Shown here: in pieces, positions 1 through 41,253 of the stretch
Layout of the letters: each line of letters begins with the position of its first letter
Numbering within the stretch: position 1 is the stretch's first letter
IMG/VR virus record: IMGVR_UViG_2563366955_000016
Length of the DNA: 41,253 nt
Source: a virus
Lineage: Duplodnaviria > Heunggongvirae > Uroviricota > Caudoviricetes
Reading direction: 5' to 3' (one strand)
Notes under the pieces: generated by a model
Told to the model about the DNA's origin: nothing
Databases searched by the model: none
The model's input: only the letters and a program-made list of their open reading frames with translations
Position numbers and translations under genes: made by a program

Positions 1-585
1 TTACATTGTGTCTGGTTCTTCCGGCCACTCAATATCAGGTGCAGTTGATGTATCAACACGGTTCAGCAACACCCGATACTTCTTCCAGGCCGCCAGCAAC
101 GAGTTTTCTTCCTCCGTTGCGATCTCCAGATCTACAGCATCCTGAAGCGGCGCTATATGCTCACTGGCTACCTGCATCAGGCTGTTTTTTGTTTCTTCCG
201 CCTCCCGGATCCGGAACAGTTTTTCTGCTTCTGCATCTTTCACCCAGGCTGTGCCGTTCCACTTCTGATATTCCCCTTCCGGTGACAACCAGGTGACATT
301 TTCCGGTAACGGACCGAGTTCAGAAATAAATAACGCGTCGCCGGAAGCCACGTCATAAACCGTTTTACCCCGATGATCTTCAACGAGATGCCACGATGAC
401 TCATCACTGTTGAAAACAGCCACAAAGCCAGCAGGAATATCTGGTGGTGCAATATCGGTACTGTTTGCTGGCAGACCTGTATGAGGCGGAATATATGCGT
501 CACCTTCACCAATAAATTCATTAGTTCCGACCAGCAGATTATAAATTTTTATGGTCCGTGGTTGTTCACTCATTCTGAATGCCAT
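1..585 (-). CDS. tail fiber assembly protein (Tfa-like), 194 aa
   Basis: Complete ORF (stop at 1-3) immediately downstream of the side tail fiber gene with ATGA-type overlap at 585; position and size match lambda-type Tfa. Confidence 0.75.
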
Positions 586-3500
586 TATGCAAGCCTCACA
601 ATATAGTTAAATGCGATGTTTTTGACGGTGTTTTCCGCATTACCAGCAGCGTTAACGGTGATGGTGTGTCCATGTGAACCAATCGCAACGGAGTGCGTAT
701 GAGCACCAATACCGACAGTATGCGCGTGTGCACCTGCAGATGCTGCTGTGCCGGACAGTGAGTGGCTATGATTACCATCTGTACTGGTATTAGCTAACCA
801 CCCCGTAGACATACCTACTGAACCTTGTACACCCCAGGTATTTTGACCTGAGCTTGTATAACCATATTGATAAGTATCTTTAAAAACACTGGGGTTAAAT
901 CGACGGCCATCTCTATGGCTGTGATTACCAGCTGCATTCGTGCTGCCACTTAAACTATGAGTATGCGCACCAGTGTTATTCGTGGATTTAGTGCCGTAAT
1001 CAAACGATGATGTGGTTTTCGTACCCAAATCCGTACTGGATACGCTGGCGCTGTGGGTGTGCGATTTAATGCCGTCCTGTTCCTGAGACAATACGGCACG
1101 ACCACTGGCGGGCTTGCCCTTAATCGTCCAGCCACGCATATCAGGGATCACGCCTGACGGATAAGCGGCCGCAAGTTTCGGGTAAGCAGATTTGTCAAAA
1201 GTCTGCCCCTGCATCAGGGCATAACCAGACGGAACGGTATCTGATGGCCACGGGATTGGTGCGCCGACTGGGTAGCTTTCTGGTGGAAGATTTTTCGAGG
1301 TATAAACTTCTGCCCAGTCTTCCTCAAAACCATAACCGTCTCTTGAAGAACGGTAGAACAGACCACCATTTCTGTAATGCGCCTTCATCTGCAAGGTCCG
1401 GCAACTTCCGACTCCGGTATAGAAGTTAACCAGAATATAGCTGTCGCCAGAGCGGGTGACATTATAAGCGCCTGATTCGGCATTCCAGGGAACGCCACCA
1501 TCCGCATCGGCATATGTATCCGTTGCCCTTCTGGCAAAAGCAGCCACATGCGCGGCGGTTAAAGTAATATCTTTGGAACCATCAAACTCAACACCAGAAA
1601 CCCGTCTTGGCGTTTGCAGCTTTGTTGCTGTTAATGCATTACCGTTCAGACTTGCGGACAGTTTGGTTCCAATAACCAGTTCGCCGGTTGCGTTATCAAT
1701 AGCAAACGGTCTTAATGTATTCCAGCCACCATAAACATCACCTTGATTGGTAAGCAGCAGGTAAGTTTTAGCGCCATCATTACGCCATAATGCCCCATAC
1801 TCCCCACCTATCATTCGAATCTGATTACCACCACGCGCTACAATTTCGTCTGTGGCAAAAAGTTTTTTGCACGACAAGTTATCGTTAACGATTAACGAAT
1901 GAGACTCATAAAAACCACGCCCACTCTTAAAATCAAGGATAACGTCCGCCGCGATACATTCAGTCGCCGGATTTGTTGCCCCAAACTTATAGGTCGTATC
2001 ATTAACAACGAGATCAGCACCAGGTGCGGATATTGACAGGCCATCTTCGATAAACGCAAAAACAGGGAAAGCAGCGCCATCAACATAGAACACAGAGCGC
2101 AAATCATCGCCCTTATTACTCATCATTATTGAGTGGATGGCTCGTTCATTGTTTTGATATTGCCAGAACATTCCATAAGCATAACGCCCCCTGTCAGTCC
2201 AGCCACCAGGCATAACAAATCCGTTAAACTCGCAGTTATTCATCGGATCGCCTGCGGTTCGCGTTGCCGTGGTGATAATGACCCTTGATGCCAGTTCGCT
2301 TACTGAGCCAGCAGAACGCATAACAACAACAGGGTAATATTTTCCAGATGTTGCACCTGCAGGAGCGTTAACCCGCACATAACGCATACCACGCTTATCA
2401 GCAAAGTCTGTTTTACTGACCGCGTTAATGTTGTTCAGGAAGCGTCCCTTATCGGGTATATCAGCGCCGTTCTGGTCTTTCTGCAGACGTTTCTCTGCAT
2501 TGTCATAGGCTGATTTTACTGCCTTTGGCGTTGCCGCCAGCGTTTCAGACGTACTGTTGGTCGCACTGCTGAGCTGTACTATCCCCTTTTTCGTCGTACT
2601 TGCATCCTCAAGCGCCACGGCGGATGCAATATCCTCTGCCCGTTTTGCCGCTGTCTCGGCGCGCGTTGCCGCGGATTCTGCCGTACTTTTGCTCTGTGCT
2701 GCCGCCGTCGCACTGCCAGCTGCCTCTGTCGCCTTCGTGGATGCTGTCGTGGCGCTGCCCTTCGCTGCGGACGCTTGTCTGGTCGCCTCATCTTTTGAAG
2801 CAGACGCCGATGATGCCGATGACGCCGCCGAACTGGCGGACGATGCGGCAGCCGTTTTTGAGGATTCTGCGCTGGTTTCCGACGCTTTCGCGTTCGTCTC
2901 GGATGTCTTCGCTGCGGAAGCAGACCTCGCTGCTGCGCTGGCCTGTTCAGTGGCTTCGCCAGCCTTCGTTGTGGCTGTTGAAGCAGACGATGCGGCACTT
3001 TCTGCCGATTTTCCGGCGGCGGTGGCACTGGCTGAGGCCTGCCCGGCACTTGTTGACGCGGCACTGGCAGACGACGCAGCCGCTGTTTTTGAGCCTGCCG
3101 CAGCCGAGGCGCTCTGTCCCGCTGCCGTTTCAGAAGACCTGGCGTTTGTCTCAGACGTCTTTGCCGCCTTCGCGGAATTGCCTGCCGCCGTTGCCGAGGA
3201 AGCGGCACTACTGGCGCTTGATGATGCGTTCGTTTCTGATGATTTCGCTGCCTCTTTTGAGGCCGCCGCATCCCGGGCTGAGGTGGCAGCTTCTGACGCT
3301 TTCGTGGTCGCGGTGGATGCTGAAGTGGCTGCTGATTGTTGTGACGCTGCCGCATTCGTTTCTGACGTTTTTGCCGTAGCGGCACTGGTGGCCGCCGCGC
3401 TTTTTGAGGACTCTGCAGCGGCAGCACTTTTTGATGCTTCAGTGGCTTTTGCTGATGCCGTTCCTGCGCTGGAAGACGCTGACTGAGCCGACGAAGCGGC

Positions 3501-3983
3501 CTGTCCGGCTGACGTGCTGGCTGCGCGTGCTGAGCCTGCAGCATCAGTCGCATGGGTTGCCGCCTCACGGGCAGATGTGCCGGCATCGCCGGCTGACTTC
3601 TTCGCGGCTGCCGTGTTCTGTGCCACTGCGGACGCGTTACGCACCACCTCTTCCACCATCAGTTCAAAACGGCGCAGTGCCTCTGGCCGGACATCATCCT
3701 CCGTCATTGCACCGAGGAAATCATTCAGTGTGCCCGGCTTTGAGTCCTCATATACGGTGATAATCCCGGCGTGTGACGGCGGGAATCCCTCCACCAACAG
3801 ACTGACGCTGTACTGACCATACTCGACGTCCATTGTGTAACGCCCGGCTTCATCCGGGTTTTCTGAGGCCACTGTGTTCACCACCACCGTGGTGCTGTTG
3901 CGCCTGGCCTTTAGCTGAATGGTGCAGTTTTGTATCGGCTTACCTGCGCCATCTTTCAGTACACCTGAAATCCTTACTGCCAT
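585..3983 (-). CDS. side tail fiber protein (Stf-like), 1132 aa
   Basis: N-terminus [28 protein letters not shown] resembles lambdoid Stf; long Ala/Ser/Thr-rich low-complexity central repeats; C-terminal His-rich HxH repeats typical of fiber tips. Confidence 0.85.
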
Positions 3984-3993
3984 ATTCCCCCCA

Positions 3994-4020
3994 CAAAAAA
4001 GCCCGCCTGAACCGGCGGGC
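3994..4020 (-). terminator. Rho-independent terminator downstream of lom
   Basis: Minus strand reads GCCCGCC-GGTTCA-GGCGGGC followed by TTTTTTGTGG. Confidence 0.6.
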
Positions 4021-4047
4021 TGTCATAACACTGTGTTACCTGGCTAA

Positions 4048-4647
4048 TCAGAATTTATAACCGACACCAACGATGAAACTGTTGGTACGCCAGTCACCGC
4101 TGCCGGAGCCTTCATAAGCGACGTCAACGGCCACGGATTCGGTCGGGTTAAACTGCACGCCAGCTCCCCACGCCAGAGACGTGTTGCTGTGGCGACCGTC
4201 ATCACTTCCGGTCAGCACATCGTGCGTTTTCCCCTTGTTGTCAGTTACGCGGATATAATCCCCGGAGAAAGTCGACACACGGCTGTAAGCCATACCCGCC
4301 ATCGCATACGCGCTGAACCATTCATTCACGCGCACAGACGGCCCCGCCATCACGCTGAACCAGCGATTACGCACGGAATCCTCATGCCAGCGGGTATCGC
4401 TGTAATGCGTTTTTTGCTCATCTTCAGCGTTGGCATAACTGAATGACGTAATCAGCCCCAGCGTGTCCGTAAACTCATAACGGTATTTCACGTTAATCCC
4501 GTTCAGATTTTCGCTGCCGGGAGCGTTCGTACGGGCATGAAGATACCCTGCGCTCAGTGTGGCCTGCTGCTCAGACGCCCATGCAGGCGCACCGGATACG
4601 GCCAGACAGATGGCTGCGGACAAAATGGCTGCACAAACTTTACGCAT
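4048..4647 (-). CDS. lom: Lom/Ail/PagC/OmpX-family outer membrane protein, 199 aa
   Basis: Signal peptide MRKVCAAILSAAICLAVSGAPAWA, beta-barrel-like alternating sequence ending GYKF; located between J and stf exactly as lambda lom. Confidence 0.9.
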   Translation of the reverse strand: MRKVCAAILSAAICLAVSGAPAWASEQQATLSAGYLHARTNAPGSENLNGINVKYRYEFTDTLGLITSFSYANAEDEQKTHYSDTRWHEDSVRNRWFSVMAGPSVRVNEWFSAYAMAGMAYSRVSTFSGDYIRVTDNKGKTHDVLTGSDDGRHSNTSLAWGAGVQFNPTESVAVDVAYEGSGSGDWRTNSFIVGVGYKF

Positions 4648-4671
4648 AATTACCTCTCGCTTTTCTGCAAT

Positions 4672-4695
4672 AAAAAAGGCGCCATTTCTGGCGCC
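4672..4695 (-). terminator. Rho-independent terminator downstream of J
   Basis: Minus strand GGCGCCA-GAAA-TGGCGCC followed by TTTTTTA, between J stop (4715) and lom start (4647). Confidence 0.55.
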
Positions 4696-4714
4696 CGTAT
4701 ATGGGTTATAAAAT

Positions 4715-7700
4715 TCAGCTGATACTGATGCCTGCGGTGGCTTTCTTCATCACCACAACCAGCAAATCGCTGATACTTGCTGTGGGATACCAGTCATTTA
4801 CCAGCCATGCTGACACCGAAAACTCCAGCGTCATGTGGCCGTGACCAGCTGGCATATCAATAACACCACTGTAAATCAGCGTATTATCCAGCGCGGTACG
4901 GTTATAAATTTCAGCACCATTTTTCTTCACTATCAGGCGGCATGACGAATAAATATCGTTATTCTCCCGCTCATGTTTAGCGCCGCAGAATGCCACCGCC
5001 GGAATAACAATTTGCCTGTCAAAAGGCTGATCGTCATAAATCCTGACGGTAATGGTCCCTGATGGCCACCGCTCCGGTGCCCGGGAGTCCCGCGGGAAAG
5101 CCTTACCCACTGTTTTGACAATATCGCCTTCAATCTGGTTGGCTGACAGTTTCCCTTTAATCTGACAGTTCTCATTTATCGTAACGTTGTTGAGCGTCCC
5201 GGAGTTCGCATTCACACTGCCACTGATATCTGCATTTTTAGCGGTCAGCTTTCCGTCCGGTGTCAGGGAAAATGCAGGAGGATTACCGCCGCTGGTAATG
5301 GTGGGAGCCGTCAGATATTTCAGGAACACTTCATTCATGAATATCTGATCACCCTGACCAACAAACATCGGTTTTGTGTTGCCATTTGCAGGATTAATCA
5401 TCGCAATCCTGTCTGCCGCCAGCAGCACCTGACTCTGCATGCCGTCGGGGGTGTTCTCAATACCGGCACCGATACCCGCGATATAAAGGCGTCCGTCCTG
5501 CATCTGCTGCAGCTTCACAGCCCACATGCTGTTCAGATTATTATTTGTATCAACCTGAACCTTCTGTATCTGCTGGATCGCTGCACTCTGGTCTTCCAGT
5601 TTCTTATTGACGGTCTGTGTGATTTCATTGCTGACATCCGTAATGGATGTCCTGATTTCAGCCAGGTCAGGCGCAAGCTGACCGTTATCAATCTGCGTCC
5701 ACAGCTCCTGAGCCAGATGGGTTTTCCCTATCTCGCCTTTGAAAAAATCCAGATAGCCGGATGCGTCATCACTCGGCTGACCAACAGCCTCCACGAATGC
5801 CGATTTGCCAACGGTGTTCACACTGCGAACGTAAAAATAATAATTATGGCCCGGCCTGATATTGATACTGGCGGCTATCCAGTACAGCGCCGTGCCAAGA
5901 TAGCGTGCTGTGGTTTCAACCTGCCTGATATCCGCAATCCGCTTTTCCGAGAACCAGAACTCAAACTGTACCGTCGGATCATAAACCGCAAGATGCGGCG
6001 TGGCGGTTATCTGAAAATAGCCCGGCGTCAGCTCAATCCGCGACGGCGCTGCCGGGGCGGCAATCCGGAACGATACCGACGCCGGATCGCCCTGCTGTCC
6101 CCGGGCATTTACCGCCCGGACCGTCAGCGTGTAACGCCCCAGCGCCAGTTGCCTGAAGCGGTAAGTGGTTTCCGTCGTCCGGGCCGTGCTGACCAGCCGC
6201 TCACTGCCGTCATCGGCGGCCACGGTCAGGCGAAGCATAAAGCTCACGCCCTTCACCACCTTCGGCGTATCCCAGCGCGCCAGCACCTGGTATTCCCCGC
6301 TGTCTGCGGTGACTTCGGCGGTCAGGTGCTGCACCGCTGGCGGCGTGACACCATTCACCGTGCCGCTCTGGTCGCCGTCAAAGTGCGCCCCGTTATCCAC
6401 GATGGCTTCTTTTTCCGGTACATGCTGCACGGCGGTGATGGCATACGTGCCGTCGTCGTTCTCACGGATACTCACGCAGCGGAACAGGCGCTGGCGCAGC
6501 GTCGGCAGCTTCAGCCCCCATACGCTGTATCCGGCAACGCCGTCAGGAACACGGCTCACTTTTACCTTCACGCCGTCGGTGACGGACTGGACCTCCACGC
6601 TGACCGGATTGCCACTTCCGTCAACCAGGCTTATCAGCGTGGTACCGGAGGATGGCAGCGTGATTTCACGGTCGAGCGTCAGCGTCCGGGTCTGGCTGTT
6701 CACCGCCAGCACGCGCCCGCCGGTGCTGATCCCCGCATAGTCATCATCGCAGATTTCAATGACATCGCCCGGCACATGGCGAAGCCCTTCCGCACCCACG
6801 CTGAAGTCCACGGTCTGCGTTTCCAGTAGTTCCGTTTTAATCAGCCACAGCCCGGCGCGGTGCGCCTGCCCCCGGCTGGTACAGCCAAAGGCATCCATCT
6901 TCGTGACGTTACGACCGTAACGGAGAATGGCCTGCGTATCTTCAACAAGCTCTGTCGCCGTCTCCCAGCCGTTATCCGGGTCAATCCAGTTCACCTCAAC
7001 GGCATTATGACGGTCCTTCAGGGCACTGAAGCTGTAGCGGAACGGCGCGCCATCATCCGGCATCACCACATTACTGCGGTTATAGGTCCACACCTTATCC
7101 GACGGTCGGTCCTGCACGAACGTCAGCGTCTGCCCGTTCCATACCGGCATACAGCGCATCGCCGAGCAGAAATCACTGAGAACATCCCACGCCTTGCGCT
7201 GTGTGGTCAGGTAGGCATTACAGGTGATGCGCGGCTCCGTGCCACCAAAGCCATCCGGCACCGACTGGTCGCAATTCTGGCCGATGACATACAGCGCCCA
7301 TTTGTCCACATCCGCCGCACCGAGACGCTTCCCCATGCCGTAGCGCGGATGGGTCAGCATATCCCACAGACACCAGGCCATGTTGTTGCTGTATGCTGGC
7401 TTAAACGTTCCGTCCCAGATACCGCTGTATTGCCGCGTCTGCGGGTTATAGTTCGACGGCACCTGCAGAATGCGCCCGCGAAGATGATAATTACGGCTCA
7501 CCTGCTGGCTGCCGAACTGTTCCGAGTCCACCTGCACGCCGACCAGTGCCGTGTTCGGGTAGCACTGTTTCACATCGATGATTTCGGTGTATGACGACCA
7601 GAGCGTTTTGTTCTGCAGCTGGTCTGTGGTGCTGTCCGGCGTCATTCTGCGCATCCGGATATTAAACGGGCGCGGCGGCAGGTTATCCACCACCACCGAG

Positions 7701-8194
7701 GCCAGATACTGCGAGGTGGTTTTGCCCTTAATGGTGATGTCTTTTTCCGTCACCCAGCCACCATTACGCTGTATCTGAACCAGCAGGCGAACTTCCGACG
7801 GATTCCGGTCCCCCTTTGAGGTGGTTTCCACCAGTGCCTGCACACCGAAGGTAAAGCGCAGTCGGTCGATGTTTGCCGACGTGATGGCGCGGGTGATCGG
7901 CGTGTCGTATTTCACTTCCGTACCCAACACCGTCTCGGAGCCGGAGGATTCAAATCCCTCCGGCGGAGTCTGCTCCTGCTCACCAGCCCGGAACACCACC
8001 GTGACACCGGCGATGTTGGTATTCCCATCACTGTCCAGCACTGGCGTACTGTTCAGCAGCACACTTTTTAATCCGTCCACCGGACCTTCAATCGGCCCTT
8101 CGCTGATGGCATCAATCACACTCAGCAACTGCGTGGACTTCAGGTTGTCCTTCGCTTCGCGCGGGGTATGCCCCTTACTGCTGCCTTTACCCAT
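4715..8194 (-). CDS. J: host specificity / central tail fiber protein J, 1159 aa
   Basis: Size, position after I, fibronectin-like central region and lambda-J-like N-terminus. Confidence 0.92.
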
Positions 8195-8254
8195 TCCTCA
8201 CGCTCCATAAACGACAAAACCGCCCGGAGGCGGTTTCACATAAAACATTTTGCA

Positions 8255-8902
8255 TCAGCGACCAATCACCACAACCTGACCACCATCACCTTCATCTGCC
8301 GTGCTGATCTCCTGAGATACCACCCGCGACCCCACACGCATTTCACCGTACAGAACGGGCAGAACATTGCCCTGGGCAACCATGTTATCCAGTGACGAGA
8401 AATACGTGTTCTGTTTGCCGTTATCTGTACTGGCTGCCGTGGGCGTCCTGGCTTTCGGTGCCAGCATCTGCGCCACACCACCCAGGATCATACTGGCCCC
8501 TGCTGCATACATACCCGATACAGCCGCGGCCCCCAGCCAGCCCACAGGGTTCCACCATGCCACCGCAATCAGCGCCGCACCCAGCACCGCCTGAAACACA
8601 CCGCCACTTTTGGCCCCCTCCAGACGCGGAACGATGTGGATCACGGCACCATTTGCCAGCGGCTCATTAAGACGGGCAGACAATTCGGTTTCACCTGCAT
8701 CACGCCCGGCAATCCGTACCTGATACCAGCCGTCACTCAGTTTCTGACGAAACGCCGGGATCTGCATGGCCAGCGCCCGGATGGCTTCGGCCCCCGTTTT
8801 CACACGAAGGTCGATACGGCGACCAAATCGTTGTAAATTCCCGTAAAGGCAGATGCGTGCCATGCCCGGTGACGCCAGAGGGAGTGTGTGCGTCGCTGCC
8901 AT
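8255..8902 (-). CDS. I: tail assembly protein I, 215 aa
   Basis: MAATHTLPLASPGMARICLYG start and C-terminal NGKQNTYFSSLDNMVAQGNVLPVLYGEMRVGSRVVSQEISTADEGDGGQVVVIGR are lambda gpI-like. Confidence 0.85.
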   Translation of the reverse strand: MAATHTLPLASPGMARICLYGNLQRFGRRIDLRVKTGAEAIRALAMQIPAFRQKLSDGWYQVRIAGRDAGETELSARLNEPLANGAVIHIVPRLEGAKSGGVFQAVLGAALIAVAWWNPVGWLGAAAVSGMYAAGASMILGGVAQMLAPKARTPTAASTDNGKQNTYFSSLDNMVAQGNVLPVLYGEMRVGSRVVSQEISTADEGDGGQVVVIGR

Positions 8903-9543
8903 TTGTCGGTATACCTCTCTCGTTTGCTCAGTTGTTCAGGAATATGGTGCAGCAGCTCGCCGTCGCCGCAGTAAATGGCGGCATGATTCGGCACCGATGA
9001 ACCAAAACAGCACAGCAGCACATCGCCCGGCTGCGCCTCTGTCAGTGCGACACGGTAAAAACCAGTCGCCTCCATATTGTCAAGATAGAGATTCTGGCCG
9101 TTACGCCACCAGTCATCCCCGCGATAAAAATCCGGCATCTCAATTTCCGCCAGATGGTATGCATCCCGGAACAGCGTGTAACAGTCCGTCACCCCGTGCT
9201 CAAAGCGCCGCCCGGTAAGATGTGGCACACAGCGGAACTTGTGAATCGCCCCCCGGCAGACCAGCCACCACGGCAAATCACTCTGCACCTGCAGCCGCCT
9301 GTCGACCTCACTCAGCCAGGGCAGACCACCGGGGTGGCTGTGGACCAGTGCCACAACCTCCCCCTGCATTTGTGCACGCAGCCAGTCCTCCGGCGACATC
9401 CGGAAATACGCCTCCGGCTCACCGGAGATATTCACGCAGGAAAAATATCTGTCCCCCTCCGGCGTTCTCACCACGAAGCCGCACGACTCCGCTGGCGCAC
9501 ATCGCCGGGCGTGCGCCAGAATCGCTGATTCTGTCTCTGTCAT
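8800..9543 (-). CDS. K: tail assembly protein K (MPN/JAB + NlpC/P60 domains)
   Basis: Track ORF is 8800..9618; I shortened the start to the internal Met (MTETESAILAHARRCAP), which matches the lambda K N-terminus; HSHP metalloprotease motif and Cys/His NlpC/P60 region. Confidence 0.85.
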   Translation of the reverse strand: MTETESAILAHARRCAPAESCGFVVRTPEGDRYFSCVNISGEPEAYFRMSPEDWLRAQMQGEVVALVHSHPGGLPWLSEVDRRLQVQSDLPWWLVCRGAIHKFRCVPHLTGRRFEHGVTDCYTLFRDAYHLAEIEMPDFYRGDDWWRNGQNLYLDNMEATGFYRVALTEAQPGDVLLCCFGSSVPNHAAIYCGDGELLHHIPEQLSKRERYTDKWQRRTHSLWRHRAWHASAFTGIYNDLVAVSTFV

Positions 9544-9547
9544 GGGT

Positions 9548-10246
9548 TTACTGCGAAAGTTTGTTAATGGAAAGGTAGCCGCCAAAATTGCCGACGTTAT
9601 TGCGGAACTTGCAACCACTCAGGCATTTGCTGCATTTATCCTTCGTGATATCGGACGTTGGCTGGTCATATTCATCCGCGACCGCCGGGCCATCATAACC
9701 GCACTCATCGCCGCGGTAGATCCAGGTGCAGGTGTTGGCCAGCATGATGCGCCCCGGAAAAACAGCACCGTCCGTTTCCGTCGGTGTGGACAGCACAAAA
9801 GAGGCACTGACCGCGCTCAGTTCGCTGCACTGTTCGATGCGCCAGCGGCTGATCACCTCCTGCTCCGGATCGGCGTCACTGTTTCCGTTGACGAAGTTCA
9901 CCGCATCCAGAAAACGGGCGTAAACCTTACGCCGGACCACCGTTCCGCCGACCAGACTCTGCAGATCTTCCGCCATCCCGGTGACCATGCCGTACAGATT
10001 AGAGACTTTAAGCGTTGGCCTTGCACTGGCTCCTTTGCCGTTCATCTCAAATCCGCTTCCCTGAATGGGATAAGCCTGATACTGCCGCCCCTGCCAGGTG
10101 ACTGGTTCACCTTTTTCGTTCTGCTCATTACAGAAGAAATAACGATCTCCGCCGACCTCTGTCAGATCAATTTCCCAGAGCACGACCAGCGCGGATTGCT
10201 CCGTTTTAGTGCACTCATTGAGTGTTTCCTGCTGTATATCCTGCAT
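9548..10246 (-). CDS. L: minor tail protein L, 232 aa
   Basis: Position between M and K, lambda L-like sequence with C-terminal Cys cluster. Confidence 0.85.
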   Translation of the reverse strand: MQDIQQETLNECTKTEQSALVVLWEIDLTEVGGDRYFFCNEQNEKGEPVTWQGRQYQAYPIQGSGFEMNGKGASARPTLKVSNLYGMVTGMAEDLQSLVGGTVVRRKVYARFLDAVNFVNGNSDADPEQEVISRWRIEQCSELSAVSASFVLSTPTETDGAVFPGRIMLANTCTWIYRGDECGYDGPAVADEYDQPTSDITKDKCSKCLSGCKFRNNVGNFGGYLSINKLSQ

Positions 10247-10602
10247 CAGTGAGTGACCTCTTCAAAGGTACAGTTAAAATCGGTATACATGGTATTATCC
10301 GAAATGCTCCACTCCCTGCAGACAACCCGGACAGTCCTGTTGTGTTTTGGCGGACGCCACAAAAAAGCACGAATCCCGGCATGACGGGATAAAAAACTGT
10401 CCAGCGCGGCACGGGAATATTCATCTGTGACACGAAATACCGGTTTAAACGTTTTCAGATCCGCATTCAGACCACCAGCCCGTCGCTGTTCATATCCGTC
10501 ACCAAACTTTACCGTAATAACTGATGGCTTTCGTGTCGTCTCCATCCCCTCACGGGGGATCCAGTTAAAAACTTCAGGCTCAGGCACTGTACAATCCTCC
10601 AT
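10246..10602 (-). CDS. M: minor tail protein M
   Basis: KFGDGYEQRRAGGLNADLKTF motif similar to lambda M; start chosen at an internal Met, true start uncertain (10545-10632). Confidence 0.75.
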   Translation of the reverse strand: MEDCTVPEPEVFNWIPREGMETTRKPSVITVKFGDGYEQRRAGGLNADLKTFKPVFRVTDEYSRAALDSFLSRHAGIRAFLWRPPKHNRTVRVVCREWSISDNTMYTDFNCTFEEVTH

Positions 10603-13600
10603 CCCGACGCGATGACTGCATAATTGACACAACCCTGCTGTCGATCAGATCCACCAGTCCCCTGGCTGAGCGCGCATCTATCTCGCCATTGCTCCCTTGA
10701 TTCTGAATGCTGATGTGATACACGGGAGAATAAACAAATCCACCGCCACCATTCACATTTCCAATGGCCCTGACCCCAAGAGAGCCGTCCGCTGCCCGTG
10801 TCAGTGGCATGATTGCTTCGGGCCCGGCCTCGCCCATCAACCCGGCACCTTTCGCAAAAGCAAAATACGTCGGTGTATCCACAATAGTGTTACTGTAAGC
10901 ACTCAGATTTGCCGATGTGTAAACACCACCTTTTGCGTTTGCCACTGCCCCCGAAATCCATCCGCCGACCGTACCAAGCCACCCTCCGGCACCGGAGAGT
11001 GATTTCAGTCCGTTAACAATGGCTGCATTCATCAGAATTTTTGAAACTTCCCGGAGAACTGAACTCCCCCAGTTCCTCCAGTCCACAACATTCCCGGCCA
11101 GTGCATCGGAAATATTTGATACCAGCCCGTCCATCGTGGAAACGACAGCATCTGCCGCCTGTGAAGCATAATCGGTGGCACTGTCTGCCCAGTTGGTCAG
11201 TCCCTCCTGGAGTCCGGCATTCCAGTTATTACGTAAAGCATCGGCCTTTGCATAATAATCCTGCTGATCGCTGAGACGCTCTTCCAGATATTTTTTATTC
11301 AGTTCTTTCTCCTGTTTCCACAGAGCTTCTTCAATTTCTCCGGCCTGATACTGTCTCAGCAGCTCGTTATTTTTCTGCTCAAACGCCTGCCGGATACTCC
11401 ACATTTCCTGGAGTCGTTCACGCATCCGTGAGCCTTCACCATATCCCAGCAACTGCGCTTCGTCAGATGCCCGGGCACTGGCATTACTGTCCGCCAGACT
11501 GCTCTCATACGCAGCAAGCTGCTCACGAATCTTTTTCTGGTCGATGAGTGCTGCATTCTGCAAAAGCGTTTTTTTCTGCGCTTCTGACAGGGTTGATAAT
11601 TCGCCCTGACTGACCTGATATTTCATCTTAGCCAGTTCAGTATTCTGCCCTGCCAGTGCTATTTGTTCTTTTTGCTGTTTAATCAGCCGTTTATAAATAT
11701 CTTCTGTTTTTTCCGCTTCGGTCTTTTTATGCGCTTTGGGTTTATTTGCCTGGTTATTTCGCCAGGCATCCAGTGAGTTATTGATATAATTCTGTCTGGC
11801 TGTCTGATACGCCTCTCCCACAAAGCCGAGATCATCCGCAGCATAACCCAGGCGGGCACGCTCACGGGCTTCCCCCTTCAGGCGGGACAGAGCCAGTTCG
11901 CGCTCACTGTTATTCAGTGCGGTCTGCTGTTTATCATCCAGGGTTGCCTGTGGTAGCCGTAACGGTACATTCACCAGCCCCTGTCGCTGCTGAAGTAATT
12001 CATTACCGAGCCCGAGAAGGCGATTAAACTCGGTATGCTGCCCATTCATGATCAACAGGGACTGATACGCTTTGTTTTGTTCCGCGGCCTGTTGACGGAT
12101 CAACGCCACCCGTCGCTCCTCCAGCCCGGCAAGCACATCCTGAATGGATTGCGCTTTGCCCTGCATTTGTGTGAGACGGGACTGTTCAACTGCCAGTTGA
12201 TTTGTTGCTTCTGCAAGCCCTTCTGTGACAGTTTTTACCGACGTCATGTGGTTAATCATAAAACCGTTATCGGTTGTCCAGCCCGGGTTTGCCAGCACAT
12301 ACTGATAGCCAGCAATTTTTTCCTGTAAGGATTTAATCTTACTTTTCTGCTCGTCAATTAACCTGTTTTGCTCATCAAGTGCCTGCCGCGTCTTTTCCTC
12401 ATTATCTGACGCTTCAGGAAGCGACATTGCCGACGTTTTCTGGCGAATTTCGTCGATTGTTGCGGCATACTGGCGTGCAGATTCTCTGGCCTTCTCCTGA
12501 TTCTGATACATCGTGTACCAGGCCGTCGCCCCCAGCATGACGAGTCCCGGCACACCACCAACCAACCCCAGCGCACCACTTAACAGACGACTCCCCACTG
12601 ACGTGACAGTATTCAGCGTTGTCTGTGCCGCTGTTCTGGCCGCAATATTACGGGTAAGTGACGCCTGGGCAGCTGTCAGCTTCGCTTCTGCTGCGGCCTG
12701 CCTTTCGGTACCGCGAGCAGCAACAACCGCCTGTTGCGCACGATAAACCGCCGCACGCGCCCTGGCGGTTGCTATCTGTGTCCCCCGAAGTTGCGCTTCA
12801 GCAAGAGCCACTTCGTTTCTGGCTGCAGTAATTAATCCGGCAGTTGCAGATCCAGCAGACGACGCCATATTGCCAAAATATCGGGCTACCCCGACGGCAA
12901 CCAGTGCGCCAGCTGCAGCAGCCACGGTATCCATATTGTCTGCAACACCATTCAACACCCCGGTGAGTGTCTTTGTCACTCCGCTTGCCTCGTTCGCACC
13001 ACCAACCCAGGCCATAAAGGCGTTTTCAACTTTGGTTGCAGAGGATGAAACAGTATCAGGCATTGCTGCATATTCATCACGCAACGCCCCAAGCTGACTA
13101 ATCAGTGCAGGAACAACCTTATCGGCGGTCAGTTTTCCGTTATCCGCCATGGCCTTCAGATCCTTACGGGCAACACCCATTCCCGCAGCCAGCGCACGAA
13201 TAACACGATCGCCGTTCTCATTCACAGAGTTAAATTCTTCACCGCGCAGCACTCCCTGCGCCAGTGCCTGACTGAACTGCGTGATCACCGAACTGGCTTC
13301 TGCTGTACTGGCACCGGATAATTTCAGGCCCGTGGAGATCGCCTCGGTGACTTTCAGTACCTCCTCAGAACTGTAGCCATACTCCCGCATGGAAGCTGCA
13401 GAGCGGGCAAAAAGGCTGGCGTTATCAGAAAACGCCGTTCCCGTTCTCTGGCTGATTGCCATTAATTCACGTTGTGATACCTGAAAATCATCACTGGACT
13501 GTGAAGCCTGCTTCAGACGGGCATTTACTGAATTCCACTCATCGGCGAGAGAAATAAGATGACCGGTAGCAAAAGCTCCGGCAAATGCCCCCGCCATATT

Positions 13601-13813
13601 CAGTGCCGAAGATTTAGCTGTATTTATCTGATCCGTCACTTCTGCCAGTGCACGCCGCATTTCACGGGATGCAGCAGCGGACTGCCGGCCTCCGTTCTGC
13701 ATGGTACGGTAGTAATCCTGCCCCATACGCGAAGCCCGGGAGATCTCTGACTGGAATGACCGGGAATTTGCCGAGATTTTAATAATCAGTTCACGTAATG
13801 TCGCCACACTCAT
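10580..13813 (-). CDS. H: tail tape measure protein H, 1077 aa
   Basis: Very long coiled-coil-rich ORF with Gly-rich C-terminus, following the G/GT chaperone genes. Confidence 0.92.
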   Translation of the reverse strand: MSVATLRELIIKISANSRSFQSEISRASRMGQDYYRTMQNGGRQSAAASREMRRALAEVTDQINTAKSSALNMAGAFAGAFATGHLISLADEWNSVNARLKQASQSSDDFQVSQRELMAISQRTGTAFSDNASLFARSAASMREYGYSSEEVLKVTEAISTGLKLSGASTAEASSVITQFSQALAQGVLRGEEFNSVNENGDRVIRALAAGMGVARKDLKAMADNGKLTADKVVPALISQLGALRDEYAAMPDTVSSSATKVENAFMAWVGGANEASGVTKTLTGVLNGVADNMDTVAAAAGALVAVGVARYFGNMASSAGSATAGLITAARNEVALAEAQLRGTQIATARARAAVYRAQQAVVAARGTERQAAAEAKLTAAQASLTRNIAARTAAQTTLNTVTSVGSRLLSGALGLVGGVPGLVMLGATAWYTMYQNQEKARESARQYAATIDEIRQKTSAMSLPEASDNEEKTRQALDEQNRLIDEQKSKIKSLQEKIAGYQYVLANPGWTTDNGFMINHMTSVKTVTEGLAEATNQLAVEQSRLTQMQGKAQSIQDVLAGLEERRVALIRQQAAEQNKAYQSLLIMNGQHTEFNRLLGLGNELLQQRQGLVNVPLRLPQATLDDKQQTALNNSERELALSRLKGEARERARLGYAADDLGFVGEAYQTARQNYINNSLDAWRNNQANKPKAHKKTEAEKTEDIYKRLIKQQKEQIALAGQNTELAKMKYQVSQGELSTLSEAQKKTLLQNAALIDQKKIREQLAAYESSLADSNASARASDEAQLLGYGEGSRMRERLQEMWSIRQAFEQKNNELLRQYQAGEIEEALWKQEKELNKKYLEERLSDQQDYYAKADALRNNWNAGLQEGLTNWADSATDYASQAADAVVSTMDGLVSNISDALAGNVVDWRNWGSSVLREVSKILMNAAIVNGLKSLSGAGGWLGTVGGWISGAVANAKGGVYTSANLSAYSNTIVDTPTYFAFAKGAGLMGEAGPEAIMPLTRAADGSLGVRAIGNVNGGGGFVYSPVYHISIQNQGSNGEIDARSARGLVDLIDSRVVSIMQSSRRDGGLYSA

Positions 13814-13852
13814 TCTCCGGACGAAAAAAACCGCCGAAGCGGTTATGTTGAC

Positions 13853-14143
13853 TCACTGAGACACTATTAAAAGCGCGTTTTCCAGTCCGGCAAATGGATC
13901 TGAGACGCCTTCTGTCTGCTCTTGTTCCCACTGAAGAAGCGCATCATTCAGTGGGACTTTGACACCCTGCGCACCGTAAACCGCAGAAACTATCTGGGCA
14001 GCCCGGATATCAGCCCGCTCGTCACCCAGCGGGCTGAACCTGTCAAATTCTGCCCACATCATGATTTCTGATGCGGACATTTCCCGGCGTAACTCTGACA
14101 ATGTGCGCCCCATCCTGAGCGCCAGCATCATCAGAAAACGCAT
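13853..14143 (-). CDS. T segment of the tail assembly chaperone GT (-1 frameshift extension of G)
   Basis: ORF in the -1 frame relative to G, beginning just 3' of the slippery heptamer; the frameshifted reading KKVALPG joins directly onto MRFLMMLALRMG. Confidence 0.7.
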   Translation of the reverse strand: MRFLMMLALRMGRTLSELRREMSASEIMMWAEFDRFSPLGDERADIRAAQIVSAVYGAQGVKVPLNDALLQWEQEQTEGVSDPFAGLENALLIVSQ

Positions 14144-14154
14144 CCCCGGAAGCG

Positions 14155-14541
14155 CTACTTTTTTTTAACCTCGCCGGCATCACTGATCAGTTCCAGAGAC
14201 TGCCGAAGAAGCCGCGCATGCACCGGGCCATACACGGCAATCACCTGTTCACGATCATCCTCTGAAAATACAGGTTGCAGTCCGGTATCACACAGAACAT
14301 CAATGAACAGTTCAACATCTGCCTCCAGATTTCGGCGGGCGCGCTCCGCAACGGATAACGGTGTCTCATCATCTTTTGCTTTAACGATCTCCTGCCAGCG
14401 CAACCAGGCTTCTGCAGAAGGTTCCCGTAATACAACCGTTGCCCCTTCCCATTCAGGCACATCAACAGTTTTATGGCGAAACCCCGACATCGTTGCCAGT
14501 GCCAGATTGCGGATATTTTTAGTCATCACATCTATCCTCAT
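14155..14541 (-). CDS. tail assembly chaperone G, 128 aa
   Basis: Position between the major tail protein and tape measure genes; ends GEVKKK at the slippery site. Confidence 0.8.
   Translation of the reverse strand: MRIDVMTKNIRNLALATMSGFRHKTVDVPEWEGATVVLREPSAEAWLRWQEIVKAKDDETPLSVAERARRNLEADVELFIDVLCDTGLQPVFSEDDREQVIAVYGPVHARLLRQSLELISDAGEVKKK
14158..14164 (-). promoter_or_regulatory. programmed -1 ribosomal frameshift slippery heptamer A_AAA_AAG (G to GT)
   Basis: Last codons of G read GTT AAA AAA AAG TAG on the minus strand; canonical XXXYYYZ site conserved in lambda-type G/GT. Confidence 0.7.
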
Positions 14542-15245
14542 TAACTGACGGTAACAGTGCAGGAAGTGGAGGTCACCTTGTTAACAGGGCTTGCTGAATC
14601 AGAAATCTCGCAGGTATACGCACCGGCATCACCTGATGCTGCTGATGCCTTACTGAATGTTGCCGCCGTCTGTCCGGAAACAGGAGAACTACCTTTCTTC
14701 CAGACATAAGAATAAGGCGGCACACCACCGGCAGCCTCAACCACCATTTCGAGTTTCGCTCCGGCAGAAACCTGCAGCGTGCTGTTTAAATCGACCTTCA
14801 CTTTCAGCGGCTCTGTCGTCAGCACAGGTTTACCTTTCAGGCGCAGGGAAAACGTTGCAGCCACAACACCATTAGTTCCTGCAGACCAGGTATGCTGACG
14901 CACCTCTGCCATAAAGGTAAATCCGTTGCCTGACGGAAAAATAACTTTAAAGCCATACGTGGTGTCATTGTCATAGGCACTGCGCAACGCGTTCTGGGCA
15001 GCATTGAGGTAAAAGTTGCCTGACATGGAAATCTCTGACGCGGCACCAAGGCCGTTAATATTTTCCTGCTCAACAGAACACAGCGTGGTGACATCAATAT
15101 CCTGCTTTTGTCCTGCGGTAAACTGCACCTCTTTGATTGTACAGCTCAGGCCAAGATAGCTGGCAGAATCCAGGGTTTCTGCTGTTACCGGTGCAGACGA
15201 AATCATAATTTTCGTCAGTTGCGAACGCTCAAAATTAGAGGACAT
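14541..15245 (-). CDS. major tail protein with C-terminal Ig-like domain
   Basis: Start set at the internal Met (MSSNFERSQ) preceded by an AGGAG RBS; C-terminal Ig-like (Big_2-like) region; position before G. Confidence 0.8.
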   Translation of the reverse strand: MSSNFERSQLTKIMISSAPVTAETLDSASYLGLSCTIKEVQFTAGQKQDIDVTTLCSVEQENINGLGAASEISMSGNFYLNAAQNALRSAYDNDTTYGFKVIFPSGNGFTFMAEVRQHTWSAGTNGVVAATFSLRLKGKPVLTTEPLKVKVDLNSTLQVSAGAKLEMVVEAAGGVPPYSYVWKKGSSPVSGQTAATFSKASAASGDAGAYTCEISDSASPVNKVTSTSCTVTVS

Positions 15246-15261
15246 ACTCGTCTCCTGAAAA

Positions 15262-15283
15262 TAAAAAACCCGCCAGCGGCGGG
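15262..15283 (-). terminator. terminator-like hairpin plus U-run immediately upstream of the major tail gene
   Basis: Minus strand CCCGCC-GCU-GGCGGG followed by UUUUUUAU, between the 15305 stop and the 15245 start. Confidence 0.4.
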
Positions 15284-15304
15284 TGGGTAAAATCATTAAC
15301 GACC

Positions 15305-15649
15305 TCAGGCTATTACCTGAAATTCAAGCGTGGCTCTGCTCAGACGGGAATCAGGATCATAACCCTGAGTTTTAGAAATAACGGAAGGTGCAAGTTGCCT
15401 TACCGCATCAAGCGCCTGCTCACGGATATCATCTGCGTCATCAGGTACTGTTGCCCAGACATCGATCTGCACGGTAATTCTGGATTCAGCCTGACCATCA
15501 AGCACATCAGACGCAGTGTCAGACACCACAGAAAATACCAGCCATGGCGGAGATACCGCAGGCTTTCCCTCCGTCAGCGGGACCACATAAGGATAAACCT
15601 GTCCTCCGGCCAGTTGAGACAGCAGGGAATACAGTGTGGTCTCTCTCAT
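15305..15649 (-). CDS. tail completion / tail terminator-like protein, 114 aa
   Basis: Position between HK97 gp10-like gene and major tail gene; family assignment by synteny only. Confidence 0.5.
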   Translation of the reverse strand: MRETTLYSLLSQLAGGQVYPYVVPLTEGKPAVSPPWLVFSVVSDTASDVLDGQAESRITVQIDVWATVPDDADDIREQALDAVRQLAPSVISKTQGYDPDSRLSRATLEFQVIA

Positions 15650-16095
15650 TTACTTAAGACCTCATCAATAGCCTGATTCATTCGCTGTATGGCAATCTGT
15701 GCTGCCAGTTCCTCTGTCGTATCGAAAGCCGGGCGAATGAACGGATGCGCGGGCATGTTTATCGTTCCCAGCTCCACAAAGCGCCAGTAAAACGCATTTC
15801 GGGGATCACTGGCTTTCATGCTGTTATCACTGTTTCCGGTTCGCAGGTTCCGTCCACGAATGTGGACACCCGAGATAATTTCCCCCCGACGCTTTGAACG
15901 CTGAGTGAGAACAACCACATTTTTCTTCAGTTTCCCGGTTCGCTCCGGCGCACGTTCAACAACTGCATCCCGCATAACTTCAGCACCGGCACGGGTGGCA
16001 TCGCGCAGTACCTTATTGTTTTCTGCCCTGCTGAGCGTCTCCAGATCCCGTGCAATATCCGCCAGACCTGAAAAATCAAGACTGAAATCCATCAC
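15646..16095 (-). CDS. HK97 gp10-family tail component, 149 aa
   Basis: Sequence MMDFSLDFSGLADIARDLETLSRAENNKVLRDATRAGAEV matches the HK97 gp10 pattern as I recall it; synteny. Confidence 0.65.
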   Translation of the reverse strand: MMDFSLDFSGLADIARDLETLSRAENNKVLRDATRAGAEVMRDAVVERAPERTGKLKKNVVVLTQRSKRRGEIISGVHIRGRNLRTGNSDNSMKASDPRNAFYWRFVELGTINMPAHPFIRPAFDTTEELAAQIAIQRMNQAIDEVLSK

Positions 16096-16430
16096 ACATT
16101 CCCCTTCTGAGAACAGAGTATCTCAAGCCGTGTGGCACGAGCATCCGGTATCGGCGGACCGTCTATACTCAGAATCGCGCCTTTGAATGCACCAGTCAGC
16201 ACTTTCAGACATGAAGTTGCTGTTACATCTCGCCGGAATCTCATCCAGACCCTCACTGTAGCCTGAGCAGTTTCTGCGCCTCCGGATATTCTCTCCCTGC
16301 CACTGATCCCCTTAACTTCTGCCCATATGGTTGCCCCCTCCGTCATTGTTTCCACAGGGTGCCCTGACGGAGACCGAACGGTGGTGGCATTCAGAATAAC
16401 CACACGATCACGTAATCTTCCTGCCTGCAT
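16092..16430 (-). CDS. head-tail adaptor / head closure protein, 112 aa
   Basis: Synteny in HK97-type head-tail joining block. Confidence 0.55.
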   Translation of the reverse strand: MQAGRLRDRVVILNATTVRSPSGHPVETMTEGATIWAEVKGISGRERISGGAETAQATVRVWMRFRRDVTATSCLKVLTGAFKGAILSIDGPPIPDARATRLEILCSQKGNV

Positions 16431-16438
16431 GAATCCTC

Positions 16439-16744
16439 CTATGTTCCGGGATGAAATCGATACATCCGCAGTCCGGTATAGAAAAAATCAGGCACTGCAT
16501 CCTGCATTTCCCTGTTCTCGTACCAGTAGCCAACCAGTTGCATAAGACGCAGTTTTATCAGAGGTGTTATTACAAGCCCGGTCGTATCCTGCTCAGAAAC
16601 AGTTTCATCGTAAAGCGTCCGGTTTAAAAACTTTTCAGCCTCTTCCCTGGCAGCAGCCAGATACATCATAAGAAGAGAATTCTCCTGTTCATTGTCATCA
16701 TCAATCCGGCACTGAACACGAAGCTCTTCCAGAGTGGGCATCAT
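16439..16744 (-). CDS. head-tail connector (gp6-like), 101 aa
   Basis: Synteny downstream of the major capsid gene; acidic N-terminal helix typical of gp6-like connectors. Confidence 0.55.
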   Translation of the reverse strand: MMPTLEELRVQCRIDDDNEQENSLLMMYLAAAREEAEKFLNRTLYDETVSEQDTTGLVITPLIKLRLMQLVGYWYENREMQDAVPDFFYTGLRMYRFHPGT

Positions 16745-16755
16745 TTGGGCAACCT

Positions 16756-16944
16756 CTATGAATGCTGTTTTTTAGACTTATCAGCCCCCCGCGCAACAGG
16801 TGTTCTCTTATCAGAGACAATCCCAGCTGCAGTGGCAATTTCGCGTACCCGTTCGGGTAATTCTTTATCTTCATACTCACCGGCCCGAATAATCTCAACA
16901 CGCATACCGTCCGGTGACCATTTCAGATCTTGTTTCAGGATCAT
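16756..16944 (-). CDS. small hypothetical protein, 62 aa
   Basis: ORF only; fills the gap between the capsid and connector genes. Confidence 0.3.
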   Translation of the reverse strand: MILKQDLKWSPDGMRVEIIRAGEYEDKELPERVREIATAAGIVSDKRTPVARGADKSKKQHS

Positions 16945-16995
16945 GATTCTTTCACCTGTCAGAACAGGGGGCGCACTTCTGCGCCCCCTGAATGA

Positions 16996-18201
16996 TTACG
17001 CCGCTGCAATCTTCAGCAGTTTGATGGCCTGCGAATCGACCAGCATGCCGCCGGTGCGCTTGGTGGTATAAAAACCGACAAACGGTTTATTGGTGTACGG
17101 GTCACGCAGAATGCGGGTACCGATACGGTCAACGATGGTGTAACCCCGTTTGAAGTTACCAAATGCAATGGCTTTCGCATCAGCGGCAATATCCGGCATC
17201 TGTTCGTTTTCAGCGATAGCGTAACCCGCCAGAGAGGACGGCTGCCCCAGCTCCAGCCCCGGACGCCACAGATAGTTACCCTCACTGTCTTTCAGCAGAC
17301 GGATGGCAAACAGACTGTTGTTGTTCATCATGAACTTCGCGCCAGTGCGGTGTGCCTTACGCAGCGTGTAAATCAGTTTGATAATGGCATCTGCGGTCAC
17401 CGCCGTCGCTTCGCCGGATACAATATGCTGAAGTTTGCCGAACGCCCGGACCTTGTCTGTTTCATCCGTGGACTCATACGCCAGGAACCCTTTCGGCTTC
17501 TTGGTACCATCGCCGGTGGTAAAGGCAATTTCTTCCTGTTCGGCAAATTCGGTTGCCAGCTCGCTGTTGATCCATGCTTCCACGTTGAAAAAGGCATCAT
17601 CCAGCATTTTCTGGGTGGCCTGCGGGTTACCGTAGATTTCCCCCATGAAAGGTTCAATCAGGCCCAGTTTTGAGGTGGCAGTCTGGGAGCGCGCGTCAGT
17701 CTCGCCAACCCATCCGGAAGCCGTGCCGCCCAGATTCACCAGTTTTTTGTAGTCGGAACCACCAACGCTGATCACCGTGGCTTCCTGGCGCATCACCACT
17801 TCATCTTTCAGCAGGGTGAGAATGTTGCGATCCAGTGCTTCCGGCACGGCATAGCCGCCGTCTTCATCGGTGCCCACCTGTAATGCCTTGCGCTCCAGAT
17901 CGCGCAGACCATCTTCACGGCCTTTACGCAGGAAGCCCACAAACGCTTCTTTATGCTCGGTGGCCAGTTTATTTTGCGCACCACCTGCCGGACGTTTCAG
18001 CTCAAGCAGCTCTTTTTCAAGATCGCTTTTGAGGTTTTCCAGCTCGCTGAGTTTCCCGTTCAGGGTTTCCACCTGCCCGGCAAGTTTGCCTTTTTCCTGC
18101 TCAATCGCATCCACGCGCTTGTCGTTCTTTGCTTTGAAGTCGTCAAACTTCTGCTGCAGCTCCTGCGCGACCTGTTCGACATCTTTAATATCAACCGCCA
18201 T
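16996..18201 (-). CDS. major capsid protein, HK97 fold, 401 aa
   Basis: N-terminal coiled-coil delta domain followed by HK97-like capsid region; follows the prohead protease. Confidence 0.9.
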   Translation of the reverse strand: MAVDIKDVEQVAQELQQKFDDFKAKNDKRVDAIEQEKGKLAGQVETLNGKLSELENLKSDLEKELLELKRPAGGAQNKLATEHKEAFVGFLRKGREDGLRDLERKALQVGTDEDGGYAVPEALDRNILTLLKDEVVMRQEATVISVGGSDYKKLVNLGGTASGWVGETDARSQTATSKLGLIEPFMGEIYGNPQATQKMLDDAFFNVEAWINSELATEFAEQEEIAFTTGDGTKKPKGFLAYESTDETDKVRAFGKLQHIVSGEATAVTADAIIKLIYTLRKAHRTGAKFMMNNNSLFAIRLLKDSEGNYLWRPGLELGQPSSLAGYAIAENEQMPDIAADAKAIAFGNFKRGYTIVDRIGTRILRDPYTNKPFVGFYTTKRTGGMLVDSQAIKLLKIAAA

Positions 18202-18215
18202 CGTATTTCTCCTGA

Positions 18216-18902
18216 TTAGAAGTTCAGATTTTTCAGTGCATTCAGTGCAGAGCCCACATCCTCAGCGTCGCGCAGGGACAGTGCGCCATAGCCCCCGGCC
18301 ATGAATGCTTTGGCCTGGGTACGGGAGAGTCCGACATCACGCAGGACTCTTTCGATTTTTTTCTGTTCGGGGATTTCCCCGCGGGCCAGTGCGTTCTTGA
18401 CGTCGCTGATCCGCGCCTCGTCGTTAGACGGGAACGTCACCAAGCTGACTTCCCAGAGGTCGATTTCTTTCAGCAGAAAGGCTTCTTTGCTCCGGTCGTA
18501 TTCCCAGTCTTTCAGGACGTACCCAATAGAAAGGCCGGTTAACGAACCGGCCTTCATGTGTGCATGTGCGCGTTTTGCGAGGGGATCATCATCAATAAGC
18601 AACCGTCCCCTGACGTAAAGCCCGACATCGTCTTCCTTCATTTCGGTGTAAACACCGATGGGTTCATCCATGCGGTGCTGCCAGAGCAGCGCAGGTAACG
18701 CTTTTCTGTCACTCCACGCCCGCAGGGAAGCAGCAAATGCCCCGGACATCACCACATCATCGTGGCTGTCCTTTACACCAAAGACGGAGCCATACCCTTC
18801 AAACTCACCGGAGTCACTGACAGATTTCAGACTCAGCGGTACATCAAGACGTTGTTTCGTCTGCATTGGCGTTATCCTTCTGCTTACCGGCTTTACTGCC
18901 AT
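18216..18902 (-). CDS. prohead protease (HK97 family), 228 aa
   Basis: Position between portal and capsid genes; HK97 protease-like sequence. Confidence 0.85.
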   Translation of the reverse strand: MAVKPVSRRITPMQTKQRLDVPLSLKSVSDSGEFEGYGSVFGVKDSHDDVVMSGAFAASLRAWSDRKALPALLWQHRMDEPIGVYTEMKEDDVGLYVRGRLLIDDDPLAKRAHAHMKAGSLTGLSIGYVLKDWEYDRSKEAFLLKEIDLWEVSLVTFPSNDEARISDVKNALARGEIPEQKKIERVLRDVGLSRTQAKAFMAGGYGALSLRDAEDVGSALNALKNLNF

Positions 18903-20085
18903 CGGATGGTTTCGTGGTCATGTTCATCGGTGTGAGATAGACATCCCCACCGGGACGCGGATTCATATCTTCCAGGTCGCGGCAGTCATTGGGAGAGTAA
19001 ATTCCCCAGTTGATCCCGGTGGCGTAGGCTTCAAAACGGGACTTCATATCCCCGCGCAGTAACGCCCCGGCGTTAAATTTGGCGTAATAAACGCCCTGCT
19101 TACTTTTTCGTACCAGTCCGGTGTTGATCCGCTGTTCGATGCGGGTCAGATACGGCACCAGTGAATAGTTGATAAATCCCAGCCCCAGCTCTTCGATATT
19201 GTTGAAGGTGGCGCGATCGGTGTTCTGCACCATGTGCAACGGCACCCGGAACAGACGACAGATTTCTTCAAGCTGAAACTTGCGGGTTTCCAGGAACTGG
19301 CTGTCCTCGGCGTTCAGCGCCATCGACTTCCAGTCCAGCCCCATCTCAAGGATCATCGGGCGGTGAGCATTGCCAAGCCCGGTGTGACGCTCCTCAAAAT
19401 CTTTCTTCAGGCGCTCATAAGCCTGATCCGACAGCGTCTGTTCTGTACGCAACACACCGGACGTCACCGCACCATTGCTGAACAGTCTGGCCCCGTGCTC
19501 TTCGGTCGCTGCTGCCAGCGATATTGCCTCGCGGGCATAGGCGATGGGATTCAGTCCCACCAGACCGTCCAGCGTCAGCGTGCGCACATGCCAGATATCT
19601 TCCTGGCTCAGTACATCCGTGGAACCGTCCGGGAATGTGACCTGATAGACCGGCTCCCAGCGACTGTTAAGCTTCGGTACCACACAACCGGGATCGACGG
19701 GCAGCAGTTCAGCCACTTCGCCAAATGCTTTCACTTTGTAGGCGTAAAAGTTTCCCCTCAGGCACAGACAGGTGACCACCAGCTCCCAGAACTCCTGCGG
19801 CGTCATATAGCCATTGGGATGCGTGGAGATCAGCTTATGCAGACGTTCGCCGGTGGCTCTCTGTTTCAGGCTGCCGTTCAGGTGATACAGATTGCAGGGC
19901 AACATCCCGACCGACTCTGCTAGCACTCTGACGCAGGAAAAAACCGCCGTCAGTCGCATGGCCCGCTGACTGCTGATCTGCTTTCCGGTATAGGTGTCGT
20001 AAGACAACCCGATGGCATCCGCCAGCTCTGCTGGCGTGGTCACCGGCGCGTCACTTTTTCGTTGAAATAATCCCGAAAAGAACAC
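18844..20085 (-). CDS. portal protein (HK97 family), 413 aa
   Basis: Size and position between terminase large subunit and protease. Confidence 0.88.
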   Translation of the reverse strand: MFFSGLFQRKSDAPVTTPAELADAIGLSYDTYTGKQISSQRAMRLTAVFSCVRVLAESVGMLPCNLYHLNGSLKQRATGERLHKLISTHPNGYMTPQEFWELVVTCLCLRGNFYAYKVKAFGEVAELLPVDPGCVVPKLNSRWEPVYQVTFPDGSTDVLSQEDIWHVRTLTLDGLVGLNPIAYAREAISLAAATEEHGARLFSNGAVTSGVLRTEQTLSDQAYERLKKDFEERHTGLGNAHRPMILEMGLDWKSMALNAEDSQFLETRKFQLEEICRLFRVPLHMVQNTDRATFNNIEELGLGFINYSLVPYLTRIEQRINTGLVRKSKQGVYYAKFNAGALLRGDMKSRFEAYATGINWGIYSPNDCRDLEDMNPRPGGDVYLTPMNMTTKPSDGSKAGKQKDNANADETTS

Positions 20086-20267
20086 TATTTACCTCCGCCG
20101 ACAGACGGCTGTGTACGGTCGAGATATCGCGCCACCAGCCACGACCAGAACAGGCACAGCACCCCGGCAACAACAAAACCCGCCGGGGGATAAATCAGCC
20201 AGGCACCATACGCCAGCAAAAGCGCACCCAGCACGCCCACCAGTGGCGCGAGAATTATCAGAAACAT
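20085..20267 (-). CDS. small membrane protein, 60 aa
   Basis: Two hydrophobic helices; wedged between TerL and portal. Confidence 0.35.
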
Positions 20268-20278
20268 AATGACCTCGG

Positions 20279-22036
20279 TTAAAGCGAACGGATGCCCACG
20301 CTGACCAGATGTTCAGACAGATCCAGCTCCGGTTCACCACCATTGACCAGCATCCGGCTCATTGCTGTAAACATCGCAACAGGGCCGTCGATTTTGGCTT
20401 CCAGCGTGGATTTATTCGGGAAGATATTGTCGTTTTTGTCCGGTTTTACCGTAACGTTAGACATCATCCAGTTCATGACCGGATGATTGCTGTGATGGAA
20501 ACGCCCGGCATAGACCAGTGATTCCGTTTCCTTCATGGCCTCTGACAGATTGCGAACCGTCTGCGGAACCTCCACCAGCGGTATCCCTTCTTCAGCCAGT
20601 GCCAGGCTGAACTGCATCGCGCTCCACGGGTCAAATCCCAGTTCCCTGAGGTTTTCACCACCAATCCATTCCAGTAAGTCACTTTTTATCTGAGCATGAT
20701 CGATAACATCACCATCCGTCAGAATCAGCTTATCCATCTCCGCCCACTTCCGGTAAAGTTCTGCCTGCTGCCGCGAGCATCGTTCCAGCCGTCCTTCCGG
20801 AAGCCAGAATTTAAAATCGGCATGAACATGCCCGTTATCCGTTCGCCAGAGTTTTGCCGCCGCACAGATATCAATCTTATGAGCAAGGTCAACGCCGACC
20901 CACATGGGATACGTTTTCAGCTCATGTCGTGGGGCAATGTATTCGCACTTCTCCCACTTAATCATGTCCATCCAGGCAGACTCTGCTGTTACCCACACAT
21001 TCATGTGTTTGGTAAAAAAATTCACCCGCGCAGAGACCTGTTCTTTCGCTTTTTTCGCCAGGCGACGCAGATCATCCCAGCGTTTACAGATGCCCAGGCC
21101 GGGATTCGCTTTCTGCCAGACCGTTTCATCAAACGGATCATCTCCCTCATCGAGGGTGTAAATAATCGCAAAGTAGGAGTCGTCTTTTACAGCGCCCTCC
21201 ACATCGCTGTTATAGCCACGCAATACCTTGATGGCGTAATCACGCTGCTCGTAACAAATCCCTTCCTTGTTAAACCCTGCCGTGGTGATACCAAATAACA
21301 GGGACTGCAGGCGGGCACCGGTTGCCGTTTCCAGAACGTCCCACACGTCGCGGGTTTTATGTGCATGCAGCTCATCAATAATGGCGCAGTGGATGTTCAG
21401 ACCATCCAGGTTGTTTGCATCCGAGGAAAGCGGTTCAAATTTTGATGCGCTCTGCTCCTGGTAAATCGCCAGCTTGTTGAAATCAAACAACCGCCCGAGT
21501 GTCGACCGGGCTTTTCTGACCATATTTTTGGCGTCTTCAAACACAATTCTGGCCTGGTCACGCGTGGTGGCGGCTGAATACACCTCAGCACCGCCTTCAC
21601 CATCTGCCCCCGTCATATACAGGCCGATACCCGATGACAGAGTTGATTTTGCGTTTTTACGGGCGACTTCGTTGTACGCCGTCCGGAACCGGCGCACCAT
21701 CACCGGACGTCCGCTGCCATCGCTGCGCATGACAACTTCCCCGGTCTCTTCATTCACCAGCGGAATGACAAAACCAAAAATATTAATGAGGATAAATACA
21801 TGCCAGTCCATCAGTTCAATGGGCTGGCCTGCCAGCGCCCCTTTTACATGAGGCACAAATTTGTAGAAATTCAGGATGTGCTGCGCACGGGGTTCACTGA
21901 AATAAATCCCCCGCTCTTCGCCGTACTTCAGATCATCAAGAAAACGCTGGCAGGCCAAGCGGACAAATTCGCCAGCAACAATTTCTCCTGCAACAACACG
22001 TTCGGCGTAGCGGATCCCGTCAGCCACTTTTGCCAT
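20279..22036 (-). CDS. terminase large subunit, 585 aa
   Basis: Size, position and terminase ATPase/nuclease architecture. Confidence 0.92.
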
Positions 22037-22518
22037 CAGTCTCTCGCTTTTAAAAGCTCCGCCAGCGGATCAACATCATCCGGTCCGGCGATATTTACTT
22101 TAGCCCGGCTTGCCGGTGACATACCAAACTCTGCAAGCATTGCCCGGATCCGCTTCCAGGCATCCGCTTTCATTGCCGCCGCGGGGTGCGCCTTAATCAG
22201 TACATCACCGCTCTGCGTTTCCGTGCGGTAGGTATACCCCTCAACATCGAGTGTTTCGCAGTGATGCCGATATTCGGTGTAGGCTTCCACCAGCAACTCG
22301 AGCGCACGCGCATCAAGCTGAGAAATGATCCCTTCCGCATTCAGCTCTTCCGCCATTCGCCTGAACCAGTACTTCCCCTGAGCCCCTAAATGCTGCGGAA
22401 TTTTAGGAAGACCTTTTTCATCCTTTTTAGCGGTTTTTTTGTGGTCTTTAACGGGGCGCTTTGAGGGGTTGCCTCGAATCAAATGCAGGCGTGGCGGGGT
22501 TTTCGGAGGTCCTGACAT
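22036..22518 (-). CDS. terminase small subunit (P27 family), 160 aa
   Basis: Basic N-terminus and P27-like sequence; overlaps the TerL start. Confidence 0.85.
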   Translation of the reverse strand: MSGPPKTPPRLHLIRGNPSKRPVKDHKKTAKKDEKGLPKIPQHLGAQGKYWFRRMAEELNAEGIISQLDARALELLVEAYTEYRHHCETLDVEGYTYRTETQSGDVLIKAHPAAAMKADAWKRIRAMLAEFGMSPASRAKVNIAGPDDVDPLAELLKARD

Positions 22519-22666
22519 AATCGGTCTTACCTATCAATCGTTTGTTCACATTTCCAAAAAAAAGTTTTCGAACCTGCGGCGATATGAGGAAGGGTCAGGC
22601 GGCGGTACTGAGCAGCCAGGGTTGCAGAGATTTGACCCGCCCCTCCCCTACAGATGGGAACTGTTA

Positions 22667-23017
22667 TCAATTGATGCGTTCGCGCGCTGTTTTTGCTTTA
22701 TGACAGGGCCAGCACAGACTCTGCAGGTTACTGTCTGCATCCGTGCCACCATGAGCTTTCGGAATGATGTGGTCCACAGTTCTGGCTTCAACGGCTCTCC
22801 CATTGCGCAGGCAGTTCTGACACAGATGATTATCACGCTTCAGTATGCGCGCACGTATGGCATCCCATTTCGAGCCATAGCCACGCTGGTGGCGGCTCAG
22901 TCCGCGTTGATGCTGTACCCATCCTTCGCCACGATGTTTATCGCAGTAACCAGAACTGTCTGTGGTTGTACCTGCACATCCACGCTTACGGCAGGCGCGT
23001 GGGATTCGTGATGGCAT
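22667..23017 (-). CDS. HNH endonuclease (terminase-associated), 116 aa
   Basis: CQNCLRNG...DHIIPKAHGG...NLQSLCWPCHKAK HNH motif; sits immediately upstream of terS as in HK97-like phages. Confidence 0.88.
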   Translation of the reverse strand: MPSRIPRACRKRGCAGTTTDSSGYCDKHRGEGWVQHQRGLSRHQRGYGSKWDAIRARILKRDNHLCQNCLRNGRAVEARTVDHIIPKAHGGTDADSNLQSLCWPCHKAKTARERIN

Positions 23018-23024
23018 AAATACC

Positions 23025-23225
23025 TCACCCCCTGTTCAGTTGAATGACGGGCTGATTCTCGATATGTTCTGCTGTCAGTCTGAAAGTCACAGTGACTGTT
23101 GGTGGCTCGCCTCCGCGTGACTCTGTCCTGGCGGAAAGCTGCCCTTCCAGTAACTCACCATCAACTGCAATCCCATACCCTGCGAAATGTTTACCACGAT
23201 ACAGTTTAGCGGCCTGAAACTTCAT
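23025..23225 (-). CDS. hypothetical protein, 66 aa
   Basis: ORF with AGGAAGAG RBS; function unknown. Confidence 0.4.
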   Translation of the reverse strand: MKFQAAKLYRGKHFAGYGIAVDGELLEGQLSARTESRGGEPPTVTVTFRLTAEHIENQPVIQLNRG

Positions 23226-23469
23226 AACTCTTCCTTTTAGACATGTTAGACGTGAACCTGTCGCACGGCAGAGTCGCCGAAAGTTTACGGTTTACCCAGG
23301 CTCACAGCTGAAAGCCTTTCTTAGATGTGCACATGCGATATGCTTTGAATGAATTATTAAAAACTTTACTCTTTTTCAAAATTTCGTATCCTGGCTCGTT
23401 AATGTTAAAGAATTAAACGTAAGAAAGTAGTATGTTGAATCGCTTATATCAAAATACATAGGACTCAAA

Positions 23470-23955
23470 ATGCCAGAACTCGTTGATCCAACAGACTCAT
23501 TAATTAGTTTTCAATACGCCTTTTCTAATGGTCTGATTAAGCCTTCACCATGCATAGTTCACCCAAATATGAAGGTGCTTTTGGATGATGCAGAGGGTAC
23601 GCCACGGTTTACTTATGCATTCTTTGAAGGAGAAAATGTTAAAGGTGTTGCTATATATGTCCCTGCAGAGTTTGTTGAAGGTAAACCATGCTTTGGCGTT
23701 GGCTATGCAGTAGCCGATGAATATAAAGCGCAAGGCATCGGTACTCAACTTCTCATCGCCAGCATTGAAGAAATGCAATACGGATTTAGAAATTCCTTCA
23801 ATGAATTCTATGTAGAGGCTATTGTCGGGGTTGGTAATCAAGCCTCCAACAAATTAGCTGCAAAAGTTTTATCTGATACTCCTGAGCCAGGGACAGATTC
23901 TTACTCAGGAAAACCTATCAATCAGTACATGAAACTTTTCAAAACCACAAAATAA
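23470..23955 (+). CDS. GNAT-fold acetyltransferase-like protein, 161 aa (moron at the bor-equivalent locus)
   Basis: Only plus-strand gene in the late region; acetyl-CoA motif A-like QGIGTQLL after a beta-strand; AT-rich with own upstream region and downstream hairpin. Confidence 0.6.
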   Translation: MPELVDPTDSLISFQYAFSNGLIKPSPCIVHPNMKVLLDDAEGTPRFTYAFFEGENVKGVAIYVPAEFVEGKPCFGVGYAVADEYKAQGIGTQLLIASIEEMQYGFRNSFNEFYVEAIVGVGNQASNKLAAKVLSDTPEPGTDSYSGKPINQYMKLFKTTK

Positions 23956-23965
23956 CTACCATTCT

Positions 23966-23988
23966 GGCGCAGATTTTTGCGCCTTTTC
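23966..23988 (+). terminator. putative Rho-independent terminator of the GNAT-like gene
   Basis: GGCGC-AGATTTTT-GCGCC followed by TTTTC on the plus strand. Confidence 0.45.
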
Positions 23989-24133
23989 AGGTTTGCAGTT
24001 CACCTGCCACGCTTTGTTATGCACCTGAATGTCCCGCTTCGTCTGTTGCATTATCATAAGTAATAGCGTAGGTTGACACCTTGGCTCTCTTTCGCCACCG
24101 GCGAATCTTTAGCGGATTATCCTTGGCCGTTTT

Positions 24134-24616
24134 TTATCTGAGACATTGCTCACGAATGTATAGCTGTGCCCCTTCCAGTTGCTTCTGCATCGTCATCAAC
24201 CGTTCTCTGAGGGTGAAATAATCCCGTTCAGCGGTGTCTGCCAGTCGGGGGCTGGTTGCATTATCCACGCTGGTGGGTCCGGTGGCTTCACGCACGGCTG
24301 CGGAGCAACTGGCATTGACCCGCAGGCGCTTACGACCAGCGGCAACATCAGCGCGCAGAGTTTCATTTTCAGCTTTCGCATTGGCTAATTCTCTCGAGTA
24401 CTTTGCATCGAGCGCAGCAACATCACGCTGACGCTGTTGCATGTCAGCGATGGTGGCAGTCGCCTGCTTCAGCTCACTGACTTTTTTATCACGCTGTTCT
24501 TTGTAGGCGATGGCGTTATCACGGTAATGATTGACCGCCCACGACAGGCAGACGATGGTGCAGATAACCAGAGTATAAATAATCGCTGCGACTCTGCTCA
24601 CTGATCTATCCCCCAA
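24134..24616 (-). CDS. Rz: Rz i-spanin, 160 aa
   Basis: N-terminal TM helix, coiled-coil periplasmic domain; follows the endolysin. Confidence 0.88.
24196..24381 (-). CDS. Rz1: Rz1 o-spanin lipoprotein embedded in Rz (+1 frame)
   Basis: Lipobox LVVSAC and Pro-rich mature region; fully nested in Rz; true start probably the internal MKLCALM. Confidence 0.8.
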
Positions 24617-25131
24617 CAGGCTAATGCGCTTTCCTGGTCACGACGAATAACCTGTCCATAGCAGTTATTTGAACGTATGCGGCAATCGCGCCCACCATCT
24701 TTTATCCACCAGCGAATCGCCTCGCATGCGCCCTTACGATCACCGGCATTCAGCCGCTTATAAAACGTCGACGGGAAACACTTACCGGGGCCAATGTTAT
24801 AGGGACAGAATGACGCTATACCCGCTTTCTGTGGTTCGGTCAGTGGTACTTTAATATTGCGCTCCACCCATGCCAGCGCCTTATCACGTTCAATAGCGTT
24901 AACCTGGTCGCATTTTTCCTTCGACAGCTTCATTCCCGGTATGACGGGCTTACCATCCACCATTGTGGCACCACGACAGATGGTCCATATACCGGAACCA
25001 TCGCGGTATGCCGTAGTGTGGTTACCCTCTTTTTCATCCAGAAACTGGTCAAGTATTTGAGGAGCAGACGCGCCTGCAGCAATCAGCGCCAGAACAGCAG
25101 CTGACAGGCCGTATTTGATTTTTGCGCTCAT
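24598..25131 (-). CDS. R: SAR endolysin (T4-lysozyme-like, phage 21 R type), 177 aa
   Basis: N-terminal signal-anchor-release helix; catalytic E-x8-D-x5-T triad ([16 protein letters not shown]). Confidence 0.9.
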
Positions 25132-25186
25132 GGATATTTATCAGGATGCTACCAATGAAAGATACTGGAAAGCCAACTGCAAAAAG

Positions 25187-25501
25187 CTAACAACCTGTAA
25201 TCGAGTTATCAGAACTGTTAATTTTTATGGTATACCGCGCCTCTGAACAGGGGCGCGTTTCTGGCAACAGCTCGTCCCCTTCACATAACCCGGCAGCAAC
25301 ATCCAGGAAGACCTGTCTGATGCTCCTTCTGGCTGCTGCCTCATAAAACTCCAGCGCGGCACCTTCAACACGGTCCAGCGAGATGTCCAAGCCAAAAATT
25401 TCACCGTCAAAGCGTTTTTTGTCCCGTAACGCTAAAGTTACCGTAACTTTATTCTCAAAATTGCGGATCCCTTTCACAATCAGTTCATAGTTTTGAGTCA
25501 T
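25187..25501 (-). CDS. hypothetical protein inserted between holin and endolysin, 104 aa
   Basis: ORF occupying the S-R junction; no recognised motif. Confidence 0.5.
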   Translation of the reverse strand: MTQNYELIVKGIRNFENKVTVTLALRDKKRFDGEIFGLDISLDRVEGAALEFYEAAARRSIRQVFLDVAAGLCEGDELLPETRPCSEARYTIKINSSDNSITGC

Positions 25502-25505
25502 TGAA

Positions 25506-25721
25506 TTACTCTCCCCGTGCAGCCTTACGCTTGTCTTCTCTGATTTTGAAGTACAGATTTGTCAGATAAGTCAGGAAGCCCAGAACCAGACTCCCCAGTA
25601 CACCAATCGCAGCCCACTGTGACGGACTGACCTGATCAAGCCACTGTAAAAACCAGTAGCCAGCACTGCCTGCGGAGGTGCCGTAGGCAATGCCCGTTGA
25701 AATTTTGTCCATGGATTTCAT
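25506..25721 (-). CDS. S: class II pinholin (S21-like), 71 aa
   Basis: [27 protein letters not shown] with dual-start motif (MKSM / MDKI) and two TM helices, as in phage 21 S. Confidence 0.88.
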
Positions 25722-26013
25722 AGCCTCACCTCCGCAAATAACGGATGGCGTAGTTTTACACTGAGAAATGAAAGGGATTTGAAAAGAAAAAACCGCAAAA
25801 GCGGGCGAAACGATATATACAGAAAGGAAAGCACTCTATCCAACAAACCACCCACAGTTAATCGGAATAAAAGCAGAGTGCTTATGAATGATCGCCTGCC
25901 CGAAGGTTAGTATTTCTGCACAGCAATTTTGCAAAAAAAGGCGATCATTCATAACTTAAACGTCTTTCAGTCACTCCGGGATTTCCCATCATCGCAGACT
26001 GAAAGACTCTAAC

Positions 26014-26088
<75 letters not shown>

Positions 26089-26091
26089 ATA

Positions 26092-26167
<76 letters not shown>

Positions 26168-26169
26168 AC

Positions 26170-26246
26170 TGGACCGCCACCGGGGACTCGAACCTCGCAC
26201 ACTCAACTTAAAGGGTTGACGCTCTTTCCTGATGAGCTAGTGGCGG
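26170..26246 (-). tRNA. tRNA-like gene with non-canonical anticodon loop CCUUUAA (UUU at positions 34-36, C at 33); isotype uncertain
   Basis: Perfect 7-bp acceptor (CCGCCAC/GTGGCGG) with C1:G72, D-arm, perfect anticodon stem TCAAC/GTTGA, T-loop TTCGAGT, encoded CCA; C33 and a T-stem A:C mismatch are atypical. Confidence 0.5.
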
Positions 26247-26247
26247 C

Positions 26248-26323
26248 TGGTGGCCCTTGCTGGATTTGAACCAGCGACCTGGCGATTATGAGTCGCTCGC
26301 TCTCACCACTGAGCTAAAGGGCC
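26248..26323 (-). tRNA. tRNA with CAU anticodon, ileX-like (tRNA-Ile2, lysidine) or elongator Met
   Basis: Hand-folded cloverleaf: GGCCCTT acceptor, anticodon loop CTCATAA, T-loop TTCAAAT, encoded CCA; close to the E. coli ileX sequence as I recall it. Confidence 0.75.
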
Positions 26324-26423
26324 GGGCGCAGGATAATAACGTTACGAAATCAATGTTGCAAGCATTCAAAAATCACCCTTATCTCCTCCACCAGCGCATT
26401 CACCATGTCTATCCGAGATAAGT

Positions 26424-26454
26424 GGCACAAAAAACCCGCTTGTGGGCGGGTTTT
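26424..26454 (-). terminator. tR'-like Rho-independent terminator downstream of the late promoter region
   Basis: Minus strand CCCGCCCACAAGCGGG followed by UUUUUUGUGCC, between the Q-like gene and the tRNA array. Confidence 0.6.
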
Positions 26455-26517
26455 GTTTGCTTTTGCCATCACGTACAAAATCGGCAAAATATCAGATTTG
26501 CATGAAATATATGCCTT

Positions 26518-27213
26518 TCAATCTACTTTTGCAACACTTTGCTTTGAAAATGCCGCCTTTTGTTTTGAACGTGTTCTCATTACAAACAATAAAGCCTCAC
26601 TATCAAGTCGGTGAAAAATGTGTTTCATTGCAACCCAGTGACGAGTAAATGTTTTGGACCAGTTTTTAGTTGTCACTCCCGCCAGTAATGCCAGCTCCTG
26701 GTATTCATAACCTTCCCCACCAAAAAGTTCTGCTTTTACTGCCTGCGCCGCCAGCCAGATTAATTTTTTCAGGCGTTCCTGCGTTTTCCCTGCAATTTTT
26801 CTGGTACCGGATTGAGTATTAAATTCATTCCACGCCCACTGTGTTATCGCGATCTGATATTCCCAACAAATACTCCCGCTGTAACACCACAACAACCAGG
26901 CTTTATGATGTTCTTCAAGAGACAGAACTGCCCGTCGCCATGATGATGTCGAAAACTCAACCTGACTTACCAGAGCAATTGATGAGCCTTTCGCCAGTGA
27001 TTGTTTTCCCGGTATCGGTGGACTATCCCGCGTTATCATTCTTCCAGTCACTTCATCGCGGTACCGGATTTTTTTACGCCTGTAACGCCCTGTATCAAAC
27101 ATGGCATTCTCCTGCCAGGCTTCAAGCTGACCTTTTGTTGCCCCACTCAAATCAGCGGTAGCGATAATGAGCTGCTCACGCACAAACTGTAAATACTGGT
27201 TATTCATGCGCAC
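26518..27213 (-). CDS. late-gene antiterminator Q-like protein, 231 aa
   Basis: Positional: immediately downstream of rusA and upstream of the tR'-like terminator and lysis genes; no motif confirmed. Confidence 0.55.
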   Translation of the reverse strand: MRMNNQYLQFVREQLIIATADLSGATKGQLEAWQENAMFDTGRYRRKKIRYRDEVTGRMITRDSPPIPGKQSLAKGSSIALVSQVEFSTSSWRRAVLSLEEHHKAWLLWCYSGSICWEYQIAITQWAWNEFNTQSGTRKIAGKTQERLKKLIWLAAQAVKAELFGGEGYEYQELALLAGVTTKNWSKTFTRHWVAMKHIFHRLDSEALLFVMRTRSKQKAAFSKQSVAKVD

Positions 27214-27563
27214 TCCAGTTCTGTGATTTTTATCCCCAGCCGACCACCAGGAACAGGCAGTCCGCGCACAATATTGATTTCATCAAACTGCTCGTCGTCT
27301 ATGAGAAGTCCGGCATGCGTCAGCGCATCCAGTGGTGCCTTCAGGATATTGTCCAGGTCGCGGCGGCGCTTATCCGGTGGCTCTGCAATAATTTTTATTG
27401 CCAGCCTTCCGGACAGGTTTAATTTCAACCGCTGCTGGCGAACAATTAGTGCCACATCACGGCGATAACGCTCACCGACTTTTGATACAAAATATGTGTT
27501 GCCACGACGTCGCCAGTAAGTATTCACCGTCGGCGGATAAGGCAAAACAAACTCTATACGCAT
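27204..27563 (-). CDS. rusA: crossover junction endodeoxyribonuclease RusA, 119 aa
   Basis: YPPTVNTYWRRRG...PDKRRRDLDNILKAPLDALTHAGLLIDDEQ matches RusA catalytic-core signatures. Confidence 0.88.
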   Translation of the reverse strand: MRIEFVLPYPPTVNTYWRRRGNTYFVSKVGERYRRDVALIVRQQRLKLNLSGRLAIKIIAEPPDKRRRDLDNILKAPLDALTHAGLLIDDEQFDEINIVRGLPVPGGRLGIKITELECA

Positions 27564-27575
27564 CAGTAACCTCTT

Positions 27576-28697
27576 TTACCCGAGCACGCCGGTTGCAAAG
27601 GCGTGATCAAGAAAACGAAAAATTAAATCAACCTGGGAACCATGCTTTTCTTCGAACGCCAGCGGATCCGCATGAAGTTCGTTGTGATGTTCCCGGCACA
27701 ACGGTAGCGTGAAAATATCGTGGGCCTTTGTTCCCATCCCTCCCTGACCGTGACCAATCAGGTGATGGGGATCGTCGGCTGGCTGACCACAACACGCACA
27801 CGGCTGTGTCTTCACCCAGCGCGTATATTTCTCATTTACCCAACGGCGACGTTTAGGTCGCCTCATGAAAGATTCCGGAGACTCCGGATCAACGGTGATG
27901 CATACCACCGTCTTTTCCTGTGGTGGGTTCTGTTGCTGGTGGGCATGAGGCAACGGCGCAAGATTTTTTGTGCGCTGCTTCAGTATGCTGGTGGCGGTCT
28001 GCTCTCCCGGTACGATGTCGCTTTCGCGGTACAAGGAGCGGATTTTTTCCGCACGTAACCCCAGAGAACGACGTAATACTGCCTCCGGAAGCGCGTCCGC
28101 CACCTGATTGCAGACCGCCCACCAGGATAATTCAGCCAGCGACAATTCCCGCTCCTGCGTGCCATTCATTGCATGGCGTATGACGTCAATCATCCATGCT
28201 GACAGGTTTTGATGAGCAAGTTGCCCGAGTGATTCGGATGTCTGGTCACGCAACTGGTTGTCGCAGTGCCAGCACAACACCATCGCGCCGGTACCGTAAC
28301 GATGTATGACGATTTCACTGTGATGATAGTCACCATGAGGCCACTGGCAGGATTTGACATGACGCAACAGCCAGTCAGACAGTGCCCCAGCGCCGCCAGC
28401 AGCACGAATCACCCGCTCATCGCTGAAAAATGGCAGTAATGATTTATCCTCCGCCAGCGGCTGGCGAACGGCAGGGACGACTCCGGACGGCAGACCGCGC
28501 ATGCTTTTCGGTTCAGGCTCCACCAGCACTCGAGGGTTATGAAATACTTGCATGGATTCACGGCCCGGCCTAAGGACCACCAGCCCGAGTTCCGGTACCA
28601 GAACAGGTCGAAGTAATATCCGCACGTTACCTCCAGATCCGTTGCTGGTATGTGCGGGATGGGCGCGGTGGGCGTTCGGAATAAGGGAGCCTGACAT
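27576..28697 (-). CDS. DUF968-family (YdfU-like) nin-region protein
   Basis: C-terminal Cys/His-rich segment CACCGQPADDPHHLIGHGQGG...CREHHNELH typical of lambdoid DUF968 proteins; 5' end overlaps the upstream ORF so the true start is probably internal. Confidence 0.65.
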   Translation of the reverse strand: MSGSLIPNAHRAHPAHTSNGSGGNVRILLRPVLVPELGLVVLRPGRESMQVFHNPRVLVEPEPKSMRGLPSGVVPAVRQPLAEDKSLLPFFSDERVIRAAGGAGALSDWLLRHVKSCQWPHGDYHHSEIVIHRYGTGAMVLCWHCDNQLRDQTSESLGQLAHQNLSAWMIDVIRHAMNGTQERELSLAELSWWAVCNQVADALPEAVLRRSLGLRAEKIRSLYRESDIVPGEQTATSILKQRTKNLAPLPHAHQQQNPPQEKTVVCITVDPESPESFMRRPKRRRWVNEKYTRWVKTQPCACCGQPADDPHHLIGHGQGGMGTKAHDIFTLPLCREHHNELHADPLAFEEKHGSQVDLIFRFLDHAFATGVLG

Positions 28698-28905
28698 AGA
28701 TTATCCAGTGACGATAATCGAGGCTGAGGGCTTTCTTAATCTCGTATCCGCGTCTGCGATAGTTATGAATTAGCCATTCGGCCTGTTCTTCAGTACATGG
28801 GTCATGCTGGAACCAGTCAGATTTGAAAGTGCGGGAACGCCGCCCGTGCCTGCTGGCAAAGACGGCAGAATCATCAGAATTGTGTAATTTGGTATCGTGC
28901 GCCAT
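28627..28905 (-). CDS. hypothetical nin-region protein, about 92 aa
   Basis: ORF; start set at an internal Met; function unknown. Confidence 0.4.
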   Translation of the reverse strand: MAHDTKLHNSDDSAVFASRHGRRSRTFKSDWFQHDPCTEEQAEWLIHNYRRRGYEIKKALSLDYRHWIIYVRLPYSERPPRPSRTYQQRIWR

Positions 28906-28990
28906 CGGTTGTCTCTGCTGGCGCAGCAGGTGCCAGTTGTTCAGGCTGGCGTGCGAATTGTAAACCAGAATGCCAGGAAAAAACAAAACC

Positions 28991-29008
28991 CGCCGAAGCG
29001 GGTATGCT
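28991..29008 (-). terminator. Rho-independent terminator with UUCG tetraloop downstream of the lipoprotein gene
   Basis: Minus strand ACCCGC-UUCG-GCGGGU followed by UUUUGUUUUUU. Confidence 0.6.
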
Positions 29009-29201
29009 AAAACAAACTGAAAGTAATATACCGGACTTGTAAAGGAACGATAGAATAATTATTGGATTAAACCCTGACTCAATCCAGATTTCATAGGCAA
29101 CAACTACGGACTAATCATCACAGTCATGTTTGATAGACTTAGTCCACATTGGGTGAGGGTTTACGGCGTTTTCACTAATAATTTATCGTCCAAGCTATAC
29201 A

Positions 29202-29594
29202 CTACTGCCCTGTTTTAACGAAGTTTTTAAAGGAAACAACTGCCTGATAGGGGTTTGGTTGACAGCCAAACATATTATCGCAAAAAGGCTTGATGAAAAT
29301 TCTTGAGGATCCATCTTCATTTGGCATTTTACTCACCTGATAAGCGAGGAATGGACTATTTGGAGAGGGATTATAAGTGGAAATTAGCGTGTCTGTCGCC
29401 GTTTGAATTTTCCATGAGGAATTATTAGCCAACCAGAATTGCGCTCGTTTCCAATAAAAGTCACATTGCTTTTCATCATTACATGTTAGTGGCTTCATTG
29501 CTTCTGCTTTCAACGCTGGATCGACCTTTGCTGCACACCCTCCCAACATTACTGTTGCAATCATTACACCTGCGACTAAAACAAGTTTCTTCAT
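29202..29594 (-). CDS. secreted lipoprotein, 130 aa (moron)
   Basis: Signal peptide with lipobox MLGGC, six further Cys, AT-rich codon usage, own downstream terminator. Confidence 0.7.
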   Translation of the reverse strand: MKKLVLVAGVMIATVMLGGCAAKVDPALKAEAMKPLTCNDEKQCDFYWKRAQFWLANNSSWKIQTATDTLISTYNPSPNSPFLAYQVSKMPNEDGSSRIFIKPFCDNMFGCQPNPYQAVVSFKNFVKTGQ

Positions 29595-29657
29595 CTCCCT
29601 GCCCCATCAATAAAAGTTCGGTTCTCTAATAACTAGAGTTAATCAACGGAAAAAACG

Positions 29658-29673
29658 CCGAAGCGGGTTAAGT
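29658..29673 (-). terminator. Rho-independent terminator with UUCG tetraloop downstream of hok
   Basis: Minus strand CCCGC-UUCG-GCG followed by a U-run; same hairpin core as at 28991 and 13829. Confidence 0.5.
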
Positions 29674-29737
29674 GCGGGTGCGTTGAGGATGCCTGACACA
29701 TCAGAGGTGGCGAGGGATTTCTCCCCCGCCAGGTCTC

Positions 29738-29893
29738 TTACTCCTCAGGTTCGTAAGCTGTGAAGACAGCGACCTCCGTCTGGCCGGTTCGGATTCGTAC
29801 CTCGCAGAGGTCTTTCCTCGTTACCAGTGCCGTCACAATGACGGTTAAACAGATGACGATCAGGGCGATTAACATCGCCTTTTGCTGCTTCAT
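29738..29893 (-). CDS. hokD: Hok/Gef-family type I toxin (HokD/RelF-like), 51 aa
   Basis: MKQQKAMLIALIVICLTVIVTALVTRKDLCEVRIRTGQTEVAVFTAYEPEE: single TM helix plus conserved C-terminal Hok motif; AAGGAG RBS upstream; track ORF 29738..29950 has an in-frame upstream extension. Confidence 0.85.
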   Translation of the reverse strand: MKQQKAMLIALIVICLTVIVTALVTRKDLCEVRIRTGQTEVAVFTAYEPEE

Positions 29894-30815
29894 AGCCTGC
29901 TTCTCCTTGCCTTTCGGCACGTAAGAGGCTAACCTAGATTTGCCGTTCATAGATTGAGCCTCAGATTAATGTTAAGCGTCTTGCAGGACGCGTAATGTTA
30001 ACTGGGGCTTTTCTCTATCTGCCTTTGGTGTTCATGCCTGAGGCAGATAGCCTCAAGCACCCGCAGCAATTCTACTTAACTCACGTCACCTCGCCAATAT
30101 AAAATCAATCAGAAAGGCGATCCATAAGAACAACAGCAAGGCAATAAATTGCCATTACAGCAGCAATAGCCAGCGCACATTTGAGAACCAGCACCACAAC
30201 CTCCTGTATTGGACGTACACCAGTCCTGATAAATATGAGGCTGTCTCGTCAGTGATTCAATACAACTATTGGGTATAGTTTCTGTGATTTTGTTCTGTAG
30301 AAATGGAACACAACAACCAGTCACCACCAGCACTTCTTTAAATACGCCAAGTCCGACGCAAGCTAACTTTCTAGTCCGCTTTGAGCGAAAAGCAGACTGT
30401 CACGCGTTGAAGTTAATTGTATTACTTAGATAAACACTATCATTTTCCTGACGTTAAGTTGTATCTTTGATAGGATTAAAAAACGTATAGATAGCTTATG
30501 CTACTGAGGGAATAAAAATGACGAAAATTAGTGAACGATGGAAGCACAATGGCATTACTGAAGGTTATTGCAATATTTGTGGGAAATATGGTTTGCTCAC
30601 AAAAGATCATGTTCCTCCAAAGTGCGCCATAACCTTAGGCCCTGTTTTGCAGAAAACAGTTAGCGAATTTTTTGGTATTCAGGAACCAGTTAAACCATTA
30701 AATGCTAAAAATGGCTCTTATTTCAGAACCATTTGCAGCCACTGTAACAATAAGGTATTAGGTGGGCTCGATGTTGCAATTGAAAATGTAACAAAGTCCT
30801 TTAAAGAACAGTTAA

Positions 30816-32010
<1,195 letters not shown>

Positions 32011-32672
32011 TTAAGTCGATATATGAATGGTATGAATGTATATCCATTCATTAGAATACCTTTTGATAGCATATCTTTCACTAAGGCTATGATTGGGCAC
32101 GTGCTATCAGCAACTTCAGTTGAAGATTGTAAAAAAGAACCCGTAGATAGCCCCTTCTATACACCTTTAAAGGATTATGTTTTGGGTAAAAATTCAAGTT
32201 TTGAGGAAACTCATGATATTTACTACTGGTTTTACCCACACAGAATGCACATATCCGCTCAAAGTGTAGCATTTATGAACGAAGGACATGTGGCATTTAT
32301 TTGTGCTTTACATTTTTTCCCTATCGGTTTTATTATCACAATGAAAAATGAAGGAACATACCCTGCCCACTCTACAAAATTAGAACTTGAAGATAAATTC
32401 CTTACATTTAATATGACCTCTATAAATTATGAGTATACGACATTTCCATTTGTAAATCTTAAGGGAAACCAAATGTATGCGATAAGCAACGGTCATACTT
32501 GTGTGAGTTATCCAATAATTAAGTGACGGCTAAATCATACAATCTACGCATGTTCACTTTCTACATATACCATCTATAATGTCCGCTGTTGGCACAAAGC
32601 GGACAACCACGCTAGCTCTACCCTGTGCCACAAAATGTCAATTTGCATCTGAACTAATGCACTTTAATCTCG

Positions 32673-33095
32673 TCACTTCAATAAATACCGAACATCCCCC
32701 TGATAAAACGACAATATGCGCTGCATAACTTCACTCTTCCGGCACTCGCGACAGATTATGTTCTGACGCCTGTCGTAGCGACGTATTTCTCCGTCAGGTA
32801 ATGACCAGATAAGGTCCGGATCAACCGCAGATGGTTTCTTCAGCTTTGCCCTTGAGAGCTTTTTACGGGCATTTTGCCAGTCCTTACGCGCCTGTTCAGA
32901 CGGGAATAACCCGTAACCAGAGTTGTATACATCGCCGCTGGCAACCAGCTCTCTTGCGAGAACGCTCATCAGATATCTTGTCGCACCTGTTTTGACTTCC
33001 AGTTGCCGTAACGTCTCACGTCCACTCTGGCGTACGAGTTCAACAACCTGCCCTTTAATTTTTTCTCGCTCTTCTTGTGTAAAAACTTTTGCCAC
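32673..33095 (-). CDS. hypothetical protein downstream of the replication gene, 140 aa
   Basis: ORF in the position of a P-like replication partner but too small and lacking Walker motifs. Confidence 0.4.
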   Translation of the reverse strand: MAKVFTQEEREKIKGQVVELVRQSGRETLRQLEVKTGATRYLMSVLARELVASGDVYNSGYGLFPSEQARKDWQNARKKLSRAKLKKPSAVDPDLIWSLPDGEIRRYDRRQNIICRECRKSEVMQRILSFYQGDVRYLLK

Positions 33096-33135
33096 AAGTC
33101 CTCCTGAAAATTACCTCATGACCAGAAATCAACAC

Positions 33136-34212
33136 TTACCCCCTGAAGCCCGGTGGAATTTCGGTATCCGGTTCAGAAATATGATTCACACAACGCTGGT
33201 TGTTCGTGCCGCTTACCGGGAGCAGCCAGGGGTTTTCAAAATTCCGGTCCGGTCCAAAAAACGTCGTCGCTCGCTGAACAAATTCCGTTCCCGTTTTCCC
33301 GGTAGCCGCAAGGTATCTTGCGTAACGCCTCACGCCATCCAGCATGGCCTCTGGTGACACCCCCTCGCGTAATCTGGCCTTCCAGGCACTGAAAGCGGAT
33401 TTCTTCGGGTTTGCCCCAGCACGCAACGGGTATTCCCGCCAGACCTGTTCGAACACATCCGGATAATCCACTCGTCCCACAGGCTGCCCGGTGTTTTCCG
33501 GGACTACCCGATCGGCTTCCCGCTGAATGGCGGAATCGGCTTCAGGCTGCTGCAGTTGGTGTGATTGCTCCGGCCTTGCGGTCATCACCTGCTGCACAGC
33601 GCCCGAATCGGCTTTCAGCGCATACGCTGAATCGGCTTCCGGTGTCGTGCCTGCTGGCTGACCAAGATTGACGGTCTGAACATCCCCTGCCTGGTTCGTG
33701 GCGTTTTTTACGCCATGGACCATAGTGTTTTGATCTTCTTGATCTGTATCTTTATCTGTATCTTTATCTGTCGTGACTCGTCGTGACATGTGCGTGACAT
33801 TTCGTGACGCGCCGTGACAATCGCCATTTTGTTCCCGCTTTCTTTCCCTCTCTCGCTGCGCCCTCTTGCGCTCTGCAGGAGATTTTGCGGTTTGCGAAAT
33901 ATTGCCGTTGTCCTCTTTAAGCACCTGGCGTTTTTCCCATCCAGTGATTAAATCACCATCAAGTACCCGCCCCTGCATCGTCTGCAAAATTGAATCAATT
34001 ACCTCTTCTGTCACGTCGAGCGCACTTGCCAAATCTTCTGTCGTGACATCAATGTGACCTCGCGTGACATTTCGTGACGCGCTCACCAAGAGGTGGATAT
34101 ACACTGCCATCACTGTTGCAATTGGCTGCCCTGACACCCTGGCAATTGTTCGCCACTTAGGGTCATTTGGCATGTCATGCCATAATCTGAGCCAAGCGTT
34201 AGCCATACTCAC
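33136..34212 (-). CDS. replication initiation protein (O-like replisome organizer), 358 aa
   Basis: Position downstream of cro/cII-like genes; N-terminal WLRLWHDMPNDPKWRTIA region; two iteron clusters inside the gene. Confidence 0.6.
   Translation of the reverse strand: MSMANAWLRLWHDMPNDPKWRTIARVSGQPIATVMAVYIHLLVSASRNVTRGHIDVTTEDLASALDVTEEVIDSILQTMQGRVLDGDLITGWEKRQVLKEDNGNISQTAKSPAERKRAQRERERKREQNGDCHGASRNVTHMSRRVTTDKDTDKDTDQEDQNTMVHGVKNATNQAGDVQTVNLGQPAGTTPEADSAYALKADSGAVQQVMTARPEQSHQLQQPEADSAIQREADRVVPENTGQPVGRVDYPDVFEQVWREYPLRAGANPKKSAFSAWKARLREGVSPEAMLDGVRRYARYLAATGKTGTEFVQRATTFFGPDRNFENPWLLPVSGTNNQRCVNHISEPDTEIPPGFRG
33741..33820. repeat. putative replication origin: five CGTGAC iterons at about 10-bp spacing plus adjacent 12-bp tandem repeat
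   Basis: CGTGAC at 33772, 33782, 33793, 33803, 33813; ATCTGTATCTTT repeated about 2.5 times at 33741-33770. Confidence 0.6.
34042..34082. repeat. second iteron cluster: four (C/T)GTGAC copies at about 10-bp spacing
   Basis: Copies at 34042, 34052, 34063, 34073; 20-mer CGTGACATTTCGTGACGCGC is identical to 33793-33812. Confidence 0.55.
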
Positions 34213-34277
34213 CTCTTCTGATACCGAATCTTTTTACTCACGAGTTGCCGGAAGCGATTCGATATGGCTATTGTCAG

Positions 34278-34703
34278 TCAATGTACTGCCACAGCATTTC
34301 CTGCCGGGCCACCACGGTTCATCTGATTGAAACCGGCGATTGCCACTGCGACAAAATCATCAGCGTCTCTCACCAATCGCTCCCGCGTCTCCACCAGCTC
34401 CCGAAAATAAGCTGAACTGTGGCTGCGCATTCTGGCCACCAGCAAAGGTGGCATTGCCTTTTCGATCGCTGGTAACAACGCCTGAATTTTTTCAACTGCA
34501 TCAGGGGTGTCTTTCTCTACCCAGCGGAAAATTTTCTGGGTATTGCGAGCCAGGGCTTCCGGATGGCTGTCGTCATACAGTTCAGGAAACGTCATACCCA
34601 ACTCAAAATAAGCCTGGGTTATTCCAGCTGCTGGAACTTTTTCGCCATCAGGACGCGCCCAGGCATTCATCGCCATGCGGATGTGTTCATGCTTGATTTT
34701 CAT
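34278..34703 (-). CDS. YdaT-family protein in the cII position, 141 aa
   Basis: Position directly downstream of the Cro-like gene as in the Rac ydaS-ydaT pair; family call from synteny and size. Confidence 0.45.
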   Translation of the reverse strand: MKIKHEHIRMAMNAWARPDGEKVPAAGITQAYFELGMTFPELYDDSHPEALARNTQKIFRWVEKDTPDAVEKIQALLPAIEKAMPPLLVARMRSHSSAYFRELVETRERLVRDADDFVAVAIAGFNQMNRGGPAGNAVAVH

Positions 34704-34930
34704 GAATCCCCCCCTTGGTTAGAAGGCGGATTATGATCAGAACCGGGAATGACAACCGTCGGTATGTGTAACTCATATTTGAGCGCCCCGGCAGTGACTG
34801 CCTGAATTAGCAACGCCCATTTCCACGGAACCTCTTCCCCCCACATGCTGACTGTGGTTTTTGACGTTCCTAGAGCTGCGGCTGTTTTAACAACTCCGCC
34901 AAAATAGCCTAATACTTCTGATTTTTTCAT
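34700..34930 (-). CDS. Cro-like / YdaS-family HTH regulator
   Basis: Divergent from the repressor; start set at MKKSEV with GGAG RBS; HTH-like GVVKTAAALGTSKTTVSMW. Confidence 0.6.
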   Translation of the reverse strand: MKKSEVLGYFGGVVKTAAALGTSKTTVSMWGEEVPWKWALLIQAVTAGALKYELHIPTVVIPGSDHNPPSNQGGDS

Positions 34931-35021
34931 GAGTCGCTCCATAAAACTGAACGCCAAAAGTTTAATAATCAAAACCAAAGAAAGTCAAGAAACAAAACCA
35001 TCTGTGTTTTAAAATCAAAAC
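34931..35021. promoter_or_regulatory. immunity-region divergent promoter/operator interval
   Basis: 91-bp AT-rich spacer between divergent repressor and cro-like starts; palindromes AAAAC-N7-GTTTT (34994-35010) and AAACT-N9-AGTTT (34944-34962); repeated CAAAAC half-sites. Confidence 0.45.
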
Positions 35022-35660
35022 ATGAGCAAGCAAACAATATCTGAACGCATAACCCAACGTATGCATGCGCTAAACCTGAAAGGCAAAGACCTTGTCAATG
35101 CCACTGGCGCATCAAAAGGCTCCGTAAGTCAATGGATGAACGGTGGAGGAGCGCCGTCCTCGCGTTACATAAGTTCACTGGCAAAGATATTGAAAGTAAA
35201 CGAAAATTGGCTTCTTAATGGAGGAGAGTTAAATACAGGTGATTCGCTTGATCTATCTTTACCGCCGATAAAAACGGTTCCGCTACTATCACTTCAGCAG
35301 GCAGCAAGCTGGAGTGATTATATGAAAAATTCCTCAATAACCTCTTGTGTGCAGCTTGTCGGAGAAATCCCGGCCAATACCTTTGCAGTTGTTCTAGAGA
35401 GTGACAGTATGTCAACATCTGGTGGGGGAGTTTCCATCCCAAATGGTTCAACAGTTTTTGTTGATCCCGATCGAACCGTACAACCAGGAAATATTGTCCT
35501 TGCCTTACCCAAAGGGACCACAACACCTGTCATTCGTAAACTGGAGATAGAAGGGCCGGATATTCTTTTAGTCCCCACGAATCCTCGCTACCCTTCAATT
35601 ATGCTGGATGATCTATCTTGCATATTGGGCGTATGCTTTAAAATTCAACAAGATATTTAA
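35022..35660 (+). CDS. CI-like repressor with HTH and S24 (LexA-like) peptidase domain, 212 aa
   Basis: N-terminal HTH (KGKDLVNATGASKGSVSQWMNG); C-terminal SDSM Ser motif and VIRKL Lys region consistent with autocleavage. Confidence 0.8.
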   Translation: MSKQTISERITQRMHALNLKGKDLVNATGASKGSVSQWMNGGGAPSSRYISSLAKILKVNENWLLNGGELNTGDSLDLSLPPIKTVPLLSLQQAASWSDYMKNSSITSCVQLVGEIPANTFAVVLESDSMSTSGGGVSIPNGSTVFVDPDRTVQPGNIVLALPKGTTTPVIRKLEIEGPDILLVPTNPRYPSIMLDDLSCILGVCFKIQQDI

Positions 35661-35739
35661 CCAACCTCATCTATTTGATTAACTGTATGCCATCGTGGTG
35701 ATGGCTTAACAGCTGCCTGCTTAAAATGTTTTGATAAAA

Positions 35740-35768
35740 AAACATTGACCTAAAAAGTTCATTTTTCT
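35740..35768 (+). promoter_or_regulatory. candidate sigma70 promoter of the early-left (dicB) operon
   Basis: TTGACC - 17 bp - TAAACT; inverted repeat AATGTTTT-N6-AAAACATT (35719-35741) overlaps the -35 element. Confidence 0.4.
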
Positions 35769-35952
35769 AAACTTCATTCATTCCCTCACCCCACCCCACA
35801 GAATGCAGGGCAATACTTCGAGTTACCAGGCAGTGGTCAGGGGTTAAGTAGCCAGCCCGAGGCGTAAGAACATGACGGCAGGGTTCAACTTTAATAACTA
35901 TGCAGCAGGTTTTTGTTCCGCTACCCCGGCGTTAAGGGGAAATGAGGTCAAC

Positions 35953-36108
35953 ATGGATACTATCGATCTTGGCAACAACGAATCTCTGGTGTACGGCGTG
36001 TTTCCCAACCAGGACGGCACATTCACCGCGATGACGTATACCAAAAGCAAAACGTTTAAAACCGAAAATGGTGCCCATCGCTGGCTGGAAAGAAACTCAG
36101 GTGAGTGA
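35953..36108 (+). CDS. ydfA: YdfA-like small protein, 51 aa
   Basis: MDTIDLGNNESLVYGVFPNQDGTF...; first gene of a Qin-type dicB operon. Confidence 0.7.
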   Translation: MDTIDLGNNESLVYGVFPNQDGTFTAMTYTKSKTFKTENGAHRWLERNSGE

Positions 36109-36109
36109 T

Positions 36110-36238
36110 ATGGATTTCGACACAATCATGAAAAAGGCTTACGAAGAATACTTCGAAGGCCTTGCCGAAGGCGAAGAAGCTCTCAGCTTCAGTGAGTTTA
36201 AACAGGCGCTTTCCAGCTCGGCAAAATCTAACGGCTGA
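36110..36238 (+). CDS. ydfB: YdfB-like small protein, 42 aa
   Basis: MDFDTIMKKAYEEYFEGLAEGEEALSFSEFKQALSSSAKSNG; ATG overlaps the ydfA stop; below the 60-aa ORF-track cutoff. Confidence 0.6.
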   Translation: MDFDTIMKKAYEEYFEGLAEGEEALSFSEFKQALSSSAKSNG

Positions 36239-36267
36239 TAAGCGAAGCAGCACCGCGAGGAATCAGT

Positions 36268-36486
36268 ATGCAGAAACGAGAACCCGTCATCATCGCGCCA
36301 GACTATACCGATGATGAACTTTATGAGTGGATGCGCCAGAAAATTAATGCAGCGCAGGATCTGAAATGGGCCAATGAAGCCAGGGCTAAGCAGGCTGAAA
36401 ATCTGTCCGCTCTGGAGCAGGATATCACCAGGCTGGAAAAAGCAGCGGCATTAAGCATTGCCAGAATGATTACATACCCGCGTTAA
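36268..36486 (+). CDS. ydfC: YdfC-like small protein, 72 aa
   Basis: ORF in operon order ydfA-ydfB-ydfC. Confidence 0.65.
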   Translation: MQKREPVIIAPDYTDDELYEWMRQKINAAQDLKWANEARAKQAENLSALEQDITRLEKAAALSIARMITYPR

Positions 36487-36826
36487 TAGCTAACCAACGA
36501 AGCTAAGGTTGGTAATTAAGGAGTTCTCCACGGGTGAGGTGGAGTGCGTGCGCCGGACACGGGTGAGCATCCGGCACTGACAGTTTACTGAAAGGATATT
36601 TCCCTGAAAAGTCAGACCATAACGCGAAAGCGCACGGCGAGGTAGCTGGTTCATAGATAGCCTGTCGTTAAATTATCGTCGACCGTGCGCTTCCGGTTGT
36701 GGCACTCCGCGAAATGGCGCGGCGGTAAGTATGGCGGGGTTATTCCTTCCCCGTTGAGGACACCGGGTTGTCAGGTTGACCATACGCTTAAGTGACAACC
36801 CCGCTGCAACGCCCTCTGTTATCAAT

Positions 36827-36879
36827 TTTCTGGTGACGTTTGGCGGTATCAGTTTTACTCCGTGACTGCTCTGCCGCCA
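36827..36879 (+). ncRNA. dicF: DicF small regulatory RNA
   Basis: UUUCUGGUGACGUUUGGCGGUAUCAGUUUUACUCCGUGACUGCUCUGCCGCC followed by a U-run matches the DicF sequence as I recall it; sits between ydfC and dicB. Confidence 0.8.
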
Positions 36880-37056
36880 TTTTTAAAGTGAATTTTGTGA
36901 TGCGGTGAATGCGGCTAAGCGCACGCGGAACAGTTAAAACCAAAAACAGTGTTATGGGTGGATTCTCTGTATCCGGCGGCGTTAATTGTTAACTGGTTAA
37001 CGTCACCTGGAAGCACCAGGCACCGCATCACAAAACTCATTGTTGAGGGCGCGATA

Positions 37057-37245
37057 ATGAAAACGTTATTACCAAACGTTAATACGTCTGAAGGTTGTTT
37101 TGAAATTGGTGTCACTATCAGTAATCCTGTATTCACTGAAGAGGCCATTAACAAAAGAAAACACGAACGGGAGTTATTAAATAAAGTATGCATTGTTTCA
37201 ATGCTGGCCCGTTTACGTCTGATGCCAAAAGGATGTGCACAATGA
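37057..37245 (+). CDS. dicB: cell division inhibitor DicB, 62 aa
   Basis: MKTLLPNVNTSEGCFEIGVTISNPVFTEEAINKRKHERELLNKVCIVSMLARLRLMPKGCAQ; internal start within the track ORF 36949..37245. Confidence 0.85.
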   Translation: MKTLLPNVNTSEGCFEIGVTISNPVFTEEAINKRKHERELLNKVCIVSMLARLRLMPKGCAQ

Positions 37246-37430
37246 ATCCAGTATTTGCACTTATTCTGACGGTTTTTCTTGTTTCCGGAGAGCCAGTTGA
37301 TATTGCAGTCAGTGTTCACAGAACAATGCAGGAATGTATGGCCGCAGCAACCGAACAGAAAATTCCAGGCAACTGTTATCCGGTCGATAAAGTTATTCAC
37401 CAGGATAACGAAATCCCGGCAGGATTTTAA
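37242..37430 (+). CDS. ydfD: YdfD-like small membrane protein (lysis-associated), 62 aa
   Basis: MNPVFALILTVFLVSGEPVDIAVSVHRTMQECMAAATEQKIPGNCYPVDKVIHQDNEIPAGF; ATG overlaps the dicB stop. Confidence 0.75.
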   Translation: MNPVFALILTVFLVSGEPVDIAVSVHRTMQECMAAATEQKIPGNCYPVDKVIHQDNEIPAGF

Positions 37431-37523
37431 AACAGCACCGTAATAAATATCCAGTTTCATTCTTATATGTCAGCAATGGCAGAGATTTGTTCACCCTTAA
37501 ATCTGTGATGAGGTTTATCAATA

Positions 37524-39966
37524 ATGAGCACTGATAAAGAAGAATTTGCACTATATTGCGAAGCAAAAAATGACAAAGTAAGAAAACGCCTGGGAATTAA
37601 AGGTGGTTTTTACTGGACTACAGCAAAAAAATTATCTGTTGCAATCTCCCGCTGCATTACCGCAATGGATGACAACGATTATGATGAAGACGACTTTAAA
37701 AAACCCGTCCGCGTCAATTTGCCCGTTGTTGACGACCTTCCGCCAGAAGGCGTGTTTGATACTGAATTCTGCAACCGCTATGAAAAAGGCGGGAAAGATG
37801 GCATCACAATGACATTTATCGGCCCTTCCCCCTCTGTTCAGGACAAACCAGCCAGCACTGACAATACCAACATCAACGGCGAAGACATGACTGAGATTGA
37901 GGAGAGCATGCTTCTGCCTGTCTCCGGTCAGGAACTGCCCATTCGTTGGCTTGCTCAACACGGCAGCGAAAAACCAGTAACGCACGTTTCACGCGACGAA
38001 CTCCAGGCATTACACATTGCACGGGCTGAAGAACTACCGGCTGTTACTGCCCTGGCTATTTCGCATAAAACCAGTCTGCTCGACTCGCTGGAGATTCGCG
38101 ACCTCCACAAACTGGTTCGTGACACTGACAAAGTTTTCCCTAATCCTGGTAATTCAGACCTGGGACTAATAACTGCTTTTTTCGAAGCATACCTGGACGC
38201 TGACTACACTGATCGGGGTCTGCTGACAAAAGAGTGGATGAAAGGAAATCGTGTTTCACGCATCACCCGCACGGCTTCCGGTGCTAATGCTGGCGGTGGG
38301 AACAAAACCGATCGCAATCCGAATTTAGTACACACCCTCGACACACTGGATGTGGAGATTGCAGCAGCCACACTTCCGATGGATTTTAATATTTATGAAA
38401 TTCCGGGCAGCGTTTATCGTCGCGCAAAAGAAGTAGTCCTGAAAAAAGAAAGTCCGTTCAAAGAATGGTCCGCAGCACTTCGTGCAACCCCGGGTATTCT
38501 GGACTATTCCCGCGCCGCTATTTTTGCACTTATCCGAAGCGCACACCCTGAATTTTATCACTACCCGGGACGCCTTCAGGGGTATATCAACGCCTATTTG
38601 ACGGAAACTGATCACGAGAACCCCAGCAAGGAAACTCTCACAGCTGCCCGGCATACGCCGGAAAAAGATATCCTGGAAGAAATTAACCGCGAGGTGGTTA
38701 CTGAGCGTGAAACAGAAGAAGAAAAACCACAACCATCTGACGCAATGGCAGGTGAACAGGCAACAACTGAAACAATGGAACCGGATACAACTGAACATTG
38801 CCAGAACGCGCAGTCGCTGGATGCTCAGTCGCAGGTGAGTTCCGCTAACCAAGTAAAAGTCACCGCTGACGAAGTAAACAAAATTATGCAGGCAGCCAAT
38901 ATCAGCCAGCCTGACGCCGATAAGTTACTTGCTGTATCGCGTGGTGAATTTGTTGAGGGGATTAGCGACCCTAATGATCCGAAATGGGTCAAGGGGATCC
39001 AGACTCGCGATTCTGTGAACCAGAACCAGCATGAATCGGAACGGAACGACCAAAAAGCGGAACAAAACAGCCCAAATGCGTTACAAAACGAGCCAGAAAC
39101 GAAACAATCCGAACCAGTAGCGCAACAGGAACCGGAAAAAGTCTGCACCGCCTGCGGTCAGAGCGGTGGCGGCAACTGCCCTGATTGTGGCGCGGTGATG
39201 GGCGACGCAACATACCAGGAAACATTCGATGAAGAGAATCAGGTTGAAGTTCAGGAAAATGATCCGGAGGAAATGGAAGGCGCTGAACATCCACACAAGG
39301 AGAACCCTGGCGGCAATCAGCATCACGCCAGCGATAATAAAACTGGCGAGGCGACAGATCCCTTAATTAAGGTGAATGGTCATCATAAGCTCACATCCAC
39401 CAGCAGAGCGGGGATTCATCTGATGATCGACCTTGAAACCATGGGAAAAAATCCCGATGCCCCGATTATCTCAATAGGCGCAATATTTTTCGATCCACAA
39501 ACCGGAGATATGGGACCGGAATTTAGCAAGACCATCGATCTGGATACTGCTGGCGGAGTCATTGATCGTGACGTCATTAAATGGTGGCTAAAGCAATCAC
39601 GTGAAGCGCAGTCTGCCATTATGACCGATGAAATCCCGTTAGATGATGCACTACTGCAATTGCGGGAATTTATCGACGAAAACTCCGGTGAATTTTTTTG
39701 TTCAGGTCTGGGGTAATGGGGCCAACTTCGACAACGTGATTTTACGCCGTTCATACGAACGACAGGGTATCCCCTGCCCGTGGCGCTACTGCAACGATCG
39801 CGATGTACGCACAATCGTTGAGCTGGGGAAAGCCATAGACTTCGATGCCAGAACTGCTATCCCATTCGAAGGTGAGCGCCATAATGCACTTGATGACGCT
39901 CGTTACCAGGCAAAATACGTTTCAGCTATCTGGCAAAAACTGATCCCGAGTCAGGCTGATTTTTAA
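37524..39966 (+). pseudogene. large acidic protein with C-terminal DEDD-type 3'-5' exonuclease domain, split by a +1 frameshift in a T7 tract
   Basis: 730-aa ORF (37524..39716) carries exonuclease motif I IDLETMG and ends 9 codons after the T-run at 39693-39699; the downstream frame (to 39966) carries motif II WGNGANFD and motif III HNALDDA. Confidence 0.65.
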
Positions 39967-40024
39967 TGTTCAACCCTAATTGCCGCTAACCGTATATAGT
40001 TAGCGGCGGTTATGAGATATAGCT

Positions 40025-40228
40025 ATGAGCAGCTTATTTTTAACCGAAGATGAATTGCTAATATTAACGGGCTGCAAATATGCAAGCCACCAGCGAAAAT
40101 GGTTAATGGAAAACGGGCTTCCGTTCTATACCAATCGTAGTGGCAAACCGATTGTCAGCCGGGATCTATTTACCTGCAATAAAACTTTACCACCACGCGA
40201 GGTAGAGCCGAATTTTGGTGCGATCTGA
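40025..40228 (+). CDS. excisionase-like small protein, 67 aa
   Basis: Small basic ORF immediately upstream of and overlapping the integrase start. Confidence 0.5.
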   Translation: MSSLFLTEDELLILTGCKYASHQRKWLMENGLPFYTNRSGKPIVSRDLFTCNKTLPPREVEPNFGAI

Positions 40229-41253
40229 TGGGAAGACGAAGGAAAAATCCTGAACACGAAAAATTACCTCCAAATGTATACCCAAATAAATATAGTTATG
40301 TATGGAAACCAACATCCAGAGAATCTGTCACACTAACCGCCATCAAGGATGGTTTAGCTGCTTTATGGAAAAAGTATGAGGAAACTGTAAATAATCGCGA
40401 TCGTGCAATGACATTCGGTCGCTTGTGGGAAAAATTCCTCGCCAGCGCCTATTACAGTGACCTTAGTCCAAGAACACAAAAAGATTATCTGCAACATCAA
40501 AAAAAGTTGCTTGCCGTATTCGGTAAGGTACCAGCGGATTCCATAAAACCAGAACACATCCGTCGATACATGGACAAAAGAGGGGAGCAGAGTAAAACGC
40601 AAGCCAACCATGAAAAAAGCAGTATGTCCCGTGTTTACAGTTGGGGGTATGAGCGAGGGTACGTGAAGGCTAACCCATGTGCAGGTGTAAGTAAATTCAA
40701 GGCCAAAAACCGCGAACGATATGTAACCGACAAAGAATACCAGGCAGTATTAAGCGTTGCACCTCTTCCTGTTTTTATCGCAATGGAAATTGCCTATCTG
40801 TGTGCAGCGAGGGTTTCCGATGTGTTATCGCTGAAATGGGAACAGATTGGAAACGACGGGATATTCATCCAGCAAGGGAAAACCGGAAAAAAACAGATAA
40901 AAGCATGGAGTCCACGATTACAGGCAGCGATCGAAAAAGCAAAACAGTTACCAAAATCTGCCTATGTGATCAGCAATCAATACGGCAACCGATATATGTA
41001 CAAAGGCTTTAACGAAATGTGGGTAGATGCAAGAAATCGTGCTGGAAAAATTTCAGGTATTTTAACCGACTTCACCTTTCATGATCTGAAGGCGAAAGGA
41101 ATTTCAGACTATGAAGGAAGCAGCCGGGATAAGCAACTTTTCTCTGGTCACAAAACCGAAGGGCAAGTGCTAATCTATGACAGGAAGGTTAAAGTTTCAC
41201 CAACACTTGATGTCCCGTTACCTGAAAATATTCCAAGAAAATATTCCAAGTAA
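40228..41253 (+). CDS. int: tyrosine site-specific integrase, 341 aa
   Basis: Lambda-integrase-like organisation with C-terminal catalytic region (R...HDLK...Y); stop codon is the last triplet of the window. Confidence 0.88.
   Translation: MGRRRKNPEHEKLPPNVYPNKYSYVWKPTSRESVTLTAIKDGLAALWKKYEETVNNRDRAMTFGRLWEKFLASAYYSDLSPRTQKDYLQHQKKLLAVFGKVPADSIKPEHIRRYMDKRGEQSKTQANHEKSSMSRVYSWGYERGYVKANPCAGVSKFKAKNRERYVTDKEYQAVLSVAPLPVFIAMEIAYLCAARVSDVLSLKWEQIGNDGIFIQQGKTGKKQIKAWSPRLQAAIEKAKQLPKSAYVISNQYGNRYMYKGFNEMWVDARNRAGKISGILTDFTFHDLKAKGISDYEGSSRDKQLFSGHKTEGQVLIYDRKVKVSPTLDVPLPENIPRKYSK

Follow-up and report, generated by a model that had tools for sequence, protein, structure and literature searches.

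What is the gene that lies between the pinholin and endolysin genes of this phage, and what could its product do there? The 41,253-nucleotide stretch analyzed here (the window; IMG/VR record IMGVR_UViG_2563366955_000016) lies in an apparently complete lambdoid prophage, in which an initial annotation had noted an extra same-strand gene of 104 codons between a pinholin gene and a SAR endolysin gene. This observation was confirmed by the open reading frame itself and by Pfam matches for the S and R genes on either side of it. The interpretation attached to the observation, that of a motif-less moron candidate inserted at a junction where S is normally followed directly by R, was supported only in part.

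The ydfR gene and its lysis cassette

The minus strand of the window carries a lambdoid late region in the order Q, four tRNA genes, S, ydfR, R and Rz/Rz1. The Q antiterminator gene (26518-27213, minus strand; PF06323, E=8e-90) precedes tRNA genes for Met-CAT, Lys-TTT, Thr-TGT and Gly-TCC (26014-26323, minus strand); the tRNA genes between Q and S are Asn and Thr in phage 21, and Arg or other sets in related phages. S (25506-25721, minus strand) encodes a 71-aa S21-type class II holin, or pinholin, with the dual start M1/M4 (Pfam Phage_holin_2_1; PF04971, E=1.4e-35). It is 98.6% identical to S of phage 21, where the two starts are annotated as giving the antiholin S71 and the pinholin (holin) S68. 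The ATG-started ydfR frame (25187-25501, minus strand) comes next, then R (24598-25131, minus strand), which encodes a 177-aa SAR-type lysozyme (PF00959, E=1e-24; phrog_7 endolysin), then the Rz i-spanin gene (24134-24616, minus strand; PF03245, E=2e-49) with the Rz1 o-spanin gene embedded in it (24196-24381, minus strand; PF06085, E=1e-18). R is of the rrrQ/933W-R type and differs from the R21 type, which has 165 aa. Its N-terminus is hydrophobic, Gly/Ala-rich and SAR-like over residues 9-27 (KD19 of 1.78 at residue 9), and its translation contains the pattern E35-x8-D44-x5-T50; as known from R21 and P1 Lyz, both features mark a SAR endolysin. Late transcription through the tRNA genes, S, ydfR, R and Rz is driven by Q. 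Just 3' of Rz, the plus strand holds a 161-aa ORF for a GNAT-family acetyltransferase (23470-23955; PF00583, E=4e-6, which passes the cut-off), a candidate reverse-strand moron at the site that bor occupies in lambda and phage 21.

The initial annotation saw no recognisable motif in the middle gene, a description overturned by an HMM search. The product matched PF07041 (DUF1327) over residues 1-96 with 128.9 bits (E=8.3e-38; Pfam gathering score, 25 bits), and it matched phrog_2735 at E=2e-54. It is 98% identical to gp55 of phage mEp460, a 'YdfR family protein', and 64% identical overall to YdfR of E. coli K-12, with ~80% identity over residues 1-72 by hand count on the printed alignment. One genome, that of E. 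coli EBJ003, has a 100% match to the window. The gene thus belongs to a known, long-catalogued family and stands at the usual site of that family, whose members already carry annotations in K-12, RefSeq phages and thousands of genomes; NCBI names such genes 'YdfR family protein' or 'DUF1327 domain-containing protein'. Searches with the window protein gave no match in NCBIfam or among the PADLOC defence models, and a PDB sequence profile search returned nothing at E<=10. Four holin-DUF1327 fusion proteins (P0002, P0005, P0048, P0102) were set aside as artefacts, being singletons that require a frameshift across a 7-nt junction.

The dN/dS of the 76-codon ydfR core was 0.23-0.33 in comparisons with K-12 Qin, BP-4795, Stx1_699 and SCU-204, and that of the flanking genes was 0.05-0.16 for S and 0.04-0.10 for R. 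The gene is under purifying selection, with a dN/dS of ~0.25, yet it evolves faster than S and R. Because of the Pfam and PHROG matches, these dN/dS values and a GGAG Shine-Dalgarno sequence upstream of the ATG, a chance reading frame could be dismissed, and the ORF is a real coding gene. We have high confidence in its identity as YdfR/DUF1327 and in the description of the cassette. One close pair of alleles, from BP-4795 (L002) and Stx1_699 (L007), differs over 76 ydfR codons by 15 non-synonymous and 3 synonymous changes, and in the S genes by 2 and 8, respectively. Positive selection on this pair was considered and dropped, since 15 against 3 is not significantly different from the neutral expectation; the pair suggests relaxed or diversifying selection that is statistically indistinguishable from neutrality.

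Cassette boundaries and distribution

The ydfR ATG comes 4 nt (TTCA) after the S stop codon, and the GGAG lies 8-13 nt upstream of the ATG within the last codons of S (25502-25520, minus strand: …CGG GGA GAG TAA, then TTCA). This 4-nt spacing was kept in all 7 of the 7 loci inspected. A DUF1327 gene stands 4 nt past S in mEp460, BP-4795, Tritos, Stx1_699 and a prophage of E. coli SCU-204, and in the last four of these, as in K-12 Qin, ydfR follows the same S 3' end and 4 nt. In VT2-Sakai, that S 3' end plus 4 nt precedes R, and in phage 21, S overlaps R directly. The S stop codon is where the window ceases to be homologous to phage 21. Together with the S/R overlap in phage 21, this makes ydfR an extra gene relative to that phage. 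Aligned with VT2-Sakai, the window has extra DNA running from 4 nt past S to the R ATG. On the strength of these clean indel boundaries, ydfR reads as an optional cassette, which bears out the view of it as an accessory relative to phage 21 and VT2-Sakai.

The gene also changes the sequence that precedes R. The Shine-Dalgarno sequence at the end of S serves R in VT2-Sakai and ydfR in the window. R in ydfR-containing cassettes is preceded instead by a conserved CCTGATAAATATCC-ATG with no GGAG (window 25132-25150; L002, L005, L007), where CCTGATAAATATCC is the last 16-18 nt of the ydfR-R spacer. That spacer is 55 nt long in the window (25132-25186, minus strand, from alignment with ydfR-containing cassettes); no Shine-Dalgarno sequence was found in it, and its RNA folds no better than shuffled sequences (z=0.49). 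In a blastn alignment of the window with Stx1_699, homology restarts 16 nt ahead of the R ATG. The R start overlaps the ydfR stop in K-12 and Tritos, compared to the 55 nt between them in the window. Since R lacks a Shine-Dalgarno sequence in these cassettes and uses the GGAG at the end of S in VT2-Sakai, the presence of ydfR may alter translation of the endolysin.

A scan of the minus strand from 25100 to 25750 found no promoter-like or terminator-like sites. The composition of ydfR (GC 0.470, GC3 0.495) is ordinary next to that of S (0.505 and 0.556) and R (0.513 and 0.494) and the window GC of 0.508. Given the lack of its own promoter or terminator, the Shine-Dalgarno sequence within S and this ordinary composition, ydfR is an integral part of the late operon that is translationally coupled to S. 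The initial annotation had expected late expression with the lysis genes, and this expectation stands: as ydfR lacks a promoter and terminator of its own and starts 4 nt past S behind the S-end Shine-Dalgarno sequence, its product would be translated from the Q-dependent transcript at late times, more or less together with the holin.

The layout S-ydfR-55 nt-R is identical in mEp460 (L001), and the two YdfR products have two amino-acid differences over 104 residues. Between these phages, ydfR and R are near-identical (dS 0.02-0.04), whereas the adjoining S genes are different alleles (dS ~1). This contrast places a recombination breakpoint at the S/ydfR junction and shows, at the level of sequence comparison, that the ydfR-R block recombines independently of S.

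Only some of these properties are those of a moron in the sense of Juhala and Hendrix. Like the classical lambdoid morons bor and lom of lambda, ydfR is optional at junctions of conserved late genes, with sharp presence or absence between homologous neighbors (phage 21, VT2-Sakai), and distant members of its family occur at other permissive junctions in tail modules. In contrast to these morons, it lacks its own promoter and terminator and a deviant base composition, and it lies on the late strand coupled to S. Moron-like expression from a repressed prophage is also argued against by the RNA-seq data for uninduced K-12 under standard growth, in which ydfR has almost no reads, though that is a different prophage (PMC13232886).

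Direct adjacency of S and R, which the initial annotation took as normal for phage-21-type cassettes, was not borne out by wider comparisons. By blastn against 5,426 complete E. coli genomes, ydfR homologues were found at 8,615 places in 4,352 genomes (~80%), with up to 10 copies per genome, and the class II holin at 16,888 places in 5,166 genomes. The ydfR places are therefore about half as many as the holin places, a rough ratio because blastn sensitivity is unequal for the two queries. In the phage collection, 101 of the 438 records with this holin type have a YdfR homologue. The phage carriers include H-19B, most Stx1a and Stx2c phages and few Stx2a phages, and mEp460, BP-4795 and H-19B are carriers that form plaques. 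The slot is also filled in K-12 Qin, where the order is essQ-ydfR-rrrQ-rzpQ. Comparison of S-R junctions across lambdoid phages, which had been proposed as a check, shows an empty junction in phage 21 and VT2-Sakai but a ydfR gene commonly elsewhere. Cassettes with a class II holin do not as a rule have S next to R, contrary to what is commonly assumed.

In terms of distinct proteins the family is small: a profile search of 1.84 billion representatives returned 79 proteins at E<=1e-3, many of which are fragments. Close relatives are confined to Escherichia and Shigella, besides one Salmonella cluster, and a search for related loci gave 8 at the species level, all from Escherichia or Shigella apart from two MAG contigs. 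An Escherichia-type ydfR locus on MAG contigs labelled Veillonella parvula and 'Bacillota bacterium' (L024, L026) is almost certainly mis-binned E. coli prophage DNA.

The predicted protein and its relatives

The window protein has a pI of 5.0 and a maximum 19-residue hydropathy of 0.75, and no transmembrane segment, signal peptide or N-terminal hydrophobic segment was found in it. These properties suggest a small, acidic, soluble cytoplasmic protein. An AlphaFold2 model built on a 27-sequence alignment has strands at residues 5-14, 18-27 and 33-43 and a helix at residues 50-74, with pLDDT of 80-95, followed by a tail (76-104) with pLDDT below 50. The prediction is thus a core (1-74) in which a long helix follows three beta strands, and an acidic tail (75-104) that is disordered and variable. 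A Foldseek search of this model against BFVD gave nothing at E<=1e-3. Only Y53, E54 and A57 are invariant in the DUF1327 family, with G47, Y5 and L7 nearly so, and the window protein has all six of these core residues. Codon 37 (25391-25393) encodes Gly in the window (FGLD) and Asp (FDLD) in nearly all relatives; Gly37 was also seen in one K-12-like representative, P0121.

The tail varies in sequence and length. In the window and mEp460 it ends …YTIKINSSDNSITGC, a second type ends …WITYKGKLPGRITGSLKTPPE, and the K-12 type arose from a deletion that reads into the spacer. YdfR of K-12 (P76160, in Qin) is of the same family, predicted fold and site, with a class II holin gene, ydfR, a gene for a 177-aa lysozyme and an Rz-type gene, but its C-terminal 30 residues are unrelated to those of the window protein, its tail overlaps the R start, and Qin is a defective prophage. 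The DUF1327 proteins of Stx phages (phrog_1085, 287-296 aa; BP-4795 ORF47, 114 aa; Stx1_699) have the same N-terminal core and occupy the slot after S, but are 54-56% identical to the window protein and have extra C-terminal regions; longer forms of the family fall at 161-176 aa and 287-296 aa. In the comparison with Stx1_699, ~980 nt are missing from the window.

Stx1_699 also differs from the window in having an unannotated convergent reverse-strand gene after DUF1327. This ORF lies in the S-R slot (L007 2041-2742, minus strand) and has 233 codons, with a likely real start that gives 209 aa. Its family has 294 members in E. coli and relatives in Salmonella (65% identity) and Yersinia (52%), and it matched nothing in Pfam or PADLOC. 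The ORF overlaps the end of an annotated 263-aa DUF1327 gene, which reads antisense through it; the annotated gene is probably chimeric.

The most distant family members have 72-76 aa, consist of the core only and share 25-36% identity with the window protein. They are encoded on metagenomic contigs (L009-L019) of phi80-like enterobacterial siphophages, where they lie between tail genes M and L (L010, L013) or L and K (L014-L017), or, in L018, upstream of unrelated holins. Since distant homologues are found in tail modules, the DUF1327 family is not tied to lysis. Each 72-76-aa member is followed, within ~20-40 nt, by a convergent reverse-strand gene (e.g. L013 449-1001, L014 4001-4821, L018 529-1070). 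At least three unrelated families are represented among these partners, with ~100 aa (phrog_25324), 70 aa and 182 aa (phrog_18578); searches of the partners against Pfam returned nothing, and those against PADLOC gave one marginal match for one partner. We considered an obligate two-gene system of DUF1327 and partner, an idea weakened by the presence of at least three unrelated partner families and by the 209-220-aa family, whose genes in Salmonella and Yersinia prophages also occur without DUF1327, reverse-oriented at either the Q-holin or the I/J tail-gene junction. In our reading, the DUF1327 core is a portable accessory gene of the late strand, and the permissive junctions at which it sits are also used by reverse-strand morons.

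Possible roles of YdfR

The only functional data that our search returned come from one paper on the K-12 protein, which used overexpression, two-hybrid assays and co-purification (Göpel et al. 2026, PMC13232886). A two-hybrid screen baited with RNase G yielded residues 1-72 of YdfR three times, and this fragment interacted more strongly with RNase E than with RNase G (PMC13232886). Full-length YdfR was two-hybrid-positive with Rne 1-597 only, Rne 1-598 co-eluted with Strep-YdfR, and DNase-resistant nucleic acid co-purified with the protein (PMC13232886). Overexpressed YdfR had no toxic effect and altered few transcripts, and the authors could not exclude RNA bridging or a contaminant as the source of the YdfR-Rne link (PMC13232886). 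Apart from this, our literature search found DUF1327 in one comparative-genomics paper only and nothing on ydfR together with a holin. The initial annotation had named a conserved, characterised lysis accessory gene as the outcome that would speak against it, and of the two adjectives the first applies to ydfR and the second does not.

Transferred from the K-12 orthologue, these findings suggest that the core of the window protein would bind the catalytic, N-terminal half of the host's RNase E and, probably, also RNA. The site of action of such a protein would be the cytoplasm instead of the envelope, and late in infection it would affect the decay or processing of RNA, with the long late transcript, its tRNAs and host mRNAs as possible targets. 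Lysis also takes place in phages that have these S and R types but no ydfR, from which we infer that its product is no part of the lysis machinery. A possible functional analogue is T4 Srd, which is likewise a small phage protein directed at the catalytic half of RNase E; it is described as binding the N-terminal half of the enzyme and stimulating host mRNA decay (Qi et al. 2015, as cited in PMC13232886). Srd is expressed early by a virulent phage and clearly affects the transcriptome, whereas few transcripts responded to overexpressed YdfR. We found no relationship in sequence or structure between Srd and YdfR, nor any sequence or fold homology to the other phage RNase E effectors T7 gp0.7 and phiKZ Dip. 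Counted against a role through RNase E are the strict placement of ydfR beside S in Escherichia phages, a match of the ydfR deletion in an envelope-integrity screen listed in the PMC3879167 supplement, and the G37 allele of the window where nearly all relatives have D. We assign a probability of about 0.4 to the whole statement that the gene is a functional YdfR/DUF1327 member and an optional accessory of the S-R slot that may act via RNase E and RNA, and judge the RNase E/RNA mechanism by itself to have a chance of roughly one in three.

One alternative is a role in lysis timing, either in trans, on pinholin triggering or SAR-endolysin release, or in cis, by depriving R of its Shine-Dalgarno sequence so that endolysin synthesis would be lowered or delayed relative to holin. 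In Escherichia phages the gene is always 4 nt past S and ahead of R, and the change upstream of R (CCTGATAAATATCC-ATG in place of the GGAG that VT2-Sakai uses), as well as the overlap of R start and ydfR stop in K-12 and Tritos, fits an effect in cis. The envelope screen, which PMC13232886 cites, could point the same way, as the Keio ydfR deletion scored with CPRG according to the PMC3879167 supplement, but that match is unvalidated in the screen and could, we suggest, reflect transcription of rrrQ from the promoter of the resistance cassette. The membrane or periplasm is where known holin regulators and antiholins (S21-71, T4 RI, P1 LydB) act, whereas the YdfR product is soluble and acidic with no transmembrane segment. 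An antiholin-like link to lysis is not family-wide either, with DUF1327 genes at the M/L and L/K tail junctions far from lysis genes and about half of class II holin loci lacking ydfR. In addition, phage 21 and VT2-Sakai have working cassettes of the same S and R types that lack the gene, and its overexpression brought no growth defect. Overall, we consider a lysis-timing role unlikely.

Alternatively, ydfR could be a mobile accessory gene, or moron in a broad sense, with a target other than RNase E, for example as a defence inhibitor or as the antidote or partner of reverse-strand cargo. Its presence/absence polymorphism with clean boundaries and its faster evolution than S and R are in keeping with this, and so is the variable content of the S-R slot, which may be empty, hold a short, medium or long ydfR, or hold a long ydfR with a reverse-strand gene. 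The 72-76-aa homologues are always followed by a small convergent gene, from three different families, but these partners are not conserved, the 209-aa family occurs without DUF1327, and the pairing may reflect shared permissive sites. No reverse-strand gene adjoins ydfR in the window, PADLOC gave no match for ydfR itself and a marginal one for a single partner, and the close allele pair with its 15:3 excess of non-synonymous changes does not depart significantly from neutrality. We therefore give this alternative a low probability. Least probable of all, and very improbable in our view, is that ydfR has no function and persists in the operon as the truncated remnant of a longer ancestral gene (~290 aa). 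The first ~100 residues of the 161-176-aa and 287-296-aa (phrog_1085) forms do align with the window protein, ~980 nt of Stx1_699 are absent from the window, the tail is predicted to be disordered, and the K-12 tail arose by a deletion. However, purifying selection acts on the core, 104-aa forms are common, with clusters of 594 and 203 members, and the gene is kept in viable phages. Stand-alone 72-76-aa versions also show that the core is an autonomous unit, and residues 1-72 of the K-12 protein suffice for the interaction with RNase E (PMC13232886).

The reading that we favor remains that of a functional YdfR protein, encoded by an optional gene of the S-R slot, which may act through RNase E and RNA. 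A more general form of it, in which DUF1327/YdfR proteins are a widespread and hitherto unrecognised class of temperate-phage effectors that are made along with the lysis proteins, dock on the catalytic half of RNase E (and on RNA) and re-program RNA decay in the final minutes of infection, with a ~72-aa portable core placed at permissive junctions of late operons, often next to reverse-strand cargo whose products or transcripts it possibly controls, strikes us as quite improbable at present. The gene is among the commonest of E. coli prophages and sits in the best-studied type of lysis cassette. If the binding of RNase E and RNA is physiological, lambdoid phages would hold a late-expressed handle on host RNA decay. 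This could have a bearing on late expression in Stx phages, as Stx1a and Stx2c phages carry ydfR near the toxin and lysis region.

Follow-up and report, generated by a model that had tools for sequence, protein, structure and literature searches.

A 665-bp lipoprotein moron at the hokD terminator of a lambdoid prophage, with a possible role in phage exclusion

Envelope lipoproteins encoded by morons are a known theme in phages, with Cor, Llp, Rtp45 and Bor as its described cases. The gene for lambda Bor lies beside the lysis genes, and the known phenotype of Bor is serum resistance. Cor, of the phi80/N15/HK022/T1 type (PHROG 1119), is a small phage lipoprotein with a signal peptide and a lipobox. 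The exclusion lipoproteins T5 Llp and Rtp45 of phage Rtp target FhuA and LptDE (PMC9586334, PMC12685063), and the known exclusion lipoproteins act on FhuA or LptDE from the periplasmic face of the outer membrane (PMC12685063, PMC9586334). Rtp45 is a lipoprotein of about 6 kDa, and exclusion factors are described as preventing adsorption to cell fragments after lysis too (PMC12685063). As for the morons themselves, the classical definition of the HK97/lambda type includes a promoter of their own (PMC3594210). Here we describe a lipoprotein that belongs to none of these families. It is encoded in a stretch of 41,253 nucleotides from a member of the Caudoviricetes (IMG/VR record IMGVR_UViG_2563366955_000016), the whole of which is called the window below. 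The parts of the gene are the following.

29202..29594, minus strand: coding sequence of a 130-aa prolipoprotein, WP_000737636.1, annotated "hypothetical protein" (recognised from the ORF, PHROG 16082, selection and AlphaFold2)
29535..29594, minus strand: signal peptide and lipobox, residues 1-20, made up of MKK, LVLVAGVMIATVM and LGG followed by C (PS00013-type pattern)
29595..29649, minus strand: leader of 55 nt whose ribosome-binding region is G-rich, UGGGGCAGGGAG immediately preceding the AUG (read from the sequence)

An earlier, sequence-only reading of this DNA had announced a 130-aa Cys-rich lipoprotein with a lipobox, and this was borne out. The protein begins with MKKLVLVAGVMIATVMLGG, followed by the cysteine from which the mature protein of 111 aa starts (Cys20), and has four further cysteines at positions 38, 44, 105 and 111. 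The check proposed at the time, the presence of a lipoprotein signal, also came out in favour of that reading: the lipobox VMIATVMLGGC (residues 10-20) satisfies the PROSITE PS00013-type rule, the n-region carries Lys2 and Lys3, and residues 4-19 have a mean Kyte-Doolittle hydrophobicity of 2.4. The N-terminus therefore has what characterises a signal peptidase II substrate, namely a basic n-region, a hydrophobic h-region and a lipobox Cys 15-35 residues in. A lipobox is found in 151 of 179 family sequences. In Lol sorting, residue +2 determines whether a lipoprotein is sorted to the outer membrane (the "+2 rule"). Residues +2 and +3 after Cys20 are here Ala-Ala, and Asp occupies +2 in none of the family sequences; under that rule, outer-membrane sorting would be implied. 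The four cysteines of the mature part, invariant or nearly so in distant homologues, probably form two disulfides. Upstream of the gene, the ribosome-binding block is also present in the copies of Pantoea type, as tggggatagggat plus the start codon.

Comparison with the described systems shows likenesses in architecture and proposed action, and differences in the protein itself. The resemblance to Cor is confined to the signal peptide: the PHROG match covers residues 1-44 (E = 0.007), and hhalign against genuine Cor aligns 17 signal-peptide columns only, the mature domain here being larger and unrelated. Membership of the Cor family (PHROG 1119) was rejected, since there is no mature-domain homology. 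Both proteins are nevertheless encoded by add-ons near tail genes in relatives, and for both, action from the inner side of the outer membrane would be plausible. With T5 Llp and Rtp45 the protein shares the proposed action, in which a periplasm-facing lipoprotein binds a receptor complex against the incoming phage, and in phage genomes the genes of all three are linked to tail or receptor-binding genes. The mature domain of 111 aa (~12 kDa) is, however, about twice the size of Rtp45 and differs in fold from the description of that protein. A family of the Llp/Rtp45 type did not appear in the PHROG scan at E <= 1, neither Llp nor Rtp45 was among the best 50-60 structural matches listed per structure search, and other known exclusion-lipoprotein families were absent from the PHROG, Pfam and PADLOC scans. 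Lambda Bor and plasmid Iss are likewise moron-encoded outer-membrane lipoproteins of similar size, in AT-rich DNA and with a terminator of their own, but they gave no sequence match, and no Pfam Lambda_Bor match rose above noise. The only other lipoprotein of the window is the spanin Rz1, encoded within the Rz gene at 24196-24381, about 5 kb from the 130-aa gene. An o-spanin (Rz1-like) is a small proline-rich lipoprotein whose gene lies in or beside an i-spanin gene of the lysis cassette. Since Rz1 is thus found elsewhere, such an identity was rejected; the match to PHROG 812 (E = 0.21) is restricted to the signal region.

The lipoprotein gene lies in a discrete insertion, whose bounds and neighbours are as follows.

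29738..30062, minus strand: hokD toxin gene (29738-29893) and hok/sok leader, the upstream neighbour (RefSeq annotation of the identical locus)
29004..29668, minus strand: 665-bp inserted cassette, a moron (bounds from comparison with empty hokD-rem junctions)
29650..29668, minus strand: degenerate upstream hairpin copy, ACCCGCUUCGGCG-UUUUUU, its 3' arm lacking two G (direct repeat D1)
28978..29003, minus strand: intact intrinsic terminator with a 6-bp stem, UUCG loop and U-run (fold -13.1 kcal/mol, z = -3.2)
28627..28905, minus strand: rem-like 92-aa gene (PHROG 1212), the downstream neighbour, which directly follows the hokD terminator in empty sites

Alignment of empty sites from APEC and O157 with the occupied locus leaves a clean 665-bp gap. 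The cassette is bounded by a direct repeat (D1, spacing 665) that is the terminator hairpin, duplicated, and comparison with the empty sites places the insertion point exactly at the hokD terminator hairpin. A reconstructed empty site is matched without a break by thousands of genomes. The empty junction was found in ~2,400 otherwise collinear E. coli prophage loci and the occupied one in ~255 genomes; correspondingly, the cassette interior is present in 255/5,426 E. coli genomes (~5%). In the 57 IMG/VR loci with the E. coli allele, it sits between hokD and the rem-like gene wherever both flanks are present. The insertion falls in the early-right (nin) region; the prophage is a lambdoid one of E. 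coli, integrated at the mtfA/tRNA-Ser site. On one side stands hokD, with a hok/sok leader matching Rfam RF01794 (111.7 bits, 29888-30062), and on the other the rem-like, DUF968, RusA and Q genes, so that the position between nin-region genes and hok given by the sequence-only reading was correct. So was its AT-rich setting, with 39.7% GC in the cassette against 54.5% and 52.1% in the flanks and 50.8% in the whole window, and its view of the segment as a cassette is well supported by this discrete insertion. Like morons of the HK97/lambda type, the segment separates genes that are neighbours in related phages, deviates in base composition from the surrounding phage DNA and has a terminator after its gene. 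These comparisons show it to be a moron: the nin region has gained 665 bp of AT-rich DNA.

The two ends of the cassette differ from the classical moron, in that a promoter of its own is not recognisable and the terminator is the displaced one of the upstream gene. The intact downstream hairpin, ACCCGC-UUCG-GCGGGU (29003-28988) followed by UUUUGUUUUUU, is identical to the single hairpin of the empty sites and is conserved after nearly all copies. Judged by its sequence, 28978..29003 is the original terminator of hokD, which the insertion has displaced and which now closes the lipoprotein transcript. The UUCG-tetraloop terminator that had been ascribed to the cassette is thus present, but by origin it is that of hokD. 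The description of the cassette as stand-alone likewise holds for its 3' end, which has this terminator, and not for its 5' end, where a promoter scan of the minus strand upstream of the gene detected no consensus sigma-70 site. The upstream hairpin copy is crippled in 56/57 E. coli copies, and its minimum-energy fold (-4.5 kcal/mol, z = -0.36) lacks the UUCG hairpin. Given a crippled hairpin after hokD and the lack of a consensus promoter between it and the gene, we infer that the gene is likely transcribed by read-through from hokD or the early operon. Read-through would start at the repressor-independent hokD promoter; during induction the antiterminated early operon would also supply transcripts, and the intact downstream hairpin would end them all. 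Some 28 nt ahead of the start codon there is a weakly conserved motif, TAGGAT/TAGAGA.

The position of the insertion indicates how it arose. In a relative of Pantoea type, the gene is preceded at a distance of ~60 nt by a near-identical hairpin, AACCCGCTTCGGCGGGTTTTT. Because of this hairpin, and because the insertion lies exactly at that of hokD, recombination between two look-alike terminator hairpins explains the cassette junctions. The locus is a clean, base-resolved case of moron gain by this route, with the weakened hokD terminator as a side effect of the insertion.

The gene itself is real, well conserved and under selection. Its dN/dS of 0.08-0.18 indicates purifying selection, it is intact in 59/60 E. 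coli copies, and against the copies of Pantoea type the synonymous sites are saturated while protein identity is still 73-85%. PHROG 16082, a family of unknown function, matches over the full length (E = 2.6e-84, residues 1-130 against profile positions 1-130), and PHROG 4186 provides a distant link (E = 2.2e-8). A homologue search, which had also been proposed as a check, returned relatives in many genera, and the family counts at least 1,141 clusters at 50% identity in Proteobacteria. The dN/dS, the intact copies, the homologues and the confident structural model described below led us to reject a chance ORF or decaying gene. That the gene is a hitch-hiking remnant without function, carried along with hokD, is scarcely credible. 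Its presence in only ~5% of E. coli genomes and the existence of one nonsense and one frameshifted allele would fit a remnant, but the selection analysis largely refutes that reading, and the size of the family also argues against it. Pfam, NCBIfam and PADLOC scans returned no family for the lipoprotein; DUF6491 matched 6/36 family members, with a best E of 0.005, below threshold; and PDB sequence searches, whether the query was the single protein or a profile, gave noise only. In the literature we found no paper on this protein and none citing its accession. By sequence comparison, the protein is a member of a large unnamed proteobacterial family without a Pfam entry. A pattern scan of genome contigs gave one locus, in Variovorax, and scans of viral contigs with distant family members gave one locus each or none.

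AlphaFold2 predicts the mature domain as a compact helix-grip alpha/beta domain, with a mean pLDDT of 84 and values >90 over most of that domain. At a cut-off of E <= 0.001, Foldseek found no match among viral (BFVD) or PDB structures. The highest-ranking structural matches are Flpp3 (DUF3568, Francisella) and the N-terminal helix-grip domain of BamC, with Foldseek E > 0.01 and TM-scores mostly <0.5; at 11-15% identity and with no sequence-level relation, these are fold neighbours whose own functions do not transfer to this lipoprotein. They nevertheless speak for a doubtful, though still serious, alternative, namely that the protein is a host-fitness or virulence conversion factor that alters the lysogen envelope, like lambda Bor/Iss, and is unrelated to phage entry. 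The envelope properties that it might affect, with the same degree of doubt, are serum or antimicrobial resistance, tolerance of envelope stress, or the handling of outer-membrane proteins. Both fold neighbours are bacterial envelope lipoproteins, and Flpp3 carries the label "F. tularensis virulence determinant" in its deposition. The family includes chromosomal members without phage genes nearby as well as fusions to PDZ or DUF4124 domains, which together suggest a more general envelope role. The moron positions, the isolation of carriers from many hosts (APEC, ETEC, EAEC 042 and STEC included) and the high conservation of the mature domain across genera, as expected of a conserved host target, point the same way. 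On the other hand, the structural matches are weak, neither Lambda_Bor nor any other Pfam family is matched, and repeated placement among tail-tip genes is unexpected for a pure host-fitness gene.

This placement is apparent from the homologues. Seven independent ones lie inside tail-tip clusters (gpH to gpJ) and three in immunity or early regions.

Enterobacter: between gpH and gpM
P0014: between gpM and gpL
Pantoea: between gpI and gpJ
L077 and L078: immediately ahead of gpI and gpJ
Bordetella: between a DUF1833 (gpL-like) protein and a gpJ-like protein
GTA-like tail module: homologue within the module
Phytobacter remnant: adjoining gpM
Achromobacter: directly after a cI-type S24 repressor, same strand
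L093: ~750 nt downstream of a cI-like gene
Yersinia: between ParDE and sieB/cI

Temperate phages of Enterobacterales and Burkholderiales have thus acquired members of the family on repeated occasions, in many cases inside the tail-tip cluster. These are positions of lysogenic conversion or exclusion (tail-tip, after a cI-type repressor, near sieB), an observation that speaks for exclusion. Alongside the lipoproteins that are 73-85% identical, the J proteins are only ~30% identical and their C-terminal receptor-binding parts are unrelated, so the lipoprotein does not appear to co-evolve with a particular receptor-binding protein; a co-evolving partner of the J receptor-binding domain was rejected for want of co-variation. 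A phage of Pantoea type, L079, carries both a homologue and a true Cor, and the two are therefore not simple alternatives. In L077 the neighbouring second lipoprotein aligns in its signal peptide alone and was rejected as a paralogue.

Most relatives have the gene inside the late tail operon, in the orientation of its neighbours and separated from them by short gaps, and three tail-module copies (L079, L086 and L091) have no consensus sigma-70 site upstream. Together with the lack of such a promoter in E. coli, this speaks for the idea that the protein is a lytic-cycle helper only, expressed with early or late phage transcripts and not in the lysogen, and acting during infection. It might, for example, keep progeny off the debris of lysed cells, as exclusion factors do when they stop adsorption to fragments after lysis (PMC12685063), or modulate envelope events at lysis or tail-tip maturation. 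We consider such a helper, in either form, quite unlikely. The same three copies each end in a terminator of their own within the late operon, which marks the gene as an add-on and not a tail gene and is usual for morons under independent regulation. In Achromobacter the copy comes after the repressor gene, on the strand of the latter; constitutive read-through would be possible past the crippled hokD terminator; and the protein is no spanin.

T4 Sp blocks the tail lysozyme, and by analogy the lipoprotein might act in the periplasm as an inhibitor of, or immunity protein against, a cell-wall hydrolase or toxin. We regard this as improbable, as we do the targets that could be proposed for it: gpK, the NlpC/P60-JAB tail-tip protein of incoming lambdoid phages, or else an effector of T6SS or bacteriocin type. 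A small, disulfide-stabilised domain facing the periplasm would suit such an inhibitor, its homologues adjoin gpK, gpL and gpM, and its high conservation fits a conserved enzymatic target. The idea is, however, purely inferential; the protein matches no Pfam inhibitor or immunity family and no PADLOC defence family, and the best structural matches listed include no lysozyme or amidase inhibitor fold.

Our best guess remains the one that the sequence-only reading had put forward as a candidate, entry (superinfection) exclusion by the lipoprotein, and we hold it tentatively, as possible and somewhat short of probable. That the gene is often found among tail-tip genes in related phages makes a role in blocking other phages plausible. 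In such a mechanism the protein, exported by Sec and lipidated at Cys20, would be made by the read-through described above. At the periplasmic face of the outer membrane it would then bind a conserved envelope component or the incoming tail-tip machinery, which is the weakest step of the scheme. Binding would block adsorption or DNA entry of other phages and would spare progeny from loss on cell debris, following the logic of Cor, Llp and Rtp45 with an unrelated, larger protein. A number of observations are either against exclusion or neutral: the absence of co-variation with J, the coexistence with Cor, the lack of an evident promoter in E. coli, the chromosomal relatives, the PDZ fusions and a mature domain unlike that of Cor.

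A more specific form of the exclusion hypothesis, which we consider unlikely, is that the family constitutes a new receptor-independent class of entry-exclusion factors, directed from the periplasmic side at a conserved envelope machine or at the incoming tail-tip complex (gpH/gpK/gpJ core). Independence from the receptor would explain the repeated insertion at different places within the gpH-gpJ cluster, the 70-85% identity in spite of swapped J receptor-binding domains, and the coexistence with Cor. Should the protein indeed stop phages from entering, it would represent a further, widely distributed mechanism of exclusion, relevant to phage host range, to phage therapy directed at E. coli, Enterobacter and Pantoea, and to the catalogues of defence systems, which currently miss this lipoprotein family.

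The remainder of the cassette follows the stop codon.

29004..29201, minus strand: 3' untranslated part of the cassette, 198 nt (inverted repeat I2, 29068-29083 / 29148-29163)

An Rfam scan gave no match in the cassette, and an RNA family there was rejected, the Rfam matches being limited to the hok/sok leader. A gene remnant derived from the donor was likewise rejected for the 198-nt region, as blastn and tblastx against the flanks of homologues gave no similarity. The region folds with z = -2.2, and some E. coli copies have a shorter 3' variant, with 129 nt to the hairpin.

The window is a complete lambdoid prophage in which, from left to right, tail fibre genes are followed by J, I, K, L, M and H, an HK97-type head, terminase, lysis genes, four tRNAs, Q, RusA and DUF968, and then by immunity, recombination and integrase genes. 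E. coli strain 165 carries an otherwise identical copy, integrated beside tRNA-Ser and mtfA. The surroundings of the lipoprotein gene are as follows.

Features around the lipoprotein gene
26014-26323, minus strand: cluster of four tRNAs (Gly-UCC, Thr-UGU, Lys-UUU and a CAU-anticodon tRNA), between Q and the holin gene
Downstream of the lipoprotein gene: rem-like 92-aa gene, then DUF968, RusA and Q
28985-29003: downstream copy of the direct repeat
29004-29201: 3' region of the cassette (198 nt), with inverted repeat 29068-29083 / 29148-29163
29202-29594, minus strand: lipoprotein ORF (130 aa), in the early-right direction of transcription
29650-29668: upstream copy of the direct repeat
29738-29893: hokD, upstream neighbour of the lipoprotein gene, in a complete hok/sok locus (Rfam sok model, 111.7 bits)
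30816-32010: IS5 element, flanked by TTAA at 30812-30815 and 32011-32014
30848-31864, plus strand: IS5 transposase ORF

In strain 165, RefSeq assigns the CAU-anticodon tRNA to Ile, and the plus-strand gene starting at 30518, which IS5 splits in the window, is whole (269 aa, hypothetical protein).

The sequence-only reading had proposed a Cys-rich lipoprotein of 130 aa, and this holds. The protein (WP_000737636.1, 'hypothetical protein' in RefSeq) starts with MKKLVLVAGVMIATVMLGG followed by CAAKVDP and conforms to the PROSITE-type lipobox pattern, with Cys20 as the predicted lipidated residue and Ala at +2; four further cysteines (38, 44, 105 and 111) are invariant or nearly so among distant relatives. 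The ORF is intact in 59 of 60 E. coli copies, the other having a nonsense codon. The E. coli alleles compared give a dN/dS of 0.08-0.18, and between E. coli and Pantoea-type genes dN is just 0.09-0.13, with synonymous sites saturated. The lipoprotein is a real, constrained protein, and a gene without function is very improbable. An AlphaFold2 model built from a 12-sequence alignment (mean pLDDT 84, above 90 across most of the mature domain) predicts a helix, a short strand, a long helix, four strands and a C-terminal helix.

The gene had also been described as a cassette in AT-rich DNA beside hok, with its own UUCG terminator. Its segment has 39.7% GC against 52-55% in the flanks, and the 665-bp unit is bracketed by a 19-nt direct repeat with copies 89% identical. 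We rebuilt the presumed empty site (the hokD-rem junction without the insert) by fusing both flanks across a single hairpin copy. The rebuilt sequence matches many E. coli prophages without interruption (96-98% identity), including those of O157:H7 and APEC; aligned with the window, empty sites show a 665-bp gap with clean edges. At least 80% of the rebuilt sequence is covered in 2,693 genomes, and the interior of the insert is present in just 255 of 5,426. In the 57 IMG/VR loci with the E. coli allele and in two induced phages, the insert occupies the hokD/rem-like interval wherever both flanks are present. The downstream hairpin, a strong intrinsic terminator (-13.1 kcal/mol), is the same as the sole hairpin of empty sites. 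With two G missing from its 3' arm, the upstream copy can no longer fold into the UUCG hairpin (-4.5 kcal/mol, not better than shuffled sequences); 56 of the 57 copies share this crippled form. In the Pantoea-type phage L078 the motif is intact (AACCCGCTTCGGCGGGTTTTT) and lies about 60 nt upstream of the phage's homologue; L078 also shares the ribosome-binding block. Judged from these sequences, the simplest history of the insert would be recombination between two look-alike terminator hairpins. The cassette reading is thereby borne out and sharpened to an exact 665-bp moron whose junction is apparently hairpin-mediated, whose upstream terminator is crippled and for which no promoter is evident.

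The E. coli lineage AF40 (locus L004, about 1640-1990) has another AT-rich insert at this point, ~290 bp long and different from the cassette, and the hokD-terminator/rem junction therefore appears to be a hot spot of repeated insertion. The AF40 insert has no annotated gene; its site is equivalent to ~28950-29003 of the window. In the IMG/VR locus L036, an IS10 at 3589-4926 sits exactly in the crippled hairpin, placing the lipoprotein gene ~1.3 kb from hokD. Owing to its inverted repeat (16 nt, 88% complementary, arms 64 nt apart), the 3' untranslated region of the cassette folds stably (z = -2.2); 29004-29201 had no match in Rfam. The region is shorter by about 69 nt in some other E. coli copies.

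We found no consensus sigma-70 promoter from the crippled hairpin to the start codon, nor upstream of three homologous tail-module copies, each of which ends in its own terminator. hok/sok loci have a promoter independent of the phage repressor, and the insertion has replaced the strong hokD terminator by the crippled copy (29650-29668). The E. coli gene would thus probably be transcribed by read-through from hokD, with additional transcription expected from the antiterminated early operon on induction. Given the crippled copy, the 3' end of hokD mRNA in the ~255 cassette genomes should differ from that in empty-site prophages, and this might alter how hok mRNA folds and is processed.

Word-indexed searches retrieved nothing beyond close relatives (Escherichia, Enterobacter, Pantoea, Phytobacter, Yersinia) and remoter ones (Achromobacter, Bordetella, Caballeronia). 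Every one of them is annotated 'hypothetical protein' and lacks a Pfam domain. An exhaustive profile search retrieved at least 1,141 representatives of 50% clusters at E <= 0.001 (532 at E <= 1e-10), mostly of 125-135 aa. A lipobox is present in 151 of the 179 family sequences examined, and in none is the +2 residue Asp. The family corresponds to PHROG 16082 (function unknown), distantly linked with PHROG 4186, and the gene is present in only 2 of 50,697 deposited phage genomes, both induced E. coli prophages. Several longer members (P0034, P0101, P0103, P0133 and P0155; 228-266 aa) carry a C-terminal PDZ domain, and in P0065 the lipoprotein domain is fused with DUF4124. Such fusions hint that, in the periplasm, the lipoprotein domain may work with a peptide-binding module. 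The family is new and uncharacterised, within the familiar category of prophage-borne envelope lipoproteins, and its moderate interest comes mainly from its size and its recurrent association with tail-tip gene clusters, where homologues occur at seven different positions.

Positions of homologues
Enterobacter hormaechei (81% identical): tape measure protein/gpM interval
P0014: gpM/gpL interval
Pantoea ananatis and L079: gpI/gpJ interval
L077 and L078: just upstream of gpI and gpJ, then a second, unrelated lipoprotein
Bordetella: flanked by a DUF1833 (gpL-like) protein and a gpJ-like protein
One homologue: GTA-like tail module
Phytobacter remnant: adjoins gpM
Achromobacter: immunity/early region, immediately after the S24 repressor, same strand
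L093: immunity/early region, downstream of a cI-like gene
Yersinia: immunity/early region, between ParDE and sieB/cI
One homologue: mobile-element region
Caballeronia and Achromobacter kerstersii: chromosomal, phage genes absent

The second lipoproteins directly after the homologue belong to PHROG 890 (L077, 5374-5784) and PHROG 914 (L078, 5332-5679), and the tail-tip region of Pantoea-type lambdoid phages acts as a lipoprotein island. Lipoproteins with a signal peptide are not known as virion parts; since the three scanned tail-module copies also have their own terminator, the tail-tip homologues are add-ons, and their position is tied to the host-range module.

Genes of exclusion lipoproteins are linked to receptor-binding genes, and the tail-tip homologues show the same linkage to host-range genes. 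This placement, together with that in immunity regions, favours the superinfection-exclusion role proposed from sequence, a reading that is supported only in part: the mature domain bears no relation to Cor, and the scans run gave no Llp/Rtp45-type match. Exclusion lipoproteins act in the periplasm on FhuA and LptDE (PMC9586334, PMC12685063), and Rtp45 (~6 kDa, PMC12685063) is about half the size of the mature domain. The Pantoea-type lipoproteins are 73-85% identical to that of the window, whereas the J proteins beside them share only ~30% identity with J of the window, over the N-terminal ~960 residues alone, and the C-terminal receptor-binding parts have no match. Further, the phage L079 carries a genuine Cor (9634-9915, PHROG 1119, E = 6e-26) downstream of J in addition to its homologue. 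The existence of chromosomal members and of PDZ fusions suggests that the lipoprotein domain itself may bind a conserved envelope component. Among the other readings, a Bor-like host-fitness role is somewhat unlikely, a function confined to the lytic cycle unlikely, and an inhibitor or immunity role quite unlikely. On these grounds (Cor, size, J, L079, chromosomal and PDZ members), an entry-exclusion or adsorption-blocking role remains a guess, possible but short of probable.

What the first reader, a model, noticed from the sequence alone, without database searches (positions are those of the whole stretch)
29650..30110. Hok-family toxin locus without the relBE genes that accompany hokD in Qin
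The 51-aa product matches the HokD/RelF sequence as I recall it, but it sits as an isolated cassette with an AAGGAG RBS, an in-frame upstream extension and its own terminator, with no relB/relE-sized ORFs nearby. Whether a Sok-type antisense RNA and mok are present in the 29894-30100 leader is unresolved.
Basis: partly seen in the sequence, partly recalled or inferred. Interest (0 to 1): 0.4.

Follow-up and report, generated by a model that had tools for sequence, protein, structure and literature searches.

The report
Complete hok/mok/sok toxin-antitoxin cassette
This is an ordinary, fully equipped copy of the well-known hok/sok RNA-controlled toxin cassette sitting in a Qin-like prophage; about four in five E. 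coli genomes carry the same kind of copy, and the K-12 version fused to relBE is the derived minority form.

Summary
Window 29738-29893 (- strand) encodes a 51-aa peptide identical to E. coli K-12 HokD, and no relB or relE is present anywhere in the window. The open question is settled: the leader is not an inert remnant. It matches Rfam 'sok' RF01794 end to end (111.7 bits, E=5.6e-26). It carries an in-frame 70-codon mok, a Sok promoter and a 77-nt Sok RNA (29942-30018, + strand). The tac, fbi, ucb and dcb elements are all identifiable. Minimum-energy folds reproduce the three conformations described for plasmid R1 hok mRNA. The tac/fbi pair and the Sok hairpin covary across roughly 40 loci from Escherichia to Photorhabdus. 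The locus is 93.5% identical to hokW-sokW of Sakai prophage 5, an experimentally validated type I toxin-antitoxin system. The same leader occurs in 4287 of 5426 complete E. coli genomes. The K-12 relE-hokD junction occurs in only 1167, and K-12 homology starts exactly at the hok ribosome-binding site. Absence of relBE is therefore the normal state. Minor peculiarities: a weakened 3' terminator, no YUNR motif in the Sok target loop, and an unannotated 30-codon hydrophobic ORF upstream. Already known; low interest.

The parts
30069..30097 (-). hok (mok-hok) promoter: -35 TTGGCG (30097-30092), 17-nt spacer, -10 TAGAAT (30074-30069); predicted +1 at G30062
   Evidence: Consensus scan. The -10 (TAGAAT/TAGGAT/TACAAT) sits at the same distance from GGGTGC in Sp5, PPompW and IncY copies. 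The Rfam model starts at 30062. Not tested experimentally.
29650..30062 (-). Full-length mok-hok mRNA (about 411 nt)
   Evidence: Fold of 30062->29652: -167 kcal/mol, z = -7.3, 0 of 100 shuffles as stable. The 5' end pairs with the 3' end. The 3' end is inferred from the U-run.
30051..30062 (-). tac (translational activator element), GGGUGCUUGAGG
   Evidence: It pairs with fbi in the full-length fold and with ucb in the truncated fold. It pairs with 30044-30034 in the nascent leader, the metastable hairpin. It covaries with fbi across loci.
30004..30010 (-). ucb / anti-SD, AAGCCCC
   Evidence: It pairs with the mok SD in the full-length fold and with tac in the truncated fold and in the RNAalifold consensus. 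Invariant in 39 leaders. Element definitions come from PMC9841398.
29959..29962 (-). mok Shine-Dalgarno, GAGG
   Evidence: It lies within the GAGGC block, which ends 7 nt before the mok ATG. GAGGC is invariant in 39 leaders.
29738..29950 (-). mok ORF, 70 codons, in frame with hok and sharing its stop codon
   Evidence: ORF list. PHROG 251 'MokW-like host killing' at E=7.7e-33. Same layout as the annotated mokC/hokC of K-12 and the mok plus hok annotation in phage Stx2a_F422. In frame in 28 of 39 homologous leaders.
29925..29929 (-). dcb, GCCUC
   Evidence: It pairs with the mok SD block GAGGC in the truncated fold and in the RNAalifold consensus, where 39 of 39 sequences keep the pairs.
29903..29908 (-). 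hok Shine-Dalgarno AAGGAG; homology with K-12 hokD starts here (29907)
   Evidence: Sequence. blastn against K-12 gives 98% over window 29650-29907 and nothing upstream.
29738..29893 (-). hok CDS, 51 aa, identical to K-12 HokD
29752..29755 (-). TACG at codon Tyr47 plus the first base of Glu48: the TadA A-to-I editing motif (Tyr to Cys recoding) reported for hok genes
   Evidence: The sequence shows TAC GAA. The motif and its conservation are described in bioRxiv 10.1101/2025.08.07.668861. Editing was not tested here.
29709..29730 (-). Stable 3'-UTR hairpin GGCGGGGGAGAAAUCCCUCGCC; likely the 3'-terminal protective stem-loop of the truncated mRNA
   Evidence: Present in both the full-length and truncated folds. 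Its role is inferred from the R1 model (PMC9841398).
29676..29688 (-). fbi (fold-back inhibitory element), CCUCAACGCACCC
   Evidence: Best duplex with tac: -21.5 kcal/mol, 49 nt after the stop codon, 0 of 200 shuffled UTRs as good. Homologues have it at 45-56 nt, with compensatory changes.
29650..29665 (-). Weak intrinsic terminator CGCUUCGGCG + UUUUUU; a mosaic junction with the neighbouring module lies at about 29650
   Evidence: GG to TT relative to K-12 and PPompW shortens the stem from 5 to 3 bp; -3.1 versus -8.7 kcal/mol. Not reported by the terminator scan.
29907..29935 (+). Sok promoter: -35 TTGCCT (29907-29912, opposite the hok SD), 17-nt spacer, -10 TAACCT (29930-29935)
   Evidence: Position and sequence are conserved in 39 leaders: -35 TTGCCT, TTGACC or TTGCGG; -10 TAACCT, TAATCT, CACTCT or TATCCT. 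As reconstructed from their primers, the sokW promoter-less mutant of PMC8621323 appears to alter this same hexamer (primer YO-421). Below the threshold of the generic scan.
29942..30018 (+). Sok antisense RNA, about 77 nt: 5' single-stranded tail GCCGUUCAU... complementary to the mok start codon, a long hairpin, then GGGGCUUUUCUCUAU
   Evidence: Both ends were set by alignment to the annotated K-12 sokC. Fold: -33.3 kcal/mol, z = -5.4. The same architecture, with different hairpin sequences, is found in all 39 homologues.

Best explanation
The locus is a complete hok/mok/sok type I toxin-antitoxin module of the hokD/hokW lineage. It is carried as cargo in the early-right ('nin') region of a Qin-like lambdoid prophage.

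Inferred mechanism, by homology with plasmid R1 hok/sok and Sp5 hokW-sokW:
- A weak promoter (30097-30069) makes a roughly 411-nt mok-hok mRNA.
- While nascent, its 5' tac element is held in a metastable hairpin.
- When complete, tac pairs with fbi near the 3' end, and ucb masks the mok ribosome-binding site. The full-length RNA is then neither translated nor bound by Sok.
- Slow 3' trimming removes fbi. tac switches to ucb, and the mok start region is presented in a hairpin.
- At that point either the abundant, unstable 77-nt Sok RNA pairs with it and the duplex is destroyed by RNase III, or, if Sok has decayed, ribosomes translate mok and thereby hok.
- Hok, a 51-aa inner-membrane peptide, then collapses the membrane potential.

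Likely biological role: helping lysis and progeny release on induction, as shown for hokW-sokW, and/or stabilising the prophage or aborting infection by other phages.

Shown here: the sequence anatomy, the predicted folds, covariation, distribution, and identity or similarity to characterised loci. Inferred: transcription, processing, toxicity and role.
For: Toxin and leader:
- Hok is identical to K-12 HokD and matches Pfam HOK_GEF at 1.2e-23.
- HokD is toxic when overexpressed, according to bioRxiv 10.1101/2025.08.07.668861.
- The leader matches Rfam RF01794 over the full model: 111.7 bits against a gathering score of 59, E=5.6e-26.
- mok has 70 codons, with the invariant GAGGC block (containing the GAGG SD) ending 7 nt upstream, and matches PHROG 251 MokW-like at 7.7e-33.

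Sok:
- The ends 29942-30018 were set by homology with annotated sokC.
- It folds as a tail plus a terminator hairpin.
- The same architecture is kept in 39 distinct leaders although the hairpin sequence is replaced between lineages.

mRNA conformations:
- The full-length fold has tac/fbi and ucb/SD-mok pairings.
- The fold with fbi removed has tac/ucb and SD-mok/dcb.
- The nascent leader has the metastable tac hairpin.
- These are the three states described for R1 (PMC9841398).

Covariation of tac/fbi:
- Escherichia has GGGUGCUUGAGG with CCUCAA(C)GCACCC.
- Photorhabdus has GGGCGCUUGAGA with UCUCAAGCGCCC.
- Two positions change on both sides, and fbi always lies 45-56 nt after the stop codon.

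Relatives and context:
- The locus is 93.5% identical over 417 nt to hokW-sokW of VT2-Sakai/Sp5.
- That locus was shown to be a type I TA dependent on RNase III and Hfq, and it promotes phage release (PMC8621323). Several of its primers and probes match the window exactly or with one mismatch.
- The leader is present in 4287 of 5426 E. coli genomes, at 9554 places.
Against: - Nothing was measured: there is no transcript, processing or toxicity data for this copy.
- The 3' terminator is weakened to a 3-bp stem. This could allow read-through into the downstream lipoprotein-like gene (29594-29202) and alter the 3'-end-dependent activation step.
- The Sok target loop lacks the YUNR U-turn motif that 27 of 39 relatives have. 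Sok binding may therefore be slower.
- Both predicted promoters are modest consensus matches. Sok's -10 TAACCT matches 3 of 6 positions and was not picked up by the generic scan.
- Chromosomal hok loci with intact elements (hokA of E. coli C, hokB of K-12, hokC of ECOR24) were reported not to mediate post-segregational killing (summarised in bioRxiv 10.1101/2025.08.07.668861). An intact anatomy does not prove an addiction function.
Confidence: 0.9

Rival explanations
1. It is an inert or decaying remnant. The cassette looks intact but is silent, like the K-12 chromosomal hok loci, and persists only by hitch-hiking in the prophage.
For: - Intact-looking chromosomal hok loci failed to give post-segregational killing in earlier work (cited).
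- The terminator stem is degraded relative to K-12 and PPompW.
- There is no YUNR motif in the target loop.
- An IS5 has landed about 750 bp upstream, which shows the region tolerates damage.
Against: - Every regulatory element is present and foldable.
- tac/fbi and the Sok hairpin are maintained by compensatory change across genera, which implies selection on the RNA mechanism.
- The Hok protein is invariant, identical across many genomes.
- The 93.5%-identical hokW-sokW is active.
- No frameshift, stop codon or IS lies within 29650-30097.
Confidence: 0.06
2. Hok is expressed mainly as part of a phage transcription unit, not as an autonomous module. On induction, antiterminated early-right transcripts run through the cassette in the hok direction. 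They would make hok RNA that lacks the proper tac 5' end and so escapes fold-back inhibition, and they would collide with Sok transcription. This is analogous to the relBEF operon of K-12, where hokD is co-transcribed with upstream genes.
For: - hok is co-oriented with the replication, DUF968, RusA, Q and lysis genes on the - strand.
- In K-12, hokD is transcribed from the relBE promoter (PMC3598666).
- For hokW, mitomycin C lowers sokW and raises HokW in a RecA-dependent way (PMC8621323 abstract). That fits induction-driven read-through, but this link is my inference.
- Terminator-like hairpins lie just upstream at 30170-30140. They could either block or modulate such read-through.
Against: - The cassette keeps its own promoter at the conserved distance from tac.
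- All autonomous control elements are conserved.
- The oppositely oriented, IS5-interrupted gene and the terminator-like sites lie between the upstream operon and hok.
- This reading complements the best explanation rather than excluding it.
Confidence: 0.25
3. It acts as an abortive-infection (phage-exclusion) cargo gene rather than as a prophage addiction or lysis-helper module. Host transcription shut-off by an incoming phage depletes Sok and releases Hok.
For: - R1 hok/sok has been implicated in phage defence (stated in PMC8621323, and in the discussion of bioRxiv 10.1101/2025.08.07.668861).
- In other genomes the slot next to hokD-type cassettes holds variable cargo, including a retron Ec67-family reverse transcriptase, a DUF2326 protein, QueH and ImmA/IrrE.
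Against: - The survey in bioRxiv 10.1101/2025.08.07.668861 found no enrichment of hok next to known defence systems.
- No direct test exists for hokD or hokW.
- The only experimental role reported for the closest relative is help with progeny release.
Confidence: 0.2

Closest known systems
hokW-sokW of Sakai prophage 5 / VT2-Sakai (PMC8621323)
   Same: 93.5% nucleotide identity over window 29666-30082. The leader length is the same (172 nt), mok is in frame with 70 codons, and the Sok promoter hexamers, long Sok hairpin, tac and fbi are the same. Both reside in lambdoid prophages.
   Different: Hok differs at the C-terminus (…VFTAYEPEE here, …VFVDYESEK in HokW). mok codons 2-5, which pair with the Sok 5' tail, differ (AUGAACGGCAAAUC versus AUGCUGAACACAUG), and the window lacks the YUNR motif. 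The position in the phage genome and the flanks differ. Homology ends just after fbi, so the 3' ends differ.
hokD (relF) of the relBEF operon, cryptic prophage Qin, E. coli K-12
   Same: Identical 51-aa protein, and 98% identical DNA from the hok SD to the terminator, including fbi. Same type of prophage and neighbouring genes: DUF968/ydfU, Q, dicB, ydfABC.
   Different: K-12 has relB-relE in place of everything 5' of the hok SD. It has no hok promoter, tac, ucb, mok start, dcb, Sok promoter or Sok, and hokD is co-transcribed with relBE (PMC3598666). The K-12 junction is in 1167 genomes and the intact leader in 4287. K-12 keeps the stronger terminator.
hok/sok (parB) of plasmid R1 and R1-type plasmid copies
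   Same: Same set of elements and the same predicted three-state folding pathway. The Sok -35 lies opposite the hok SD. An R1-type copy on a Klebsiella IncFII plasmid aligns along the whole leader and has its own tac/fbi pair.
   Different: Hok is only about 43% identical to the Klebsiella plasmid (R1-type) copy; HokW versus R1 Hok is 44%. mok is in frame here and +1 in the R1-type copy. The Sok hairpin is 16-21 nt longer. The location is a prophage, not a conjugative plasmid. The R1 sequence itself could not be retrieved.
hokC/mokC/sokC (gef) of E. coli K-12
   Same: 82% identical Hok. mokC is in frame and shares the stop codon. The sokC start and end align base for base with the window's predicted Sok ends.
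   Different: It is a chromosomal, non-prophage locus. In K-12 an IS186 sits immediately downstream, and the tac/fbi duplex is not found at the normal distance. It has a shorter Sok of 59 nt.

Membership tests
hok/mok/sok type I toxin-antitoxin family | Hok peptide of about 50 aa with a HOK_GEF domain (N-terminal transmembrane helix; conserved C, T, L-C-E and E residues) | tested here: met
   Pfam PF01848 at E=1.2e-23, covering profile positions 1-42 of 42. C15, T17, L29, C30, E31 and E40 are invariant in the alignment with HokW, HokC, HokA, HokE and a plasmid Hok.
hok/mok/sok type I toxin-antitoxin family | Leader RNA homologous in sequence and structure to known hok leaders | tested here: met
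   Rfam RF01794, model positions 1-157 of 157, 111.7 bits (gathering score 59), E=5.6e-26. The model is oriented with the hok mRNA and ends at the hok AUG.
hok/mok/sok type I toxin-antitoxin family | An overlapping mok reading frame with its own SD, starting about 57 nt upstream of the hok ATG | tested here: met
   ATG at 29950, 57 nt upstream, in frame, 70 codons; the invariant GAGGC block containing the GAGG SD ends 7 nt before it. 39 of 39 homologous leaders have an ATG 56-58 nt upstream of the hok ATG.
hok/mok/sok type I toxin-antitoxin family | A cis-encoded antisense Sok RNA: own promoter opposite the hok SD region, a single-stranded 5' tail complementary to the mok start region, and a terminator hairpin | tested here: met
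   Sequence features only. The promoter is at 29907-29935 and the RNA at 29942-30018. Expression cannot be tested with these tools.
hok/mok/sok type I toxin-antitoxin family | Long-range tac (5') and fbi (3') pairing that closes the full-length mRNA | tested here: met
   Present in the MFE fold. Duplex of -21.5 kcal/mol, 0 of 200 shuffles as good. Compensatory changes occur at two positions across genera.
hok/mok/sok type I toxin-antitoxin family | The ucb/dcb switch (ucb masks the mok SD in the full-length RNA; tac/ucb and SD/dcb pair after 3' truncation) and a metastable 5' hairpin in the nascent RNA | tested here: met
   In silico only, against the definitions in PMC9841398. The pairs are invariant, so there is no covariation evidence for these helices.
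hok/mok/sok type I toxin-antitoxin family | YUNR U-turn motif in the loop that Sok first contacts (typical of R1-type targets; from my own knowledge of Franch et al. 1999; not strictly defining) | tested here: not met
   There is no YUNR in the 12 nt after the mok AUG in the window. 27 of 39 relatives have one and 12 do not.
hok/mok/sok type I toxin-antitoxin family | A defined 3' end (intrinsic terminator just after fbi), so that 3' trimming can remove fbi | tested here: inconclusive
   3-bp UUCG hairpin plus U6, -3.1 kcal/mol, weaker than the K-12 equivalent at -8.7. It is missed by the scan. 3' ends differ among family members.
hok/mok/sok type I toxin-antitoxin family | Hok kills or arrests the cell, and Sok counteracts it | not testable with these tools
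   Indirect evidence only. The identical HokD is toxic on overexpression (bioRxiv 10.1101/2025.08.07.668861), and the 93.5%-identical hokW-sokW behaves as a TA pair (PMC8621323).
relBEF operon arrangement (K-12 Qin) | relB and relE immediately upstream of, and co-transcribed with, hokD | tested here: not met
   tblastn with RelB and RelE against the window gives best E-values of 1.5 and 0.55. The DNA upstream of 29907 is unrelated to K-12.

The most novel reading that the evidence does not exclude
The unannotated 30-codon hydrophobic ORF at 30105-30197 (- strand; AGGAGG SD, GTG start, MVLVLKCALAIAAVMAIYCLAVVLMDRLSD) ends 8 nt before the hok -35. It may be a real small membrane protein that travels with hokD-type cassettes, making it a fourth component. 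It could be a second membrane-active peptide, or a modulator of Hok or of read-through into hok.
Probability: 0.1. Interest if true: 0.4.

Novelty: already known. Interest (0 to 1): 0.1.

Why it matters
It matters little beyond correct annotation. The locus shows what the ancestral, fully regulated hokD cassette looks like, and that the textbook K-12 relBE-hokD operon is a derived fusion that deleted the whole RNA control region. For annotating this window, mok, Sok RNA and the mRNA control elements should be added next to hokD; automatic annotation gives only the hok CDS. The cassette also marks a variable cargo slot in Qin-like prophages. Neighbours seen in other genomes include a retron reverse transcriptase, DUF2326, QueH and ImmA.

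Tried and rejected
- The plasmid R1 (KY749247) and F (AP001918) records were not in the collections. The comparison with R1 therefore rests on the Rfam model, an R1-type Klebsiella plasmid copy and the literature.
- My remembered coordinates for hokB were wrong, and that fetch gave nothing useful.
- A 7-protein Hok alignment was too diverse for the locus search. A 4-protein alignment worked.
- Faridani et al. 2006 (PMC1635323) held nothing on hokD.
- I found no open-access text of Pedersen & Gerdes 1999. The statement that K-12 hokD lacks the leader is therefore based on my own alignment, not on that paper.
- Script or argument errors occurred.
- MAFFT could not place the length-variable Sok hairpin in common columns. 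RNAalifold left it unpaired. I judged it by folding each Sok on its own instead of using count of structure pairs or a covariance model.
- I considered that the + strand Rfam 'sok' hit at 30004-30159 (20.5 bits, E=0.09) might be a second cassette. I rejected this: it falls below the gathering score and reflects the palindromic 5' hairpin.
- I considered a second hok elsewhere in the window. There is none.
- The large protein-database searches and structure prediction were not needed and were not used.
Full report
**1. Checking the observation**

On the - strand, 29893..29738 encodes a 51-aa peptide. It is identical to K-12 HokD: I translated both and compared them, and RefSeq gives the same protein accession, WP_000813254.1, in a near-identical prophage of E. 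coli strain 165 and in a K-12 derivative. It matches Pfam HOK_GEF at 1.2e-23.

AAGGAG lies 9 nt before the ATG. An in-frame ATG at 29950 extends the frame to 70 codons. tblastn with K-12 RelB and RelE finds nothing in the 41-kb window.

The one weak point is 'its own terminator'. The hairpin here has a 3-bp stem (CGCUUCGGCG, -3.1 kcal/mol) followed by U6. K-12 and phage PPompW have CCCGCUUCGGCGGG (5 bp, -8.7 kcal/mol).

**2. Context**

The window is a Qin-like lambdoid prophage. It is collinear at 99.9-100% identity with one in E. coli strain 165, apart from a 1.19-kb IS5 at 30817-32010.

The cassette lies between the replication module and the DUF968/RusA/Q/lysis genes, and is co-oriented with them. 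Read in the direction of hok, a phrog_21495 gene on the opposite strand (interrupted by the IS5) lies upstream, and a lipoprotein-like gene lies downstream.

**3. The leader is a full hok control region**

Rfam RF01794 ('sok') matches 30062..29888 on the hok strand over the entire model. The score is 111.7 bits against a gathering score of 59, E=5.6e-26.

A sigma-70-like promoter (TTGGCG, 17-nt spacer, TAGAAT; 30097-30069) puts +1 at G30062. The -10 is conserved at the same distance in Sp5, PPompW and IncY phage-plasmid copies.

The upstream in-frame ORF is mok:
- The invariant GAGGC block, which contains the GAGG SD, ends 7 nt before the ATG, and the ATG lies 57 nt before the hok ATG.
- All 39 distinct homologous leaders I collected have this ATG 56-58 nt upstream of the hok ATG. 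It is in frame in 28, +1 in 8 (the R1 type), and a short ORF in 3.
- K-12 mokC/hokC are annotated with exactly this shared-stop layout.
- Some phage records annotate both mok and hok.
- PHROG 251 'MokW-like host killing' matches at 7.7e-33.

**4. Sok**

On the + strand, TTGCCT (29907-29912, opposite the hok SD), a 17-nt spacer and TAACCT (29930-29935) form the promoter. As I reconstruct it from their primer YO-421, the authors of the hokW-sokW study appear to have mutated this same hexamer to silence sokW.

Aligning the annotated K-12 sokC to the window places Sok +1 at G29942 and the 3' end at 30018, giving 77 nt. The RNA folds as a 9-nt free 5' tail, complementary to the mok AUG region, followed by a long hairpin and GGGGCUUUUCUCU (-33.3 kcal/mol, z = -5.4).

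In all 39 homologues the same architecture is kept. The inner hairpin sequence is replaced wholesale between lineages (…CAGAUUAAUGUUAAGCGUC…, …CGGGUUGAUGG…, …CAAAUUGAUUG…, …CACUUCGAUU…), yet it stays paired.

The base of the stem is G-C/G·U perfect on the Sok strand (GCCUCAG/CUGGGGC). On the sense strand the same stem has a C·A mismatch. That is the expected signature of selection acting on the antisense RNA.

**5. mRNA folding elements**

Using the element definitions in PMC9841398, the three conformations are predicted as follows:
- The full-length RNA (30062 to 29652) folds at -167 kcal/mol (z = -7.3). tac (GGGUGCUUGAGG, 30062-30051) pairs with fbi (CCUCAACGCACCC, 29688-29676), and ucb (30010-30004) pairs with the mok SD.
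- Removing the 3' 41 nt switches the MFE structure to tac/ucb plus SD-mok/dcb (dcb at 29929-25). The mok AUG and the Sok-tail target then sit at the top of a hairpin.
- The leader alone forms the metastable tac hairpin.

Across about 40 loci from Escherichia, Kluyvera, Pseudocitrobacter, Pantoea and Photorhabdus, and a Klebsiella plasmid, a tac-complementary segment sits 45-56 nt after the stop codon. The exception is the plasmid copy, at 65 nt. Two positions change on both sides: U-A to C-G, and G-C to A-U. The two loci that deviate are K-12 hokC and hokE, each with an IS186 immediately downstream.

The tac/ucb and SD/dcb pairs are invariant. Conservation supports them, but covariation does not.

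**6. Relation to known loci**

The cassette is 93.5% identical over 417 nt to hokW-sokW of VT2-Sakai/Sp5. Several published hokW-sokW primers and probes match the window exactly or with one mismatch. hokW-sokW was shown to be a type I TA dependent on RNase III and Hfq. Its Sok falls and its Hok rises after mitomycin C, and it roughly doubles phage release (PMC8621323).

K-12 homology covers only 29650-29907. It begins at the hok SD, and upstream K-12 has relE and relB instead. There hokD is co-transcribed with them (PMC3598666).

Population counts for 5426 complete E. coli genomes:

| Feature | Genomes |
|---|---|
| Intact 196-nt leader at >=80% coverage | 4287 |
| K-12 relE-hokD junction | 1167 |

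The leader occurs at 9554 places, with a median of 2 and a maximum of 10 per genome. It is also present in 110 phage records and in P1-like/IncY phage-plasmids.

The window therefore shows the common, presumably ancestral state, and K-12 shows the derived one. Enrichment of hok in prophages is already documented (bioRxiv 10.1101/2025.08.07.668861).

**7. Peculiarities of this copy**

- The mosaic junction with the downstream module falls inside the terminator's 3' arm. This weakens the terminator, so read-through into the lipoprotein-like gene is possible.
- mok codons 2-5, which pair with the Sok 5' tail (AUGAACGGCAAAUC), differ from most relatives and lack a YUNR motif.
- This patch (mRNA positions 102-128) is the most variable part of otherwise near-identical leaders, with 7-8 alleles among 13 sequences. 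That would fit diversification of Sok/hok specificity among co-resident copies, but this is my inference.
- Tyr47 is TAC followed by G, the TadA editing motif reported for hok genes.

**8. Verdict**

This is a complete, ordinary hok/mok/sok module of the hokD/hokW lineage. Nothing here departs from the known family in kind, so the finding is already known and of low interest.

The transcripts, the processing, the toxicity and the biological role (lysis helper, prophage stabiliser or phage exclusion) are inferred, not shown.

Noticed in passing
window 30105-30197 (- strand): There is an unannotated 30-codon hydrophobic ORF (MVLVLKCALAIAAVMAIYCLAVVLMDRLSD) with an AGGAGG SD and a GTG start. It ends 8 nt before the hok -35. 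The SD, the frame and the stop codon are kept in seven distinct alleles (window/Tritos, HannyBb/E. coli C, mEp460/E. ruysiae, FORC064, KK05-19, MSB1_9D), with mostly conservative changes, even where the sequence upstream of the SD diverges. It has no Pfam, NCBIfam or PHROG match. Terminator-like hairpins overlap it, so it might instead be an insulator.
   Followed up: partly
window 30817-32010: An IS5 (InsH transposase, 338 aa, at 30848-31864) is inserted in a 269-aa gene of unknown function (phrog_21495; CxxC...CxxC N-terminus; no Pfam match). That gene is intact in E. coli strain 165. The flanks overlap by about 4-5 bp, as expected for a target duplication.
   Followed up: partly
window 29935-29961 (mRNA positions 102-128); loci L008, L016, L018, L019, L022, L025, L027, L031, L070: The mok start region, which pairs with the Sok 5' tail, is a hypervariable patch in otherwise about 98%-identical hokD-type leaders. 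There are 7-8 alleles among 13 sequences, against 1-3 in flanking 12-nt windows. Genomes hold up to 10 copies, so this may set Sok/hok specificity. K-12 sokC and Sp5 sokW share the tail GUUCAGCAU, so cross-talk between them is conceivable.
   Followed up: partly
window 29202-29594 (- strand): A 130-aa predicted lipoprotein (signal peptide ending in the lipobox LGGC; phrog_16082, unknown function) starts 56 nt after the weakened hok terminator on the same strand. The scan found no promoter-like site of its own for it. It may be expressed by read-through.
   Followed up: no
L014, L015, L072-L075 (regions flanking hokD-type cassettes in other genomes): The slot next to the cassette is a variable cargo site in Qin-like prophages. 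Contents seen: QueH (epoxyqueuosine reductase), a retron Ec67-family reverse transcriptase/endonuclease, a DUF2326 protein, an ImmA/IrrE peptidase, rem, or the phrog_21495 gene seen here.
   Followed up: no
window 36828-36879 (+ strand): DicF antisense sRNA (Rfam RF00039, 73.4 bits), next to dicB/ydfABC-type genes, as in Qin.
   Followed up: no
window 26017-26323 (- strand): Four phage-borne tRNA genes lie between Q and the holin. They are annotated Gly, Thr, Lys and Ile in the near-identical strain 165 prophage.
   Followed up: no
window 44-242 (- strand): A full-length match to Rfam RF02111 'IS009' (219 bits) lies at the tail-fibre end of the prophage.
   Followed up: no
L027, L033, L037, L043, L070 (genome-contig hits): Near-identical hokD cassettes appear in assemblies labelled Veillonella parvula MAG, Proteobacteria MAG, Acinetobacter idrijaensis, Xanthomonas pisi and 'Candidatus Scatousia'. 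Most are on short contigs. These are most likely E. coli or phage contamination or mis-binning rather than true hosts.
   Followed up: no

Follow-up and report, generated by a model that had tools for sequence, protein, structure and literature searches.

The question raised by this locus is whether the clustered hexamers inside a predicted replication initiator gene mark the replication origin of the prophage that carries it. The stretch of DNA analysed, referred to here as the window, comprises 41,253 nucleotides of a Caudoviricetes virus (IMG/VR record IMGVR_UViG_2563366955_000016). The gene occupies positions 33136 to 34206 on the minus strand and encodes 356 amino acids from an ATG at 34206; the list of open reading frames had placed its start at a GTG at 34212. 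An earlier note, made from the sequence without database searches, had proposed an internal origin, and this reading was supported by the finding that two iteron arrays in the gene are conserved and co-vary, and that the synonymous sites of one of them (array A) are frozen. Judged from the comparative sequence data, it is very probable that the phage's own origin of replication lies within this prophage replication gene. The joint reading, to which a probability of roughly 80% was assigned, is that positions 33692 to 34078 would form the replication origin of a lambdoid prophage inside its own initiator gene, with array A serving as a helper.

Five direct GTCACG iterons (gene strand), termed array B and proposed as the core initiator-binding array, were located on the minus strand at 33772 to 33818, which corresponds to gene nt 389 to 435. 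The reported phasing of about 10 bp was confirmed, as the plus-strand copies (CGTGAC) start at 33772, 33782, 33793, 33803, and 33813, with spacings of 10/11/10/10 (10/10/11/10 bp when followed along the gene). Tandem Repeats Finder returned a 10-bp array at 33770 to 33819 and a 12-bp unit, TCTTTATCTGTA, at 33737 to 33771 (2.9 copies, 95% matches). The latter forms three tandem 12-mers within an AT-rich tract at 33724 to 33771, which has 29% GC compared with 54% for the initiator gene, contains GATC sites at 33732 and 33741, and is a candidate DNA unwinding element. A search of this tract for oriC-type 13-mers gave one match at two mismatches (33741), and the window-wide count was not above chance. 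Directly downstream of the tract in the gene direction is a palindrome at 33692 to 33722, which was detected by scan as a 13-pair stem with G-T pairs allowed and by DNA folding as a core stem of 6 bp, extended by 4 bp and closed by an A/T loop of 5 nt; the one 'terminator' match in the region is this same palindrome. Array B lies mid-gene and encodes part of a disordered linker (aa 130 to 145 of 356), and array B, the AT-rich tract, and the palindrome all fall within aa 130 to 172. Rfam gave no match in the region, and counts of internal promoters and terminators in the initiator gene were not above those of shuffled sequence.

Array A, at 34042 to 34078 on the minus strand, is situated about 230 bp upstream of array B in the gene direction and is composed of four direct iterons (GTCACG, GTCACG, GTCACa, and GTCACG at gene nt 129, 139, 149, and 160). 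Four further CGTGAC copies had been listed here; three are exact (34042, 34063, and 34073 on the plus strand), while the fourth is the variant TGTGAC (34053). The array codes for the last part of helix 1 together with the next loop of a winged helix (aa 43 to 56). An inverted iteron copy that had escaped the earlier note, GTCACG on the plus strand at 34010 to 34015 (codons D64-V65-T66), was found 32 nt beyond it. The description of the AT-rich 12-bp repeat as a flank applies to the cluster at 33772 to 33818 but not to that at 34042 to 34078, since the AT-rich tract adjoins array B only, and the two arrays are therefore not equivalent. The 20-mer CGTGACATTTCGTGACGCGC is identical in both clusters, as had been stated, and occurs at 33793 and 34063 only.

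The iteron units repeat directly every 10-11 bp, each around a 6-bp core that lacks an internal dyad. In the window, only one other run of at least three hexamer copies at 9-12 bp spacing was found, namely the adjacent 12-mer. When 41 kb was simulated 300 times under a first-order Markov model, no run exceeded 2 copies in 289 cases and 3 copies in the other 11, compared with the 5 observed. The peptide ASRNVT is indeed encoded twice (aa 43-48 and aa 133-138), as would be expected if the repeats merely reflected a repeated ASRNVT or VT-rich peptide and the DNA had no role. However, the 10-11 bp spacing shifts successive copies into different frames, and the hexamer is translated in all three (as ASR/VT/GH/VT and CH/SR/VT/SR/VT), so that the repeat is a DNA-level feature and the repeated peptide a by-product. 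Array B moreover encodes a disordered linker, and amino acids differ among homologues while the hexamer persists and synonymous sites stay frozen. In an unrelated initiator family, typified by Stx phage 75/02, some members have an inverted linker array that encodes a completely different peptide. The peptide explanation was ruled out on the basis of the copies in three frames, and its likelihood is close to nil.

Conservation was assessed in homologous loci drawn from genome contigs, because a scan of viral contigs yielded 80 identical E. coli prophage copies. Absence of the repeats from homologous replication genes had been named in the earlier note as evidence against an internal origin; the repeats of both arrays were kept, without a shift in their place along the gene, by homologues found in E. 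coli, Aeromonas, Pseudomonas, Bordetella, Ralstonia, and others. The same hexamer was present at least twice in both zones in 56 of 76 species-level homologous loci, whereas the control zones gave 2/76 and 4/76. Aeromonas and Pseudomonas phage homologues with N-domains about 70% identical kept the repeat at both places; a Pseudomonas homologue with the repeat in both arrays carries a different C-terminal domain. The hexamer differs by subfamily (GTCACG, CGAACG(C), GCAACG, GTGACG, or GTAACG), and both arrays always change together, with CGAACGC in both arrays of one locus (L005), GCAACG in both arrays of another (L006), and all 8-10 copies switched together between the sister groups GCAACG and GTGACG. 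Normalised codon entropy at array A was 0.15 inside the array and 0.84 outside (21 GTCACG-type genes; Mann-Whitney p=7e-7), with frozen codons such as GTC (21/21), ACG (21/21), GGT (21/21), and CAC (20/20). At the inverted copy, V65 is encoded by GTG in all 19 GTCACG-type homologues having Val there. Array B comprises 3-5 copies in the close homologues L003, L004, and L088 and always abuts the AT-rich tract, while array A of L088 contains a whole-iteron insertion (+21 nt). In each of the loci displayed, irrespective of iteron type, an A/purine-rich tract begins right after the last iteron. These comparisons indicate that both arrays are under DNA-level selection.

About one-quarter of the homologous loci have no shared repeat in zone A, and about 10 of those have clear iterons in the linker only; because such lineages exist, array A cannot be a general requirement for the origin to fire. 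The helical phasing of the two arrays relative to each other gave weak clustering only (R=0.35, from samples that are not independent) and was left out of the evidence. The Stx phage 75/02 gene has the C-terminal part in common from the palindrome onward, together with another N-domain and other repeats, and the palindrome is conserved there with a compensatory T:A to A:T change at the loop-closing pair. The dual-array layout is also present in this unrelated initiator family, with the linker array in either orientation, which argues for selection on the layout.

The predicted initiator protein begins with a winged helix (aa ~4-95), which a basic helix (aa ~110-127) connects to a disordered linker (aa ~131-240); the C-terminal domain is helical and ends in a DnaT-like tail. 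The basic helix (aa 110-127) and the disordered linker were seen in an AF2 model. The N-domain is a putative DnaD-like winged helix. A match to phrog_1701, 'DnaD-like helicase loader', covers aa 124-358, and aa 335-358 resemble the last 24 positions of NF002770 (DnaT), although weakly (E=0.0015, 18 bits against a cut-off of 201). PF17948 (DnaT domain) had no match in the initiator protein of the window but matched 15 of 65 homologues, with a best E of 4.6e-17. No Pfam family was matched by the initiator protein at E<=0.01, and at E<=10 the only matches were HTH_Crp_2, PhyR_sigma2, and Phage_rep_org_N, all under cut-off. Alignments to PF09681 (E=0.13, 12.7 bits, cut-off 23.3) and TIGR01714 (E=0.016, 15.4 bits, cut-off 49.8) span model positions 1-118 of 121 and 1-119 of 119, respectively, and at E<=0.01 these models matched 0/65 homologues; at NCBI, homologues bear the name 'phage replisome organizer'. 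A sequence search of the PDB returned nothing for the initiator protein, and Foldseek against the PDB returned only wHTH matches, all with E>0.6. Neither sequence nor fold placed the protein in the Rep_3 / RepA WH1-WH2 family of iteron-plasmid Rep proteins. The gene lies after cro and a cII-like gene. The designation 'O-like' holds by position and logic only and does not extend to family membership: homology to lambda O was ruled out by the lack of a PF04492 (Phage_rep_O) match in the initiator protein or in any of 65 homologues, and no other Pfam N-domain was matched. Downstream, the initiator gene is followed by a DUF977 / Ren-like gene (32673-33095), and no P-type helicase-loader gene was found right after the initiator gene in the window; in homologues elsewhere, a DnaC-like, DnaB, or primase-helicase gene follows. 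IS5 is located about 1.3 kb downstream of the 3' end of the initiator gene, and the prophage may therefore be defective.

On the indirect evidence of the co-variation between the two arrays and of that between helix and iterons described below, the initiator protein most likely binds the 6-base repeat. In the basic-helix motif x-R-3-x-x-6-R-E, whose codons neither array overlaps, positions 3 and 6 co-vary with iteron class across 63 loci, including distant and array-B-only members. Loci of the GTCAC class have K/Q at these positions in 26/27 cases, including the distant, array-B-only L157 and L123; the GAACG class has A/S/G at position 3 and W at position 6 in 18/21; the GTAAC class has V with Y/F; and the GTGAC class has T with Y in 4/4, on two different backbones. 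A mosaic locus (L113) combines a GTCAC-class backbone with the helix, loop, and both arrays of the CGAACGC class. This co-variation points to the basic helix as the reading head. Phylogeny confounds it in part, as does physical linkage, since the coding sequence of the helix lies 30-60 bp upstream of array B. In the window, the proposed iteron-reading element is ERKRAQRE (aa 112-119, with K114 and Q117), encoded on the minus strand at 33850 to 33873 after the winged helix.

Recognition helix H3 was rejected as the specificity determinant, having no class-discriminating columns. In the winged helix itself (aa 1-100), GTCACG- and CGAACGC-type proteins are strongly discriminated only by the residues encoded by array A and the inverted copy; beyond it, the basic helix also discriminates these types. 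The loop encoded by array A (aa 43-56) has an invariant R49-G50. As sole determinant this loop was weakened by the array-B-only loci L157 (GTCACG) and L160 (CGAACG), which have similar loops but different iterons, whereas the basic helix tracks the type. It is unlikely, though conceivable, that the binding site encodes part of its own reader through array A being written into the winged-helix loop. If the loop touches DNA, an iteron change spreading between arrays by gene conversion would rewrite its reader protein. This would allow a one-step switch of origin specificity and keep site and reader welded through phage recombination, and the dual layout in the unrelated initiator family would then reflect a general principle.

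The function of array A admits other explanations. Array B with the AT-rich tract could be the origin and array A a negative control element, acting by autoregulation through blocked transcription, by titration, or as a 'handcuff'. Inverted iteron copies are typical operator sites in iteron plasmids, where auxiliary iterons and inverted repeats limit initiator expression or firing. Array A begins 129 nt into the gene, has no AT-rich neighbour, is followed 32 nt on by an inverted copy with a frozen synonymous position, and is dispensable in some lineages, as would be expected of a regulatory add-on. The inverted copy, however, is missing from the CGAACGC class and so is not a feature of every iteron class, and the sequence data fit a helper role equally. 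Negative control is accordingly a tentative alternative for the role of array A, possible rather than probable, and is not an alternative to the origin call. Array A might otherwise have no function of its own, being the evolutionary source of array B or its partner in gene conversion, with repeated conversion between the two maintaining their similarity. The identical 20-mer in the same reading frame of both arrays (ASRNVT twice), the change in copy number by whole-iteron insertions (L088, +21 nt), and the lineages lacking array A would all suit this explanation. It is nevertheless quite improbable, because conversion alone would need to happen anew in each lineage and would not keep position and copy number with such precision, codons are invariant in 21 lineages while other synonymous sites are nearly randomised, and the dual layout recurs in the unrelated family, where the linker array can face either way.

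The hexamers could also be sites through which another protein (a CII/YdaT-like neighbour, Cro, or a host factor) controls a promoter, internal or antisense, instead of replication. Lambda CII recognises direct repeats at 10-bp spacing within coding DNA, and a weak promoter-like match (9/12) overlies array B on the plus strand at 33794 to 33821. Against this, promoter-like matches were not above shuffled sequence, the genes upstream of the GTCACG arrays are quite unlike one another in Pseudomonas phi1, Aeromonas pAEv1818, and E. coli, and iteron type tracks the initiator's own residues. Related hosts differ in iteron type (GTAACG in Enterobacter and Pantoea, GTCACG in E. coli and Erwinia), which does not fit a host factor, and no DnaA box (at most 1 mismatch) was found in the initiator gene. 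Sites for another protein are thus very improbable.

For the origin reading with array A as helper, the following mechanism is proposed. Initiator monomers would line up on the iterons, head to tail along a single face of the helix, and their basic helix (K114/Q117 here) would read the first three, variable bases of NNNACG. Once assembled on array B, the oligomer would melt the adjoining AT-rich tract, and the DnaT/DnaD-like C-terminal part would recruit the host helicase. Array A would be a second landing site for the same initiator protein and may cooperate with array B, either by looping or wrapping of the ~230 bp between them or by raising the local initiator concentration on the encoding DNA, so as to aid origin function without being indispensable.

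The design is the known 'origin inside the initiator gene' plus an extra cluster in the part that codes for the DNA-binding domain. One initiator with two direct-repeat clusters, of which the first lies at the unwinding site and the second is auxiliary, is found in P1 (incC/incA) and P4 (ori/crr). In iteron plasmids and P4 the auxiliary clusters are intergenic or kilobases away, and none is known to overlap the coding sequence of the initiator's DNA-binding domain. The lambda-like arrangement with a different repeat unit and a duplicated array, as put forward in the earlier note, was borne out, with iterons, AT-rich tract, and palindrome in the DNA of the disordered linker. The lambda origin is inside O, in DNA for the linker between the origin-binding N-domain and the recruiting C-domain (PMC7466680). 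The order along the gene is common to both, namely iterons, A-rich tract, and inverted repeat, the last in lambda having the same relative position as the palindrome of the window (lambda sequence inspected; PMC7466680), and both genes follow cro and a cII-like gene. Unlike the 6-bp core on 10-11 bp direct repeats found here, the lambda iterons (ATCCCTCAAAACGAGGGA) are ~18-19 bp with internal dyad symmetry. The N-terminal coding part of lambda O has no iteron-like sequence, whereas the family described here has its second array there, and a P-type loader gene adjoins O but does not follow the initiator gene of the window. Stx phages and P22 / phage L (gene 18) belong with lambda among the closest known systems. 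Phage L gene 18 contains six 11-bp repeats, and different phages have different iterons in the coding region (PMC8022706). SPP1 G38P binds direct repeats in its own gene 38 (oriL) beside an AT-rich unwinding element, and SPP1 has two separate site sets, oriL and oriR, for one initiator (PMC6316719). Direct repeats together with an AT-rich element inside the initiator's own gene are thus common to SPP1 and the window, but the second SPP1 site is a separate non-coding origin ~13 kb away with its own AT-rich element, while the second array of the window is 230 bp away in the coding sequence of the DNA-binding domain. The window protein is similar over its full length, weakly and under family thresholds, to the Phage_rep_org_N models of the SPP1 type (E=0.13 and 0.016), and its C-terminal 24 aa resemble the tail of DnaT. 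No paper was found in the literature on this initiator family or on a second array within DNA that encodes the DNA-binding domain.

A survey of 5426 complete E. coli genomes showed the N-domain with the origin segment in 2078, and among a dozen sampled records the labels were 'hypothetical protein', 'phage replisome organizer protein', or 'DnaT-like'. The N-domain family has ~2200 cluster representatives and no Pfam model. This is therefore a very common prophage replicon that is effectively uncharacterised, for which the comparative data predict the place of the origin, the two initiator residues that would read three iteron bases, and DNA-level selection on a second array. Array A is a clean example from nature of how a cis-acting site can constrain a folded protein domain, with frozen codons and a loop that grows by whole iterons. 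The layout's recurrence in an initiator family that is unrelated suggests that phage origins follow a general design rule. The iteron classes should define incompatibility or exclusion groups among co-resident prophages, and they could guide the building of compatible phage-derived vectors.

The initiator gene, which contains the repeats, lies at 33136-34206 on the minus strand and encodes 356 aa when read from the ATG chosen in the annotation of phage Tritos. Upstream of it are a P22-type cro and a YdaT/CII-like gene, and it faces an S24 repressor gene. The product matched phrog_3729 'replication initiation protein' over its full length; no Pfam family was assigned to it in a profile search, its similarity to Phage_rep_org_N/TIGR01714 was weak and sub-threshold, and its resemblance to DnaT was limited to the last 24 aa. 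Among 65 homologues, none had a Pfam match in the N-domain and 15 carried a DnaT domain. The AF2 model was confident for the N-domain, which is predicted to be a winged helix (helices 29-45, 56-63 and 67-77 plus hairpin 78-87), and beyond it has a basic helix (110-127), a disordered region (~131-240) and a C-domain made up of helices. A DUF977/Ren-like gene (32673-33095) comes directly after the initiator gene, with no helicase-loader gene there, and an IS5 transposase ORF (30848-31864) lies ~0.8 kb further on, ~1.3 kb from the initiator 3' end; either host loaders may serve the prophage, or it may be defective. Elsewhere in the window, Rfam matches typical of lambdoid prophage cargo were found for DicF sRNA (36828-36879, plus strand), sok antitoxin RNA (29888-30062, minus), four tRNA genes (26017-26323, minus) and IS009 RNA (44-242, minus).

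On the plus strand, CGTGAC starts at 33772, 33782, 33793, 33803 and 33813 (array B, 33772-33818); Tandem Repeats Finder reported it as a 10-bp array, adjoined by 2.9 copies of the 12-mer TCTTTATCTGTA at 33737-33771. The second group (array A, 34042-34078) has exact copies at 34042, 34063 and 34073 and the variant TGTGAC at 34053, with an inverted copy nearby at 34010-34015. The hexamer was not enriched across the window (24 found, 18.9 expected), 9 of the 24 falling within 310 bp, and the longest run at 9-12 bp spacing in 300 Markov simulations was three, against five in array B. The two clusters described in the earlier note were thus borne out, as was its identical 20-mer, CGTGACATTTCGTGACGCGC, which occurs once in each group; its 'four more' copies became three exact, one variant and one inverted. 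A repeated peptide was ruled out as the explanation of the hexamers because consecutive copies are read in each of the three frames (ASR, VT, GH, VT; CH, SR, VT, SR, VT).

In gene order, array A occupies nt 129-165 on the gene strand and encodes aa 43-56, where helix 1 ends and the loop leading into helix 2 follows, a part of the folded domain in the model. The inverted copy follows at nt 192-197, then the basic helix, array B on the gene strand (nt 389-435), an AT tract of 29% GC (nt 436-483; 33724-33771) and, directly after it, a palindrome (nt 485-515; 33692-33722). From their position, array B and the AT tract encode the disordered linker. The palindrome stem had 13 pairs by scan with G-T pairs allowed, and DNA folding gave a 6-bp core with a 4-bp extension; it is kept in the gene of Stx phage 75/02, where a T:A pair beside the loop is replaced by A:T, a compensatory change. 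From the palindrome onward the gene seems to share a module with 75/02, which would place the recombination junction between the specificity and C-terminal modules in the AT tract. No DnaA boxes with 1 mismatch or fewer were found in the gene, oriC-like 13-mers were not significant, no internal promoter in the region was credible and the repeat region had no Rfam match; helical phasing between the two arrays was only weakly non-random. Four copies of GAAGCCGAT(TC) were also present on the gene strand in 33511-33546 and 33607-33642, spaced 24 and 96 nt apart (both divisible by 3) and encoding PEADS/KADS/PEADS/READR; PEADS occurs twice in the 75/02 protein as well, and the copies could be a short linker peptide motif or another DNA site.

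The N-domains of Aeromonas phage pAEv1818 and Pseudomonas phage phi1 were ~70% identical to that of the window protein, the phi1 C-domain being different. Both genes have GTCACG at both places, with three and four array B copies respectively, followed in each by GATAAAGATA-like A-rich DNA, while in more distant homologues another repeat occupies both places, CGAACGC in a Manatee Spring podovirus gene and GCAACG in that of Ralstonia phage Hennie. A species-level scan was performed with one genome per species (80 loci, 76 usable). A hexamer common to the array A and array B zones at least two times each was found in 56/76 loci, and at least three times in 40, whereas control zones of the same size yielded 2 and 4 loci; the repeats are thus kept in homologous replication genes, the comparison proposed in the earlier note. 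The iteron classes were GTCACG, CGAACG(C), GTAACG, GTGACG and GCAACG, all ending in ACG. Between the GCAACG and GTGACG sister groups the same two bases differ in every copy, five in array A and 3-5 in array B, which forces A-to-V and N-to-D replacements in the protein. Array A grows in whole iterons: an E. albertii locus has gained 21 nt in-frame, two iterons or 7 codons, and other members (L119, L130 and L006-type loci) have 6-22 more residues in the same winged-helix loop. Approximately 20 loci lacked a shared repeat in the array A zone, ~10 of them with clear linker iterons only; the dual layout is thus common among these loci without being obligatory. In a Serratia MAG (L131) and a Pantoea locus (L151), the N-domain is followed by a segment resembling, by eye, a GIY-YIG nuclease motif (YYVY..., VGIS.NPW.R) in place of the basic helix and iterons, and no periodic repeats were found in either.

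Selection on array A was visible at the DNA level. In 21 GTCACG-type genes from different species, using only codons with a conserved amino acid, normalised synonymous entropy was 0.15 inside array A and 0.84 outside (p=7e-7). V47 GTC, T48 ACG, G50 GGT and V54 GTC were invariant in 21/21 genes, H51 CAC in 20/20 and, in the inverted copy, V65 GTG in 19/19; the only relaxed array A codon was R49, whose third base sits between two hexamers.

Within the winged helix (aa 1-100), GTCACG and CGAACGC class proteins were strongly separated only at aa 45-56 and 65-67, the residues for which array A and the inverted copy code, and weakly at aa 31, 42 and 100; helix 3 and the wing did not discriminate between them. 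Positions 3 and 6 of a basic-helix motif, x-R-3-x-x-6-R-E (ERKRAQRE, aa 112-119 in the window protein), follow iteron class. They are K and Q in 26/27 GTCAC loci, including the distant array-B-only L157 (41% identity) and L123. GAACG loci have A/S/G at position 3 and, in 18/21, W at position 6; GTAAC loci have V with Y/F, GTGAC loci T with Y (4/4, on two different backbones) and GCAAC loci S with H/R. A natural mosaic, L113 (Gammaproteobacteria MAG contig JAOUGF010000598.1), is 82% identical to a GTCACG-class protein outside the loop, as close as members of that class are to one another, but in its loop, its basic helix and both arrays it belongs to the CGAACGC class; it looks like a captured specificity switch needing several coordinated patches. 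The class residues and this mosaic are indirect but specific evidence that the initiator would bind GTCACG repeats, with the basic helix as putative reading head, and that array A would have to match array B.

An origin inside the initiator gene is already known as a design. Iterons and an AT-rich tract lie mid-O in lambda and Stx phages (PMC7466680), other repeats lie in gene 18 of P22 and phage L (six 11-bp repeats in L; PMC8022706), and SPP1 gp38 binds direct repeats of oriL in gene 38, beside an AT-rich unwinding element, and also a second, distant oriR (PMC6316719). The window element would work in a like manner; by sequence it is not a member of the O family, and membership of the SPP1-type replisome organisers is doubtful. 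The lambda arrangement to which the earlier note had likened it was matched in part: in the lambda O sequence an A-rich tract and then an inverted repeat come after the four annotated iterons, but its N-terminal coding part has no iteron-like sequence, so that the in-domain second array is a real difference. An unrelated N-domain (MR(N/D)Y..SP.FW, no Pfam match) occurs in 75/02 (gene at 2501-3589, minus strand; L002) and in Klebsiella, Acinetobacter and Ralstonia phages and E. coli phage Fraca (L167-L170). In these genes AAGGGGCTT is found twice in the N-domain coding part (gene nt ~185/196) and in 2-3 copies in the linker (nt ~440-465), with a (GAACAG)n tract after these. Those linker copies have the same orientation as the N-domain copies in the Klebsiella phage and Fraca and are inverted in 75/02 and the Acinetobacter and Ralstonia phages, where the peptide is wholly changed and the DNA motif kept. 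As these unrelated initiators carry their own repeat at both places, the dual layout recurs independently.

The initiator family is uncharacterised, with ~2200 representatives at 50% identity and no Pfam model, and 38% of complete E. coli genomes carried its N-domain and origin segment. Many of the public entries for the E. coli version (P0002-P0038) are marked 'partial' and lie on short contigs, as might be expected if assemblies tend to break at or close to this prophage gene, which is present in several copies. To our knowledge, and in literature searches, there is no description of a second array inside the coding sequence of a DNA-binding domain, of the frozen codons of array A or of the helix/iteron correspondence.

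From the anatomy, conservation, co-variation and DNA-level selection of the arrays, we infer, with a probability of about 0.8, an origin embedded in the gene and bound by its own initiator. The protein would bind head to tail on array B and open the adjoining AT tract, and its C-terminal DnaT/DnaD-like part would recruit the helicase. Array A would be a further binding site of that protein; far more tentatively, it may help, by looping, wrapping or cis-capture of nascent initiator, or restrain, as a roadblock or by titration.

Follow-up and report, generated by a model that had tools for sequence, protein, structure and literature searches.

Introduction

The nearest relative of known structure to the exonuclease domain considered here is DexA of phage T4, a DEDDh 3'-5' exodeoxyribonuclease whose structures, 8KEL and 8KEN, come from the T4 DexA paper (PMC12153337). 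The same 2025 paper describes EcD, an E. coli DexA homologue of the 'HREX' defence that degrades 5hmC-containing T4 DNA and protects against T4. A further relative is the Rv2179c family of Mycobacterium tuberculosis (PF16473), a 3'-5' exoribonuclease. Finally, RecE, the exodeoxyribonuclease VIII of the Rac prophage, resembles the protein studied here in its N-terminal region (PF06630) and in belonging to the early-left region of lambdoid prophages. The nuclease of RecE is its C-terminal PD-(D/E)XK domain (residues 564-866) and the function of its N-terminal domain is unknown (PMC11611040).

Frameshifts at homopolymeric T runs have precedents of their own. In reporter assays, T7 is the shortest run on which E. 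coli RNA polymerase slips to a detectable extent; at T7, rescue by insertion amounted to about 5% by GFP reporter and 0.75% of transcripts by RNA sequencing, while rescue by deletion reached 10% at T8 and deletion slippage was lowered by lambda N (PMC6260861). In bacterial genomes, selection against A/T runs is evident at about 9 nt (PMC1088944). Known cases of frameshifts partly rescued by slippage in transcription at A/T runs include tssM of Citrobacter rodentium (PMC4256274) and the mboIIM2 reporters (PMC6260861).

The window analyzed here, a stretch of 41,253 nt, is a lambdoid prophage with its insertion site at a tRNA-Ser gene beside mtfA. Its gene module runs dicB, DUF1482, exonuclease, DUF4224 protein and integrase, and it shares these neighbors and this insertion site with the prophages of E. 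coli S10, WP2-S18-ESBL-07 and APEC E18005, which carry the 813-aa 'exonuclease' WP_040234786.1. Relatives of the exonuclease gene are single and continuous, encode 813-826 aa and are labelled 'exonuclease' or 'exodeoxyribonuclease VIII'. In the window, by contrast, a T run of seven instead of six divides the gene into ORFs of 730 and 107 aa. The lesion is an ordinary frameshift by one base in a prophage gene that is well known and very common; it is a mutation or a sequencing error and not a regulatory device.

The split exonuclease gene

The seven T occupy positions 39693-39699 of the forward strand, where the sequence reads ...GGT GAA TTT TTT TGT TCA GGT CTG GGG TAA, that is, two Phe codons (TTT TTT) and one surplus T. 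The upstream ORF (37524..39716, forward strand, 730 aa) is the 5' part of the broken gene and is the WP_040234786.1 gene but for the extra T. The frameshift brings a premature TAA (39714-39716) into its frame, ahead of the normal stop of the gene at 39964-39966. The downstream ORF (39643-39966, 107 aa) is in the +1 frame relative to the 730-aa ORF. When one T is deleted, the two become a continuous 813-aa ORF, reading ...SGEFFVQVWGNGANFD... across the junction, and the repaired gene then matches the WP_040234786.1 gene at every base. A first-pass annotation of this DNA had described the run as splitting an exonuclease-domain gene and had predicted that removing one T would fuse the ORFs in frame, and both points hold. 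It also placed the end of the 730-aa ORF nine codons after the run. Nine is the correct count from GAA to the stop inclusive, but from the last T there are five sense codons, the first of which (TGT) starts with that T, and then the stop.

We considered whether the downstream ORF could be an independent gene and rejected this reading: its ATG at 39643 falls within the out-of-frame overlap with no Shine-Dalgarno sequence upstream, and its first 19 residues lie outside the exonuclease domain. A 132-aa antisense ORF (39416-39814) matches no Pfam family and was treated as a chance occurrence. No terminator, hairpin or promoter signal was found at the T run, nor any stimulatory signal. In length the run is not unusual, as it is one of 15 homopolymer runs of at least seven bases in the window. 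What sets it apart is that it holds the sole indel relative to three near-identical prophages.

Domain architecture and relationship to known nucleases

In the 813-aa protein, a RecE-like N-terminal region is joined by a long acidic linker to a DEDDh 3'-5' exonuclease domain of the Rv2179c/DexA type at the C-terminal end. The N-terminal region, which is the part common to RecE, is matched by PF06630 'Exonuc_VIII' over residues 57-189 (37692..38090, forward strand; 125.7 bits). The linker contains a CxxC...CxxC motif, and the cysteine motif CTACGQSGGGNCPDC (39144-39188) is invariant in four homologues. The PF16473 match is broken at the T run. Profile positions 2-95, the N-terminal half of the exonuclease domain, fall in the upstream ORF (39417..39686, forward strand), and positions 100-177, the C-terminal half, fall in the +1 frame of the downstream ORF (39700..39966, forward strand). 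In the repaired protein the profile is matched in one stretch, from position 2 to 177 of 177, with 222.9 bits, and the only Pfam families found are PF06630 in the N-terminal region and PF16473/PF00929.

The DNA retains all of the catalytic motifs, and their arrangement agrees with the first-pass annotation, which had placed motif I upstream of the run and motifs II and III downstream. Motif I (DxE) is IDLET at 39426-39440, motif II (D) is GNGANFD at 39712-39732 and motif III (Hx4D) is HNALDD at 39880-39897, all on the forward strand, and all three are invariant in four homologues. In the window, however, they do not lie on one polypeptide, since motif I is in a different frame from motifs II and III. 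Judged from its sequence, the gene is a DEDDh/PF16473 member by descent whose predicted 730-aa product is without motifs II and III.

Once repaired, the protein has all DEDDh residues, and by phmmer it aligns with T4 DexA (8kel_A, E = 2e-6) over motifs I and II; it is thus a DexA homologue with conserved catalytic residues, one of the features of the HREX exonuclease EcD. Further features of EcD-like proteins are the residues for 5hmC recognition (Trp, Asp169 of DexA), loss of the tetramer contacts and protection against T4. The similarity to DexA is nevertheless distant and covers only part of the domain, and the alignment ends before the 5hmC-recognition region. The protein is not EcD itself: the EcD primers encode MIDTET... 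and ...TIPETY, whereas the corresponding segments here are MIDLETMG... and ...IPSQADF. Moreover, EcD is a stand-alone protein. A PADLOC defence search returned no match for the exonuclease. From these comparisons, a role in defence for this prophage exonuclease family is a lead only.

The repaired protein matches the whole profile of the Rv2179c family, but the domain differs in its setting: here it forms the C-terminal part of a phage protein of 813 aa whose N-terminus is RecE-like. The relationship to RecE is of another kind. Pfam detects no C-terminal PD-(D/E)XK 5'-3' nuclease domain in the protein, which has a DEDDh domain instead, so that of RecE's domains it has only the N-terminal region PF06630. 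The label 'exodeoxyribonuclease VIII' in phage and genome records is therefore annotation carry-over, and no nuclease of the RecE type should be read into it.

The T run in relatives

We compared the window with the sister prophages of S10, WP2-S18-ESBL-07 and APEC E18005, which come from three independent complete genomes. Apart from a private IS5 and a single indel, which is the extra T, the roughly 40 kb compared show 3-6 SNPs, and one of these, at position 6719, is private to the window.

A 54-base probe containing T7 was then used to search complete-genome E. coli records. T7 was found in none of 3,727 records (7,126 copies), the best identity always being 98.1% with one gap. The length of the run showed no polymorphism in more than 7,000 copies from 3,716 genomes, nor among at least 120 viral contigs. 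In IMG/VR no contig has T7 and at least 120 have T6, and T7 is likewise absent from the GTDB species representatives. The only other T7, from a search of JGI/ENA metagenomes, is on contig CYGL01001924.1, in a different allele that is 92.8% identical. This contig has 13 single-base indels in 4.2 kb relative to its best relative, many of them insertions and most of them in short T/A/G/C runs. Its sequence indicates that its T7 is most likely a read error, and a contig so rich in homopolymer errors is unfit as evidence for natural frameshift alleles. In the more distant homologue of phage Evi, the site reads GAA AAA TTC GTT and there is no run at all.

The first-pass annotation had suggested comparing orthologues for T6 versus T7 and looking for the same split, with independent starts, in all of them. 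Every orthologue examined has T6 within one continuous gene, and none shows a conserved split arrangement. Neither the run with split ORFs nor any length polymorphism among strains is thus found in relatives. On this comparison of sequences, the T run is just two Phe codons, neither a conserved slippery site nor polymorphic.

Distribution of the gene and prophage context

About three quarters of complete E. coli genomes (4,054 of 5,426) have a match to a 401-base piece spanning the site. Disruption of the gene is not confined to the window. In IMG/VR viral contigs, 13 of 98 copies are split or shortened at other positions, and in phage vB_EcoM-606R7 (1223-3666) the same gene is split elsewhere than at the T run. 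PHROGs also has families limited to C-terminal pieces, phrog_8783 corresponding to residues 700-813 (114 aa) and phrog_14078 to residues 550-813. Some C-terminal pieces may be genuine stand-alone exonuclease-domain genes, for example an IMG/VR ORF of 180 aa that starts MIDLETMG.

The same tRNA-Ser/mtfA site is occupied in E. coli M7424 (NZ_CP063153.1 2629000-2675000) by a Stx2d-converting prophage with the same exo-DUF4224-int module. Elsewhere the two phage genomes differ, an example of lambdoid phages exchanging modules at this site.

Two other genes of these prophages bear a 'frameshifted' mark from PGAP. A Cro/CI-like gene is so marked in the three sister prophages, and the integrase (40228-41253 in the window) is so marked in every relative, including the unrelated Stx2d phage at the same site. 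The 341-aa int ORF has its stop exactly at the end of the window, 25 nt short of the end of the PGAP int feature. The mark on int probably reflects the 3' end of the gene meeting the attachment site, or an issue of model length, and not decay of the copy in the window.

Assembly quality

Only one assembly on record, GCA_000408385.1, encodes exactly this 730-aa product; the T run lies on its scaffold KE137049.1, around positions 777,000-777,050. We searched for sister isolates with this product and with the IS5-junction product, and both searches returned GCA_000408385.1 alone. 'Strain-9' of FMT donor D97 has been described as near-identical to GCA_000408385.1, with 7 mismatches in 79,260 SNP positions (bioRxiv 10.1101/2024.04.10.588779).

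Homopolymers in the window agree with those of relatives in 14 of 15 runs of at least seven bases and in 62 of 63 runs of at least six. The chromosome flanking the prophage in this assembly was also compared, and 8,463 bp of it are 100.0% identical and equal in length to five complete genomes. Together, these observations indicate an assembly with no general tendency to homopolymer errors. The five genomes with the identical flank were set aside as comparators for the prophage, since the phage in them is another one (Stx2d), in which the gene is intact and encodes 823 aa.

There are no N bases in the window, which includes a complete IS5 of 1,195 bp with a TTAA target duplication (30816-32010); none of the complete E. 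coli genomes compared has this insertion. The IS5 interrupts a gene homologous to that of the hypothetical protein WP_000161640.1, leaving flanking ORFs at 30518-30838 and 32023-32526.

Discussion

The simplest account of these data is that one T was added to a T6 run, TTT TTT, in an otherwise intact 813-aa prophage gene. The insertion moves the reading frame between motif I and motif II. As a result, the main product is a 730-aa protein that has neither the Asp of motif II nor the His and Asp of motif III; given the DEDDh mechanism, it should be catalytically dead. The downstream piece has no plausible start of its own. We favor the view, to which we give a probability of about one half, that the extra T is a real and very recent replication-slippage mutation, private to the strain of GCA_000408385.1 and with no programmed role. 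Several observations favor its being real. It is the sole indel in about 49 kb of comparable sequence of this assembly; the same prophage copy bears another private and undoubtedly real lesion, the IS5; and the exonuclease gene is often disrupted elsewhere, as in the IMG/VR copies, vB_EcoM-606R7 and phrog_8783. Against this, there is no second independently sequenced genome with T7 in the same allele.

The principal rival is an artefact, in which the strain truly has T6 and an intact 813-aa gene and the draft consensus of GCA_000408385.1 overcalled the homopolymer by one. We regard this as a serious contender, a little short of even odds. One surplus base in a homopolymer is a typical residual consensus error, T7 is backed by one assembly only, and it occurs in no other genome among E. 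coli records, IMG/VR and GTDB representatives. Its only other occurrence is in the error-rich metagenomic contig, which suggests that the run is miscalled by some sequencing platforms. An error-prone platform should, however, have left more than a single indel in about 49 kb, where the 14 other runs of at least seven bases are correct, and with its IS5 resolved in full and no N in it, the window looks carefully assembled. Expectation helps little in choosing. With a lone private SNP in those 40 kb, E. coli mutation rates lead one to expect at most about 0.1 genuine private indels, and a residual assembly error is about as likely. The first-pass annotation had offered both readings, as a genuine pseudogene and a sequencing error; a real mutation stands at roughly even odds and an assembly error somewhat below them.

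If the T7 is real, it could in principle be leaky. The window run resembles the slippage-rescued frameshifts of C. rodentium tssM (PMC4256274) and the mboIIM2 reporters (PMC6260861), in that a coding-region frameshift coincides with a homopolymeric T run at the slippage threshold of E. coli RNA polymerase. It differs from them in that the run is of minimal length, that correction needs a deletion rather than the better-documented insertion, and that the allele is unique and not maintained. Extrapolating from the reporter data, rescue would require the deletion of one U and might correct a small share of transcripts, at most a few percent. The cell would then make mostly nuclease-dead 730-aa protein with a trickle of active exonuclease. 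We consider this very unlikely; if true, a leaky T7 would serve as a natural 'dimmer' of a DexA-like prophage nuclease, an enzyme with a possible role against phages whose DNA is modified.

It is even harder to credit that the site is one of programmed recoding, at which full-length protein would be made deliberately, by a +1 ribosomal shift on UUU-UUU-U or by a polymerase deleting one U, so as to set a regulated ratio of truncated to full-length product. T7 is indeed the minimal run for detectable slippage by E. coli RNA polymerase (PMC6260861), and tRNA-Phe could conceivably re-pair in the +1 frame on UUU-U. A site of this kind should be conserved, though, whereas T7 is unique, the relatives all have T6 and a continuous ORF, and the Evi homologue is without any run. 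The site is also devoid of a stimulatory signal, terminator or hairpin, and selection against slippery runs in bacteria is evident from about 9 nt (PMC1088944).

Just as improbable is a phase-variable contingency switch, in which the T run would change length often and toggle the exonuclease within populations: the gene is homologous to T4 dexA, whose E. coli homologue EcD is reported to be protective against T4 (PMC12153337), and defence genes are sometimes phase-variable, but the slippage-prone switch that the first-pass annotation had entertained has against it the constant run length in more than 7,000 copies (3,716 genomes) and at least 120 viral contigs, the lack of conservation of the run in distant homologues, and the size of the run, since six to seven bases are short for a contingency tract in mismatch-repair-proficient E. 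coli. Taken jointly, any programmed or switching role has only a slim chance of being correct.

We therefore return to the reading of an ordinary frameshift, real or miscalled. For annotation, the two ORFs are one frameshifted gene, to be recorded as a pseudogene or a sequence error, and not two genes. The lesion matters very little beyond annotation hygiene and adds nothing to the exonuclease family. If the mutation is real, it has cost the strain a prophage DEDDh exonuclease found in about three quarters of complete E. coli genomes. The only characterised relatives of this exonuclease family are T4 DexA and the anti-T4 nuclease EcD, and the family itself may deserve study.
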